This document shows positions 1 through 64,000 of a stretch of DNA of 64,000 nt, piece by piece; within the stretch, counting starts at the first letter, position 1; each line of letters opens with the position of its first letter. The notes under the pieces are model-generated. The model searched no databases. It had not been told where the DNA came from and worked only from the letters and a program-made list of their open reading frames with translations. A program made the position numbers and the translations under genes. The stretch lies in the NCBI GenBank assembly GCA_964016885.1, contig OZ024742.1, forward strand, positions 131,564,001-131,628,000, given 5' to 3'. This stretch comes from Eledone cirrhosa (lineage: Eukaryota).

Positions 1-337
1 CACACGTGGACATGCCTACAAAGTCAGAAAAGAGCACAGCTTCCATGACTTTCGGAATCATTTTTTCACGCTTAGAGTTACTGAAGCATGGAACAAATTC
101 CCTGAGTCAGTTCTTAGCTGGCGAGACACTGCATCCTTTAAACCCCTCATGCTTACCGAAATTCGCCAAAACTACACCTGATGTCCCCCTTCCATACACA
201 TGCACACATGTGTATATCATGACTCATGCACTGTTCATTTTTCTGACGTTTGTACATTACCCTATGTACTATACATACCCTTTTGATGAGTTGTAGTGCA
301 CCTGAGTACTGTACACAATATTTTCATTATTATTATA
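1..337 (+). mobile_element. CR1-clade LINE 3' end (ORF2 C-terminus, 3' UTR, (ATT)n tail)
   Basis: Frame from nt 2 reads TRGHAYKVRKEHSFHDFRNHFFTLRVTEAWNKFPESV to TGA at 179-181, matching the CR1 motif TRGH..K...R..FF..RV...WN.LP. The element ends in ATTATTATTAT at ~327-337. Confidence 0.8.
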
Positions 338-349
338 AAATAAATTCCC

Positions 350-905
350 AAATACGAGCGCGATATTTAATGAATTTGTTCACGTGACAGTCATTTATAA
401 TTTCATTTATAATCGATCAAATTACATTTTAAAAAAAAGCCTTCATGAGCCACTGTTTTATTAAGTAAAATGAAATTCAAACAAACTGGCGCCAAAGCTG
501 ATGTGCTTATTCACGTGACTGCATAAACAACCAAACTTCACTCAGATATGAAAAAAACAACCTGAGCCCCCCCCCCCCCCCCCTTTGTTCGAAGAACTTT
601 GTAACGCGACCTGGCTCGAAATTTATTATACTTATTCACCAACCAATCAAATTACTTCTCTAAAAACCTGGCATTTCGAGCCCCTTTTTTCCATATAAAA
701 CAAGTCACATTCAAAGACCAACGAGATGTGAGAAAAACCACAGATCCTCCGTCTCAACTCTACTTTTGAAAAGCAGAAGAACTGCGAAACCGGTAAAGGA
801 ACCAAATAAATATATATATTAAAACAAAAAAAAAAGATTCCAGTTGCATTTTCGATTTCATCTTTTTTCCTTATACTTTCACTCGTGTAGGACACCTCGG
901 TTATT
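350..905 (+). repeat. Dispersed repeat copy 1 (degenerate GGCGCGAAA / TCACGTGA / CCAATC subrepeats), unclassified
   Basis: Aligns by eye with 2245-2680, e.g. GTCTCAA..TTTTGAAAAGCA.AAGAA.TGCG.AACCG.TAAA and GTGCTTATTCACGTGAC. Confidence 0.55.
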
Positions 906-927
906 TTTCATTTTGTAAAAAAAAGCT

Positions 928-1013
<86 letters not shown>

Positions 1014-1996
1014 TATGTACAAATATATGTTGCGAAGCTGTATCCGTACCAAATATACAGAATAACAATAACAACAATAATATTCTGAATATTATATAAG
1101 CCACAAAAGAAAAGTCTTTTGAGTCGAGTGAATGCTGCACTTTCTTCACAGAAATTGTTTTTCTATTCCACTTAAAGACGTAATTTAAAAACGGTAAAAT
1201 CATTGACTAAGCTTCAAGCAATTTACCCCATAGAATGTGTTTCCAAAAATATGGCACCATTAGATCTCTATAAGGTGTTGAAAATGCCAAACGAAAACAA
1301 GACGAGGCAACGACATAAAATGTAAAAACATTTACATATTTATGTAAATAGACGTTTTATCAGAATAATATAATGATAATACTAACTTCGCAGCCCTTGA
1401 CTAACTTGGAAAGCTATGGCCTAGCAGCTGGAAATCTCTTCTTTAAGCTGTAGCTCTGGCCAAATCTTTTTTAAAGGTCTCCATACTACTGATGTTATCC
1501 AAGGCGAAGGCAAGGACTATGTAAAGGTTGGAAATAGTAATATCAGCACATCTCATCGAGTTATCTAACACTTTCACGAATCTCCTTTCTTGTCTCTATT
1601 TATCTCTATTTATTGTCTCCTAAATGATGAAAAACAAAGACCTCGGTGAGATTCGAATTCGAGGCGTAGAAAGCCAGAACAAATACGATGGAGTAGATAA
1701 CTCTCATAATTAAATCCAATAACCAGACCGCAATTCAAACATTAAAAAAATTGCTATGTTATACACAGAAAAATATAAGTAAACGCAGTAAATATCAATT
1801 TTTACATGGCGAGATCGGCTATATGACAAATGAAACAGGACTAAGAATTGTCCGAACATCATGCATGCATACCACAAACGATAATCATATGGAAATAGCC
1901 GATGATACAACTCTAGAAATGAATATATTGAAAATCAAAATAACATCAAAATGAGGCAAATTAATGTAAGCACCCACCCATCCTTATAAATATACG

Positions 1997-2037
<41 letters not shown>

Positions 2038-2056
2038 ACACACATACACACACACA

Positions 2057-2159
<103 letters not shown>

Positions 2160-2244
2160 TTGTTTAATAGACACCTGAACTGTTGACCTCTCAAATGACT
2201 GCAGCTCAATCAAGCGGAAAAGGACACTCTTCGACAAACCTACA

Positions 2245-2680
2245 TTTGGCGCGAAACCATTCCGCGCTTAAATCAATTTAAACATTCACGTGAATTCTAC
2301 CGACCAATCAAAATCGTTTTGACTACAAGAATTTTTGCAGCACGAATTGGCGCGAAATTTATAGTGCTTATTCACGTGACATTCAACAACCAACCAAATG
2401 TTAATACCTTGCAAGCCACTTTTTTCACATAAAACAGGGAGAATTTTCAAAAGTGATCAGATTAGAGCAAAAATCACAAGCACTCTGTCTCAAAATTATT
2501 TTTGAAAAGCATAAGAAATGCGCAACCGATAAAACCTTAAAACTACAACTGAATACTAACAAATACTTATTACAAATTTATACTTATTCCCAATTAAACT
2601 ATTTTTCACTGGAAAGAAATTGTCAGCATTTTCGTTTCGTTTTTACTAATATATCACAACTGGTGTGTCACACCTCTATT
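2245..2680 (+). repeat. Dispersed repeat copy 2 with two TTGGCGCGAAA..TTCACGTGA..CCAA subrepeats
   Basis: TTGGCGCGAAA at ~2247 and ~2347, each followed by ATTCACGTGA. The element ends in a small hairpin GGTGTGTCACACC. Confidence 0.55.
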
Positions 2681-3184
2681 TTTATATATATATATATATA
2701 TATATTCAAAAAGCCAAGGATAATAAATTATTATTTATTCATACATCTCTACGAAAGTTTCGGTGCAACTAGCATATCGCATCCATTTGCAGAGCTACTG
2801 GACATTATTAATTGAAAATTATCTCCATTATGGGTGCTTGATCTCAACCGTAGCTCTTCAGAAAGTATACAGAATAATTAATACCATAAAATAATATTAA
2901 GAAAGTTAGAGGATTCAAAGTATGAAGCTTTTAGGAAGGATGTTAAATTTTCGAGGGTTTGTTATGCAAGGGTTTCTGTGTTTCTTTGACGGAAAATATA
3001 TTATAACTATGAAATGGTTACAGTAGAGGTTGTTAAAGATTTTCGTTATAAAGTTAAGATATTTTATTAGAAAAAGATTTGAAAGTATTTAGTTGAGTTT
3101 TTCCGTAAGTTCATATCATAAGTATATAATATATTAAAAACCAGTTATCGCTCCATAAATACAATTTATTCTTATATAAATGAA

Positions 3185-3500
3185 TGGCAATGAGATTTGT
3201 ACCAGGAAAGTTCCTCTCCGAGGCACAAGTCCGGAAAGGTTGTTTGTGGAAGACCAACAGTCGCCAATGCATACCGTCTCCCCTCTCGTCCCCACCAATG
3301 TCATCCAAGGGACAGGCAAAGACCGATACAACTTAGCAACTGTGGCGTCGCAACTCATTTCTACAACTGAGTAAACTGGGGCCACGTGAAATAAAATGTC
3401 TTGTTCAAGGACACAACGCATCAACCGGTCTGAAAATCGAACTCAAAACCTATCGATTACAAGCTCAAATCTATACCCATTAAGCCATGCGCCTTCACCG
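3185..3500 (-). mobile_element. tRNA-derived SINE (CORE/V-like body)
   Basis: Minus strand begins GTGAAGGCGCATGGCTTAATGG (A box), then GAGTTCGATT (B box), then TGTGTCCTTGAACAAGACATTTTATTTCACGT. Confidence 0.7.
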
Positions 3501-3509
3501 AATGACCGT

Positions 3510-3760
3510 AGGATTTGCTATTAGAAATTTCCCTTCCGATGCACAAGTCTGGGAGATGGTGTTTCTTGAAAACTAGCAGTCACTAATACATACCAATCTT
3601 ACCTCTCCGCGCCACCGATGTTGCTAAGCTGTATCGGTCATCTGGAGCAACGTGAAATAGTCTTTTCTCAAGGAGACAACGTATCACCCGTTCCGAGAAT
3701 TGAACTCACAATCTCCAGATAGAAGACTCTACACTCTAACCAATAAGACACGGGATGTCA
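3510..3760 (-). mobile_element. Second, more decayed copy of the same SINE, in tandem
   Basis: Shares GCACAAGTC.GG, CCACC.ATGT, CAACGTGAAATA, CAAGGA.ACAACG and GAACTCA with 3185-3500. Confidence 0.6.
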
Positions 3761-4064
3761 TTATGTATATATCAATATTTATTAGGTTCTGGAGTAGAGT
3801 AGTTTAGAAGGTGTACTATATTATGTAAGCGTGGAAAAAGAAATAGAAAGGAAATATATTAGGAATTATATAAATGAAATTAAGGTGGTTGAAAATCAGT
3901 CAAATTTGTTGCGTATTTCCATTTAGCAAACAGTTTGGTTTTGCCATCCTCTAAAGATTTTGCTCTTTTGGTTCAAATAATTTTTGTTCGGAGATGAGAA
4001 GCCTGGTAATATTCTCAATTTCACACTAAGACAGAGACGGCATCTCTTGGTACCATTTAGGTAA

Positions 4065-4272
4065 GGACTACTGATGTTTGTAATCTTATTGGCTTATACA
4101 TTCTTCATACGCCAAAGTCTAAATTCCCCAACCAATCCTTTCCTCCATATCGTGACGATGGTCTTTCGTTTACAAATAATTGTAACGGAAACACTCTGGA
4201 CAGATTCCGTAAAAATTTGATTGACACTTTTCGTGCAGTAGGACTTAAAATTACGGTTGATACGAATGAAAA
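4065..4272 (+). mobile_element. Penelope-like element RT fragment, YRDDGL type (Nematis-like), decayed
   Basis: Reads TDVCNLIGLYILHTPKSKFPNQSFPPYRDDGLSFTNNCNGNTLDRFRKNLIDTFRAVGLKITVDTN. Confidence 0.7.
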
Positions 4273-5047
4273 CTAGCTGCGAAATGTTTGGGGCAAATGA
4301 ATGGTAGTAACATCAGTGTAGTGGACATTGTTGGAGTCGAATGCAAGAGAATATAGTGCCATTTGAAGAAGATTGGTTTCATATTTATATATATTTCATT
4401 TGTTGTTTTACATGTTCGGTACACGATATATAATTATGAAGAAAGCTTCTGCACTAAATTGTTGGTAAGTTTTTCTTAATGTTAAGAACGTTAAATTTAA
4501 ATTCAATATATTTCCATATGTTCTTTGGTTATTTCTTTCGTTAGACTTGCCTTCTTCCATTAAGCTTCGCATATATATATTTATGAAAGTTTGAAAGCCT
4601 ATTGTCTCCACGTCGTGGTCGCCATCACTATTGCAGTTGTGGAGTTATATGTCTGCTATTGTTGTTGTTATAGATAATTCAAAGATGTTTCCGAGATATA
4701 GCATTATTGGGATTATGACATCAGTATGTATGGTTTACTTGAGCGCATTTTAGGGGAACAATTCTAATATATACGATATTTATTATTTTATAGATAATAG
4801 AAATATTTTATAGCTATTGCCTAAACACATTCCACTCAATTTTCTTCTGACCTTCGTAAATTCTTTCTCTAAATTTTTCTTCCTTTCCCACCTTGTGTAA
4901 ATCTTCAATACATTGAGTAGTAGTGAGTGGGTTTGTGTGTGTGTGTGTGTGAGTGTATGTATGTGAGAGAGAGAGAGAAGGAGAGAGATAGAGTGTGTGT
5001 GAGAGAGAGACAGAGAGAGATAGAGAGATAGAGATAGATAGAGAGAG

Positions 5048-5091
<44 letters not shown>

Positions 5092-5311
5092 TGAGAGAGA
5101 GAGAAAGAGAGAAAGAGAGAAAGAGAGCGTGCGAGGGAGCGTATGTAAGAGGGAAAGATGTGAAAGATTTATGCATCTATATATTTGTGATGTTTATCTC
5201 ACTGCTGCAATGATATAAGTTTCTCACTATCATTGTTTTACTTTCTCTCTTATTCTCCCGCATATCGAGACACCCAGGCAGACGCGTATATATATATATA
5301 TATATATATAT

Positions 5312-5535
5312 ATAGGAACGAGTAGGAACCCGACGGCTGAGCTCAAGCCGCTTCGACGGCTAATTCTGGACTAAAAAAAAAATAATTTTTTTTTTAGACC
5401 AGAATTAACCGTCGAAACGGCTTGAGCTCAGACGTCGGGGTCCTACTCGTTCCTATTACCCACTCTACTACCCTAAGTATTGAGTACTTTGGTGCGTTAT
5501 GGTCCACTTGGTCCCTTACCATATTTCCTTCGTTA
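5312..5535. mobile_element. (TA)n-embedded inverted-repeat cassette, 'GAGCTCAAGCCG' family (probable PLE terminal repeat)
   Basis: 5312-5383 is the reverse complement of 5385-5456. The same family occurs at 31308, 31962-32232 and 36319-36545. Confidence 0.65.
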
Positions 5536-5606
5536 TATATATATATATATACTTGTATGTATGTATGTATGTATGTATGTATGTATGTATATATATATAT
5601 ATACAT

Positions 5607-5910
5607 TGTCAAGGCAGAAATCTAGGAGAAGGAAAACTCAGATATAACACCTGCAACCCTGATGGTATCCAATGATGTTGACTTGTTCTTCTTTTTGGTA
5701 AATATTATCTTGGTTAAGAGCGTGGGACTGGCTTTGTGCAGTGCCTTTGCTCACTATAAAAGCTTCACAGCACAGGCATTGCTTTATATCTGGAGATCTC
5801 TCTGCACTTGTCGTCACATGGTACCAAGTGCCCAGCAATATGTGTCAATAGTTGACACAAGTGTATTGTTTGTACCAGAGTTTTCAAGTCGCTGGCTGGA
5901 CTAAAAAGTT
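5607..5910 (+). mobile_element. Partial copy of the bipartite non-autonomous RTE derivative
   Basis: Near-identical to ~57367-57672. It follows an (ATGT)n/(TA)n tract and is cut on the right by a PLE fragment. Confidence 0.85.
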
Positions 5911-6743
5911 CCTATTATTCGTATCTACTACAATGGTACACATTCTTCTGGCTAGGTAGTATGGGATGTTGCGTTTGGTATGAGGCGGGTGGCACGACTT
6001 AAAATTCAGATATTGATGGGTGTCTGTCTGTTTATATTATATATCCGTGGTATTGGTGGTGTCGTTTTTGATTACCATTATATCTAGGAATGGTAATTTG
6101 GTACTACTCATCTCTTTTGTAAATTGAAGAGATGTGTGTAGGTTATTCAGGAGGACATTGACCTCATCCAGATTATTTAGAGATTCTGTCCAGATGATGA
6201 AACAGTCGTCAAGGTATCTCTTCCAAGACTTTTCAATGTACTTTCAAATATCCGTCAGATACCCCCGAGTAACCATCTAGCAACATGTGGTCAGAATATA
6301 TTTATAATATTTCCAATCTACAAACTACACAGCCCAAGTGAAATCAAGAGAAACATTAAAGAAAAGAATTTTATTGATAAATTCCAACCCAAGCTAAATG
6401 AACCTAATAATGCTTAGGGGTATTACTTCTACTATGACTACGCCTAAGACCATGTCGACTAGCTCCACTAACAACAACAACAACAACAACAATAATAATA
6501 ATAAAAGTGATGTTGATGTTGATGATTACTGAAGATTTTTATAAAAACCTTGAAAATGGTAATTTCATCATTTCTAAAAATAGCAAAACAATTGATACTT
6601 TGGATAGGGTCAAATAGAAGTCGTTAGACATGCTCAACCAACCATGACGCCTAAACCAATCAGCTTTAGTAATCTAGTGAAACGACATACCGATTAGGTC
6701 GAAATACAGTTTGCAAAACTTAGAATTCTGTAGCCCCTTTTTA

Positions 6744-6747
<4 letters not shown>
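5910..6747. mobile_element. Penelope-like element with inverted 5' part: RT fragment on - (5910-6255), GIY-YIG C-terminus and 3' UTR on + (6270-6747)
   Basis: Minus strand: YIEKSWKRYLDDCFIIWTESLNNLDEVNVLLNNLHTSLQFTKEMSSTKLPFLDIMV...TDTHQYLNFKSCHPPHTKRNIPYYLARRMCTIV. Plus strand: NHLATCGQNIFIIFPIYK...EKNFIDKFQPKLN. Confidence 0.85.
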
Positions 6748-7228
<481 letters not shown>

Positions 7229-7280
7229 AAAAATTAGAATCGGAGCTCTGAAATAGCCATATATATATGAATGTATATAT

Positions 7281-7591
7281 AGTGTATTTTGCAATACACT
7301 TTATGTTTAATTCAAAGCATTTTGAAGACCGTATGCTATTGTTTTAGAGTAGTGACTGACTCACTTACTTTAATCTCAGCAAACAGGGGGAGATAAAGCC
7401 GACAAGGCCTTGTTTCTGCATTTGTTGATGCTTATCAAAGCCAACTACTCCCTCCCGTCTGCTGAGATCACAGATGTTATATTCTTATAGAACTATGCTG
7501 AGATTAAAGTAAATGAGTCTGTCACTACTCTAAAACAATAGCATACGGTCTTCAAATGCTTTTAATTAAGCATAAAGTGTATTGCAAAATA

Positions 7592-7595
<4 letters not shown>
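7281..7595. mobile_element. Inverted-repeat cassette (~100 bp arms) in (TA)n, with a hammerhead-like spacer
   Basis: Arms 7281-7381 and 7496-7595. The minus-strand spacer reads GGCT TTGATAA GCAT CAACAA ATGC A GAA ACAAG GC CTTGT C GGCT. Confidence 0.7.
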
Positions 7596-7620
<25 letters not shown>

Positions 7621-7629
<9 letters not shown>

Positions 7630-8164
7630 CGTAAAATAAGAAAATTATAAAATTAACTTACTTACTAAAAAATCACTTCCAACTAATTAGTTTCTGGAAT
7701 GGAGTAAATATATTTTCCGAAGAAACATATCGAAAATCATTCCGTCATCAGGAAAGTCTTTTTCCGTATAGGTCTCCAGGCATAGCGAGGACACTGGAAA
7801 CTTATTAAAAAAATAATTCAGTGGAATGGAAATAGCGAAGCGTGGACTGGATTCCAAGCTATTGAGAAAATCACTGCCTCTACGTCTGTGGCAAATTCAA
7901 AAAGAATCAATCACGTGTCATCGAGGTCAATCAGTGGAAAGCGAGTGGTTATTAAGACAGCGGCCAGCTTACTACCATAGTAGCAGTCATGGCCAAATAT
8001 TGCTCGACAAATGAATTGGAGATAATTATAAGGAATTTATATCTAGTAACATTTATATACACACAGATGCATATCAATGCTAGCAAATATATAGGTTTTG
8101 TCTTATTAACAATGTGGTTCAATGCATGGGGTTGCAGAACAATAATATGAGAGACGTAAAATAA

Positions 8165-8175
<11 letters not shown>
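7621..8175 (-). mobile_element. ~550 bp non-coding insert in (TA)n with a ~29 bp terminal direct repeat and a hammerhead motif
   Basis: TATGAGAGACGTAAAATAAGAAAATTATA occurs at both ends; hammerhead motif at 7675-7757. Confidence 0.7.
7675..7757 (-). ncRNA. Type I hammerhead ribozyme candidate
   Basis: ACTTTC CTGATGA c GGAATG...CATTCC a GAA AC TAATTA GT T GGAAGT. Stem I, stem II and palindromic loop III are present; the base of stem II is a C-A mismatch. Confidence 0.6.
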
Positions 8176-8216
<41 letters not shown>

Positions 8217-8218
8217 TA

Positions 8219-8251
<33 letters not shown>

Positions 8252-8308
8252 TTAATATATATATATATATATATATATATTAAACGTTGATGATGATGAT
8301 GATGATGA

Positions 8309-8401
<93 letters not shown>

Positions 8402-8502
8402 TAGAGAGAGGGAGAGAGAGAGAGAGAATAAAATAAGAATTTTATTTCTCACAGCTGATACATAAATGTAAATAGGCATGTGTACACATATACATATATA
8501 TA

Positions 8503-8544
<42 letters not shown>

Positions 8545-9034
8545 CATCACCACCACCACTAACCATCATCCTCATCATGACAACCACTAACACCGACATG
8601 TATATGCATACTCTCTCATACTACATACATTCATCCACACATACACATATGCATACATACCTTCATACACACACAGAAAAAATGATTAAACAGTGTGGAA
8701 TATTTATAATATTTCAGAGAAAATTGAACAAAAAACACACCACCAGTTGTGAGAACTTTGAGGGCGCATCGGTAATAGGGCAAAATTTCCAATAATAAAT
8801 AGTGAAATAATTGTTTCTACTATTGGCATAAGTCCAGCAATTATCCAGTACATTACTGGTACTTTATTTTATCGACCCCGTAAGGATGAAAGGCACAGTC
8901 AACCTCTTATAATAACATTCTTATAATAACAAATATCGATAAGCAACAAGAAATTATTGGATGAGTAATTATCAAATGAAAGGAAAGTCAAGTTAGAAGA
9001 AAAAATGATTAAACAGTGTGGAATATTTATAATA

Positions 9035-9727
9035 ACAAATAACGAAACGAAATTAAATTTCGTTTCGTTTGTAACTCACTTTTGTATGACTGACGCTTAA
9101 ACAATTAAGTTAAAAGTGTACATCCACATATGTATACTGAAATACTAGTATGCATATAAATACACACACGTATACATATGTACATGTACCGAGCTTTTCA
9201 CTGGACACTTTACTGTGAGTGTTCAGCTAGTCTGTATGTAAACAAACAGACAAAACCGGTTTTTAGAGTCATACTGGTTTTCAAGGAAACACCTTTCCGA
9301 AATTTAATTTCGTTTCGTTATTTGTTTTTATCGTTTCCGCTGAACCGGTACGTACTCACGCTCTCTGCAAATTGGTCTGCCCACTACTAATTTTCATAGA
9401 AAAAGCATATAACGATATGTGCTTTTACGATTCTCAAGAGAGGCCGGAGGATGGGTATTTATTGCTGATGAGATGTAATAACATCGAAACTAGTCCAATA
9501 TTCCTGTCTGGCTCTCTGGAGAATAGAGGAAAGGTGTTTCCTTGAAAACCAGTATGACTCTAAAAACCGGTTTTGTCTGTTTGTTTACATACAGACTAGC
9601 TGAACACTCACAGTAAAGTGTCCAGTGAAAAGCTCGGTACATGTACATATGTATACGTGTGTGTATTTATATGCATACTAGTATTTCAGTATACATATGT
9701 GGATGTACACTTTTAACTTAATTGTTT
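9035..9727. mobile_element. Young non-coding PLE-like insertion: 202 bp inverted arms around a hammerhead, 13 bp TSD
   Basis: Arms 9097-9298 and 9528-9729 appear perfect. TSD AATATTTATAATA at 9022-9034 and 9728-9740; empty site at 8699-8711. Confidence 0.85.
9460..9500 (+). ncRNA. Minimal type I hammerhead ribozyme (intact consensus)
   Basis: TATTG CTGATGA GATGT AATA ACATC GAAAC TA GTC CAATA. Stem I is extended by TTCTC.AGAGAGGCCGGA pairing with TCTGGCTCTCT.GAGAA. Confidence 0.85.
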
Positions 9728-10377
9728 AATATTTATAATATTTCAGAGAAAATTGAACAAAAAACACACCACCAGTTGTGAGAACTTTGAGGGCGCATCG
9801 GTAATAGTGCAATATTTCCAATAATAAATAGTGAAATAATTGTTTCTACTATTGGCATAAGTCCAGCCATTACCCAGTACATTACTGGTACTTTATTTTA
9901 TCGACCCTGTAAGGATGAAAGGCAAAGTTAACCTCGACGAGATTTGAACTCAGACCGTAAACGGACGTAACTATGCAGTACCAGTATCGCACTGGAGTCA
10001 ATTTAATCGGCTTACTCCTCACTTTCAAATTGCTGGCCTTTTGTCAAAATAGAAACAATTATTAATATTTATTGTTATTTTCAGCATTCTTCGTTTATTT
10101 TTTTTATCATCAATAGTATGAGGAGAAATAGAAAGCTAGCATAATCTTAGAAAACGGACATCGTATACAAAAACAACAGTTATGATGGTAATGTTAATTG
10201 GATATATATTAAAACAATAACGTACACATAGACATACACAAGTACTAAAGATAACAGCACACAGACAGACCCACACACAGAACAGACCCACACACAGACA
10301 CACAGATAGACACAGATACACACAGATACACAGATACACACAGACGCTCACACACACATATATTGAAATATATATGT

Positions 10378-10414
<37 letters not shown>

Positions 10415-10434
10415 GTATATATATATGTGTGTGT

Positions 10435-10596
<162 letters not shown>

Positions 10597-10753
10597 CTAT
10601 GATGTACGTTCATTCACGCGTTTTGCTGGAGAAAACGAAGTGGAGGGAATTATTTGACAACCGAAAGACGACTAAATATACTAAGGTCGTATATTTCTAT
10701 CGTTTCATTTGCTAATGTTCATGGACATACGTATATATGTATATGTATGTATA

Positions 10754-10785
<32 letters not shown>

Positions 10786-10791
10786 GTATAC

Positions 10792-10926
<135 letters not shown>

Positions 10927-11488
10927 TATACATATATACATACACACACACACATATATATATATGTATTTATACACATACATATACATATATATGTAAG
11001 TTTGCCTGTATGTATGTTTATACGTAAGTATATGATTGTATATATATATATATCTGTTCGTATATATATATATATATATATGTTTGTGTGTGAGTGTGTG
11101 AGTGTGTGTGTGTGTGTAACTGTCTGTCTGTGTGTCTGAATACCTGTGTGTGTATAAGAGTAGTTTTACTTTCACTTTCGTTTTAATCTTTAGTTTTACA
11201 TATTTGTTTTCTTATTTCTCAATTTTGTTTTAGTTATATCTTGTAATTTATTTCGCTTTACTCCTACTACGCCTCTTCTTTCCTACTCTATCTCTCTCAC
11301 TCTTATCATTACACCCAAATAACTAAGACACATACTTTTCTCACTCTCTCTTTCTCTATTGTCATCTCTATGATTCGTTTTCTCTCCTTTGCCCTCTCTC
11401 GAAGTAACTATCTATCTGTTTGTCTATCTATCTATCTATCTAGCTAGCTAGCTATATATCTATTATCGATTGATTATTTCTTTCTCTC

Positions 11489-11594
<106 letters not shown>

Positions 11595-11753
11595 CATACA
11601 TATATATATCTTTATATAACGAGAGGGATAGAGATAGTTTTTCACACACACACACACACACATACACACACACATACACACACACACACATATATATATC
11701 TTTATATAACGAGAGGGATAGAGATAGTTTTTCACACACACACACACACACAT

Positions 11754-11883
<130 letters not shown>

Positions 11884-11944
11884 GTATATATAAATATATA
11901 TATATAACGAAAGAGATAGAGAGAGGGAGTGTTATATATATGTA

Positions 11945-12045
<101 letters not shown>

Positions 12046-12070
12046 ACGAAAGAGATAGAGAGAGGGAGTG

Positions 12071-12123
<53 letters not shown>

Positions 12124-13350
12124 TGTATATATATATATATATCTTGATTTTGTACAATGACCAATGTTCATTGCTTATCTTGGAAGCTTCAATCTCTGGA
12201 GAAATTTCAGTAATGAGGTATGGCTAATAATATTGCTAGTGCAATAACAATATCCTTCTTCTGACTAATATTATGAACAGATATGAAATAAACAAGTCAA
12301 AAACACATGAAAATATACAAGAAGACGTTAGTGTTACAGATGATGATCGTAGCGGCCTATTGGTGATTGGTCTTTTTTGCTTTCTCTTAGTTATTGTTGT
12401 TGTCGTGGACTTTGTAGTTATTGACCTTATAGCTTTCGCTGACGTGTCGAATTCGCTGTTGTTGTTATTGTTGACGGTGATAGCAAGACTGAAGAGTAAG
12501 TAGAATACTAATGTATTTTTATTTGGTTGACAAATACTAAAAGTGAAATATCACCTGACCGTCTTGTATATTCTCGTGAGGTTCGAGCAGCTATTAGCTT
12601 GGTATATAACTATGTATAGGGAAATTGTCATGAACATTCCGAATTGTGATAAATTTCCTGATAAGATAGTATGTAATAGTATGCAGAAAATAACGTAGAA
12701 TAAAATTGCATGAAAGGGATGTTGTTTGAAATTTGTATTAAACATTTTAGACATGTTTTCTTGTAAGAAACTATGCCATGTAAATCTGAACACATACATA
12801 TACAAGTTATAACATTGTGAATGTATTTTCATACACTGAAACTGCGTCATCGACCGTAAAAAATGGTATACTTCAAACACACACATATGCATGGAGATAT
12901 GTTCATGTATATATGGATATATACATGTATGCGTGCCTTTCTGTAACTGTTTGTGAGTGTGTATGAGTGTGCACGCGCTTGTGTGCGTTTATATCAGCGG
13001 AGACTAATCAAAAACGGTTCGTTGAAAAAAATAAATTGCAGTATTTCGAACCCTCTGGGCTAGGTCTGAAAGTACAAACCAGAAACACTACCGTCAAAAT
13101 CAATTGGCAATGACGTTATTACATAGTTGAGATCTAATGAATAAAACCAACAATCTATCTATCAATCTCTCTCCTTCTCTCTCTCTCTCTGTATATATAT
13201 GTATGTATATATTTATATATATTTATCATTCATCACCCACCCATTTGGACTTTCGGGTAATCAGCCCATGTACTTATAATAATCTCTCTTCGAAATATAT
13301 GCATATATATATATGTATATATATATATATACGCATACATATATATATGC

Positions 13351-13524
<174 letters not shown>

Positions 13525-13555
13525 AGTGTAATTTTCTACACAAAACGAAGGTTAT

Positions 13556-13754
13556 AGAGAAAATTGAGGTTGGTAATGGCACATGGAATATATAAGAGAC
13601 AGAATACTTTTTTGTGAAAAAACATATAATTTTATAAGGTAAGGAAATAATAAAGGGTATTATTTCCTTACCTTATAAAATTATATGTTTTTTCACAAAA
13701 AAGTATTCTGTCTCTTATATATTCCATGTGCCATTACCAACCTCAATTTTCTCT
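13556..13754. repeat. Perfect palindrome, 97 bp arms with 5 nt loop, in (TA)n
   Basis: 13556-13652 is the reverse complement of 13658-13754. The terminal TTACCAACCTCAATTTTCTCT recurs at ~46244-46265. Confidence 0.9.
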
Positions 13755-13761
13755 CTCTCTC

Positions 13762-13792
<31 letters not shown>

Positions 13793-13919
13793 GTATGTAT
13801 ATATATATATATATATATATATGCATATTTATATGTATGCGTGTATATATATATATATATATATATATATTACATATACATATATATATGCATATATTTC
13901 AAACAGAGAACAGAATATG

Positions 13920-14440
13920 TAAGCACTGTCTTGATGACGACAAGAGTCAGTTATCCACAGTTACCCACCCTTGCTTCCGCTAGAATCCGTTTCTTGGTGC
14001 TACGTCATCAGTTTCCAAAATTCATAGCTGAAGGCTTTCAAAAGGTTTATTCTAAACATTCCGTACATTGCTAGATATACAAATACTCATAGTTATATGT
14101 ATACAGCTATGTTAGAGTGAATACCTTAATTTCATTTTCCGTCGAGCCATATGTACATTTAGTCAGCCTATGTGCATAGGTATCAAAACTATGTTTTCTC
14201 CTATATTGAGTTCCAGTAGGGAGTTGGGTAAGGGAGCACTGTCTTGATAAGGACCAGGGTCAGAAAAGATGATCGTCGTCGATATTTACCCACTCTTGCT
14301 TCTGCTGGAATCTGCTAGTCTTCAGAAACGTCTTCAGTTTCCAAAGTTCTCAGCTGAAGGCTTTCAAAATGTTTATTCATAAACTTACCATATATCGCTA
14401 GATATACAAAATCCTCTCACTTATTTGTATACATCTATGG
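13920..14440. repeat. Diverged tandem duplication of a ~190-200 bp unit
   Basis: AGCACTGTCTTGAT...CAGTTTCCAAA.TTC..AGCTGAAGGCTTTCAAAA.GTTTATTC...GCTAGATATACAAA at 13922-14111 and 14235-14439. Confidence 0.8.
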
Positions 14441-14832
14441 ATATCCGTCGCTTCTCTGATGTTGTCTCTCCTCATCTTCACTCATCACATACGCCATGAG
14501 TACTGACATTCGATTCAAGTCTAGTTGAAAGACACAATACCGAGAAGATATCGGTAAAGGATTCCATGTTTCCTATTCGGTTACAGAATTTAGGAATGAT
14601 TAATTTCTACGCTTGATTCATTCAGTTGCTTGATGCCATCGGCTTCACGCTGCTGTACACCATGGATTACTTTCCGCCACAATTTCCGATCTGTAGCAAG
14701 TCTTAGAAAGACTTATTACTGAATTGCACAATTTGGTCTTTTCGATTCTTCAATTACGTTTCATCCTCAAGGTTGTATAGAACTAAATACATACATACAT
14801 AAGTGCATACATAAATACATATATACATACAT

Positions 14833-15180
14833 AGGAAATTACCAGTAAAATCCATTAATGGAAGAGTAGCAATATGTAAAATAGTCCAACAATTCTGCAT
14901 CTAATAACAGCATATACACATGTACAGATACAAAACATATACACATGCACACACACAACTAAAATATACACATCAACACATACAATAACATCTCTACCTG
15001 CACACACATATACATGCGCGCATTCATACAGACATATCTAGTTGATGTTGTGTAAATTCCAATGACAGAGTCATTTACATGACTCTGTCATTGGATTTAC
15101 GTTAGAAACCGACTCTCTCTGGTAAAAAAAACCGACTCTCTATTGGTAAAAATTTGTGAAATTATAAAACTAGAACGAAC
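14833..15180 (+). mobile_element. R4/Dong-like LINE family B, 5'-truncated (ORF end plus 3' UTR), flanked by (CATA)n
   Basis: Reverse complement of 55086-55380; (CATA)n lies on both sides. Confidence 0.8.
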
Positions 15181-15219
15181 ATACATACATATATACATAC
15201 ATACGTACATACATATATA

Positions 15220-15934
15220 CAAGAACCCCCTACCAAATATCTGCTGCACAAAAGGGGAGGGCCAGCAGCTGACAATAAATGTAGGCTATGTAAAACAAAG
15301 ATCGAGGATGTAAGCCACATTGTTGCCAACTGCGAAAGAATGTCATCTCGCTATTACCACCCCATGAGACACGATGGGATAGCTAGAACCATCTGGAACG
15401 CACTTCGGAAAACAAAATTAACAACAAACGAGGAAGAATATATTGAGAGAGATGGCACTAAGGAATACTGGTGGAACCTGAAAATAAAAACTGCCACCAA
15501 ATTAAAGCACAACCGGCCTGATATTGTTGTTTGGGACCACACATTGAAAACGTGTTCTGTTGTGGAGATCAGCTGCCCACTTAATGTAAACGTTGTCAGA
15601 AAAATACAGGAGAAAGAGGACATCTACGGACAATTGATGAGGAGTTTACAAATCCAGTATCCAAGATACACCTTTAGCTTCATACCCATCATTATTGGAG
15701 CTACGGGTTATATACCAACCCGCTTGGACCAAAGTATGATTGAACTTGGATTCGCGGACAAAAAGCGCAGCTCCCTAATTCATAGTCTACAAATGGCTGC
15801 GATAGCTGGCACCTTCAAAATTTGCAAAACATTCTTGCGATTCAAGGGATGACAATTTCTTTTCTTTTACAACTTTGCCACCAGGAAGGTGGCCGGTCAA
15901 AATAATATATTCGAAATTAAGAGAAAGAGATAAC
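15220..15934 (+). mobile_element. R4/Dong-like LINE family A, 5'-truncated (CCHC finger plus restriction-like endonuclease)
   Basis: CRLC..ED.SHIVANC, RHD, HNRPDIVVWD and VEISCP motifs; near-identical to 61565-62280; (CATA)n on both sides. Confidence 0.9.
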
Positions 15935-16049
15935 ATGCATAGTTACATACATAAATACATACATACATACATCAATACATACATACATAACATACATACT
16001 CACACATAAATATATGCACCAATGCTTATATAGTTATTCACATATACAT

Positions 16050-16480
16050 AGAAGAATATTGATAATACCTAAACATAAAATCGCCACCAAATTAAAACAA
16101 CCTACCTGATATTGTTGTGTGTGACAACACATTAAAAAAACAAACATGTATGCATATATTTATGTATGAATGTATGCATAATGTCTGTTTCTAATTAATT
16201 TTGCATTTACCTTTGACCACCCACCTTCCCGGTAGCAAGGTTATAAAGAAGGAAATCTTCTTCGTCACTTGTGCAATCATTCATCCTTTGAATTGTAAGA
16301 ATGTTTTACTGATTTTGAAAGTTTCACATAACGTGCCATTTGTAGTTTATGAATTAAGGAGCTACGAATTTTCTCTACAAACACATGTTCAGTTATACTT
16401 TGGTCCAGACAGGTTGATATATATCCTGTAGTGCCGATAATAATAGCTATGAAACTGCATGTGTATTGTGGCTACTGGAT
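16050..16480 (-). mobile_element. Old diverged family A pieces: small + fragment (16050-16142) and 3' end on - (16180-16480)
   Basis: TTGACC..CCACCTTCC.GGT.GCAAGGTT.TAAA, CATCC.TTGAAT.G.AAGAATGTTTT and ATACTTTGGTCCA align with 61590-61850. Degenerate (ATGT)n at 16146-16180. Confidence 0.75.
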
Positions 16481-16898
16481 TAGCAAACTTTTATACATAT
16501 CCTCTATATATTCTATTTTTCTTCCTACTTTGACATCAAGCTGGTAGTTGACTTCTATACAAAAACATAATTTATTAAAGCATCCAATAATATTGTTCCT
16601 CATGCAAATTGTCCAAATAAAGAAACTAAAGTAAAATGAATTTTATAACGAAATAACAGTAATATTATATTCATAATGGAAAGTGATTTAAATATATCTT
16701 ATGAAAATATAAACCGAAGAATTTGTGAGTTCATTAAAATTTATATATATATAAACAGATATTTGCCCCCCCCCCCCCCACCTATCTCTCTCTTATATAT
16801 ATATCTAATATATATATATAGACTTTTATACTCAATACTACACAATCGGAGCAAAAAGAATAATGAAAATACCACCGTGAACTTAAAAAAGTACTCAA

Positions 16899-16972
16899 TA
16901 GCCGCTACGGAGGGTTGAACTCCGTATTTTCCGAATTTCAATGCAATGTTCTAACAATTGAGCTAAGGGTTC
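16899..16972 (-). pseudogene. tRNA-like remnant (GAA anticodon) or SINE head
   Basis: TAGCTCAATTGTTAGAAC, loop TTGAAAT, T-arm ACGGAG TTCAACC CTCCGT; acceptor and anticodon stems pair poorly. Confidence 0.45.
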
Positions 16973-17200
16973 TTTGAACCACGTAATTTTCATTGTCTGG
17001 GAATCCTACAATTTCTAAAGTATATGTATATATATATATATAATATATTATTTCCATTTATATTAGATCAGAGAAAATAAAAATACACATACATACGTGC
17101 ATGCATACATACATGGATACATAGATACGCCCATACATACACACTCAGATACATATATCCCTAAATAGATACATATAGTTATACATACATTCATACATGC

Positions 17201-17271
<71 letters not shown>

Positions 17272-17554
17272 CTGGTTGTGGCGCTTTTTAATACTATGAT
17301 AATGCGTACACTAATACCCATATAGACATGCACACAGTAACATACGCACACATACATATTTAGATTGAATAAAATCGGTGCTATGGTTTCAATTAACTAA
17401 AAGGGTTAGATAAGCTGATTTAGGTAGGAAAAGTATATACGGATCCGCTCATCAATGGCTGGTACAACGTGCTGAATATAAGAAAGTTTAGTGAATATCT
17501 GAAATGGCATTCGCTTCAAGACGAGAGAGTTAGTCAATAAATATTACATCTATC

Positions 17555-17632
<78 letters not shown>

Positions 17633-17717
17633 GTCTATCTATCTATCGATCTATCTATCTATAAAATTATCTATTTATTTATCTGTATGTGTACAAATAT
17701 GCTCAGATGTATTTATA

Positions 17718-17779
<62 letters not shown>

Positions 17780-18393
17780 TGTGTGTGTGTATATATATGT
17801 ATATATATCTATATCTCTCTCTGTGTGTGTGTGTGTGTGTATTAGTTTGGCTGCGCGGGAAAACCACGTGGAGAAATGAATCTGTAAAAGAGCTCCACTA
17901 CTAAATTGTCTATCGTTTTCTGGAAAACATGTAAGCGAAATATGTGTTATCTTCTGATCGAAATAGATTCTAGGCATCTTGCAATTCACTGTCACTATAA
18001 ATAATTAGCGGTAGCGTCTGTATCATATTAGTATATATCACTACAATCCAATGAATATATACGTCCCATCATCTCATTTTATTAATGTTCTTAATTTCAG
18101 TTTCCAAAGATAGGCTAAAAAGACATGCGTTGCCGCACAGGAATGTTATTTCCACACACAAAAACACAACCACTTTTACTCTACGTTTTGGAAATCATCA
18201 ACTGCTCAGAAATGTTACATCGGAGAAAATAATCAAAAGTTTGTCTGTGTGTTTGTATCAATATGTGTGCATATTGTATCAATATATGCACACATATTGA
18301 TACAGACACACAGACAAACGAACACACAAACAAACATACATACATAAATACATAAATACATAGACAGATGTACACACATATGTGATACATATT

Positions 18394-19885
18394 TCACAGC
18401 TTTATCATTAAAGGACTTTAACATCTGAAACTACTTCGCTTTTTCTTATTCGATATATACTCCGTCACTCCTATGTGGAAAAAGTACGTTGAGTGCTTGA
18501 ATTGAATTGCATCAATATTTACCTTAAGAATTTAGCTCCAAGACGTTGAGCGCTCTATGGTGTAACCGATATAGTGGAGAAGAGAGGAACCAGCCACCAG
18601 CTACACCCGGAAATTCCCTCTACCACGGGGATGGAAATCACTGATACTGGATGGACATAACATTATAAACTAACTTTCGACAGGTAAATACGCGGAAATA
18701 AAAACAACAATAAACCCCTATTTTCCTGCAGCAAATTGCATTTGAATAGAAATCACCTCACTTCACCCGATAAAAAATCTATATATGGACAAATTGACAA
18801 TCATATTAATCACGTATACCCTTATTTCCATGCAGTTTACCTTCCTAGTATATATTTCTCATGTATATCTCATATCTCATTTTATATATGCATCTCCTAT
18901 CTCATTTTGCATATATGTATTGTATGTATTTTTTTGTGTATTTTATATCTGTATTTTTTTTTGTGGGGGGGGGGGGGGGGTGTTCCATGTGATAGAAATA
19001 CTAACTATGTATTCGCCTAACTACTGCCTTCATAATGTAATTTACCCTCCGTTCTACTGTACGGTACTATCGTTCAGTATGTAGATAATATATCTGTATC
19101 ATTGATACCCCTTTCAAAACTTCTTACTTAAACATCTCCCTATTTATTAGTTATTATATGTGCATATATTTTCTTACTCACTCTAATCTAGATTCTAATT
19201 TGTAATTTTTTGAATTTTTGATTTCTGATTTTTGATTTTTAATTTTTAGTTTTAATTTCCAAATCTTATTCATAATTTCCACTGTGAAACCATAATACCT
19301 AGAAATAAGTATATTTTCTCTTAGAGGTTGATGGTCAATTCTACTGTCCATGCTTAATGTAGGGTAGTATTGAGACCTATTGATACTCATACTCTCTCAA
19401 CCCAACTAGCTTTCGGACGACTGCCACTAACAGGGTGGCTAGTAGTAAGCTATAACCGTGTCATATTACAGGCCTGGATGGGTCATTGTTTGGTTGAGAG
19501 GGGCCTAGGCGAGTTTCGTAAAAATCTGCGGTAGTTGATGGTCAACTTCCTTCGGACCTGCGCCTGCGCAGACGGGTGGGGTGAATTGGTACTCGCAAGA
19601 GAACGGGCAAAGAACTCAAGAGCACACGCTATGTCCGTTCCCATGTCGATTCAATTTGGATTGCCTCGGAAACATAACCTTATTATGTAACAAGCTGTCT
19701 GACGATGTCGCGGCATTGGCGCACGGAACCGTGTGGCCACTGTCGCCATTGAAATATGTATCACAGCATTATCATTAAAGACTTTAACATCTGAAACTAC
19801 TTCGCTTTTTCTTATTCGATATATACTCCGTCACTCCTATGTGGAAAAAGTATGGTGAGTGCTTGAATTGAATTGCATCAATATT
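18394..19885. repeat. ~125 bp direct repeat pair (18394-18519, 19761-19885) around a 1.2 kb segment
   Basis: GACTTTAACATCTGAAACTACTTCGCTTTTTCTTATTCGATATATACTCCGTCACTCCTATGTGGAAAAAGTA is identical in both copies. Confidence 0.85.
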
Positions 19886-19899
19886 AAACATTAAGTATA

Positions 19900-19985
<86 letters not shown>

Positions 19986-20084
19986 TATACACACACACAC
20001 ACACATATATATACTGCTGGCTTACTCCGGATCTAGCTGTAGAAACGACTGGAGCTCACCCATCGGAGTCCAGAATCTTTTCCT

Positions 20085-20137
<53 letters not shown>

Positions 20138-20198
20138 TGTGTGTGTGTGTGTATATGTAATCATTGAAGTTTGGTAGTTCGCCATTGTTATTTTATTC

Positions 20199-20257
<59 letters not shown>

Positions 20258-20453
20258 CACCACTAGGTATATACATGTATGTGTGGGCTCGTTTAGTTAT
20301 GTTTGAGTGGATCTGAAGGTGAGAGTATGACAACGTATGTACGTAGACAAACATGCATAAATATTTACATAGAACAACAATAGTAAAATAAACCATAATA
20401 TTAAATGATGATAGATAGTTAAATAGCGTGAACAGTTTCAGAATGAGACCGGG

Positions 20454-20518
<65 letters not shown>

Positions 20519-20604
20519 TATATATATATATATATATATATAGATACATATATATATATTTAAATATACATATATATATATTTACATATACATAGACTCC
20601 TCCG

Positions 20605-20695
<91 letters not shown>

Positions 20696-21364
20696 TGTAT
20701 ATATGGGCGTATGCGATTAACTGAAACCTGTGATTACTAATGCATGCCATTGCTATTAGAAACATATACAGAAAGGCAAATAACAAATGAAACAAAAAAA
20801 GGCAAAACAAAAATGGGGGAAAAGAATGAAACATTTAGCAAAAATAATGAAAAAATACAAATAAAACTAAAAAAATAAAACAAACAAAATCCACCAAAAC
20901 AATATATAAAAGAATATAAATAGATGCTTGATTCCGAAGATAGATTTCTCTTTCCGTCAAATCACCAAAGATTTTCTGCCAATCAGCAATTTCCTATCTC
21001 ACAGAATAAATAGCAGTGCCAGTCTTTCAATAGTTATCTTGAAGAAACGAAACGAATAAACCAATATATCTTTGAAAATGTATCAGAATAATAATAAAAT
21101 GAATAAAACAGAAAGATAAATATAAATAATATAAAATTGACATAAAATGAAAACAAAGTAAATAGGGAACATTGTGCCAAAAAGTAATAACATAAGAAAT
21201 AATATAAAGGTAGAATCAAGTCTATTAGAAGTATCAAATAAAAAATCAAATTCAAGATGACATTGAAAGCACTAATAAGATAACAGTAAGGTCACACATG
21301 GGAAGAAGACATACACATATATATATACTCACATATCTATCTATCTTTCAATCTATCTATCTAC

Positions 21365-21431
<67 letters not shown>

Positions 21432-21432
<1 letters not shown>

Positions 21433-21691
21433 GAGGAAGATGAAAGACCAAGGGAGCACCCCTTCTCTGTGCTCCCGAGGAGAAGGGTTGCACACTTTTT
21501 TCGGGGGTGTGTGCGACCCCCAAGGCGCCTCCTCTCTATTGAGGACTTTGTTATAAATTTTATTTTTTGTTATATTTTATTTTATTTTTATATATTGTTA
21601 TTGCCTCCTCCTTATTGAGGACGCCTTGTTTTGTAAACTCCCCCCATTGTTCTTGTCCCACTTTTGATGCCCTGGTGGCAAATAAAAGAAA
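21432..21691 (+). mobile_element. Tx1-like LINE, 3' UTR-only copy in (TATC)n
   Basis: Close match to 22418-22678; ends AATAAAAGAAA. Confidence 0.85.
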
Positions 21692-21696
21692 CATAT

Positions 21697-22677
21697 CTCT
21701 GGCACACTGAGTGTGCCCAGGCGCTCACCGCCTTCTGGCAGGCGGATCCGGTTATCAGTGGAGACTCCACCGCAACATTCTATAGAGGGCTGGTACGCAG
21801 CAGGTGCGACGACGCCCTCGGAGAAGCCCTAGACATGGAGGAGGACGAACTGGCCAGCCTGTTCGGTAGGACATTCAGCCCAGGACCTATGGACAACTTC
21901 CAGAAGTCCCTGGCCTGGCAGTGCTACCGAGGGGCTTTACCCGTTCGAGAAAGGCTCTACAGACACGGGCGCCCGGGTCGGGACCCCGCCAAAAAGATCT
22001 GTCCCAGATGCGTGTGCGACGAGGAAACCGTTGCACACGCATTGGTACACTGCTCGGGCGTAGCCGATCTGTGGGGCTATGTCGAACAACTGCTGTCAAG
22101 GGTGGGACCGATCCGGTTGACCACCGAGTCTATTGTAATGATCAAGCCGCCTCCCCCCTTCAAAGATGAAGCAGAGGCGGTGTTTCTGTGCGTAATAGCC
22201 ATGGCGAAAGAGGTTGTATGGTGGACGCGTCTGAAAGGACTGAGGTCAGGCACCTTTCTCTCTGGCCAACAACTGGTCCGTTTCTTCCGATATCATTTCG
22301 GAAGAAGGATCAGGATGGAGAGAGAGGTGCTGCACCCCAGTCGTTTTTATGAAAGATGGGTGAAAGTGGCGAGAATGGCCCGTGTGAATGGGCCTTCACT
22401 CTACATCAGACTATAGGTGAGGAAGATGAAAGACCAAGGGAGCACCCCTTCTCTGTGCTCCTGAGGAGAAGGGTTGCACACTTTTTTCGGGGGTGTGTGC
22501 GACCCCCCAAGGCGCCTCCTCTCTATTGAGGATTTTGTTAAAAATTTTATTTTTTGTTATATCTTATTTTATTTTTATATTTTGTTATTGCCTCCTCCTT
22601 ATTGAGGACGCCTTTTTGTGTAAACTCCCCCCTTTGTACTTGTCCCACTTTTGATGCCCTAGTGGCAAATAAAAGAA

Positions 22678-22678
<1 letters not shown>
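21697..22678 (+). mobile_element. Tx1/L1-clade LINE, 5'-truncated (zf-RVT domain plus 3' UTR) in (TATC)n
   Basis: AWQCYRGALPVRERL..CPRC..EETVAHALVHC....LW to the stop at 22416; 3' end AATAAAAGAAA followed by (TCTA)n. Confidence 0.9.
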
Positions 22679-22726
<48 letters not shown>

Positions 22727-22791
22727 CTTATCTATCTATCTATCTAATCTATCTATCTATCTATCTATCTACTTATCTATCTATCTATCTA

Positions 22792-22831
<40 letters not shown>

Positions 22832-23009
22832 CTCTATCTATCTACTTATCTATCTAAATATATGTCTATCTATCATTCTATCTATCTATTGATCTATTTA
22901 TCTAGCTATCTCGCTGTCTGTCTCTCTCTCTCTATATATATGCATCCACCTACCTCCCTACCTACCTATGTATCTATCTATCTATCTAGCGCTCTCTCTC
23001 TTTCTCTCT

Positions 23010-23064
<55 letters not shown>

Positions 23065-23181
23065 CAAGCTAACTACATATCTAATTATCTATCTATTTGT
23101 CTATCTACCTATCTAACTCTTTATTGATCGAGTTCTCTGTACAAACACACAAACACAAATTCACTCAATACACACACACAT

Positions 23182-23247
<66 letters not shown>

Positions 23248-23879
23248 GACAGACAGAGAGAGAGAGAGGGTGAGGGGGGAGAGAGGTAGCAATATTCACC
23301 TTCAACTATATTCATATTGGAATACAAAAACAAACAAATATATATCACTGTATTGATTGATACAGTTTTATTAATATAAATATATATTTATATATATATA
23401 TGTATATATATGTGTGTGTCTGTGTGTGTATTGCGGCACGTGCTATGTCTATATACGTATATGAATATATCATGTTTCAATGAAAGATTAATGGAAAAAA
23501 GAAGTGGACAATAAGTTGTATAGAAAGGACAAAATACTTAAGTTCCGGCCGTATGGAAATTTATTCAAAGACATTTCAGTCAGCTCAACAATCCTATTTA
23601 AATATCGTTACCATTTTAACTCGAGCAAGATGTTGTATCAACTTCATTACAGACAGCATCATTTTTATGCTCTATATTTCTGTTTTTCTTCTAGGAGACG
23701 TTTCAGTACAGACGTTAACGCATCGAATTTGAATTGTCTAGTTGTTTGTGTTACAGTTCACTGCTTTCTGAGTTCACATCCTTTATAAGTCAACTTTCTA
23801 GGTTGGTTATGATTTTTCTCAAAATGGATATGCACAAACATGCTATCACACCAGTAGTCCCGACTATATAATATTAGGT

Positions 23880-24218
23880 GACTACACAATATATAGGACT
23901 ATTCAACAGAATTCGTAATATAATCGGCAGACAAAATGGAGAAGGCGTTTACCCGGGAGGACAGCAAGGGAGACGCGCTGGAAAAGCCACTCCAACTCAC
24001 GGGGTTCACACCTACGGCTGGCCAGCTCAACGCCTAAGGTGGTGAGTAGGGAGGTATCCCTAGGGCCGAGGACACCAGAAGTCTCCATTGCCAAGGGTAC
24101 AACCGCAGACCTGTCGGAGAGCGACCGCTATTTGAGGAGTTTGGCCTCCTCAGCCCGACGTGCAGCAGTACCTAGGTTAGTCGCAGACTGTACCAGGTTG
24201 CGGCTGCAGAAAGTGTCG
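23880..24218 (-). mobile_element. CRE-clade LINE C-terminal fragment, decayed
   Basis: DTFCSRNL...GTAARRAEEAKLLK*RSL...VPLAMETSGVLGP...EPRELEWLFQRVSLAV. Confidence 0.75.
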
Positions 24219-25224
24219 GTTGGTTATTATAGTAGCAGTCTAGTACTAGTGTCTTTCTCTGAAGGAAATCGCCTCTGTTCCGATTTTGGTAGCATGACAT
24301 TTATATTGGTTGATTATTCTGGCTGGATTAGTGCAGCTGTAGAAATATAATGGTGATGTGGTGGTAGTGGGTGTTTGTATTCTTCTTCTTCTTCTTCTTC
24401 TTCTTCTTCTTCTTCTTCTTCTTCTTCTTCTTCTTCTTCCAACCTCTCCCCACTACTCCATATTCCTTCATCTTGTCCAGCTTCTGCTTCATCACATCTT
24501 CTTTCTATTCCCTCGCCCCAACCAAATTCCATCACTATATTGCCATTTCATCTTCCATTTTTAGCAATCTATATTAAATCACGTTTTTCCAATGAGTTGC
24601 TTCATATTTTATCCAAGCTCTTTAACCATCACTATTCTCTTTTGTTGGTCATCATTTTATCGTAGTTATCGTCTGTTCTTTCCAACTTGCTTCGATAAAT
24701 TCCGCTGTCATTTTTATTGTTGATGTTTTAGTTTGAGAAGTTGTTTTTATATTTCGTGGGAGTTGTTACAATTCTATACACAACCTATGACATATAATGT
24801 AAATTAAATTACATAATTGTTTCTGATAGCACTCTAGTTTTGTTATTGTTGTATTCTAACTTTTTGCTGTACTCTATCCTGCTTGCTTTTACCAATGTTA
24901 TTGTAGATTATTACTGTCAAGGATATTGCTTGTGTTCCCGATGTTGTTTTTCTGTTGTATTAATTTTTTTGTCAATTAGAGTTACTATAATTGTATTCAC
25001 ATTCTATATCTGATGGTGCAAAGACATAATTTATTTTTTTCACTTAGCCCCCTTATATGTTCTGTTTACATCCATGGGAAATATTTCTTTTCATATTTCA
25101 AATCACACGGTTCAAGTAAATATTGTAGAGTTGTGGCCATAGGAAATATTTTAACCCTGAAACAATCAGTATTAATAGTTAAATAATGAAAAAAACATAC
25201 TGTACGATATTATAGCAAAGGGTG

Positions 25225-25412
25225 GTGGATTGGAAGTATCGATAGAGGGACGGACGCCATGCTTTTCAGCACAGAGTAACGTCCCTTTACGGACTGAGTT
25301 CAAATACCGCCGAGGTTAACTTTGCCTTTCATCCTTACGGGGTTGATAAAATGAAGTACCAGTAATGTACTGGGTATTTGCTGGCCTTGTGCCAAAAGTA
25401 GAAACAATTATA
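25225..25412 (+). mobile_element. tRNA-derived Meta-domain SINE
   Basis: GAGTTCAAAT B box followed by AACTTTGCCTTTCATCCTTACGGGGTTGATAAAATGAAGTACCAG. Confidence 0.8.
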
Positions 25413-26284
25413 GAAATAAGTGTGTGTATGTGTCTATGTGTGCGTGTCGCTATGTGTGTGTATGTATGTGTATGTATGTATGTATTTGTGTGTGTGTGTG
25501 TATGTGTCTATGTGTTAGAAGTCAGAAGTTACGATGCGTGTTCCAATTGTCCCACAAACAGAACAGCCTATACTTGAAATTAACTCGAAATTGATTGTAC
25601 ATTCTGCTCATATATTTTACTTAGCTTTCAAGAAAATTCTGAGTTAACCAATTGATAAAGCTGGATTACTAAAATACAGCTTTAACTAAATTAAGCCTGC
25701 TGAGTGGAGTAGTATGAAATATAGTATTTTGTTGACAGCAACAAAACTACGCCGAGAGACGTATCCACAACGTTGCGCTCGTGAGCCGAACAACACCAAC
25801 TAAGCAGCGAGTTGCTTACAGTAGCTCAGAATTACCACCATATAACAACTACCTAGTAAAATAATTCAGGGAATTAATGCTTACATATATTTTACAAACA
25901 ATTACAACTGTTCATTCTTCGCCTATTAGTATGATTGTGTTCTTTCTACTGCATTATTATGTCAGGTACCTTCCAAATGCTACACGTTACATGTACCCCA
26001 GCGGGACTTGTTGAATGGTAGGATCGTCACTGACTAAATCGGGGACACCGTCAAATTTTGCTTGTTGAGGAGGCTGATTACTGAATATGCTGCACGACAG
26101 AAAGTCGAAGGGCAGAAGAATTGATATGAGTCAACGGCCATCCATAAGTATGTACGCATTTATGCATACATGCTTTGTGCACGCGTGCGTGCATGTGCGA
26201 AATTGTAAATAAAATACCCCATTTTGTTTAGCTTTTGAACATATTTATACGCTTAACATTTTATTATTACATTATATTATCAGC

Positions 26285-26668
26285 AAGGCGGTGTATTGGC
26301 AGTATAGGTAGAGCGTCGTACACCCTGCGTCAGCCCTTTATGTTCTGAGTTCAAATCTTGCCGATGTTTGCTTTGATCTTTACGGGGTCCATACAAAAAC
26401 GTGCGGATCACGTATTGGGGTCGACTTAATCGACTTTTTCCTCCCCTACGATTGCTGGCCTTGTGTCTAAATCAGAAATCATCATATTGGCAGTATCGGT
26501 AGAGGGTCGGACGCCATGCTTTCCAGCATAGTTACGTCCCTTTACGATCTGAGTTCAAATCCCGCCGAGGTTAACTTTGCCTTTCATCCTTACGGGGTCG
26601 ATAAAATAAAGTACCAGTAATGCACTGGGTAATTGCTGGCCTTGTGCCTAAAGTAGAAACAATTATCA
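26285..26668 (+). mobile_element. Two tandem Meta-domain SINE copies
   Basis: TGGCAGTAT.GGTAGAG heads at ~26297 and ~26488; B boxes; TTGCTGGCCTTGTG tails. Confidence 0.8.
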
Positions 26669-26670
26669 TT

Positions 26671-26795
26671 TTATTATACATCATTACTTTAGTATACAAC
26701 TCTGATATAATTTAATTATACATCATTACTTTAGTATACAACTCTGATATAATTTTATTATACATCATTACTTTAGTATACAACTCTGATATAAT
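26671..26795. repeat. 3 x 42 bp tandem repeat
   Basis: ATTATACATCATTACTTTAGTATACAACTCTGATATAAT three times head-to-tail. Confidence 0.9.
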
Positions 26796-27139
26796 GCCTC
26801 CAGATATTAAGGTTAACTGCGAATAAATAGAATAAGCAGTGCCGGACGGAACACAGGTTGCCCTTTAGTAAGGCATGGTATCCACTAACCTTCTTTACCA
26901 GGGTCACGGTATATCATAGGAGTAATGGCGGTTATTGACAGCTAGATACACCAGCACACACATCAATGGAACATGACAGACAGAGTCGACTACAGTGGCA
27001 TCGTCACTGCGATAACATACAGGAGTTGCTACCTATTGTCATTGAAATAGCAAGCAGATAGACAAGAATGATATATGCCCGAGGAAATTCAGACATGATG
27101 TTGATGATGATGATGATGATGATGAACATAGGAGCAGAT

Positions 27140-27348
27140 GGATTGGCAGTATCGATAGAGCGTCGGGCACCATACTTTGCAGCATAGAGTTACGGCCCTT
27201 TATAATCTTAGTTCAAATCCGGCCGAGGTTAACTTTGCCTTTCATCTTTACGGGGTCGATAAAATAAAGTACCAGTAACGCAATGGAGTCGATTTAATCG
27301 ACTTTCCCCTCCCCCCAAATTGCTGGCCTTGTGCCTATATGAGAAACT
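27140..27348 (+). mobile_element. Meta-domain SINE
   Basis: Same consensus as 26488-26665. Confidence 0.8.
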
Positions 27349-28764
27349 TATATGCATGAAAGATGGCGAATGTTAGAGTCTTCAGCGTGTCGGATGAAAA
27401 ATAAATTGCTTCTGAATTTGTTCCAACTCACTTTGTTCTAATTTCAAGGCTCGCGTCTGTCACGTTGTCTTTCCTCTTTCCAGAGTCAACAAAGAAAGAT
27501 ATTAACCTAGTGTATGTGTATCCAATTCTTCTTTCAGCTGCTATATCTTAGATTATCTACTGGATTATTTAATCATCTAATGCATGGAAACCTAAAACTG
27601 TTAATTTATCGGGACGGGGCTTTGGAATAACAGTATCAGATGCAGGGCCATCTCCATATCAATACCTTGTGATGCCTTGCACATGGATTACAAGTGGATT
27701 ACATATGGATTACATATTGATTACATATATATTACCTAATGTCAGGGATTGTTTCTTGGTATCATGACGTAACCATTTTACAAATGTCTATTGCATGATA
27801 AAAGAAGTTATGAAATCAAAATCGGTAGAATAATGATGACGTCGAGTGCTCTTACCTTATTACACTATGGATTCCTAATTGCAGTGACAGAATCACAGTC
27901 GGTCTACTAATTAGGAAACTGTCAGTAACACACACATACACACCAGGCACACACCCACATATGAGCATTTTAAAATGACATTTACGCACAGAGTTCTATT
28001 CAAATGTTCTATTATGAAGTGTTCATTCGAGAGTGTTGAAACCGTGAATGTACCTTACATGTCATTTACCATATCCACGGTTAGAGAAACATACAAAAAG
28101 GTTCCTTGTCAGCAAATCAGAATTAAGTACATCTTGGACAACCTACATAGAGATCTCCATGTTTAAGGAATATGTTTGACGTTATCAAACAATCTTCTTT
28201 GGCAAGTATGCATAGAAAATATATTTCAAAATCTAAGAAGAATATTCCTGCCTAAAGGCCAGTTGCTAATTTCTCATAATCAATTATATTCTCCATATAT
28301 TATATATATGTGACACTGGAAATTAAAATCTAATAAATGTCAGTCCATCTCATGAATGTAGTTTTTAATGTTATACATTCATAAATGTCAGTTTTACTTG
28401 ACAATGAATTAAATATGATAATTTCAAATTACATCCTAAAAGTACAACAGAAAATTACTTGAAGACATCTATTATTGAAAATTATATTAAAATTTCCGAA
28501 CTTAATGAAAATCATGCATGTATTGTTTTAAAGATATATTCTTAAACATATTTATAAAAGTACATATAAGAAACAGTATATTAAGAAAATCACTACGAAA
28601 AATATATCGGAGCAATTTCCAATAATATTTCGGTGAGGGTGTGTGTAACTAAAGCTGAGACAACACATGTGGATACTTAAACATGATGTTTGCTATTATA
28701 GGAGTTTGGTTGCTACATGGGGTATTCTAAAACCGCTATGTCCGAATTAGGCTGGAGACAAAGG

Positions 28765-29651
<887 letters not shown>

Positions 29652-29652
29652 A

Positions 29653-29683
<31 letters not shown>

Positions 29684-30757
29684 GGTTACGGGCCATGGGA
29701 AGTTTTAGTTTTGATATCATGAATATTTTATTGTAAAATACTAAGGGGTCCAAACATATAACAAGTAGGTCTTTCCATAGATTATTGAGGAACCTCTAAA
29801 TATCTTTGTGGTATGCTTTCCAGTTTTAGTTTTTACCTTTAAGTTACTCCACAATATCATTCGGCCATCTAGATGTATTTATTGCTTTGTGAGTATACAC
29901 TTTCAGGGGTAATTCCTTCTATTTATGACAGTAATCAACATAAATAGGAACCTAAGGGACAACCTCAGTATTTCTGTATTTGGCATGCAGTGAAACACCG
30001 CAACAAAAAATAATACATTCTACCTGTTCTTTTAGTTTACAAATAGATCCCGAGCAAGATGGTTGTATCACATCTATGAACTTGGCTGGTCTCGCATGAG
30101 GATCTAGCCCGATTAGTTGGAGACGGTTGCTTCTGACAGGACCTATACTCTGCCCCCACGACTTTCTCAGAGCCAAGAAGAAGAAGAAGAAGAAGAAGAA
30201 GAAGAAGAAGAAGAATTGACTTCTAATGAGCTAAAAGTCTTATGAAATCATTATGATATTTCGGACGACTTCTTACGATTGAAACAGTTCTGGAACAGTA
30301 AAAGTCCTTTCTATATACGTGTATACTAAATATGCCTCCACTTAACTAATGTATTACATAGCTCTGATATCGAGTCAGTATAATTGTTTCGATTGTTTTG
30401 TCTCTCGTAATCATAGAGTAACACTGGCTCAGGTCGACAATACACACACACTCACATACTTGTGAAAAAATGTATGTGTATATATACATGTGTATGTATG
30501 TATGCACATATATGTGCGTACCTCTCAATATATATATATATTTCTGAAGACGGTATTTCTGAAGACGGCATATATATGTGTTTGGTATGTATATTTAATT
30601 TTGATAGTTTGTATAATTTTGTATAATTTTGTACATAGATCTGTTGAATATGCATGCCAATTCTAACACATATATATCCTAGAAACGATCGTTAAATAAT
30701 GAACTTTTTTTGTTTAATATAAGGAACTGTTTCATTGTTTTATTCATTATTTTTTTA

Positions 30758-30821
<64 letters not shown>

Positions 30822-30834
30822 TATATACATGCAT

Positions 30835-30865
<31 letters not shown>

Positions 30866-31003
30866 ATCAAAAGGGATATTTAATTTGTTGGCAATTCAAC
30901 AAATATATATATATTTATAACTGATTCGAAGCAGCCGACAGATTTTCTGGAGTATAATATCAATGATATTAATAAATGGAAACTATATTTATAAAACCAT
31001 ATT

Positions 31004-31064
31004 TATTCTATTATATATATTTCAAGGGTACTAAAACTTTGGTACGCTCTCATCAGATAAAATA
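31004..31064 (-). ncRNA. Minimal hammerhead ribozyme candidate
   Basis: TATTTTAT CTGATGA GAGCGTACCAAAGTTTTAGTACCCTT GAA AT ATAT AT A ATAGAATA. Confidence 0.7.
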
Positions 31065-31158
31065 CAAAGTTTGTTTTATAAATATTGACATATCCAGGAA
31101 AAACTTGAACGGTTAAGATCTCCTTCCTGGATATGCCAATATTTATGAAACAACTTTC

Positions 31159-31221
31159 TATTTTATCTGATGAGGGTGTACCAAAGATTTGGTATATCCT
31201 TGAAATATATATAATATCATA
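31159..31221 (+). ncRNA. Minimal hammerhead ribozyme candidate
   Basis: TATTTTAT CTGATGA GGGTGTACCAAA GA TTTGGTATATCCTT GAA AT ATAT AT A ATATCATA; stem I partly eroded. Confidence 0.6.
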
Positions 31222-31262
31222 AATATGGTTTTATAAATATAGTTTCCATTTATTAATATCAT

Positions 31263-31311
<49 letters not shown>

Positions 31312-31455
31312 CCCAGAAATAGCCGTCGAAACGGCTTGAGCTCTGCCGTCGGGGTTATACTTTTTCCTATATATATATATATATATATATAGTGGTAGAA
31401 CATTGGAAAGTAATATACGTAGTGGTAGAGCGCTCAGTCCATGGGACGTGTTAGG

Positions 31456-31642
31456 TAGAAGTGGTTACACAACAGTTAGTTCATCATACCGAGTAATTGT
31501 TTCACCTCAGCGGATCCTCAGCTCGTAATGGACATGGTTATACGGAACAGGAAGGAGAACCTTGTCCTTCCTGTTCCGTATAACCCTGTCCAATACGTGC
31601 TGAGGATCTGTAAGGTGAAACAACTAACTGTTGTGTAACCAC

Positions 31643-31650
<8 letters not shown>
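31456..31650. mobile_element. Inverted-repeat cassette in (TA)n with a degenerate hammerhead
   Basis: TAGAAGTGGTTACACAACAGTTAGTT pairs with AACTAACTGTTGTGTAACCACTTCTA. Minus strand: TACGAG CTGAGGA TCCGCTGAGGT GAAACAATTA CTCGGTA. Confidence 0.65.
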
Positions 31651-31680
<30 letters not shown>

Positions 31681-31961
31681 ACATATTTATTCCGGGTTCA
31701 ATCGGGGGGTAACCACAGCAAGTAAGGTACTCAATACACAGCAGTGTATAACTATTTAATATAGAAATGGCTTCTACAGGACTAGAACTGTTTCATTGGG
31801 AAGAAATCACCAGGAAAGCTTAAATTTAATGAGATACTCAACGAATTATGTAATGTTACATTCAGTGTAGAATGTCTCTAGTTCTAAGTTTCGATATCTC
31901 TTAGTGCACACTTATGTGTGTATGAATATATTTCAATCCCTTTCTTTTAATGATATATATA

Positions 31962-32227
31962 TATAACGAAGGAATTGTGGTAAGGAACCAGATGGACCAT
32001 AACGCACCAGAGTACTCAATACTTAGGGTAGTAGAGTGGGAAATAGGAAAACATATGACACCGACGGCAGAGCTCAAGCCGTTTCGACGGCTATTTCTGG
32101 ACTCTTAGTGGGAAATAGGAAAAAGTATGACCCTGACGGCAGAGCTCAAGCCGTTTCGACGGCTATTTATGTCCAGAAATAGCCGTCGAAACGGCTTGAG
32201 CTCTTCCGTCAGGGTCATACTTTTTCC

Positions 32228-32232
<5 letters not shown>
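31962..32232. mobile_element. 'GAGCTCAAGCCG' family cassette: tandem plus inverted units
   Basis: Two direct units (to 32103; 32106-32168), then an inverted unit (32171-32232); flanked by (TA)n. Confidence 0.75.
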
Positions 32233-32270
<38 letters not shown>

Positions 32271-32929
32271 AAAGCATAGATAGATAGATAGACATATGTA
32301 TATGGAATATTTCGAACTCATCGTTTCACTAAAGCAACACGTGTAGATATATGTAAGTTAGCCTAATCAACTATTGATACATGCTCTCGTTTGCTGTCTG
32401 AGAGTGGTAACGAAGAACTGTTTTGTTTGAAAGTGATGTGAGCAGAAAGCATAGACATGTAGAGGTCGAACCATACGTTTTACTTTCTCGATAAATGTGT
32501 TAGAACGATTATAGTAACACACCCATAATGCCCATTTTGCACCGTTGTGCGGTTTCGTATGCTCCAATATTAGATTATTTTCTTAATATATGGTTTATAA
32601 TTCCAGACTCTCAGTTTCGCTCCCTCAAGGAGACGTGATATTTCCTAAACAAAGATGTTATATTTGGTTTTCAACATTTTATGGCAAAGTTCCACTACCA
32701 ACAATTTCCTTTATTGTGATCTTCCACGTGTTTTATGTTTCCCACCATGATGATCCTGCAGGGAAATTGCTTCTCTGGCCACCGGAAGCTTGCTGTCATG
32801 AGAGATCGGGAAGTCTTGAAACAAAACTTTGTGCATGCTATACTTTGGATGGAGGGATGACTCAAGAAGAAGAAGATTTTCTAATTCTATTTTCAAAAAA
32901 TTTCAATCGCCACCTTATCCTAATATATA

Positions 32930-35690
32930 AACATAGACATATTGTTATACTTTCGGAGGGTCATGCTGTCAACAAAAACACACGCACCTGATGATTTTCA
33001 CTTCAATTTATTATAAATTTCCTGTTGGTTGTTTGGTTCGATAACCGGATGATTGTTTATATATTGTCAAAGCTCTTTTGTCACATACTGTGACCTTGTG
33101 AACGACGGGGTGTATATTTTGTATGTCTCCCCTTTGTTCTGTCCTACACTGAGTTGTGTGTTGTGTGTTTGGTTAGCACATGCGATACATCCAGGTGTGT
33201 GTGCGTTTTTTTTATTTATTCATTTATGTGTTTATTTACTCGCTGGTTGTTTGTCTATCCGTGTGTGTCTGGTTTGTTTTATTAGTTTGATTTTTGAGTG
33301 TGTCTGAATGTCTTCATTTTGTCCTTAATTACAGGTTGTTATGTTGTTATTCCACCCATGTTTTCGGTTTAATTTTGGTTGGAGTTCGTTTTTCTTTGTC
33401 GCTTATGTAATTTGTCTGAGCATTACATATTTTATGTGTGCGCATATAATATATATCTCTATGTTCTCTAATGTGCCTCTATGTTCTATTTTGGCATGTT
33501 GGTGGAGTACTGATGAGTTTTTCCCATCTTGAAGTTCCCACCAGTGTTCACTTATCCCTTCTCCTATGCTACGGGCTGTTTCACCTATGTATGTTGTGTT
33601 CTTATTCCTACACTGTCCCCAAATGCATCTTATGCTATATACTACATGTCTAATTTTGCAGTCAGTTTGCGGGATTAGCTTGCAGACTATGCATTTCTTC
33701 TCAACACAAGTATATGTTTACTAATTAGGGTTTTTATGGGAATGCCTAGTCATTCAACTATCTTTATATTTGATTTTAGCTTGCCTAGAGCCCTTCTAAA
33801 TTTGTAAGCTAGTTTGCCTCTGGGGGTTACACTGACGAACATTACCCTCTGATATTTATTGCTATCATATCATAAGTTGATTTTATTTGTCTTTTTCTTA
33901 ATCCATTCTATTGTATTCCAAAATGTCCTCCTATACATAGAGCAAGGCCTATTTGGTCCTGGTCCCTTTATATACCCTGCACTTGTATCTCTGAGTGTAG
34001 CCAGAGAAGTGCATGCGGTGGATGATGTGTTGTATCTGTCTCTCTAATTCTTAGGGTTTACACATGCAGGACATGTTCCCCATTACTCTTACTAAATCCG
34101 CAATCAGTATGTTGATTTTCATGTTACCCTAAACGTTCTTGGAGGTGATGGGTTTGACATAATGCGAACGGAGGATTTGTGTTCTATTATTAATAGTTTC
34201 TAACCAGGGATCTGTGTTTAGTACAGGTAATCTATGCTTGGGATGTCTAGTTGTGTAGTCTATGGTAACTTTAATACTCTGGTGGATGGAGTTAGCTATT
34301 TGCTAATGCTTTCCATGGTTTTCTTCTCTAATCCCTGACTGTTTTCCCGTGGGGGTGTTTTTACTACGATGTTTGTGTCATCTACGTAGTGGGAGTATAT
34401 AGTCAGGGTTATACAATTGTCGTCTAAGTGTTCTTTAAGTCTTGTGTCCCACTATGCCATAAACAGGTTAGCTATGTCACCTGCAATACTAACGCCAATG
34501 GCTTCCCCTTCTCTTGGGCATATATTTTCCCATTAAACTTGAATATGTTCCTTAAGGGTTAGTTGTATACAGGCTCCCACCGTATGTGTGATAATTTTCT
34601 TTAATGTATCATAGTTTTAGGTGTCTGTATGGTTCTGTCCCACCCACTCCATTTTTCTGTGTGGGTCTTCTTGGCAATTGAGGTAATGGTAGGTGGTCGG
34701 CCTCTCTCTGGCCTTGTGGGACAGAGGCTGCTAAGGTCGTGTGCGTCTAAATAATCCTTATTGTGTGTGAGTTTAAGTAGGTGTCCAACCTCACTGATAA
34801 CAATCCCAGGGAATTCCACATCGCTGATCATATCTACGCATTTTGCCACAGCAAAATCAACGTCAATGGATGGATATAGGGATACTACATCCATGTTACC
34901 TATTGTACAGCCTGTCTGGTCCCTCGGCAGGCTGTATTCGCTGATTCTGTTTAGGAGGTCCTCCGTGCTGTCGCATATGTCTGAGGACATTTCGATTATA
35001 GGGCGTATGATCAGGGAGAGGAAGTAAGAGAGTCTGTAGTTGCTAGCAATGTTAGCTCCACAGACTGGCCGTGCCCGTGATCCCGTGACTGGGTCACTAT
35101 TTGCCTTGTGGTCTTTGTGAAGCCCATACAGCGTTGGTACATCATTGTCTCAGGCCTGAACGTTGTTGGCAGCCCCTTTGCTGTGTTGCATTATGCTAGA
35201 CCACATCATCATGTGAACATTGAGGATTGTTTCCCTTTCTTCATGCTCTTATGGTGTTACTTCTCTTGTGTTGAAGAGGTGACGTTGCATTGCCTGGAAA
35301 TAGCTTGGCAGGCTGTCTACTGACATTCTGCCAGACTTGTCTGTTGGAAATCTTATAATTTCTTCATTTCATGTATGAGTTTACGCAAGCCATTAGGGAC
35401 CCCCCCCCCCAGTTGCTGGGCCTCCATTCTATTCTGTTTCCTGTTATACTAGTCTAGAATAATTTTGATTTTAGTTCTGGGTATTGTGAATTGTGCCTCC
35501 GTTTGGTCATCAGTCAGTGACGGTAGACACGGTCGTTTGTGAACAGAAAGTCTCGTAGGATAAATGCGTCGCATGTAGAAGGACTTATCAGATGGGTTAT
35601 TGAAGTGAAAACCAACAAGTGCTTGCGTGTGTTTTTATTGGCAGCAGAACCCACGCTAAGTATAACAATATCTGTTTCCACACACGTGTT
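32930..35690 (-). mobile_element. Decayed near-full Penelope-like element (RT, Cys-rich linker, C-terminal GIY-YIG) with inverted terminal repeat
   Basis: GNMDVVSLYPSID, GEAIGVSIAGDIANLFM..WD, YSHYVDDTNI, MKINILIADLVRVM, MFVSVTPRGKLA, CKIRHVVYSIRC...YIGETARSIGEGISEH. 32930-33006 is inverted at 35595-35685. Confidence 0.85.
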
Positions 35691-35956
35691 TAGGCAAGGA
35701 ATCCTGCAAAAGAAATTCAAAAACGAAGTATATATATATATAGAGATAGATATAAATTCAGCGAGAATCGCATTTCGGCGGGTAGAAAAAGCGAAACGAA
35801 ACACAATATCAGAGTTATGCTGGCAAGCGCTCAATAGTTAAAAAAACAGAGCTAAACAATTTGTTAAAACGCCATACAAACTGAAAAAGTAATCAAGAAG
35901 GCATTAACCACCAAAGCCCCTAAACACATCAAGCTAAACAGGTCAAACAAAATAAA

Positions 35957-36027
<71 letters not shown>

Positions 36028-36033
<6 letters not shown>

Positions 36034-36097
36034 CTCATTAACTTTCAATAAATGTTGATAATACATATATGTATATACAAAATCCTTAACATACGTG

Positions 36098-36128
<31 letters not shown>

Positions 36129-36148
36129 TCACGCACATAGACACACAC

Positions 36149-36200
<52 letters not shown>

Positions 36201-36540
36201 GTGTGTGTCTATGTGCGTGAGTGTGTGTGTGTGTGTGTGTGTGCGCGCACGTATGTTAAGGATTTTGTATATACATATATGTATTATCAACATTTATTGA
36301 AAGTTATATATATATATATAGGAAAAGGTATATACTTTTTCCTATTACCCACTCTACTTCCCTAAGTACTGAGTACTCTGGTGCATTTTGGTCCATCTGG
36401 TTCCTTAATACAACTCTCTCTCTCTATATATATATATAAAACAAAGGAGTTGTGTTAAGGAACCAGATGGACCAAAACGCACCAGAGTACTCAGTACTTA
36501 GTGAAGTAGAGTGGGTAATAGGAAAAAGTATATACCTTTT

Positions 36541-36603
<63 letters not shown>

Positions 36604-36733
36604 GTGTGTGTGTATGTGTGTGTGTGTGTGTGCGTGTGTGTGTGTGTTGTTTTTTTTTGCGCGCATGTATGTTAAGGATTTTGTATATACATATATGTAT
36701 TATCAACATTTATTGAAAGTTAATGAGCAATAA
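36028..36733. repeat. Nested inverted duplications of local DNA plus a 'GAGCTCAAGCCG'-family inverted pair
   Basis: Palindrome 36039-36306 centred on (TA)n; third copy at 36601-36733; element arms 36319-36416 and 36448-36545. Confidence 0.85.
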
Positions 36734-37111
36734 CTATATATTCAACCGAGATGTAGATGTTCGTTTCTGGTATCTTGGTGTGAAAACTTTCACTTACACA
36801 CGTTTGCTTTCATCAGCGGTAAACAGCTGTATATATATATATATATATATACGAGCAAAACCTTTAACTGAATATTGAATAAAACTTAATGTTGCATACA
36901 CACTCGCATAAACACATACACGAACACAAACACACACACACAAACACTCACAGACACACACTCACATGTTTAAGATGTTAAAGCCATTATTCTGCTGAGG
37001 ACTCGATATTTTAAGTATAGTTTAGAGATATCATTCGCTACATGAAAAATTAACGGTCACTTCTGAGTCATTTCGACAGCGAATAAATATCTAAGCTACG
37101 CACACGTGCTT

Positions 37112-37159
<48 letters not shown>

Positions 37160-40100
37160 TAGTGAGAGATGGAGAGAAACAGTGACAGTTAACGATAACA
37201 CCTGAGCTTTTGAAATGTGTAAGTTAAATGTACATGAATTTATATACTTGTGGAGTATTTTATGTTAAATCATATCCTCAGATATATCTATATGACGTAA
37301 ATATTTAAATATTTATGATGATTAAGTGTGTTGATAGATAAAGAATTGGATAATTCATGATATATATCTGAATGTGTATTCATACTACAATCACAGATAA
37401 GTACATTGTTTAAAATGCAAATTAAACGTAACTCGTACGGACCTATATATATAAACATAACTATTTGTCAGGACTATTTATTATAGTTATCTGTCTTTCT
37501 GCTGATGCACAGAAACAAAATATCACAATCCTATGAGAAAAATACATAAGCATACACCAACATTCACACACACACACACACATACACACACACACATACG
37601 CACACACACAAACACGTGCGCGCGCGCACACACACACTTTCCCGCGTGCACGCACACACACATATATGTGTATGTATGCATATATAGTATTCAAAATAAT
37701 GGCGTTATATTATTCTGAGTGAGTTTAACATGTTTTCATTCTATATAAATTGATAAACCATTTGAAAGGAACTGCTCAAATCTTTAAGATAACACAATAT
37801 CTGAATTTAAAAAAATAAACTATATATAAATGCATAGTTTTATTATCTATATTGTGAAGTGAAATAAATTTATCGTTCTCAGTTAAAACGCTGCGACCAT
37901 CCTTTGGCAATCTAAAGCTATCACATTGCAGAATATTGTAGAATTACTAATAAAATTCCGTTGAGATTTCAAAATAGTACTGGAAATTCCGATAAGGTAA
38001 TTATTGTTAAAATTGAACAATTTGCAATGTACACACACTATACTCACACATGAAAAGCTATAGACACACAAACCTATATACGCATACGTACATATTTGTG
38101 TATTTGTGTTTCTCTCTCTCTCTATATATATATGTATGTGTACGCGTTTCTATTCACAAATATATTACAGAAACACATACATACGCACACACATATATAC
38201 ATATATGAATTTTATATTTCAATATACATGTTTATATATATATATATTTATATATATATAGGAAGGAAGATAAATAGATAGATAGGGAGAAGGAAGAGAG
38301 AGAGAGAGATGGGAGAGAGAGATGGGAGAGAGAGAGAGACATGAAGAGACAAATGAGTGGACAGAGGAAGAGAGAGCGCGAGACGTATTGCACTAAAGAC
38401 AAAGATGTGCTTATACAAAGAGAGAGATAGTGATACGTATATATATTGGTATCAGAGGTATCAGACACACGTGTATTTCATTACGAGAAATATATACATA
38501 CATGCATACACATCCATGTATTCCCAAATACATACATATATTCATACATATCCACACACAATTTCTTGGAAAAATATATTCATCATCTTAAAAATTACTT
38601 TAAGTTTGGTTTAATTTATTTTATTTTATTTTATTTTTGCTTTATATATTTTCGGTTTTAAAATTTTCTAAAATATAATTCGATTTGATTACAGATTGGG
38701 AAAAAATTCTAGGATGGAAAATAATTTGAAAAATGTTGCAAAAAAAATAATGATGCTTCTATTCCTCAGAAATTGTTAAGTTCTGGAATAGTCTTTACTT
38801 AGCAATTATTATTTTGCTTTCGTTTTTATTTTCTATCTTTATTAAGATATTTACTAGTTATTTTTTGTTTTTTGAATTCTACTCCATAAGAAAAGGCTAT
38901 TTATTAGAAACTGTCAAGATCGGTCTGATAATATTTCATATTATCTTTTCCTCGGGATATTAGGGTGAGATGGCTAGTGTAAATGGAACAAAATACTTAA
39001 GATTAGATTACACTCTTCGTATTACTTTAGTATGTATATATATATATATTCGTGATTCTGCTAGTCACAGATTGCTACGTTGTGAGGGTGTCGCTACGCC
39101 AGAAAATTAGAGAGCATTTCATATAATGACACTACGTTTACCATGCGATTGTAAATATCCTTAAAGGCAAATATATCATTATACCATGCTGATACATTTT
39201 TGAAAGGATAGGGTTTTCACCAACAACGTAGTCTAATTAAACTATATGAAAACGAATTATTTACTGGTTACTCTAATAGTCTATTGATTATGAACTCCAA
39301 CTGTTCATAATGTCTATATATATGTACTCAAATATTTCCATGGTTGAATTAATACTTAGGTGTGTGTATAGTTAGGGAAATAATCGTCACTGCATTTTCT
39401 ATGAATAACCAAATAAATTCTACTTCAAGGACCAAACCATCTAACTGAAAACAGGAATGTTGGGCATGTACGCCTAATTGTAGGGCTGCCATTATCAACT
39501 TTATAAAAAGTAGCTTAAAATATTAAAAACATATCGGATTGCGTTAGCAGATAGTTCTAAAATGTAAATGTTGCATGTAATATTAAAAATTGTTTCAGGC
39601 AATATGAATTTCCAATCCACTAGTTTGCTTCCCTGGTTCTACATTTCTCAAAATTTGGATTTCTAAGCTAAATCTATGCAGAGACCTGCAAACGATAAAC
39701 AACTACTATTAAAAATGTCTTGCTGAAAAGTGTTTAATATTTTTAAGATTGTCAATATTGTTTTGTACAAGATAGAATAATTCTTTCCACACACTTTCAA
39801 AATGCATACACACCATTTTGTAGAGTGTTTTCATATTCTTCAACAATATGTTTTGCCGATATTAGGTAGGTAAAATGGTTAGTGACTCCTCTCCCTAGTA
39901 GTATAACGTTAATTCTTTCATATTTGTGGTAGTCTGATACAATATTAAATGTCGCTTTGAAGGCTGCACAATTCTCGTAAGCATAGACACTATAGGAATG
40001 CACAGTTCATTTACGTCACTAAAGTTACTTGACATGTTTTTAAAATTGCAAATAGTTATTTTTCCAATTCAGTCAACAGGTGTCCCGCACACGTTAAATA

Positions 40101-40569
40101 AAGTTCATTATATATCCCTGAACATAGTATGTAATTCTCTCACTTAATACGTTTCATATCTTAAAGTTGCCTTTCGAAAATGCAATATTAATGACTCCCT
40201 CGATCTAAGAGTTGTTTTTTTTTAAATACATTTACTTCTCGTTAATCATCTTGTAGGCAAAAGAGAAATCATTTCCTCCCCACCAGCGTATATGTGGTAC
40301 TAGTTGTAAGCTTCTTTTTATAGATATTCAATTTTGGAAGGTTATTCTTTAGAATGATATGAACGAACAACTTAAAACAAAGGGAGACTCAAATATATTT
40401 TATCAGATTCTTGTTTGGATTATCTAATTTAATTAACGTCTACAGAGAATTAATACTACAGACGCTTGAAGAAATAGCAAAATATTTTTCAATATCAATT
40501 GCCCTATAAGTGTAGTATATAGGCAGAATCGTTATTGTAACACAAAATCCATTACAATATTTCGTTGCA

Positions 40570-40710
40570 TTCTGGCTTCAAATCACCCCGAGGTCACCTT
40601 TCCACTCCAACATTCTGGGTCGATAAAATGAAGTACTAGTAAAGTAATTGAGCTGATTTAATCAAACTAGTTATTTTCTCAAATGTGCTGGCATCGTATC
40701 TATATTAGTA
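40570..40710 (+). mobile_element. Decayed Meta-domain SINE
   Basis: TTCAAATCACCCCGAGGTCACCTTT...GGGTCGATAAAATGAAGTACTAG...TGCTGGC. Confidence 0.55.
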
Positions 40711-42520
40711 ATAAGTATAAATTGACACATTACTTCTCAACATTTCACGCAACAATTTCATGCAACACTTCAGCAAATGTTTCATTAAAAGAAATTGCCT
40801 TTAAAGCCGTAATACAATTATTATTTTTTGGTTATTGTAATATCTAACATATACTCACATGGAAAAATAGACGCTGCTGAGAGTCATTATGAGTTGGCTC
40901 ATCAAAATAAAGGGGAACTCAATTATATCCCTAATTTGTTCTTTCGGTAAAGGTGTGGCAATAACGTCTTACAAGTGCAGTACGCTTTGTTCTATGCAGT
41001 TTCAAATAACCTGCAAAGATGATGAACGAATAACTTTATTACTAAACTCTAAACAATGTACACTATGAATACATGTTTGACAAGCTCCAAATACTAATGA
41101 TTGTAAATTTAATGTTGTTAATTTTTTACTGTAAATGTACTACATAGGAGACTGCTAATGAGACTTTATTACAACAGCCGACGAGGAATGCTATGTTGAG
41201 TCAATTTTGTCAGATCGTGTTTCAGTATTGCACATTTTACGTAAAGCTACATTGTCTAAGGTATTTTACTTCTCTCACCTAACAAGCAATTATGAATCCT
41301 TTAGCCATAATAAACTAAAAACTGTTGTCAGGCATTGATCACAGAACAAATTGATATAGCTAGGGAATACTTGATATTTATTATGAAAATGCCATACAAA
41401 ATTTGATTCAATATTAAAAAATTCCTTTCATGGTAATTCGATAGTATTTCGACATATTCCATTGAAATTTGTATTTGTGATGCCTTAATAAATAATATCA
41501 TTAAATAAATCTTAAAAAACAAAAGCAAACTGGAATATAGTTTCACTTTCCATGGTTGGGTTTAGATTTGTTATAATGTTGTACATATCAATAAATGCAG
41601 AATTCCCAGGGAAACATAATAGACTGTGTATTTCCTTCTTGCAAGTATTGCAGATATGTCTAATGTAGGTGATATAAAATACCAAAAGTATTGCATAACA
41701 TGACATTGGAAATATTATTTGTTAATATATTATTTCTATTTGTGTGAACATGTGGGGGAGTTGGTAGGGTGCTGGATAAATTGTATAACTCTCATCTTTG
41801 AAGTTATTATTAACGAAGGTACTCTTATAATTGTAGTCTCCTATATTTCTTTAAATCTTCCTTCTACCGTTCTAATGTAGATTCTGATGCCAGACATTTG
41901 ATTCTAGTTGGTGGAACTTTCTCGACCACGTTTATCACTGTCTTTGTTATATAACATCGGTTAAGGTGGACTTTCTTCCTGCCTGCAAACATATAAACCA
42001 CGCACATTTTGTAAGCATTTTATCAATTAAATCAGTACAAGATTTGATCTATTTTATCTGGCGTCATATCTCTAGTTTGGTGCCGCTGAATTGGACATAT
42101 TTCTTAAGAATCAAAGTAAGAGAATAAGCAGACACTCCCATCATGCTTGTGTACGCCTTGGTTTTATTCCATCACGTCTACCACAGTAATTACATTTAAC
42201 AGTTTGGTGCTTATTTAATAGATACCATTTTTGCCACACCGCTATGTTAAGGGACATAAACGCAAATATTGACAAAAACGCTCGCAAAGGTACGGAGAAA
42301 CACATACACACATATACACACACGCAGTCAAATACAAATTTGCGCATACACACACGCACGATACACGATTTTCTAGAGTATACGTGTATCCAATCTCAAT
42401 TATAAGGCATTGGTCACCAGAAAGTATAGAAATTTAAATTCCAGGCGGCGATCCTGGTTGCGAACTGAACTCCCTAACAACACACCAACACACTAACACA
42501 CACACCAACACACCAGCACA

Positions 42521-42601
<81 letters not shown>

Positions 42602-42688
42602 ACACATACACACACACACACACACACAGATATATATCTATATAAACATTACAGGCACACATCCATCCATCTATCTACTCTCTCCGTC

Positions 42689-42786
<98 letters not shown>

Positions 42787-45537
42787 TATATATAAATATA
42801 GATATATTACTCATATATGTCTGCGTCTTGTCTGAGTGTACGTGTGTAGTCAATGGTTGACAATAAAAAGTTCGAGTTGAAAGCATTCTTCTATTTAAAT
42901 GAAATAAAATTCTTAAATACGATTTTATACTTCCTGTTGGAAAAATTCTCATAAAATAACTGCAAATATATTTTGAAGTCATTTCTTTCAGTAATATCAT
43001 AAATTTAAGTATATGTTTCTTTTAATGTTCCTCATATTTCAAGATTTACTTTCTGTCAGCAGTTTTAGTTTGTTTTGAAAACATTTCTTGAGAAATATCT
43101 GAAATATAAACTTTCAAATTCTTGTGAGAATTGGTACTTAAACAACATTTTCTTTTCCTCGCATCTTTCTATCCAACTACCTTAGTTCTCCGTTCATGTA
43201 CCTGCGCTCTTGAATAGTCAACATTCAACTTGTTCACCAGGAAACAATTGCAGATTTATCACACTTTACTCTCTCGCCGTTGGACGCAGCTTTTCATTTG
43301 TCTCATATTGCTAGGCAACACAAACCACCGCACGTTATGGAGATCCTATTGCTTACAAGAGATGATAGTGCTAAAGGAAATACTGTAATTATAGTTGAAT
43401 AATCCTGGCAAGGTAAATATTTAACATTGTAGAAATATTACACTATCCCTGATATGATAGAAATTATACGAAGCGTCGAGGAAACCTTCTAGAAATTGAA
43501 ATTAGTAAATAATTTTTCGTTTTATTATATAAAAGAATATAGAATAAATAAAAGGAAGTTATACGAATTATCATTAGAATATGTAAGTAAGTTTCTAACT
43601 GATGGTATTGTGTAAACGGCGAGTGGTGTACGGCTTGATAATTATCAATTTGACAACGGCGTCATGCTGGTTGTTGTCTTATTTTGATGCTGTTGAAACA
43701 CAGGCGAATCCTGACGCATGTGAACGTTAGTTAAATGTGATCCATATAGAACAAGTGTCTTCTTCTCTCGGGTGTTGCATCATATTTTCAGGACGGCAGT
43801 GTGTATGGTGAGTGAAGTTTGGCAGTTATTTCATGCAGATCTGTGACCTTATAGAGACCCGCTCTCTTGTGGACTCGTTGTGCGGCTAGTAGAATTCAGA
43901 ACCTGTCACAGATTGATCTCTTCTATGAAGTTACACACCCTTAGAAGGACCCAAACTAAGAGCAACAAATTGGCGTCATTCTTTTTTAAAATATATCTTT
44001 GTTGATTTGTGTCATGACAGAATACAAACTATTGGTACCTTGTCCAGAATTCCCTCATATACCTACACTCACAAAGAAAGAACATAAAATAGTGTATAAT
44101 ATGTAAAATACAAATACATAAACATTAATAATTACCAAAATATACAATAGTTGTATAAAACCACCGCTGCTTACAACTGCAATTTTATTTCGTCAGCTTG
44201 CGCTTTTATAAGCCAAATGAACTTCTCTAACAAAGGTTAAATTGAGGGAAGGTTTCCAGATACAGTAGAGATACAGAGTATAATGATGGGATTTGAAATG
44301 TCGATCTTTCGTGCGATATCTTGACATGATAATAACGTGAGGACTTGTCAAGCATTCGTGATCATTTACGACATTTAACGCCCTCCTAGGATATAATTTC
44401 TGTTCTCCTAGTCCCGAATAGAGATTTGATTCATCTGGCTTAAAGATAACTCTTAAAATAACTTCTTTAAAATGATTACAGGTTTATTGACTCGTCACGA
44501 GAAGGAACCCAAAAGAACATAGAAATGAAGAAACGAATTTAAAACAAAAATATAATGTTAAAAATAGAAACAGATATTAAGTTTTACTCCAGGGAAAACG
44601 CTGAGATGGGAAGTTCGTGTTTTCAGGCCATTTTAATTATCCTTATCCTATCATAGATATTGTAAAAAATATAAAAAATGAAATGAAATAAAAAAATCTA
44701 TAAAATGCCATCAGTTGTGTTTAACCTCATCAAACTTAGGCACAAAGGTTATTTAATAAATACAAATACACACATTTACACGAACACACATGAACATAAA
44801 TGTAAATACATAATACTTATATATTATTTCCTACACAAACTTTAATATTTATTATTCAATGATATATTATGACCTCATTTACTGACCCAACATATTTTCC
44901 TTTCCTGATTGGCTAAAAAGGAAAGAAAGAAGAAACGCAGAAACACAAGTAAAATAAATATAATTAAAGCAAATTACTTCACAATAGAAAAAAATACCTC
45001 GCAAACCTTGAACTCAATATAAAAGTGAACGGGGAAAAAAAAATCAATGGTGAAAAAAAAAGAAACAGAAACAAACAATGGATGAATACAATCATTTTCA
45101 GTTATCTTAACCTCAATATATTGTGGTCAGAATATAATAAAAACTTTCTAGAATGGGTATTTAAACGCCGTATGCGATTGATCATAGAATAGGCGTTAAA
45201 GAAGTTTGCCTTTCATGTCATAACGCCATTGGCGAAACTATCAAATTGCATGCTATATTCAGTAAAGCAAAATCTCCCATCATCAGTTGTTTTTTTCATT
45301 TACTTCAGGGAAACAATACTAACACTATGTCCTTATCTATTTCGAAGAATTTTAGCTATTTGGGGATGTTTTTTTTGTCAGTAGAAGTAAGAAAAAGCAG
45401 CTTATAGTTTGTATCTCGTTTTGTTGATATAGTGAATAACTGCGGTTGGAATTACACTGAAACGGAACTTTCAAAAACCTAAATATAGAACAATATACAT
45501 AAAGGCAAACACGCACCTATACAAAATACTCACATAA

Positions 45538-48840
<3,303 letters not shown>

Positions 48841-48892
48841 AAAGAACTCAAATAAGAAAAACAGATTGGAAATCTAAGAAATCTAAAAGAAA

Positions 48893-48962
<70 letters not shown>

Positions 48963-48982
48963 TTTCATGTATTAGCCACAAG

Positions 48983-49019
<37 letters not shown>

Positions 49020-49966
49020 GAAGAAGAAGAACAACAACAACAACACCAACACCAACAACAGCAGCAACAATAAAAATAAATAATAATGAAAATAATAATA
49101 ACAATAGCAATGACGACGATAACTACGATGATGATAGCGATGATAGTGATTGTATTTATAATAATAAATAAATGAAGAAATAAATCATAAAATGTAGACT
49201 AAAGAAAAATGTGTGTGGGTAGGGGTTAATACGAAGAATATTATAAAGAATGAGAAATAAAAGAAATGTGACAATGCTTATAGACTGAAGTAATATAGAA
49301 ATAGTGATAGAGAAGAAGCAAGCAACAACTTGGGAATAGAAAGAAAATGAAAGAATGTATAAAGTTGGCGGTATTGGTGTAGATGGTGGTGCTAGTGATG
49401 ATTATGTTCGCGGCGGGTTGTGGTGTGAGAAGTAAGAGATGAGAAGTGACGAAGAAAATGAAGAATAATAGAAGAGGAAAACCCTGAGGTATATTGAAAT
49501 CAGAATGGAAAGGAAGTGAGAAAAAGCTCTGAAACCGAATAGGGAAGAAGAATGAAAAATATGAATAAAAGGTGATATCAAAGAGAGGAAACGATACTAG
49601 ATATAAAAAGAAGGAATTTGGACAGACGAACGACAAATTATAAAATGAAAAACTAATACAACTCACAATATTGTATACTGAAAAGAAAACGTGAAAATAA
49701 TAATAAAATCATAGTGCGATTGAAATAAGAATATAGGTGAAGAAAAAGGAATGAAATAAAGTGATAAAGAGGAGTGGAGGAAGAAAGAGATAGACTGATA
49801 ATGAGAATTAAAACAGAATGGATTAAAAATGAAAATTAAATGAACATTACACGAAATATAAAATTGAGTGAAGGAAACGGTCAAGATGTGAGAATAAAGA
49901 TAAAAAGGCTGAGCAAGAGATAGACGGAGAGAGATTGAAAGAAAGAAAAATAGGTAGACAGATAGT

Positions 49967-50028
<62 letters not shown>

Positions 50029-50422
50029 GGAGAGCGGGGGGAGAAAGATAGAAATAAAGTGGGAGAGAGAGAAAGAGGAGGAGAAAAAGAAGAAAGAAAT
50101 TGTTTGTAAGAAAGAAATTGTGAGGACCTTTCTACCTTTCACTGCAACTGTGTAGTGACCAGGCTGCAGAAATACATAAATGATAAATGCCTAGTAGGAA
50201 TGAATTATTCCCCAAAAAACTTCAATTAACACCCTGAAAATTATGCGAATAGAAGATTGAAATAGTGAAGTTAAGAACAGTGAAGAGAACATTGACGGTT
50301 GAGCGAATGAAGAACGGACAAGATAGATATATGAATAAATGAAATATGAGTTATGTGGAATGGAGGACTTAAAAAAAATGCGACAGGATAAAATAGGCGG
50401 TGAACTGTGACAGTGGTTTGAG

Positions 50423-50752
50423 CAGCGGTCCCCAACCTTTTGCGCACCACACCCCATCTCAACATCTCAAACATTGTTTGCCTCACTTTGATATAAAAAC
50501 AGCGATAATCAACTACAAAGTGCAAACAAATTGGCAAATGGGGGATGCCAGATGCACAATAACATGTGTGGAGGAGGTGAGACAGGAGTTTCCAGCAATA
50601 ATTTGTTCCAAATTTGACTTGATGTAAAAGTAATAGGATAGAATCTGAGGTTTGCTCTCATTAACATTATTTTCATATTGCCCCCTCCCCCCAACCCTTT
50701 AATATTCAAATTGTTCCCATGTGGGGAGAACGCCTTAAATTGGGAATTACTG
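50423..50752. mobile_element. hAT (Charlie-like) MITE, old
   Basis: Termini CAGCGGTCCCCAACCTTT and AATTGGGAATTACTG; 8 bp flanks GGTTTGAG and GGTTAAAG (2 mismatches). Confidence 0.65.
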
Positions 50753-51180
50753 GGTTAAAGCATCGGAAAAGACGGTTTGCGGTATCTGTTTATGTTTTTT
50801 TACTTTTGAATATAAATGTCATCGGGGTCACCTTTCATTCTTTCGGACTCGAAAAATAAAGTATTCTTAACATTGCTGAACTCATGCTTTTGTTTGAAAA
50901 AAATTGCATTATCCAGAAAAAATTATAAGGAAGTAATAATTAAATTATAATAGAAGGGAAAAAAATAACGTTGACTTAGTACATTCGATAGGAATGTTGT
51001 ATTGTTCTGTTTCTCTGCTCAGAGACTTCAAATTTCACTGAGGTGAAAAATGCTTTGAATATATCAGGTTTTGATAAATAATCAGTCGAGGATTACGTCG
51101 AATCTTCTTCCTTTGTCACTCCGCTTCCCCCTCTTTCTCTCTCTATCTATCAATCTAGTTATCTAACTATCTATCTATCT

Positions 51181-51270
51181 GTGATAACATTTTACACGTT
51201 TTTATTGTATGTAAACTTCCCCCTTTGTATTTGTCCCCTTCTTTTGTGCCCCTGTGGCTAATAAAGAAAT
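51181..51270 (+). mobile_element. Tx1-like 3' end remnant in (TATC)n
   Basis: TGTAAACTTCCCCCTTTGTATTTGTCCC...TTTTGTGCCCCTGTGGCTAATAAAGAAA aligns with 22619-22678; TATC repeats on both sides. Confidence 0.75.
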
Positions 51271-52852
51271 ATATCTATCTAATTACCAATCATTCTCTGA
51301 TTCTTTCCCTTTCTCTCTCTCCATCTCTCTATCTCTCTATATATTTCTCGGAATCGGCTACATTGCGTCGTGAGAAAGGTCGTCATGGGAAATCAACCTC
51401 GCACAGTGTATCTTTACTGTGAAATGAAGACGAGTTGGATGAGAGTGTAGGCAAATCCTATCATAGAAAAAAGAAAGCAACACATTCTACAAAAAAATCT
51501 GTTTAAGGATGGCCCGATGATGTGCAGTATAACATGGAACGGAAATATAAGAAAAGTGAAAGAAAGTAGGTGAACGAAGGAGAAAAATATAATAACACTT
51601 TGATAAAAGGACAGAAAAGAAAGACAGGGTTTGGAAAATATAGCAAGAAACAAGCAAAAAACAAGATTAGTGCTAAATAAGAAGAAATGATGTAGTGAGA
51701 ATGAAAGAAGAAAGTAAAAGAAAAGTAACAAACACGAGATGGAATGTAGAAAAAATGTGAATAAGGAGAGATTAGAAGGAGCTGTGTTTCTTGAGAATTT
51801 TCTTGAGAAAACCTTGCATGAATGAAGAAGTGAATAAATGTGTGATTAAGGGAAGGAACGAAGGACAGAAGGAAGGAAAAACGAACGCCAAATTTTGAAA
51901 GAGGCAAAAAAAGGAAGGTATAAATTATAGTGCTATAGGAGGAAAGAAACAATGAATATATTATAAGAGGTAGAAATAAGGAAGGAAATTATGAATAATT
52001 ATATGAAAGTAAAATGGGAAGAAAATAATTAATAGATATATGATAGAAGGGTGGGGGTTGGGGTGAAGAATGACTAAAATCACGTAAAGGATAAATTAAA
52101 AACGAGAAAAAATGAAAGAAAGGGAGATAAATGATGAAAGAATAGAAATCTACAAGAAAAATATACAGAAATTAGAAAAGAAAATAAGAGACAATAGAGG
52201 AAGGAAATACACGAAGAAGACACGGAGAAAACATTTTAAAAAATGAAAGAAAACAAGAACGAAAACAAAAAACATATAAAAACATGTAGAAAGGAAAGCA
52301 TAGAAATGTCAGAAAGGAAACAAAATAAGAAAATGTAAAATGTAAAACAATTCAAAGAGTCAGAGACGAGAAGGCATGCGTAAAAAAAATATGGACGAAA
52401 GAGAACAAAAAGAAATATGGAAGAAAGGTACTAAATACACGCATGCGTAACGAAGCAATGAGACTCACGCATTTACGTAAATAGCTGAAGCGCGCTAACA
52501 CCCTTATTACCTGTTAACATTTTATATATGCATGCACATACATGCACACTCGACACGCACATTAATGTACACGCACACACACACACACATATATATATAT
52601 ATAGAATAGCAACAACCGAAAAAGAACGGGCGGTCGAAATTCACACTAATTCACATTTCCAGGTACATAGGCACACATACACACACGCACGCGCGTGCAC
52701 ACATACACACACGCACGCACGCACATACACACACATATATATGTATTTGTGTGTGTGCGTATATCTATAGAACATATGTATATACAAATATTTGTATATA
52801 TATATGTGTGTGTGTGTGTCTATAGAATATATATATACATAAATATTTCTGG

Positions 52853-52978
<126 letters not shown>

Positions 52979-53456
52979 CAACATGTATAATATACACACA
53001 AATATACATGTTCTATAGATATACACACACATACACATACGTATATATACAGATGAACGCACACATATATACACACACATATTTACATATAAACACATTC
53101 ATTTGTTAATAAATATATACATGCAGACAATATAAAAGGGTGAAATCCTTGCTCACACAAAATCACATGCACCACAGTAGTATTTGATATCGGGCATGCC
53201 TAATTTTGGATGGATGGACAGAAATAGCGAGATTTCCTGATTGTCATTTCAGCGAAAGTGGTAGTCTCATTTTACGAACACGCATCTACAGTACACGCAA
53301 AACGACAGAAATGGATGCACATAAATTGATAACAATGAACGGAAAATACATACTATACTATACACGCACTAGAGTCGGAAGAGATATATTGAGTTTTCAT
53401 GTGTATGTATGTATTTATATATACATATATGCATACATACATACATACATATATGC

Positions 53457-53583
<127 letters not shown>

Positions 53584-53827
53584 CCCACATCTTACGTTAA
53601 CTACTTTTCCCATTTTGACGCTATAGTCACATATATATTATGGAATACTGTTGGCTTTTTGTTACAATATTTTCTATACCTTTCATTTATATATATGTAT
53701 ATATATATATATATATATATGTATATACAAATGGAAGTACAGCATATATGTATATATATATGTATATATATATATACATATATGTGTGTGTATGTGTGTG
53801 TGTGTATGTAGCAACCTTTACATCAGA

Positions 53828-53862
<35 letters not shown>

Positions 53863-53901
53863 ATATATACATACATGCATACATACATACATAGATACAT
53901 G

Positions 53902-53968
<67 letters not shown>

Positions 53969-54069
53969 GTATATATATATATATATATATATGTGTATAT
54001 ATATATATGTATATATATATGTAGCCAACTTTACATCAGACACACACACACATATATATGTACATATAA

Positions 54070-54244
<175 letters not shown>

Positions 54245-55085
54245 TATACATACATATATATATAACCAAAGAAAATGATGAGGAAAGGTGCACAACAAGA
54301 AGTAGTTGTAGAGAAATACATAAAAGTAAGATGATTGAGAAGATATAAAAGAAAGGAAAATAAGAATGGTTTGATTGTAAATAAGATATGGCTGACAATG
54401 ATGAAGAATATAATGAAATTGATGAAGATTATCATATGATGGCTGTTATATGAAGATGTTGCTTATGATGGTTATGACCATGACTAAGGAATGAAGATAA
54501 GGGAATGTATAGTTCACCCTCAGACGCTGATTATAATAACGAACAGGTGCTGGACCAGCATCATTTCCTATGTGCCAGTTGCCGGAACAAGGGAAACAAC
54601 ATGTTTCTAATATTAAAATAAAAGTTCGTGAGTATTCCACGTCAAGGTTAACCTTAATTTAGCTCTCAATGAGATGTCGCACGTGTCGAAGCTGGATTTT
54701 TGAATTACTGCTGAAACTCCTTTTTATTTCCCACCAGATGGCCAGGAACGACGTGATATAAAGTGACTTACGCGAGGACACAATGCCCCTCTGGGAATTG
54801 AACTCATGACCTTACGATGCACTTTCACTCAAGAGAATGTATACAAAGTCAGAAAAGTGTACATAACATAACATAAACAAAAATGTTTGATTTATTGGGG
54901 ATCATAAGATGCACTGATTTTTTAGTGGATATATCATATATCAGATAGACATGAATTCTGAATACGGTATATGATAGGGTATAGGGCTAGTATTATAAAG
55001 AAACAGCGTGAAACATGATTAAACATTATGTGTGTATCGATGTAAACATGTATGTTTGCATGTATGGCCGTATGTATGTATGTAT

Positions 55086-55632
55086 ATTCTTCTCGTTATA
55101 TAATTTCACAATATTTTGCCAATAGAGAGAGAGTCGGTTCTAACATAGACACAAGACTCTCTCATTGGAATTTACACATCAACTATGTAGATATGTCTGA
55201 ATGTCTGCATGCATGTGTAGGTATGGATGTTATTGTATGTGTGGATGTGTATGTTTTGAGTTGTATGTGCGCTTTGTATCTGTATGTGCAGTCTGTGTAT
55301 ATGCAGTTATTAGATGCAACATTTATGGTATGTTTTACATATTTTTAGTTCCATTAATGGATTGTACTTGTAATTTCCTAACTAGTTGTGTTATTTCTGT
55401 TCATATGAAGCCCAGCTTCTCAAGATTTGCATTGAGGCAGTTACTAACATATCCCAGTGTCCCAACAATCACAGGCATAAATCTGAAGGTATAATCAGGG
55501 TGGAGTATCTGCAGATTTCTCATTAGTTCTGCATAGATATTCTCCTTTTCGCTAATCTTTGATATTATATTGGCATCTGCTGGGCGCTAACTTCCACTAC
55601 TGTGCATGCCTTCTTATTCCTGTCCCATATCA
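55086..55632 (-). mobile_element. R4/Dong-like LINE family B, 5'-truncated (endonuclease C-terminus plus ~230 bp 3' UTR)
   Basis: Not in the ORF track. Reads WDRNKKACTVVEVS/PADANIISKISEKENIYAELMRNLQILHPDYTFRFMPVIVGTLGYV, homologous to family A; (ATGT)n on both sides. Confidence 0.85.
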
Positions 55633-55656
55633 TTATATCAATGTATGTATGTATGT

Positions 55657-57144
55657 AAAGATCATGTCCACAGTGCTACGCCCAGCCCGAAAGCCCGACT
55701 GCGACTCTGGTAGAGCTTCATCAGCAATGTGGAGCAATAGACGGTCCAACAGAATTGTACAGAGAACTTTGCCGACAAATGACAACAGTGATATCCCACG
55801 ATAGTTTCCGCAGTCATCCCTGTCTCCCTTTCCCTTGTATAAAACAACCATCACAGCATCCTTCCAGTCATCGGGAACATGATTGTTGTTCCAGGCATCC
55901 AGAACCAAAGAATGAAGTCAGGAGGTTCAATGCTAAGTCAAAGGTTCACTTGTCACCAATCAGGGATTTGCTTTATGCAGATGACTGTGACCTGGTAGCG
56001 CACACTGAGATTGATATGCAGCATCTCATGGATGCATTTTCTAAAGCGTGTATTGCATTGGGACTTACCATAAACCTGAAAAAGACAGTAGCCATGTACC
56101 AACCAGCTCCTGGGAAGCCATGTTGTGAGCCCAACATCTTGGTTTATGGTGAACGGCTAAGGGTCGTTGGCAGTTTTGTATATCTTGGAAGCACTCTGAG
56201 TATGTCCTGCGATCTTGATGGGGATACAAAAAGCCAGTGGTGCTTTTGGAAAACTGAACAAGCGTCTCTGTTCTCAACGCGGAATTTCGGTAAAGACAAA
56301 GCTCAAAGTGTATCATGCGTATGTGCTCGCGGCACATATTTATGCTTGTGAGACGTGGGTGCTCTACCGTAGACAGATGAAGCGACTTGAGAGGTTCCAC
56401 CAGTACTGCTTACGTCGGATCCTCGGCATAACCTGGCAAATATTTGTCAGTGACGTCGAGGTTCTAGACAGAAGTGGATGTGATAGTGTAGAGTCCTTGA
56501 TTTTGTACCATCAGCTGCGCTGGACAGGCCATCTTGTAAGGATGAATGACAAGCGAATGCCGAAGCAACTGCTTTATGGCGAGCTCCAAATGGGAAAAAG
56601 GAACGCGAGTAAACCCAAGATGCGTTTTAAGGACTGCATCAAGGGGGCGCTCAAGAAAAGTAACGTCCCTTGTGAGCACTGGGAAGCATGCGCTAGCGAC
56701 CGATCGCATTGGAGGAAAGCAGTGGCTAGTGGCAAGAGTCTGTTTGAGGAAACAAGAATAAGGCACGCGACACTAAAATGAGATGACCGGAAAGGAATCC
56801 ATGTTGGCCTTCCCGAAGGCACTGACAGACGGCCTGACCTGACATGTGAGACCTGTAATAGGGTTTGTCTGAGCATGGCAGGTCTAAAGAGTCACCTGAG
56901 AGTGCACAAGAACAGGGAAGCAGGCACCTGTGGAGCTATAAGTGTTCATCAGACGACGACATGTGATGTTTGTGGAAGGGTATGCAGGTCGCGTAGTGAT
57001 CTCACACGACACCTTGGGTCACATGGTACCATGGGTCCAGCACTAGGTGTCAATAATTGTCACAAGTGTAGTGTTTGTACCAGAGTTTTATACCATGGAT
57101 ATAAAGTAGTGGCCGTACTCGAAAACGAGTTGGCAGCCACCACC
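55657..57144 (+). mobile_element. RTE LINE (family 2), 5'-truncated with inverted 5' segment (55657-55917 on -), RT plus C2H2 fingers
   Basis: Minus strand: LHSLVLDAW..NYRGISLLS..PESQSGFR..DMIF. Plus strand: LLYADDCDL, YACETW, QLRWTGHL, CETC..H..H, CDVC..H..H. Ends in a 3' stem-loop then (ATGT)n. Confidence 0.92.
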
Positions 57145-57203
57145 ATGTATGTATGTATGTATGTATGTATGTATGTATGTATGTATGTATGTATGTATGT
57201 ATG

Positions 57204-57755
57204 TCGGGTCGTTGGCGACTAAACTGGCAACCCCACCAAGGTTTCTTGGTGAGGAGGGTGACTTTGGACATCCTGCAGGACTAAAAACAAAACCTGTCAA
57301 AGGGCAAGGGAGCTCTTAAGACTCAATAGCCATCCAAAATCACCGGGAGAGATGACCCCTTAGCCTTTGTCAAGGCAGAATTCTAGGAGAAGGAAAACTC
57401 TGATATAACACCTGCAACCCTGATGGTATCCAATGATGTTGACTTGTTCTTCTTTTTGGTAAATATCATCTTGGTTAAGAGAGTGGGACTGGCTTTGTGC
57501 AGTGCCTTTGCTCACTATAAAAGCTTCACAGCACAGGCATTGCTTTATATCTGGAGATCTCTCTGCACTTGTCATCACATGGTACCATAGGGGCCCCGCA
57601 CTATGTGTCAATAATGGTCACAAGTGTAGTCTTTGTACCAAAGTTTTCAAGTCGCTGGCTGGACTAAAAAGTCACATTCGTTCAGCGCATCGGTAGGGGT
57701 TCTCCTACATGGATATAAAGTAGTGGCCGTACTCGAAAACGAGTTGGCAGCCACC
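57204..57755 (+). mobile_element. Bipartite non-autonomous RTE derivative (5' UTR-like head fused to RTE 3' end)
   Basis: Head GGGTCGTTGGCGACTAA...CTAGGAGAAGGAAAACTCTGA. The 3' half matches 57020-57144 and encodes the CSLC..FKSLAGLKSHIRS finger remnant. (ATGT)n on both sides. Confidence 0.8.
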
Positions 57756-57776
57756 ATGTATGTATGTATGTATATA

Positions 57777-60445
57777 TGGTACGCACAAAAGTGAAACTAA
57801 TCACTAAACGAAAAATCCGGGCTCCTGGTGTTGCCCTGCCCCAAAGATTGAATGCTGCTCGTCTTAAGGATAAAAATGTGAAGAGGACATTGGAAGAAGA
57901 GATGCAGGCTGCAGATCTTGGTGAGGATTGGCCGACCCTTAAAAAGTCGGTTTATGATGTAGGCAGGCGTGTACTGGGATTGGTGCAGAGAAAACATCAG
58001 GGCTGGTTTAATGAGAATGATGTACATATAGAAGACTTGTTGGCTGATAAGAGGAGTGCTCTGTCACGCTACTTGACGGCAAAACCACAGGAGAGGAATA
58101 CGGTGCATGAGGAACTCAGGGATGTAAAATCACGTGTTAGGCGGAGTCTTTCTCAGATGAAGGATCAGTGGTGGAGTGAGAAGGCTGGTGAGATACAAAC
58201 TGCGTCAGATTCCAATAACACAAAGCTGTTGTACAGTCTCTTGCGTGAGGTTTATGGACCGTCTTCTTCTCTGGTGACACCGCTTCGCAGCAAGGATGGC
58301 AAAGAACTTCTTCGTGACTCACAAGGAATTCTACGAAGATGGCGAGAGCACTTTAAAAATCTTCTGAATCAGCCGTCTGTCGTCAGTGAAGATTTCCTCA
58401 ATCTCATTACAGAAAGTCCTGTGAAAGTAGCTCTCGCAGAACCTCCGACGCTTGTGGAGGTTGCAGTGGCTATTTCGAAGCTGAACAGTGGAAGATCTCC
58501 AGGTATGGATGGCATATATACTGAGCTCCTACAATATGGTGGTGAGAGACTCCTGCAACATCTTCACTCTTTGTTTGGCAGGATATGGGCTAATGAATCC
58601 GTACCTGAGGACTGGAGAGATGCAGTAATGGTGGTCTTGTACAAGGGAAAGGGTAACAGGAATGATTGTGGAAACTACAGAGGTATATCATTGCTTTCTG
58701 TCGTAGGGAAAGTTTTATGTAGGGTGCTTCTGAACCGTCTGCTGACACACATTGCAGATTGTGTTCTTCCTGAAAGTCAATCTGGTTTTCGTGTTGGACG
58801 CGGCACTACTGATATGATCTTCTCAGCTAGACAGCTCCAGGAGAAGTGCATGGAACAAGGCTTGGATCTGTATCAGGTTTTTGTCGATCTGACAAAAGCT
58901 TTCGATACTGTTAACAGAGATGCATTATGGAAGGTTCTCCAGAAACATGGTTGCCCTGATAAGTTCCTTGCTTTAGTTAGGTCTTTCCATGACGACATGA
59001 AGGCTTGGGTTAATGTCGGAGGTAACATGTCGGAGCCTATCTCAGTAAAAAATGGAGTGAAACAGGGGGATATTCCAGCACCGACCCTGTTTGCCATATA
59101 CTTTGCAATGGTTTTCTGTATTGCATTCAGGAATTGCGAGCATGGTGTTTACATCCGATATCGAACCTCAGGCAACATATTTAACATCAGGCGCTTTGCT
59201 GCGAAGACAAAAGTATTTACATCAATCATAAGTGACCTCTTGTATGCAGATGATTGCGATCTTCTAGCGCAGACAGATAGTGATATGCAGCACATTTTGA
59301 ATGCATTTTCTGGTGCTTGCAATGCCCTAGGATTGACTGTCAGTCTCAAGAAAACCGTCGTCATGTACCAACCTGCCCCTGGTAAGCAGTACACTGAACC
59401 AAACATCTATGTGTATGGCAAACGACTTGGAGTGGTTGATCAGTTTGTCTACCTGGGAAGCACTGTCAATCGATACAGCAACCTTGACAGTGAAATCTCA
59501 CTTAGGATTAGGAAAGCAAGTGATGCTTTCGGAAAGCTAGAAAGGCGACTCTGGGGTCGACGAGACATATGCAGCAGGACAAAGGTAAAGGTGTACAGGG
59601 CATGTGTGCTCTCTTGTCTTCTTTATGCCTGCGAGACCTGGGTCACGTATCGACACCACCTTAAGCAATTGGAGCGTTTCCATCAGATGTGTCTCAGACG
59701 GATCCATGGCGTTCACTGGAGGGACCACATCAGTGATGTCGAGATTTTGGAAAGCTCTATGTGTGACAGTATAGAAGCTCTTGTGCTGAAGCAACGACTC
59801 CGTTGGAGTGGTCACCTTGCCAGGATGAAGGATTCTAGAATACCAAAACAACTCTTTTATGGAGAGTTGGTTAAAGAAAAACGACCGCCACATAAACCAA
59901 ACAAGAGGTATAAGGATTCCTTGAAAGCCTCTCTGAAAGACGCTAACATCTCTGCTGATACATGGGAAAATATTGCTGCTGATCGTAATAAATGGAGAAA
60001 GACTGTATATGAGGGAAAAGTTGCCTTTGAGGCATCACGAATCGCATACGAGAAAGTAAAGCGGGATGTGAGGAAGGGCATTGCTTTTGCACTTCCAGAC
60101 GGCGAGGGTCCTCCTATGGTGATGACATGCAGCGTCTGTGCGAGACTCTGCCTAAGCGAAGCTGGACTCGAAAGTCATCTTCGCAGTCATAAAGTAAGAC
60201 CAGTGGTTGACTACCAGGCTGCTGTTGGAGATGCTACTCATCATGCTTGCCAAACATGTGGTAGAGAATGTATATCAGCAGGAGGGCTCAAGCGACATAC
60301 AACAGTACACGAACTCCAACCACAGCCGACTATTCCCAGTGAATGTTTTGGTTGTCGACTCTGTGCAAGACATTTTAGATCCTTTTAGATCATTTTAGAT
60401 CATTCGCTGGGCTAAAAAGCCACATTCGATCGCAGCGCTGTTAGT
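57777..60445 (+). mobile_element. RTE (BovB-like) LINE family 1, 5'-truncated, open RT ORF with three C-terminal C2H2 fingers
   Basis: 874 aa ORF with SPGMDGI, NYRGISLLS, FVDLTKAFDTV, GVKQGD, LLYADD and LRWSGH. The APE domain is missing; a 10 bp triplication (C.TTTTAGAT) frameshifts the last finger. Confidence 0.95.
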
Positions 60446-60659
60446 TGCTATCGTGTGTGTGTGTGTGTATAGATATGCTTATGTGTGTGTGTGTATGTGT
60501 ATATATATATATGTATATGTATATTATTATTGTTGTTGTCGTTATTATATTGTTGTTATTATTTTTATTATTATTATTGTTATTAATGTATGTGTCTGTG
60601 TGTGTGTATATGTGTGTATATGTGTGTATGTATGTATATATATATATACATACATACAT

Positions 60660-60888
60660 TATAAAAGCTTCATGGCACAGACATTGCTTTATATCTGGAG
60701 ATCTCTCTGGAGATCTCTCGTCACATGGCCCAGCACTACGTGTCAATAATTGTCACAAGTGTAGTGTTTGTACCATAGTTTTCAAGTCGCTGGCTGGACT
60801 AAAAAGCCACACTCATTTAGCGCATCGGTAGGGGTTCTCCTACATGGATATAAAGTAGTGGCCGTACTCGAAAACGAGTTGGCAGCCA

Positions 60889-60890
<2 letters not shown>
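60660..60890 (+). mobile_element. 3' part of the bipartite RTE derivative
   Basis: Matches 57517-57755 including GTGGCCGTACTCGAAAACGAGTTGGCAGCCACC. Confidence 0.85.
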
Positions 60891-60940
<50 letters not shown>

Positions 60941-60998
60941 TTTTAATTTTTATTTTTTTTTGTTTATTTATTATTATTATTATTATTTATTTTTTTCT

Positions 60999-61040
60999 CC
61001 TCGTGCAATGGCCATACTCGATAACGAGGGGGCAGCCATC
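60999..61040 (+). mobile_element. Minimal RTE 3' stem-loop insertion with (ATGT)n tail
   Basis: ATGGCCATACTCGATAACGAGGGGGCAGCCATC followed by ATGTATG... Confidence 0.7.
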
Positions 61041-61072
61041 ATGTATGATGTATGTATGTATGATGTATGTAT

Positions 61073-61330
61073 GTTCTTCTGGTTTTATAATTTCACCAAT
61101 TTTTTACCAATAGAGATAGAATCGGTTTCTAACATAGACACAAGACTCTCTCATTGGAATTTACACAACATCAACTAAGTAGATTATGTATGCATGCATG
61201 TGAAGATATGGATGTTATTGTATGTGTGGATGTGTATGTTTTGAGTTGTATGTGTGCATGTGTTTATGCTTTGTATCTGTACATGTGTATATGCAGTTAT
61301 TAGATGCAACATTTTTGGAATGTTATATAT
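61073..61330 (-). mobile_element. R4/Dong-like family B 3' UTR copy inserted in an RTE tail
   Basis: Matches 55086-55335; ATGT repeats on both sides. Confidence 0.85.
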
Positions 61331-61339
61331 CTATGTATG

Positions 61340-61534
61340 TTAGTCTACTTTTCGGGTAGTGTTTTTGATGGTCAGAGAGTGCAAGGCCTTTCCCCACTTA
61401 AAATCCTTCAAAGCACAGGCATTGCTTGTTTAGGATATGTTGCAGGTTTGTGTGACTGGCCGTAGCCTAAAAGTACACCAAACTCTATAATCTGACAAGC
61501 GATGTCAGTACTCTTAGCAGAGTTTCCAGCCATC
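61340..61534 (+). mobile_element. Diverged RTE-derived non-autonomous fragment
   Basis: CTTCA.AGCACAGGCATTGCTT is shared with 57524; ends ACTCT TAGC AGAGT TTCCAGCCATC followed by (ATGT)n. Confidence 0.7.
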
Positions 61535-61564
61535 ATGTATGTATGTATGTATGTATGCATGTAT

Positions 61565-64000
61565 GTTTTCTCTTTCTCTTAATTTCGAGTATATTTTTTT
61601 GACCGGCCACCTTCCTGGTGGCAAGGTTGTAAAAGAAAAGAAATTGTCATCCCTTGAATCGCAAGAATGTTTTGCATATTTTGAAGGTGCCAGCTATCGC
61701 AGCCATTTGTAGACTATGAATTAGGGAGCTGCGCTTTTTGTCCGCAAATCCAAGTTCGGTCATACTTTGGTCCAAGCGGGTTGGTATATAACCCGTAGCA
61801 CCAATAATGATGGGTATGAAGCTAAAGGTGTATCTTGAATACTGGATTTGTAAGCTCCTCATCAATGGTCCGTAGATGTCCTCCTTCTCCTGTATTTTTC
61901 TGACAACGTTTACATCAAGTGGGCAGCTGATCTCCACAACAGAACACGTTTTCAATGTGTGGTCCCAAACTACAATATCAGGCCGGTTGTGCTTTAATTT
62001 GGTGGCAGTTTTTATTTTCAGGTTCCACCAGTATTCCTTAGTGCCATCTGTCTCAATATATTCTTCCTCGTTTGTTGTTAATTTTGTTTTCCGAAGTGCG
62101 TTCCAGATAGTTCTAGCTATCCCATCGTGTCTCATGGGGAGGTAGTAGCGAGATGACATTCTTTCGCAGCTGGCAACGATGTGGCTTACATCCTCGATCT
62201 TTGTTTTACATAGCCTACATTTATTGTCAGCTGCTGGCCCTCCTCTTTTGTGCAGCAGATATTTGGTAGGGAGTTCTTGTTCCTGTATTGCATAGAGATA
62301 TCCCTCAAGGTGTGATGTCATAAACTTGTCGGAACTCCATGCCAGGCTTTTTGAGTGGTTTATCCCCTCTATGGTCTGTGTTTTACGCCTCAAGTATCCA
62401 TGCACAACTTTCTCTGTAAATTGGTCAATTTTTTTTCTTGTTTGAACATTGAATAGGATCTTCCGATTTCTCTGGGTGAGAGATTTATATCAGGCTTTAT
62501 TCCATATCTCTCCTCCAGATCAGTCGCTATTCTAATGATATTTCTTTTTTCATGCTCATAAACCTGAGCAAGATGGTCGCCAACCTTTTTCCTCTGTTGA
62601 AGGTGTTGCTTCAGTGTTACTATCCGGGTCTCATATGTTGTTAATATTGATTTTAGACCCCGGCCACCTTCCTTGCGTGAGAAGTATAGCCTATCCACAT
62701 CACCATTGATGTTAAAGTTCCCAGTAACACTGAGAAGTTTACGAGTTCTAACATCCATCTCACTTAGTTCTTGCAATGACCAGTTCAGTAGGCCAAATGT
62801 TGGCGTTAGAATTGGCACAGCATAGGTATTGTGGGCAATGTATTTGTTGTATGCTGACAGTTCTGATGATCATATTTTTTTTTACTCTTCTGAGGTATTC
62901 AGTTCTGGTTCTCTCCTTATTTATGGGTCCATCATATCTGACATTCTCATCCTGTCCAAGATATCTGTAGTTGTCACCTGACTGCAGAGGTTGTATTGTC
63001 AGGCCGTTCATATCTAGATTTCTAGAGGAGGGCACAGCTCTTCCACGTTTTACTGCCAAATATGCACACTTGGACTCACTAAATTTCATTTTGATGTCGG
63101 TTGAAAATTGTGTAATGAGGTCCAATTGTTTCTTGATGTCATTGATATTTGGCCCATACAACTTCAGGTCATCAACAAAGAAAAGATGGGAGATACTTCT
63201 GGGCCCACTTCTTTGTCCACCTTGTTTCCTGAGTAGGTAAGATAGTGGATTCAGTGAGAGAACGAAGAGTAGTACTGACAAGCTATCACCCTGAAAGATG
63301 CCCTTCTGGTAATGTATCCTATCAGTCTTAACCTGCTCCTTCTCACCTCTAAGGATCAAATTGGTGTACCAGTTCTTGGTCAGGCGTTCAACAGCAGCTA
63401 CTAATGGTTGTGGGACTTTAGCTAACTGTAAAGCCTTAATAATCCACCCATGAGGTACACTATCAAATGCTTTTTGATAGTCCAGCCACACGACAGTCAT
63501 GTTTCTGCGATTCTTTGTTGTTTTTTCCTGAATCATTTTGTTAGTTAGTAGGTGATCTATGCAACCCCACACCTCCCTCTTTCCACCAGCTTGCTCAGGT
63601 GTTATGATGTTGTTGGTAGCACAGTGATCCTGTAAGAACAGGTTAAGGCACCCAGTATATAATTTATGCATGATGTTTTGGCAGGCAATTGGGCGGTAAT
63701 TTTTAGCAAGGGTGGTTTGGCTATTTTGGGGAATGAGGAGAGTAGTGGCAGTTGATAACCATCTGGGCAGTTCTTGTGTGCCCTTAATGGTTTCTGTAAA
63801 CAGCCGTATGAGATCTTGCCGATAGAAAGTGAAATTCTTCAACCAGTATCCTGTAATGAGGTCTGGGCCTGGCGATTTCCTATTCGACATTTTCTGTAGA
63901 GCTGTTTCCAGTATTGACCCATCTATGTCATATTGTTTTGTCTGGACATGTTGGCAGTAGTCCTGTTCCAGTTGTTTTAGCCAATTAGCTTGTCTGTTGA
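61565..64000 (-). mobile_element. R4/Dong-like LINE family A (RT, CCHC, restriction-like endonuclease), two frameshifts, runs off the window
   Basis: KSPGPDLI, NYRPIAC, WLDYQKAFDSVPH, GIFQGDSLS, HLFFVDDLKLY, YRYLG, RKEGGRGL, CRLC, RPDIVVWD; 3' end GAGAAAAC followed by (ATAC)n. Confidence 0.93.

Follow-up and report, generated by a model that had tools for sequence, protein, structure and literature searches.

The insertion between positions 9022 and 9740 of a 64-kb stretch of the Eledone cirrhosa genome (contig OZ024742.1, positions 131,564,001 to 131,628,000; this whole stretch of microsatellite-rich animal DNA is hereafter called the window) raises the question of which kind of mobile element leaves behind inverted copies of itself, a hammerhead ribozyme and a duplicated target site, next to an uninterrupted version of the same site. 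An initial annotation had proposed a young, non-autonomous Penelope-like element (PLE) or retrozyme-like family with a minimal hammerhead of the PLE kind, and its coordinates all held on recomputation. At this one locus, a non-autonomous element that is PLE-mobilised or retrozyme-like is supported, whereas the PLE-type minimal ribozyme is not. The insertion appears to work like a PLE insertion, while the element itself is probably a non-LTR retrozyme; we favor, with some confidence, a non-autonomous, non-coding retrozyme with a unit of approximately 466 nt that was inserted by the reverse transcriptase (RT)/GIY-YIG protein of a PLE acting in trans. The basis for this reading consists of two head-to-head copies whose 3′ ends lie at the target ends, a target duplication, a 28-nt overlap, one canonical hammerhead, and the lack of an open reading frame (ORF).

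The two arms of the insertion, 9097–9298 on the minus strand and 9528–9729 on the plus strand, are exact reverse complements (202 of 202 positions, as the initial annotation had it) and enclose a spacer of 229 nt; the orientation of the hammerhead sets the plus strand as the sense strand of the element. A non-coding right copy of 430–432 nt of the unit starts at 9298 and ends at 9729 with the right arm, which represents the 3′ part of the unit. A 1-nt microhomology at 9298 marks the head-to-head junction of this copy with a 5′-truncated, inverted left copy. Followed along the minus strand, starting at 9298 and ending at 9035, this left part consists of a copy of 9528–9729, then of 34 nt (9063–9096) that are found in the left copy and have no other occurrence, and finally, at 9035–9062 (minus strand), of a copy of 9298–9325, the 28 nt with which the right copy begins. 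The last segment had previously been noted as an extra short inversion, 9035–9060 against 9300–9325; the match is real and extends without mismatch to 28–29 nt (9034/9035–9062 against 9298–9325/9326), while its description as an inversion gives way to that of a permuted overlap. Since the end of the right copy leads via the 34 nt back to its own start, the overlap is better read as the joint of a permuted, tandem or circular unit, which the 34-nt segment would close at 466 nt, with a GC content of 36.9%. Overlaps of this permuted kind did not exceed 14 nt in any of 3000 shuffles. A 29-nt palindrome (9041–9069) spans the putative joint and forms a 13-bp hairpin with a 3-nt loop (−13.2 kcal/mol); both the palindrome and the 34-nt segment are missing from the initial annotation. 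Where the overlap ends, the right copy continues with 6 nt of which five agree with the target end, a level of agreement seen at only 2 of 396 offsets. The 3′ ends of both copies face the two target ends, and the corresponding cDNA starts (9035 on the left, 9727–9729 on the right) are located 62–64 nt apart on the unit; the interval between them, of which the 34-nt segment is a part, resembles a one-sided “tail.” As a caveat, the proposed tandem unit rests on a single 28-nt overlap in one copy with one hammerhead.

The 13-mer at the target site occurs on both sides of the insertion (9022–9034 and 9728–9740, plus strand) and once more at 8699–8711, and is absent elsewhere in the 64 kb on both strands. 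The 13-bp target site duplication (TSD) of the initial annotation thus stands as a sequence, but not necessarily in its length; the duplication measures 10–13 bp, because positions 9728–9729 belong to the arm and position 9034 also matches the unit, and it may be 11 bp (9024–9034 and 9730–9740) rather than 13 bp. The empty target site (8699–8713) contains two AATATT hexamers, at 8699–8704 and 8708–8713; with an 11-bp duplication, both ends of the insertion fall at AATA/TT (the slash marking the nick) on opposite strands. By rough, post hoc estimates, the chance of finding both ends in this register is 8e-6 to 1e-4, and that of finding the second end in register given the first is 0.003–0.013.

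The uninterrupted site belongs to a short local duplication; its copy A (8675–8906, plus strand) matches 8998–9034 at 37 of 37 and 9728–9935 at 201 of 208 positions and breaks off inside a SINE-like repeat, into which the remainder of copy B (9741–9976, plus strand) continues. This dispersed repeat recurs at 8807–8906, 9836–9976, 25226–25411, 26486–26666, 27139–27286, and 40571–40663, in copies that are 77–92% alike. Copies A and B are separated by 91 nt of filler (8907–8997, plus strand), within which 8921–8935 repeats the 15-mer that spans the left junction of the insertion (9027–9041); only 3 of 5000 shuffles shared at least 15 nt with the neighborhood. Since the filler repeats the left junction, it is probable that the joint between A and B was altered at the time of the insertion or later, or else that A represents an allele. 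The uninterrupted paralogous site named in the initial annotation is thus not a simple bystander; the empty copy A could be allelic or derived from repair. The filler also has short words in common with its neighborhood, including a 9-mer from the helix II loop of the hammerhead, and has the patchwork look of templated insertions; only the 15-mer is clearly beyond chance. The possibility that the filler descends from A or B by decay was considered and found marginal; its likeness to copy A was equaled in 16 of 500 shuffles with cheap gaps and in 103 of 500 under stricter settings.

The hammerhead (9451–9508, plus strand) has CUGAUGA at 9465–9471, helix II at 9472–9485, GAAA at 9486–9489, the palindrome ACUAGU at 9489–9494, and helix I at 9460–9464/9496–9500; it is enclosed by a long stem (9430–9524, plus strand) with a predicted fold of −33.2 kcal/mol (z −2.9). 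The predicted cut after C9495, the C17 position, agrees with the cleavage site that had been proposed. Among shuffled sequences, none of 5000 for the element and none of 200 for the window contained an equally good motif, defined by helices I and II of at least 5 pairs and a short helix III. The score of the element against Rfam model HH9, 31.6 bits with an E of 1.2e-5, fell short of the gathering score (52), and Rfam searches at gathering thresholds gave no match across the 64-kb window; matches to miRNA families, likewise below gathering, were dismissed as reflecting a purine-pyrimidine-rich hairpin.

Hammerheads of PLEs have been described as minimal motifs, with an extra base between A9 and G10.1, a long helix II and a poorly defined loop 1, while canonical animal motifs have a helix I of 6 bp, a helix II of 4 bp, a short palindromic helix III, and contacts between loops (PMC4209133). 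In the Eledone motif, G9472 directly follows A9471 and pairs with C9485, without an extra nucleotide between A9 and G10.1; by our own count, this extra base is present in 54 of the 56 minimal motifs of Figure S3 in PMC4209133, and one of the two motifs lacking it is PLE-linked according to the same supplement. Helix II has 4–5 bp, helix I has five Watson-Crick pairs, not six, and there is a CUAG loop; internal loop 1 with its closing stem aligns to Rfam HH9, an alignment that was the sole source for assessing tertiary contacts. Canonical motifs are the mark of non-LTR retrozymes (PMC7229834; PMC7761336), and a palindromic helix III has been reported in repeat-type motifs (PMC3088659). The intact core and the longer stem of the initial annotation are thus upheld, but not the term “minimal”: by its predicted architecture, the hammerhead is of the canonical animal type I form that is typical of non-LTR retrozymes, and not of the “minimal” PLE form. 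Its palindromic helix III favors a dimer; in a nearest-neighbor model, which is the only basis for these energies, reaching the active fold costs 8.4 kcal/mol relative to the minimum in the monomer and 3.4 kcal/mol in the swapped dimer, consistent with the earlier expectation of cleavage as a dimer. Among retrozyme dimers predicted in Xenopus, eight of nine did not cleave in vitro (bioRxiv 10.64898/2026.07.22.740005).

Folded as a circle, the 466-nt unit reached a z of −7.7 (0 of 100 shuffles), compared to −5.0 for the linear body without the joint and to values from +0.9 to −5.8 for 14 control stretches out of 59 candidates, one of which reached −5.8. Since the circular fold is nearly matched by the linear body and by this control, its z score was discarded as proof of a circle; the predicted folding would indicate a structured RNA, not circularity. 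Pairing across the putative joint was at chance level, with as many cross pairs in 735 of 1000 shuffles and rank 42 among 118 offsets. Helix I rarely forms in the circular ensemble, where its pairing amounts to only 0.14–0.20.

No coding capacity was detected in the element, in line with the initial annotation. Its six frames lacked similarity to 27 PLE proteins (best E 1.1), and the longest open frame (81 residues) had no match in two protein library searches, one of them limited to lengths of 44–142; an RT or GIY-YIG ORF, as expected of an autonomous PLE, was not found in the element, and neither were direct terminal repeats as part of an LTR/PBS/PPT layout. By blastn and nhmmer, the 64-kb window contained no second copy of the element beyond self and low-complexity matches, so that the recently active family of the initial annotation is represented by a single locus; the 31-nt core had no match in a prokaryotic genome collection, and the window contained no tRNA genes. 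A partner pseudo-LTR (pLTR) was sought among nine candidate stretches of the window, without similarity to the element (best z 2.6).

The window does harbor a broken, endonuclease-bearing PLE at 33346–35604 (minus strand), with RT and GIY-YIG domains in several frames and 48–61% identity, depending on the piece, to an Octopus vulgaris protein; related segments in inverted orientation are located at 32939–33007 and 35599–35671. The three best of 27 matches of a PLE RT fragment in the window are O. vulgaris proteins with 65–66% identity, followed by the next match at 52%; a second protein search gave 46 matches, none of which carried the name Octopus. Relatives of the broken PLE carry a cysteine-rich linker between RT and GIY-YIG, and judging from this linker it appears to be Neptune-like. 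This PLE was ruled out as the partner, as it lacks DNA similarity to the insertion; the partner would accordingly be located elsewhere.

The window holds further inverted structures. A second inverted insertion at 28969–29651 has arms of 154 nt that are 95% alike, and is a relative (z 14.8) of the repeat that adjoins the PLE at 35.6 kb; its spacer contains a hammerhead-like core at 29411, which has the extra base and the longer helix II (6 bp) of minimal motifs but lacks a matching helix I. At 31029–31194, two hammerhead-like motifs (31056 on the minus strand and 31167 on the plus strand) form an inverted pair that is 83% alike; they belong to another family, and their helix III contains an AT palindrome. 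Further palindromes or inverted repeats, 73–97% alike and mostly bordered by TA microsatellites, are located at 7282–7594, 13556–13754, 31456–31647, 32042–32231, 36039–36306, and 36321–36542; hammerhead descriptors gave no match in these six. The window also contains an open frame of 889 codons at 57719–60388 (plus strand) with an RVT_1 domain and C-terminal zinc fingers, which we take to be RTE-like, together with a more decayed relative at 55659–57222. Another LINE, with a zf-RVT domain, is represented by two 3′ parts (61570–62869, minus strand, and 15160–15929, plus strand) that are 97% identical over 708 nt, and a LINE fragment with a zf-RVT domain (21637–22416, plus strand) lies between direct repeats at 21433–21545 and 22419–22532 (98%).

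For the favored retrozyme reading, the following course of events can be proposed. A tandem source elsewhere in the genome would be transcribed, cut by paired hammerheads and possibly circularised, a step taken from the literature. A PLE protein would then nick both strands at AATA/TT, 11 nt apart, and each resulting 3′ end would prime a cDNA at one of two internal starts, 62–64 nt apart. The right cDNA, 430–432 nt long, would cross the ribozyme cut site unbroken and halt within the 13-bp hairpin; the left cDNA, with a total length of 264 nt, would halt at the foot of the hammerhead stem, at the equivalent of position 9528 and 4 nt short of its base; and the two cDNA ends would join on the 1 nt of microhomology. 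Since the right cDNA crosses the cut site, a cleaved linear monomer could not have been its template, which would leave a circle or a multimer that had escaped cleavage; the 202 nt shared by both cDNAs would require two RNA molecules or strand displacement. The resulting copy is probably a dead end; with its single hammerhead, no unit could be released from it in cis, and read-through transcription would form a 202-bp duplex.

The most serious competitor, unlikely but deserving weight, is the 5′-truncated pLTR of a longer PLE, autonomous or not, which dispenses with a short circular unit: the right cDNA would stop near 9326, jump to the second start, copy 28 nt and then join the left cDNA. Most PLE insertions are 5′-truncated and, as a rule, come with partial tandems and inverted copies (PMC8557442; bioRxiv 10.64898/2026.07.22.740005); a short palindromic helix III is likewise found in some hammerheads linked to PLEs (PMC4209133), the test for pairing across the joint was negative, and the 15-mer in the filler might be a sign that the native RNA goes on with target-like sequence instead of the sequence from 9326 onwards. 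Yet for such a jump, microhomology would have to occur a second time, independently, at the same start site, for which few offsets qualify, as described above; the hammerhead is canonical and not minimal; and the element bears no trace of an ORF that ends before the ribozyme or begins after it, whereas the ORF of Poseidon starts at stem II (PMC11167929). If this explanation were true, the locus would represent an ordinary truncated PLE insertion in a PLE-rich genome. The perfect arms could also be a product of the assembly, either as a fold-back chimera or as two alleles placed in tandem with noisy filler, and PLE inverted structures are known to trouble assemblies (PMC8557442). A fold-back, however, cannot generate 34 unique nucleotides and a permuted overlap, and the flanks resume collinearly with a duplicated target; this very improbable explanation suits copy A and the filler, with its weak likeness to the neighboring sequence, better than it suits the element.

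Break repair by fold-back synthesis, which might have turned an older solo copy into a palindrome and produced the local duplication and the filler in the same event, would account for the filler’s repeat of the left junction and for the truncation of copy A, in a window with seven other inverted structures. The 34 nt that occur in the left copy and are missing from the right indicate that the left copy was not copied from the right one, and the clean target duplication and the shared AATA/TT register of both ends speak against repair; this origin is considered quite improbable. Long, perfect inverted repeats and a duplication of approximately 10 bp, within the range of Mutator and foldback elements, would suit a non-autonomous DNA transposon (a foldback element or Mutator-like MITE) with 202-bp terminal inverted repeats and a chance hammerhead. 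In this insertion, though, the repeats are not terminal, as the left arm begins 62 nt inside the element counted from the left TSD, and the permuted overlap and the ribozyme are left unexplained, which makes a DNA transposon scarcely credible.

With regard to the age of the favored retrozyme insertion, the arms differ at 0 of 202 positions, with an upper 95% bound of 1.5% on their divergence, compared to 7 of 232 positions between the flanking copies A and B (Fisher p 0.016); the seven other inverted structures selected in the window are 73–97% alike. Polarised by means of the SINE-like repeat copies, three of five differences between A and B that could be polarised represent changes in A and two represent changes in B. 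By the rate implied in PMC13282606 (0.09 per 25 My), the insertion would be younger than approximately 2 My, unless the arms were evened by conversion or assembly polishing; at this locus, the data support the young age assigned by the initial annotation.

Individually, the parts of this locus are all already known. The animal non-LTR retrozymes of coral, mussel, and axolotl (PMC7229834) and of Xenopus and other vertebrates (bioRxiv 10.64898/2026.07.22.740005) are likewise described as non-coding, a few hundred nucleotides long and below 45–50% GC, with a canonical type I hammerhead, a weak palindromic helix III, a TSD of more than 4 bp, strongly self-paired RNA, and PLEs in the same genome. 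In contrast to their tandem arrays, the Eledone element is a single inverted pair of less than unit length each; its proposed 466-nt unit slightly exceeds the range of 150–450 nt given in PMC7229834 and falls inside that of 51–972 nt given in bioRxiv 10.64898/2026.07.22.740005. Drosophila willistoni HHR2 repeats, a hammerhead family tied to PLEs and to tandem repeats of approximately 450 bp, are likened to this element by their description only (PMC4209133, supplement, Figure S5).

Endonuclease PLEs, such as Poseidon of Anolis (PMC11167929) and Adineta Penelope elements (PMC3846280), and the general PLE scheme (PMC8557442) share with this insertion an inverted 5′-truncated copy, a partial tandem, a one-sided tail, an AT-rich target, priming of both strands, an internal start near a hairpin, a palindrome at the repeat boundary, and a hammerhead within the repeat. 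The standard PLE layout combines the inverted 5′-truncated copy and the partial tandem with a one-sided tail of 30–40 bp (PMC8557442), and Adineta PLEs are reported with inverted pLTRs, TSDs of 8–10 bp and 5′ palindromes (PMC3846280). The Eledone element differs by its canonical hammerhead, by the absence of an RT or GIY-YIG ORF, by a tail of 62–64 nt instead of 30–40 nt, and by starts that are located 232 and 296 nt past the cut site. Purified Poseidon protein cuts and extends both strands and prefers ATT on each of them; its reverse transcription begins internally, at two sites and without homology, and RNA that is unprocessed and uncleaved is used (PMC11167929). At the level of this ATT preference, nicking at AATA/TT would fit a Penelope enzyme by which both strands are nicked and primed in this manner. 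Non-coding elements that parasitise PLEs are found in Chlamys, for example MRC1, where they form pLTRs and head-to-tail insertions; these occur in green algae and involve a PLE clade without canonical hammerheads (PMC8557442).

PLEs have been called “a strong candidate” for the integration of animal retrozymes (PMC7229834), and the co-occurrence of retrozymes and PLEs in vertebrates, with similarity to pLTRs, has been used to argue for a PLE origin, leaving the mechanism to be elucidated (bioRxiv 10.64898/2026.07.22.740005). In O. vulgaris, 31 recently active PLE families have been annotated, in a main text that does not mention ribozymes (PMC13282606). The literature searched, which mostly excluded subscription papers and several supplements, contained neither a cephalopod retrozyme nor a retrozyme insertion with a footprint of this kind.

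The Eledone locus links an RNA of the retrozyme type to an integration footprint of the PLE type and to an empty site, and yields exact predictions for the unit length, the two start sites and the nick register. The locus further suggests that PLE insertions owe their inverted copy to priming at both target ends, as observed in vitro. A more far-reaching interpretation can be offered tentatively, as a possibility that falls short of being likely: the locus would be the first cephalopod retrozyme and a very recent, possibly polymorphic insertion that records a PLE protein acting in trans on a circular RNA, with symmetric AATA/TT nicks, two fixed starts, and cDNA running across the cut site and the unit joint, while the empty copy would correspond to the other allele, brought in as a copy when the fragile palindrome was repaired. 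If true, the locus would provide direct genomic evidence for the proposed partnership of retrozymes and PLEs, and the inverted ends of PLEs would be explained as two-ended priming.

What the first reader, a model, noticed from the sequence alone, without database searches (positions are those of the whole stretch)
14788..16480. Second independent nest shows the same (CATA)n rule for two R4/Dong-like families
Seen: (CATA)n - family B - (CATA)n - family A - (CATA)n in tandem on +, then an older family A 3' end on - that abuts an ATGT tract. Orientation therefore again follows the repeat strand. Together with 55-64 kb, all six 3' ends abut CATA and the visible truncated 5' ends of the younger copies do too. 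Known R4-clade targets include 28S rDNA and (TAA)n; I do not recall a tetranucleotide CATA target. Inference: a new target specificity, of possible interest for site-specific insertion tools.
Basis: partly seen in the sequence, partly recalled or inferred. Interest (0 to 1): 0.75.

Follow-up and report, generated by a model that had tools for sequence, protein, structure and literature searches.

The report
Dong-type retrotransposons targeting CATA repeats
Two abundant jumping-gene families in an octopus-like genome sit with both ends in CATA repeats, always facing the same way, so they likely home to that repeat instead of the TAA repeat their known kin use, and close relatives flanked by CTTA suggest a little-studied branch that would let one test how such enzymes change targets.

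Summary
Mostly confirmed. At 14.8-16.6 kb, 5'-truncated copies of two R4/Dong-type retrotransposons (RT plus restriction-like endonuclease) are stacked head-to-tail in (CATA)n. CATA is a target, not only a tail: all 5 visible 5' ends in the window abut it (9-12 of 12 bases), and 5 of 14 displayed 5'-side loose ends in public reads are (CATA)n, from two species labels. One correction: the 'older copy on -' is the inverted 3' part of a + copy, not an independent insertion. RTE-type LINEs use the same tracts on the opposite strand. The closest fetched relatives are flanked by (CTTA)n and group with family A, apart from all TAA-flanked relatives. Dong-R4 LINEs are catalogued in Octopus, with no target named in what I read. 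The repeat itself is a known LINE target (ACAY, for the unrelated APE-type Waldo), so the novelty is confined to the R4/RLE class; Repbase and Dfam could not be checked. The scan earlier noted the same two-strand pile-up on TAA/TTA repeats in this genome, not on CATA. New variant of a known kind; interest 0.48.

The parts
14787..14833 (+). (CATA)n tract, 5' flank of family B copy
   Evidence: TRF 11.8 copies, 76% matches; 11 of 12 bases before the junction
14834..15178 (+). family B, 5'-truncated: last codons plus 3' UTR
   Evidence: 71-74% to B copies at 55 and 61 kb
15179..15221 (+). (CATA)n between B 3' end and A 5' end
   Evidence: TRF 10.8 copies, 84%
15222..15933 (+). family A, 5'-truncated: CCHC knuckle, restriction-like endonuclease, stop at 15852, 3' UTR
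   Evidence: 96-97% to the 61-64 kb copy; weak zf-RVT hit; tblastn to full-length relatives
15934..15999 (+). degenerate (CATA)n after A
   Evidence: TRF 16.5 copies, 78%
16051..16138 (+). older A-like copy, upstream piece, 5' end after a short CATA-like run
   Evidence: 80% to A; residues 167-180 of the A C-terminal frame
16146..16572 (-). inverted 3' part of the same older copy with its CATA tail (16146-16176)
   Evidence: continues at residue 180
14492..14786 (-). possible old RTE-type 3' remnant bordering the nest (weak)
   Evidence: tblastn E 7e-4 and hmmsearch E 0.0015 in a tiny search space
55086..55640 (-). family B copy with endonuclease coding; CATA at both ends
55658..57144 (+). RTE-type LINE fragment with ATGT at both ends
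57774..60388 (+). RTE-type LINE (relatives have AP endonuclease, RT, C2H2 fingers); 5' end after an ATGT tract
   Evidence: the clade name rests on likeness to RTE-2_OV (PMC9115989), no tree against named elements
61075..61330 (-). family B 3' UTR copy; CATA tail, two-unit CATA remnant at the 5' end
61566..64000 (-). longest family A copy (RT, CCHC, RLE; frame broken; cut by the window end)
   Evidence: RVT_1 E 9e-25, zf-RVT

Best explanation
Families A and B are 5'-truncated copies of R4/Dong-type retrotransposons whose junctions lie in (CATA)n with the CATA strand as sense strand, likely because the element protein recognises that repeat, nicks the TATG strand and copies its RNA from the nick. 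Shown: RT, CCHC and endonuclease coding, CATA at both ends, fixed polarity, and a steep fall in depth from the 3' to the 5' end. Inferred: an N-terminal SANT/Myb-like domain (seen only in relatives) and the endonuclease choose the site. A CAUA-ending RNA would pair with the primer. Copying usually stops early, and the new strand would be joined at 1-5 bases of microhomology with the CATA strand. Each insertion splits the tract and leaves targets on both sides, so arrays grow. RTE-type LINEs with ATGT tails use the same tracts on the other strand and likely add more sites. A later inversion likely flipped the distal 430 bp of the oldest copy.
For: 6 of 6 3' ends and 5 of 5 visible 5' ends in the window abut CATA on the element strand, although (TA)n offers 154 tracts/5062 bp against 23 tracts/419 bp for ACAT. 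In reads laid on the A interior, 5 of the 14 displayed 5'-side loose ends are (CATA)n, at five different positions, in runs X4, X8 (organism D) and X1 (organism A). A read joint in X7 shows a truncated B, three repeat units, then another B 3' end (table 5c). Junction overlaps of 3, 2, 3, 5, 1 bases against a null mean of 0.79, P 0.0007 (5 of 10 junctions were countable, by eye). Summed depth falls from about 630,000 to 22,000 along A in X4 (not a copy number). Relative L002 is a full 1153-codon frame with (CTTA)n at both ends. The relatives' N-terminal domain is homologous to that of TAA-flanked relatives and folds as three helices with SANT/Myb-type top matches.
Against: 628 loose-end rows were not shown, so no genome-wide rate is known. 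Three displayed 5'-side rows (X2 15505, X2 15600, X1 15757) are neither CATA nor clearly element or library chimera. Two window 5' flanks are short (9 and 10 of 12), and junctions within one nest are not independent. X4 may be the assembly's own sample. No data separate protein recognition from RNA-tail pairing. The window holds no N-terminus. The fold match is only Z 7.1 (rmsd 2.2, 73 aligned), a range common for helical models, and Foldseek found nothing at E <= 0.001. L003 and L006, in the wider clade, show no tetranucleotide tract.
Confidence: 0.7

Rival explanations
1. The target is real but is set mainly by pairing of the RNA's repeat tail with nicked DNA, with a lax endonuclease; the switch from TAA to CATA or CTTA would then be a change of tail, not of protein.
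For: Tail and target are the same repeat in the CATA, CTTA and TAA lineages. RTE-type LINEs in the same nests behave alike with another nuclease class. Tail-guided site choice is proposed for RTE (PMC6007223, passages).
Against: The tetranucleotide elements form a long-stemmed clade with their own conserved basic arm before the Myb-like helices. The N-terminal Myb domain is thought to direct site choice in this class (PMC7998251). RTE-type ends here are laxer: one 3' end runs into (TA)n and one 5' end follows the opposite strand.
Confidence: 0.2
2. Tandem B-A arrays arise in single events by the RT jumping from one RNA to the CAUA tail of the next, so the internal tracts are tails.
For: B-(CATA)n-A and B-(CATA)n-B joints exist.
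Against: The 5' flanks of the three B copies border non-Dong DNA of opposite polarity. Neighbours differ in divergence: A copies are 96-97% alike, the older copy 72-80%.
Confidence: 0.04
3. CATA is only an element-encoded tail and insertion is random.
For: Every 3' end has the repeat; some 5' flanks are short.
Against: 5 of 5 window 5' junctions and 5 read-derived 5' junctions carry CATA.
Confidence: 0.03
4. Copies accumulate passively in repeat-rich DNA.
For: The window is microsatellite-rich (11,875 of 64,000 bases masked).
Against: Fixed polarity, and no junction in the far commoner TA, AC or AG tracts.
Confidence: 0.03

Closest known systems
Dong (Bombyx), DongAg, DongBg, ostracod Dong1/2; R4/Dong clade (PMC7998251, PMC3812793, PMC3774820; passages)
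   Same: RT plus REL endonuclease, N-terminal SANT/Myb-like domain without zinc fingers (in relatives), insertion into a microsatellite
   Different: Reported target is (TAA)n; here (CATA)n. Family A is only 32-39% identical in RT to TAA-flanked relatives and falls in a separate clade.
Octopus Dong-R4 LINEs (PMC13282606 parts 1-2 of 3 and supplement search; PMC9115989, PMC8967140, PMC10294476 passages)
   Same: Abundant in octopods: 51 families and 92.7 Mb in O. vulgaris, 5 families recently active. A and B may well be among them.
   Different: No target sequence in the text I saw; their consensus files could not be compared.
WaldoAg1/2 and WaldoFs1 (PMC3812793; primary paper not seen)
   Same: Target ACAY microsatellites, which include the CATA/ACAT repeat
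   Different: AP-endonuclease elements of insects (R1 clade, from the cited title). No junction seen here lies in pure (AC)n. Convergence, not kinship.
RTE-2_OV-like RTE LINEs (PMC9115989; PMC6007223)
   Same: The neighbouring + strand LINEs have RT, C2H2 fingers and a microsatellite tail
   Different: Other nuclease class, opposite strand of the same tract, laxer ends

Membership tests
R4/Dong clade | RT followed by CCHC knuckle and restriction-like endonuclease in one ORF | tested here: met
   RVT_1 and zf-RVT; colinear with full-length relatives; the relatives' profile matches R2 structures over RT to C-terminus, E 2e-47. The RHD and PD motifs are recalled labels.
R4/Dong clade | N-terminal SANT/Myb-like domain without zinc fingers | tested here: inconclusive
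   Not in the window. In relatives: no CxxC finger pattern in 7 of 7 checked; homologous to N-termini of TAA-flanked relatives, iE 1e-5 to 1e-11; fold Z 7.1 to ISWI, Foldseek not significant.
R4/Dong clade | RT groups with named R4, Dong or Rex6 references | tested here: inconclusive
   No named references were available. Quick unrooted trees put A with Argonauta and unnamed proteins next to TAA-flanked relatives and a Bombyx protein not named Dong.
R4/Dong clade | site-specific insertion into a repeat or rDNA | tested here: met
Dong proper | (TAA)n target | tested here: not met
   0 of 11 window junctions in TAA; 19 of 33 fetched relatives with a C-terminus have AAT as first downstream tract
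R4/Dong clade | 5' self-cleaving ribozyme | tested here: inconclusive
   No 5' end in the window; no Rfam match at E <= 1 in L001 and L002
Waldo (R1 clade) | AP endonuclease at the N-terminus | tested here: not met
   Full-length relatives show no PF03372 or PF14529; the nuclease is C-terminal
R4/Dong clade | target-site duplication | not testable with these tools
   Hidden inside a repeat; needs empty-site alleles

The most novel reading that the evidence does not exclude
A and B belong to an unrecognised deep branch of the R4/Dong clade that left TAA for tetranucleotide C(A/T)TA targets (CATA in octopods, CTTA in another host), with a conserved arginine-rich arm before the Myb-like domain as the specificity switch, and it shares its repeats with RTE LINEs that seed sites on the opposite strand.
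Probability: 0.35. Interest if true: 0.65.

Novelty: new variant of a known kind. Interest (0 to 1): 0.48.

Why it matters
Microsatellite targeting by restriction-like-endonuclease retrotransposons is known but its basis is untested. Related proteins with TAA, CATA and CTTA targets, one with an intact frame and both flanks (L002), give a direct domain-swap and tail-swap test of protein versus RNA control of the site. Dong-R4 LINEs cover about 93 Mb of the O. vulgaris assembly, so a repeat-targeting rule would bear on how octopod genomes build their microsatellite and LINE pile-ups. As an insertion tool it is less attractive, because the target repeat is scattered through animal genomes (own knowledge).

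Tried and rejected
No whole genome is held, so no junction census was possible. Viral contigs: 99 pattern hits, 0 relatives. Prokaryote genome contigs: 20 hits, 0 relatives. Rfam on L001 and L002: 0 matches. Pfam on the N-termini of L001 and L002: 0 families. Foldseek on the N-terminal model: nothing at E <= 0.001. The careful tree did not finish; both trees are quick trees with SH-aLRT only (50 rows, 34 rows after dropping 16 listed rows, among them the RTE outgroup and a long branch). Low-agreement loose ends in RAD run X8 (15416, 15503, 15777, 15822, 15823) were rejected as random flanks: they lie on or within 4 bases of AATT sites where many reads end, as ligation chimeras would (inference). 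Twin priming was rejected for the inverted old copy: the reversed piece follows the tail instead of preceding the 3' part. The first lay showed mostly diverged-copy loose ends and said little about A 5' junctions. Runs X2 and X3 (shares under 0.2) are not used for any host or habitat claim. Two papers were not held (PMC3312299; PMC4400214). Scan look-ups by sequence, by nearby place and by eight words found nothing.

Full report
Setting. The window is animal DNA rich in microsatellites (11,875 of 64,000 bases masked). The best named match of the family A RT is an Argonauta hians protein, 63% identical, so the host is probably an octopod. No whole genome is held.

The nest. On + the sequence reads (CATA)n 14787-14833, family B 14834-15178, (CATA)n 15179-15221, family A 15222-15933, (CATA)n 15934-15999. 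A is 96-97% identical to the longer copy at 61.6-64 kb, which encodes RT and a CCHC knuckle and is colinear with full-length relatives to the C-terminal endonuclease. The 14.8-kb B copy is almost all 3' UTR. The 55-kb B copy encodes an endonuclease piece 44% identical to A and about 50% to other close relatives. B is therefore a second family of the same group.

The older copy on - runs to about 16572. A + piece at 16051-16138 covers residues 167-180 of A's C-terminal frame and the - piece continues from 180. One inversion of the 3' part and tail of a + copy explains this; twin priming does not fit the order. The nest was thus likely three + copies in a row. The inverted piece is no independent test of polarity, but the older copy adds a fifth 5' junction.

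Tail or target. All 6 of 6 3' ends abut CATA on the element strand. The 5 visible 5' ends match the repeat at 11, 11, 10, 12 and 9 of 12 bases, against backgrounds of 0.4%, 1.8%, 0.13% and 10% for >=11, >=10, 12 and >=9. Boundaries were set by eye and junctions in one nest are not independent; one junction from each nest gives about 5e-6. (TA)n offers 154 tracts against 23 for ACAT, yet holds no junction. For other copies I laid four runs on the A interior. Of 24 displayed loose-end rows (628 not shown), 14 lie on the 5' side: 5 are (CATA)n (X4 at three places, X1, and X8 with 316 reads), 4 are diverged element sequence, 2 are low-agreement rows on AATT sites, 2 are mixed and 1 is an unexplained 8-mer. 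X4 and X8 carry one species label, X1 another; X4 may be the assembly's source. One search adds a read joint of truncated B, three repeat units and another B 3' end, and a depth gradient typical of 5' truncation. Five countable junctions of ten show overlaps of 3, 2, 3, 5 and 1 bases between element and repeat, against a null mean of 0.79 (P 0.0007); this is suggestive only.

Neighbours. At 55-62 kb, + strand LINEs whose relatives carry an AP endonuclease and C2H2 fingers, like RTE-2_OV (PMC9115989 passages), lie in the same tracts on the other strand. Four of five listed 3' ends at 57-61.5 kb run into ATGT and one into (TA)n; four of five 5' ends at 55-61.4 kb follow ATGT and one follows CATA. 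Which class came first cannot be read from the geometry. The scan noted the same opposite-strand sharing on TAA/TTA repeats in this genome (e1-9522035, e1-9592150; unchecked notes); I reuse their reading that each insertion leaves sites for the other class.

Relatives. A metagenome scan returned 80 loci. Of 33 that reach the C-terminus, 19 have AAT as first downstream tract, 5 have none, 2 end in (CTTA)n and 7 show other tracts. The three closest are flanked by (CTTA)n: L001 at the 5' end, L005 at the 3' end, and L002 at both ends around an intact 1153-codon frame. They come from two similar assemblies and may share one host. Quick RT trees place A with them in a clade of SH-aLRT 99-100 inside a long-stemmed group that excludes all 12 or 9 TAA-labelled rows. 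B's endonuclease piece also scores best with L001, L002 and L005. L003 and L006, in the wider group, show no such tract. The group's N-terminal domain is homologous to that of TAA-flanked relatives, but the matches to those begin after a conserved arginine-rich arm that only the group has. A model of the L002 N-terminus has three helices with SANT/Myb-type top matches at modest Z (7.1, rmsd 2.2, 73 aligned) and no significant Foldseek hit.

Mechanism. Most likely (0.7) the protein recognises (CATA)n, nicks the TATG strand and reverse-transcribes from the nick, helped by a matching RNA tail; early stops are joined at short microhomology, and split tracts stay targets. The junction pattern is shown; nicking, the Myb role and tail pairing are inferred from what is known of R2/R4 elements. 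The main rival (0.2) is targeting by RNA-tail pairing alone.

What is known. R4/Dong elements insert into rDNA or microsatellites, (TAA)n in most insects, molluscs and cnidarians (PMC7998251 passages; PMC3774820 passages). Other RLE groups target other repeats, such as Togen on (TG)n (PMC4640811 passages). ACAY repeats, which include this one, are targets of APE-type Waldo (PMC3812793 passages). Dong-R4 is abundant in octopods (PMC13282606 parts 1-2 of 3 and a supplement search; passages of PMC9115989, PMC8967140 and PMC10294476), with no target named in what I saw. Passages of PMC13580325 and PMC5035012 added nothing. Ten searches (listings only except for the papers named) showed no CATA or CTTA target for an R4/Dong element. 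Not seen: Kojima and Fujiwara 2003 and 2004, Shivram 2011, Biedler 2015, Fell 2025 and its supplements, Repbase, Dfam and the Zenodo library of PMC13282606. Any of these could already record it; I put the chance that it is unreported at about 0.6.

Verdict. New variant of a known kind; interest 0.48.

Noticed in passing
L002:1-4871 (also L001:1-59, L005:2770-2853): Full-length relative with an intact 1153-codon frame and (CTTA)n at both ends; a second tetranucleotide target in the same clade.
   Followed up: partly
L002:326-380 and relatives: Conserved arginine-rich arm just before the first helix of the Myb-like domain, not matched in TAA-flanked relatives.
   Followed up: partly
window 55658-61534: Chain of RTE-type LINEs and short RTE-ended elements (57205-57755, 61340-61534) separated by ATGT tracts; 55658-55878 is inverted relative to the rest of its copy, as in twin priming.
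   Followed up: partly
window 15228-15860, run X2: Organism B holds near-identical A pieces (5 differences in 270 bases, 0 in 97) at low depth, while A is very deep in X1 and X4; few young copies, carry-over or transfer.
   Followed up: no
window 21433-22677: 259-bp direct repeats (96%) around a 259-codon frame with a zf-RVT hit, followed by a (TATC)n tract.
   Followed up: no
window 34601-35149 (-): 182-codon frame that looks like a Penelope-type RT fragment (recalled motifs); no Pfam hit.
   Followed up: no
window 13409-13897: About 490-bp fold-back (83%) with (TA)n arms around a unique core.
   Followed up: no
window 13922-14111 and 14235-14439: Two diverged (75%) tandem copies of a 200-bp unit after a TA tract, left of the nest.
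   Followed up: no
L006:1995-2005; L029:3284-3469; L065:6997-7009: Other relatives are followed by AC, AAC/AGC or ATG tracts instead of TAA: possible further target shifts or decayed tails.
   Followed up: no

Follow-up and report, generated by a model that had tools for sequence, protein, structure and literature searches.

Dong elements of the R4 clade (Bombyx Dong, DongAg, DongBg and Darwinula Dong) are described, in the available sections of PMC7998251, as having a single ORF with reverse transcriptase (RT), CCHC motif and restriction-like endonuclease, as lacking an N-terminal zinc finger, and as inserting in fixed orientation into a microsatellite, which is (TAA)n in most insects, molluscs and cnidarians. 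RTE sites are considered not sequence-specific, with duplications of 6-12 bp (PMC2887409). Excerpts of further reports mention a T-stretch/TA signature at RTE sites (PMC6007223, PMC13295347), a relationship between 3' repeat and target (PMC6007223), and bipartite non-autonomous RTEs such as Bov-A, RTESINE and WALLSI3, which are derivatives made of a 5' UTR and a 3' end (PMC5786205). Waldo, of the R1 clade, is ACAY-specific (PMC3812793, in the part available). Regarding cephalopods, partial texts report recent activity of RTE and Dong-R4 in O. vulgaris (PMC13282606) and an octopus RTE with a microsatellite-rich 3' UTR (PMC9115989); as far as their available text goes, these octopus accounts mention neither a target sequence nor polarity or nesting.

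Here, we analysed a 64,000-nucleotide stretch of Eledone cirrhosa DNA (the window), at whose right end eight insertions, five RTE-type on the plus strand and three R4/Dong-like on the minus strand, form a nest that continues beyond the window to ~65,890. The original prediction had counted about nine insertions in 9 kb, six of them RTE-type. Its strands were retained, as all R4-like pieces are minus and all RTE-type pieces plus apart from the 5' part of RTE1 at 55646-55919, which is inverted, and the stacked insertions are indeed separated by ATGT-type gaps of 0-60 nt. Both tail-to-tail junctions were recovered, at 61041/61075 and 61535/61566. The pieces at 57203 and 57777, predicted to be RTE copies, do start immediately after the 3' end of the preceding RTE, the former being the non-autonomous SINE-a. 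The nest is composed as follows:

55049-55087, no strand: degenerate ATGT tract bounding the nest on the left, without adjoining RTE end
55088-55639, minus: R4/Dong-like family A, 5'-truncated copy with its 3' end at 55088; divergence 4.7-6.5%
55646-55919, minus: 5' piece of RTE1 in inverted orientation, corresponding to family positions 2159-2432
55918-57146, plus: 5'-truncated RTE1 that retains the 3' hairpin; small internal deletion in the 3' part
57143-57202, no strand: (ATGT)15 tract
57203-57756, plus: SINE-a, bipartite non-autonomous RTE1 (5' UTR plus 3' end) without its first 58 nt
57777-60656, plus: RTE2, 5'-truncated, with RT ORF (PF00078), C-terminal zinc fingers and the start of a microsatellite-rich 3' UTR
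60657-60891, plus: SINE-a, 5'-truncated, within an ATGT/TA stretch of the RTE2 3' UTR
60892-61041, plus: rest of the RTE2 3' UTR and terminal stem, same element as 57777-60656
61042-61074, no strand: ATGT tract at the RTE2/A tail-to-tail junction
61075-61330, minus: family A, short 3' copy; divergence 3.8% versus 2.0% for RTE2
61350-61535, plus: 3' portion of SINE-c, which belongs to an older non-autonomous family of RTE type; divergence 8.2%
61536-61565, no strand: ATGT tract at the SINE-c/B tail-to-tail junction
61566-64000, continuing to window-equivalent 65787, minus: full-length R4/Dong-like element of family B, 4.2 kb

The tract at 55049-55087 is likely part of the founding tract, and ~100 nt of ATGT follow the far end of B (65787). 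This copy of B shows 0% substitution divergence at its 3' end and an ORF broken by homopolymer frameshifts, while the SINE-a at 57203-57756 is 99.3% identical to the youngest copies; no empty allele of either was seen at the nest in reads and contigs of four runs, which is no evidence of fixation. In other copies of RTE2, ORF, microsatellite-rich UTR and stem are contiguous, which identifies the stem at 60970-61041 as the genuine RTE2 3' end, split off here by the 5'-truncated SINE-a (60657-60891). No autonomous partner was found for SINE-c. A second nest, composed of R4-like elements only, is located at 14832-16560 of the window.

The RTE and R4/Dong-like identities were substantiated by domain content, domain order and UTR anatomy. 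Family B is present in ~1,350 copies genome-wide (1,346 near-identical 3' ends in a fixed 3' register), and four full-length sister copies encode one 1169-aa ORF with Pfam matches to RVT_1 and zf-RVT, followed after the RT by CCHC and RPD..E motifs found by direct reading. By its sequence, the C-terminal domain is a predicted PD..D-type restriction-like endonuclease, and the best PDB matches of B, both by sequence and by fold, are R2 proteins. Family A, which had been regarded as unrelated to B, shares 50% amino-acid identity and the same motifs with it; no intact copy occurred among the A copies examined. Pfam matched neither an APE domain nor an N-terminal zinc finger in B and 13 aligned relatives. 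Residues 22-74 of the B N-terminus are predicted to form three helices (pLDDT 72-86); the Pfam Myb domain had no match there, and a fold search with the low-confidence model reached Z values up to 6 only. An HDV-like ribozyme was detected at the 5' ends of B and A neither by Rfam nor by a simple, unvalidated descriptor. ORF plan, lack of the N-terminal zinc finger and a microsatellite target in fixed orientation liken A and B to the Dong/R4 clade; they differ in their (CATA)n target and in forming a branch apart from TAA-ending relatives.

In RTE1 (copy L242) and RTE2 (L247), Pfam identified Exo_endo_phos (APE) followed by RVT_1, without a separate ORF1 and with only UTR upstream of the endonuclease-RT ORF. 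All RTE1 and RTE2 copies examined are frameshifted. Domain order and UTR anatomy provide the basis for assigning both to the RTE clade. Both possess a 3' hairpin with a microsatellite-like end, and predicted hairpins at RTE1 and SINE-a ends reach ~-15 kcal/mol. SINE-a is a 610-nt, internally deleted bipartite derivative of RTE1 without RNA-derived head, positions 1-434 matching the RTE1 5' UTR at 97% and 433-612 the RTE1 3' end at 95% (reference L242). APE plus RT, 3' hairpin, microsatellite-like end, the kinship of 3' repeat and target, and 5' UTR plus 3' end derivatives are shared with the RTE clade, including Bov-A, RTESINE and WALLSI3, and the microsatellite-rich 3' UTR of RTE2 recalls the octopus RTE as described in part. 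In contrast to that clade, copies here lie mostly within ATGT/TA tracts in a strand-polar manner, and a few duplications measure 36-53 nt. Overall, target-site duplications at some RTE insertions span 18-53 nt; a search around 78 RTE-type copies gave non-repeat evidence in 5/78, two of those being mostly repeat.

The predicted CATA specificity of A and B was confirmed. Read on the element's own strand, both junctions show CATA in each family, rather than the (TAA)n of Dong in the narrow sense, and 5' flanks were CATA-polar in 29/29 B copies, in 17/19 of a second B sample, and in 20/28 A copies with none of opposite polarity. A perfect run measuring 20 nt or more preceded 37 of 45 B copies, compared with 0.025% of random positions (rates from 600 kb of evenly spaced genome stretches, which hold too few long tracts for a junction background). 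Furthermore, runs at B are far longer on the 5' than on the 3' side (median 60 vs 20 nt; 38/45; p=1.6e-6). Less strict than A and B, RTE1, RTE2 and their bipartite derivatives are bordered on both sides by ATGT or TA: 5' flanks were ATGT-polar in 27/30 SINE-a, 16/27 RTE1 and 10/21 RTE2 copies and in 20/30 of a second sample, and tract-like in 68/108 versus 7% of random 40-mers, with 40/108 not tract-like and 14/108 of opposite polarity. Loci of the window itself (L031, L171, L201) and mis-anchored B 5' ends (L288, L289, L306) were left out before counting. Strict targeting by R4/Dong-like elements and loose targeting by RTEs, both on ATGT/TA tracts, is the best reading of these flanks. Waldo targets the same repeat class; however, Waldo elements are APE-type and from insects, whereas B has a C-terminal restriction-like endonuclease, and the shared target is convergent.

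The polarity seen in the nest recurs in the genome. At sampled loci, 66 of 69 RTE/R4 neighbour pairs were antiparallel (p=2e-16; pairs may recur between anchor sets), whereas neighbours within a group were parallel (R4-R4 32/32, RTE-RTE 32/37, leaving aside pieces of one and the same element as well as three 5' inversions of RTE1). On 18 unselected long tracts, all located within the initial 5.5 Mb of a single contig, 20/20 neighbours followed the same rule. Our preferred explanation, with a probability of about 0.78, is that two unrelated non-LTR groups share pre-existing ATGT/TA tracts in opposite orientations, likely each nicking a different strand; that the tracts pre-exist we infer from symmetry and 5'-truncated copies. 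Under target-primed reverse transcription, A and B would use their restriction-like endonuclease to nick the ATGT strand, always in the same register, and the modelled N-terminal three-helix domain might first bind the long upstream CATA run; the RTE APE would instead nick the CATA strand, and the RNA end (...CCAU) would pair at the nick. Each insertion would split the tract and leave target on either side, some RTE insertions adding an 18-53 nt duplication. Later arrivals of the same group would then stand head-to-tail, those of the other group tail-to-tail or head-to-head with equal frequency, and the order of insertion would reflect which family was active when. That the 5' run of B is much longer than its 3' run is not accounted for by simple tract splitting.

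The original prediction instead saw RTE insertions as makers of the target, laying (ATGT)n tails on which A, B and later RTEs would preferentially land. An RTE tail does face about one third of B 3' ends (19/60, or ~22/60 with at least three cases unseen by the neighbour script and recognised by eye next to other RTE stems: L007, L012, L307), and in 15/19 such pairs B has diverged less than its RTE partner. Yet RTE heads meet B 5' junctions equally often (18/45, p=0.41), as in A and B together (tail-to-tail 23/89, head-to-head 22/73, p=0.60), and unselected long tracts bear RTE tails at the same rate (6/18, p=1.0). Genome-wide, at least eight ATGT units stand behind 3,655 of 25,394 3' ends (14%) but also before 1,573 of 9,346 intact RTE-type heads (17%), so that an apparent RTE tail is mostly target; RTE1/SINE-a ends start just 6.3% of 57,781 long runs, and SINE-a ends are followed by TA in some copies and ATGT in others. 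One locus (L173) suggests that RTE2 can supply a few repeat units itself. The predicted RTE-before-R4 order applies to B and is rejected as a general rule, as A is older than its RTE neighbour in 10/14 and 7/7 comparisons. At this sample size the tail/head symmetry rejects the RTE-tail landing pad, which we consider improbable; the R4-only nest also speaks against it, and one element parasitising the tail of another is unsupported by our data. What persists of the proposed self-feeding nest is that nests keep offering target, although RTEs as makers of this target are not supported, tracts lying on the 5' side of RTEs too.

The long 5' runs could also mean that B (and A) build their own target by making or lengthening CATA at insertion, so that R4-like elements feed the nest. 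Many copies have a variant base within 7-15 nt of the 3' junction that is absent at the 5' side; the long run is therefore no mere duplication, and young B copies, including that of the nest, have pure 5' runs beside old RTE-type ends. However, runs of at least 20 units (39,729 overlapping matches, ~12,000 runs estimated from the matches listed) far outnumber the 1,346 B ends; with long runs this plentiful, choosing them and cutting near their downstream end fits equally, and we regard self-building as rather unlikely. A comparably doubtful, wider proposal is that the CATA/CTTA sister lineage of Dong and microsatellite-targeting RTEs share the two strands of one repeat, the R4-like partner lengthening its 5' repeat upon insertion, which would generate self-growing, strand-ordered nests genome-wide. 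Microsatellites are abundant enough (the 7% of random 40-mers above) for untargeted insertions to survive or assemble in repeat-rich neutral DNA, but strand polarity rules out such passive accumulation, the fixed register of B ends likewise speaks against it, and the pattern is strongest among the youngest copies; its likelihood is minimal.

Under shared use of pre-existing tracts, RTEs, usually called not sequence-specific, here show strand polarity and concentrate in a single microsatellite class; as a caution, what appears as an RTE tail may be target. For cephalopod genomics, this explains hotspots of transposable elements and predicts that ATGT tracts are poor markers and difficult to assemble. 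B itself represents a young, intact restriction-like-endonuclease LINE with a new repeat target. In quick, midpoint-rooted trees without named R4/Dong proteins (the second omitting three too-short loci), the sister group of A and B was a branch of elements ending in TAA (~30% identity), and the branch of A and B also held three elements located in (CTTA)n, its only other members with visible ends. The lineage of A and B appears as sister to TAA-targeting Dong; its tetranucleotide target is (CATA)n here and, in another host, (CTTA)n. A search of viral contigs yielded no relative, and Argonauta proteins were the only ones named in a cluster look-up. These CATA-, TAA- and CTTA-targeting relatives provide a natural series for how target specificity switches, and a TAA-type element is likewise present in this genome.

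The retroelement nest at the right-hand end of the window was delimited by BLAST against natural copies (the host assembly comprises 3.0 Gb), and its neighbouring parts lie 0-60 nt apart:

leftmost part: ATGT tract
55088-55639, - strand: A, an R4/Dong-like LINE
55646-55919, - strand: inverted 5' piece of RTE1, an RTE-type LINE
55918-57146, + strand: RTE1
57203-57756, + strand: SINE-a, a bipartite non-autonomous RTE1
57777-61041, + strand: RTE2, an RTE-type LINE
60657-60891: truncated SINE-a, splitting RTE2
61075-61330, - strand: A, second copy
61350-61535, + strand: SINE-c, an older RTE-type non-autonomous family
61566-65787, - strand, running past the window end: B, an R4/Dong-like LINE
right of 65787: ATGT stretch of ~100 nt beyond B

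This BLAST layout bears out the dense stack of the original prediction but not its count of about nine insertions with six RTE-type pieces, as eight were found, five of them RTE-type. RTE2 had been counted twice, since in other copies its ORF, microsatellite-rich UTR and stem (as at 61041) form one unbroken piece. RTE1 copies frequently carry an inverted 5' piece (window 55646-55919; sampled loci L207, L213, L219), a configuration best known from L1 twin priming, and the (TTA)n and TA stretches of the RTE2 3' UTR are often hit by other repeats (window 60460-60970; L173, L184, L186, L188).

The opposite-strand polarity predicted from this nest proved general: across the sampled loci, RTE/R4 neighbours with only a tract between them were antiparallel in 66/69 pairs (all anchor sets, pairs not de-duplicated between sets), the other three all lying against broken interiors of R4-like copies. 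Pairs within a group were parallel (R4-R4 32/32, RTE-RTE 32/37, likewise not de-duplicated between anchor sets), and at 18 long tracts picked regardless of their neighbours, RTE neighbours ran along ATGT in 15/15 cases and R4 neighbours against it in 5/5. The nest pattern is genuine and genome-wide. A SINE-a fragment at window 5606-5909 (+), directly after an (ATGT)8 run, obeys the same polarity rule.

Both groups target these tracts. For the R4-like families, the predicted specificity for CATA, the opposite strand of ATGT, was upheld, as the 5' flank showed CATA polarity in 29/29 copies of B from a best-match sample of 30, in 17/19 from the first 30 exact B ends along contig 1, and in 20/28 copies of A (sample of 29), the opposite polarity being absent. 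Because the majority of these copies are 5'-truncated, the repeat at this flank is the target and not a tail. A perfect run of at least 20 nt touched the B 5' junction in 37/45 copies versus 0.025% of 59,640 random positions, and the junction of the B end with CATAC occurs 1,346 times. The median B run is threefold longer at 5' than at 3' (60 nt vs 20 nt; 38/45, p=1.6e-6); either long runs are bound and cut near their downstream end, or B adds repeats. In the RTE group, 5' flanks were tract-like in 25/30 SINE-a, 14/27 RTE1 and 9/21 RTE2 copies, and in 20/30 unselected RTE1/SINE-a ends, versus 7.2% of random positions; 73/108 were ATGT-polar and 14/108 opposite. Genome-wide, at least eight perfect ATGT units stand in front of 1,573 of 9,346 intact heads (5' ends; 17%) and behind 3,655 of 25,394 3' ends (14%), both shares being somewhat high since the numerator signatures are shorter than those of the denominators. 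SINE-a ends are followed by (TA)n in some copies and (ATGT)n in others, and the RTE1 copy at locus L226 is nearly without an element-borne tail, while locus L173 suggests that a few ATGT units are element-borne. RTE1 target-site duplications (~53 nt at L226, ~36 nt at L228) exceed the 6-15 nt reported for RTE. At locus L022, a B 3' end is followed by at least four truncated SINE-a copies, arrayed head-to-tail and repeating every 460 nt.

The original prediction went further, proposing RTE (ATGT)n tails as the landing pads of R4-like LINEs, and this we reject. For B, the facing neighbour was an RTE 3' end in 19/60 cases, as against 18/45 for an RTE 5' side (p=0.41); the corresponding figures for A were 4/29 and 4/28. 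Against background tracts, B showed no significant enrichment at tails, as unselected long tracts had an RTE 3' end at the same rate as B (6/18, p=1.0). A modest excess of B at tails is possible, since at least three tail-to-tail cases with stems of other kinds escaped the neighbour script, and 18 tracts make a small, local background. Genome-wide, 6.3% of the 57,781 perfect runs of at least eight units begin at an RTE1/SINE-a end. Besides tail/head symmetry and tract background, the landing-pad reading is countered by a second nest (window 14832-16560) made of R4-like pieces only, namely A-like, B, a B-like fragment and, in the opposite orientation, a B-related family; RTE is absent, and CATA lies behind the own 3' end of every piece.

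The predicted order, RTE before R4, held for B but not for A. The median B copy showed 0.0% substitution divergence (75 copies, some of them picked as best matches); the medians were 2.3-2.6% in A, 2.4% at RTE1/SINE-a ends, 1.8% in RTE2 and 7.3% in SINE-c. Among facing pairs, B was less diverged than its RTE-type partner in 15/19, whereas A was more diverged in 10/14 (RTE1/SINE-a) and 7/7 (RTE2), a comparison blurred by short probes (78-260 nt) and subfamilies. Within the nest, B (0%) likely inserted after SINE-c (8.2%), and RTE2 (2.0%) likely after, or at the same time as, A (3.8%).

Junction sequences, polarity, symmetry and domains are direct observations, to which a mechanism may be added. 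In target-primed reverse transcription, whatever sequence follows the element's 3' end is complementary to the strand that served as primer; this rule puts the predicted nick of A and B on the ATGT strand and that of the RTEs on the CATA strand. Every insertion leaves tract on either side, and this suffices for ordered nests to arise. No empty allele of B or SINE-a was seen among reads mapped onto the nest. Sister copies of B (4,223 nt) hold a single 1169-aa ORF with RT, CCHC and restriction-like endonuclease, three N-terminal helices in the predicted structure, and R2 proteins as nearest PDB matches; its nearest named relative is an Argonauta hians protein (65% identity across 60% of the query), which points to a likely octopod host. 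RTE1 and RTE2 contain APE and RT, and SINE-a is the RTE1 5' UTR fused to the RTE1 3' end. The 5' head of SINE-a, RTE1 and SINE-c (first 130 nt; loci L141-L170, L001) is conserved, looks structured and always begins at the same point; it matched nothing in Rfam or with an HDV descriptor and could be a self-cleaving RNA of unrecognised type.

Among metagenome contigs, 80 relative loci were kept and 24 inspected. B relatives at 43-49% identity lie within (CTTA)n, which flanks L354 on both sides, L353 on its 5' side and L357 on its 3' side; two further ones of similar identity had no tract, and most inspected relatives at 27-38% identity end in (AAT)n. A quick tree joins A, B and the three CTTA elements (SH-aLRT 100), separate from a TAA-ending set that takes in the element just right of the nest. 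As far as the available portions of the sources go, targets are TAA for Dong (PMC7998251) and ACAY for the R1-clade Waldo (PMC3812793), RTE sites are non-specific (PMC2887409) or T-stretch/TA (PMC6007223, PMC13295347), bipartite RTE derivatives are already known (PMC5786205), and RTE and Dong-R4 are active in octopus (PMC13282606). The sources covered also include a second octopus paper, on an RTE whose 3' UTR is rich in microsatellites (PMC9115989), as well as PMC3774820, PMC4640811 and PMC3124438. Within that text we found no report of CATA- or CTTA-targeting R4/Dong elements, which Repbase or the octopus-paper supplements could record, nor, in a literature mostly short of subscription papers, of R4/Dong and RTE sharing tracts on opposite strands. 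A third R4/Dong-like family, 33% identical to B, lies in tandem in (TAA)n (L061:2438-4387, just right of the nest; also L116, L117, L127, L134), so that the classic Dong-type target is used in the same genome as the CATA-type target of A and B.
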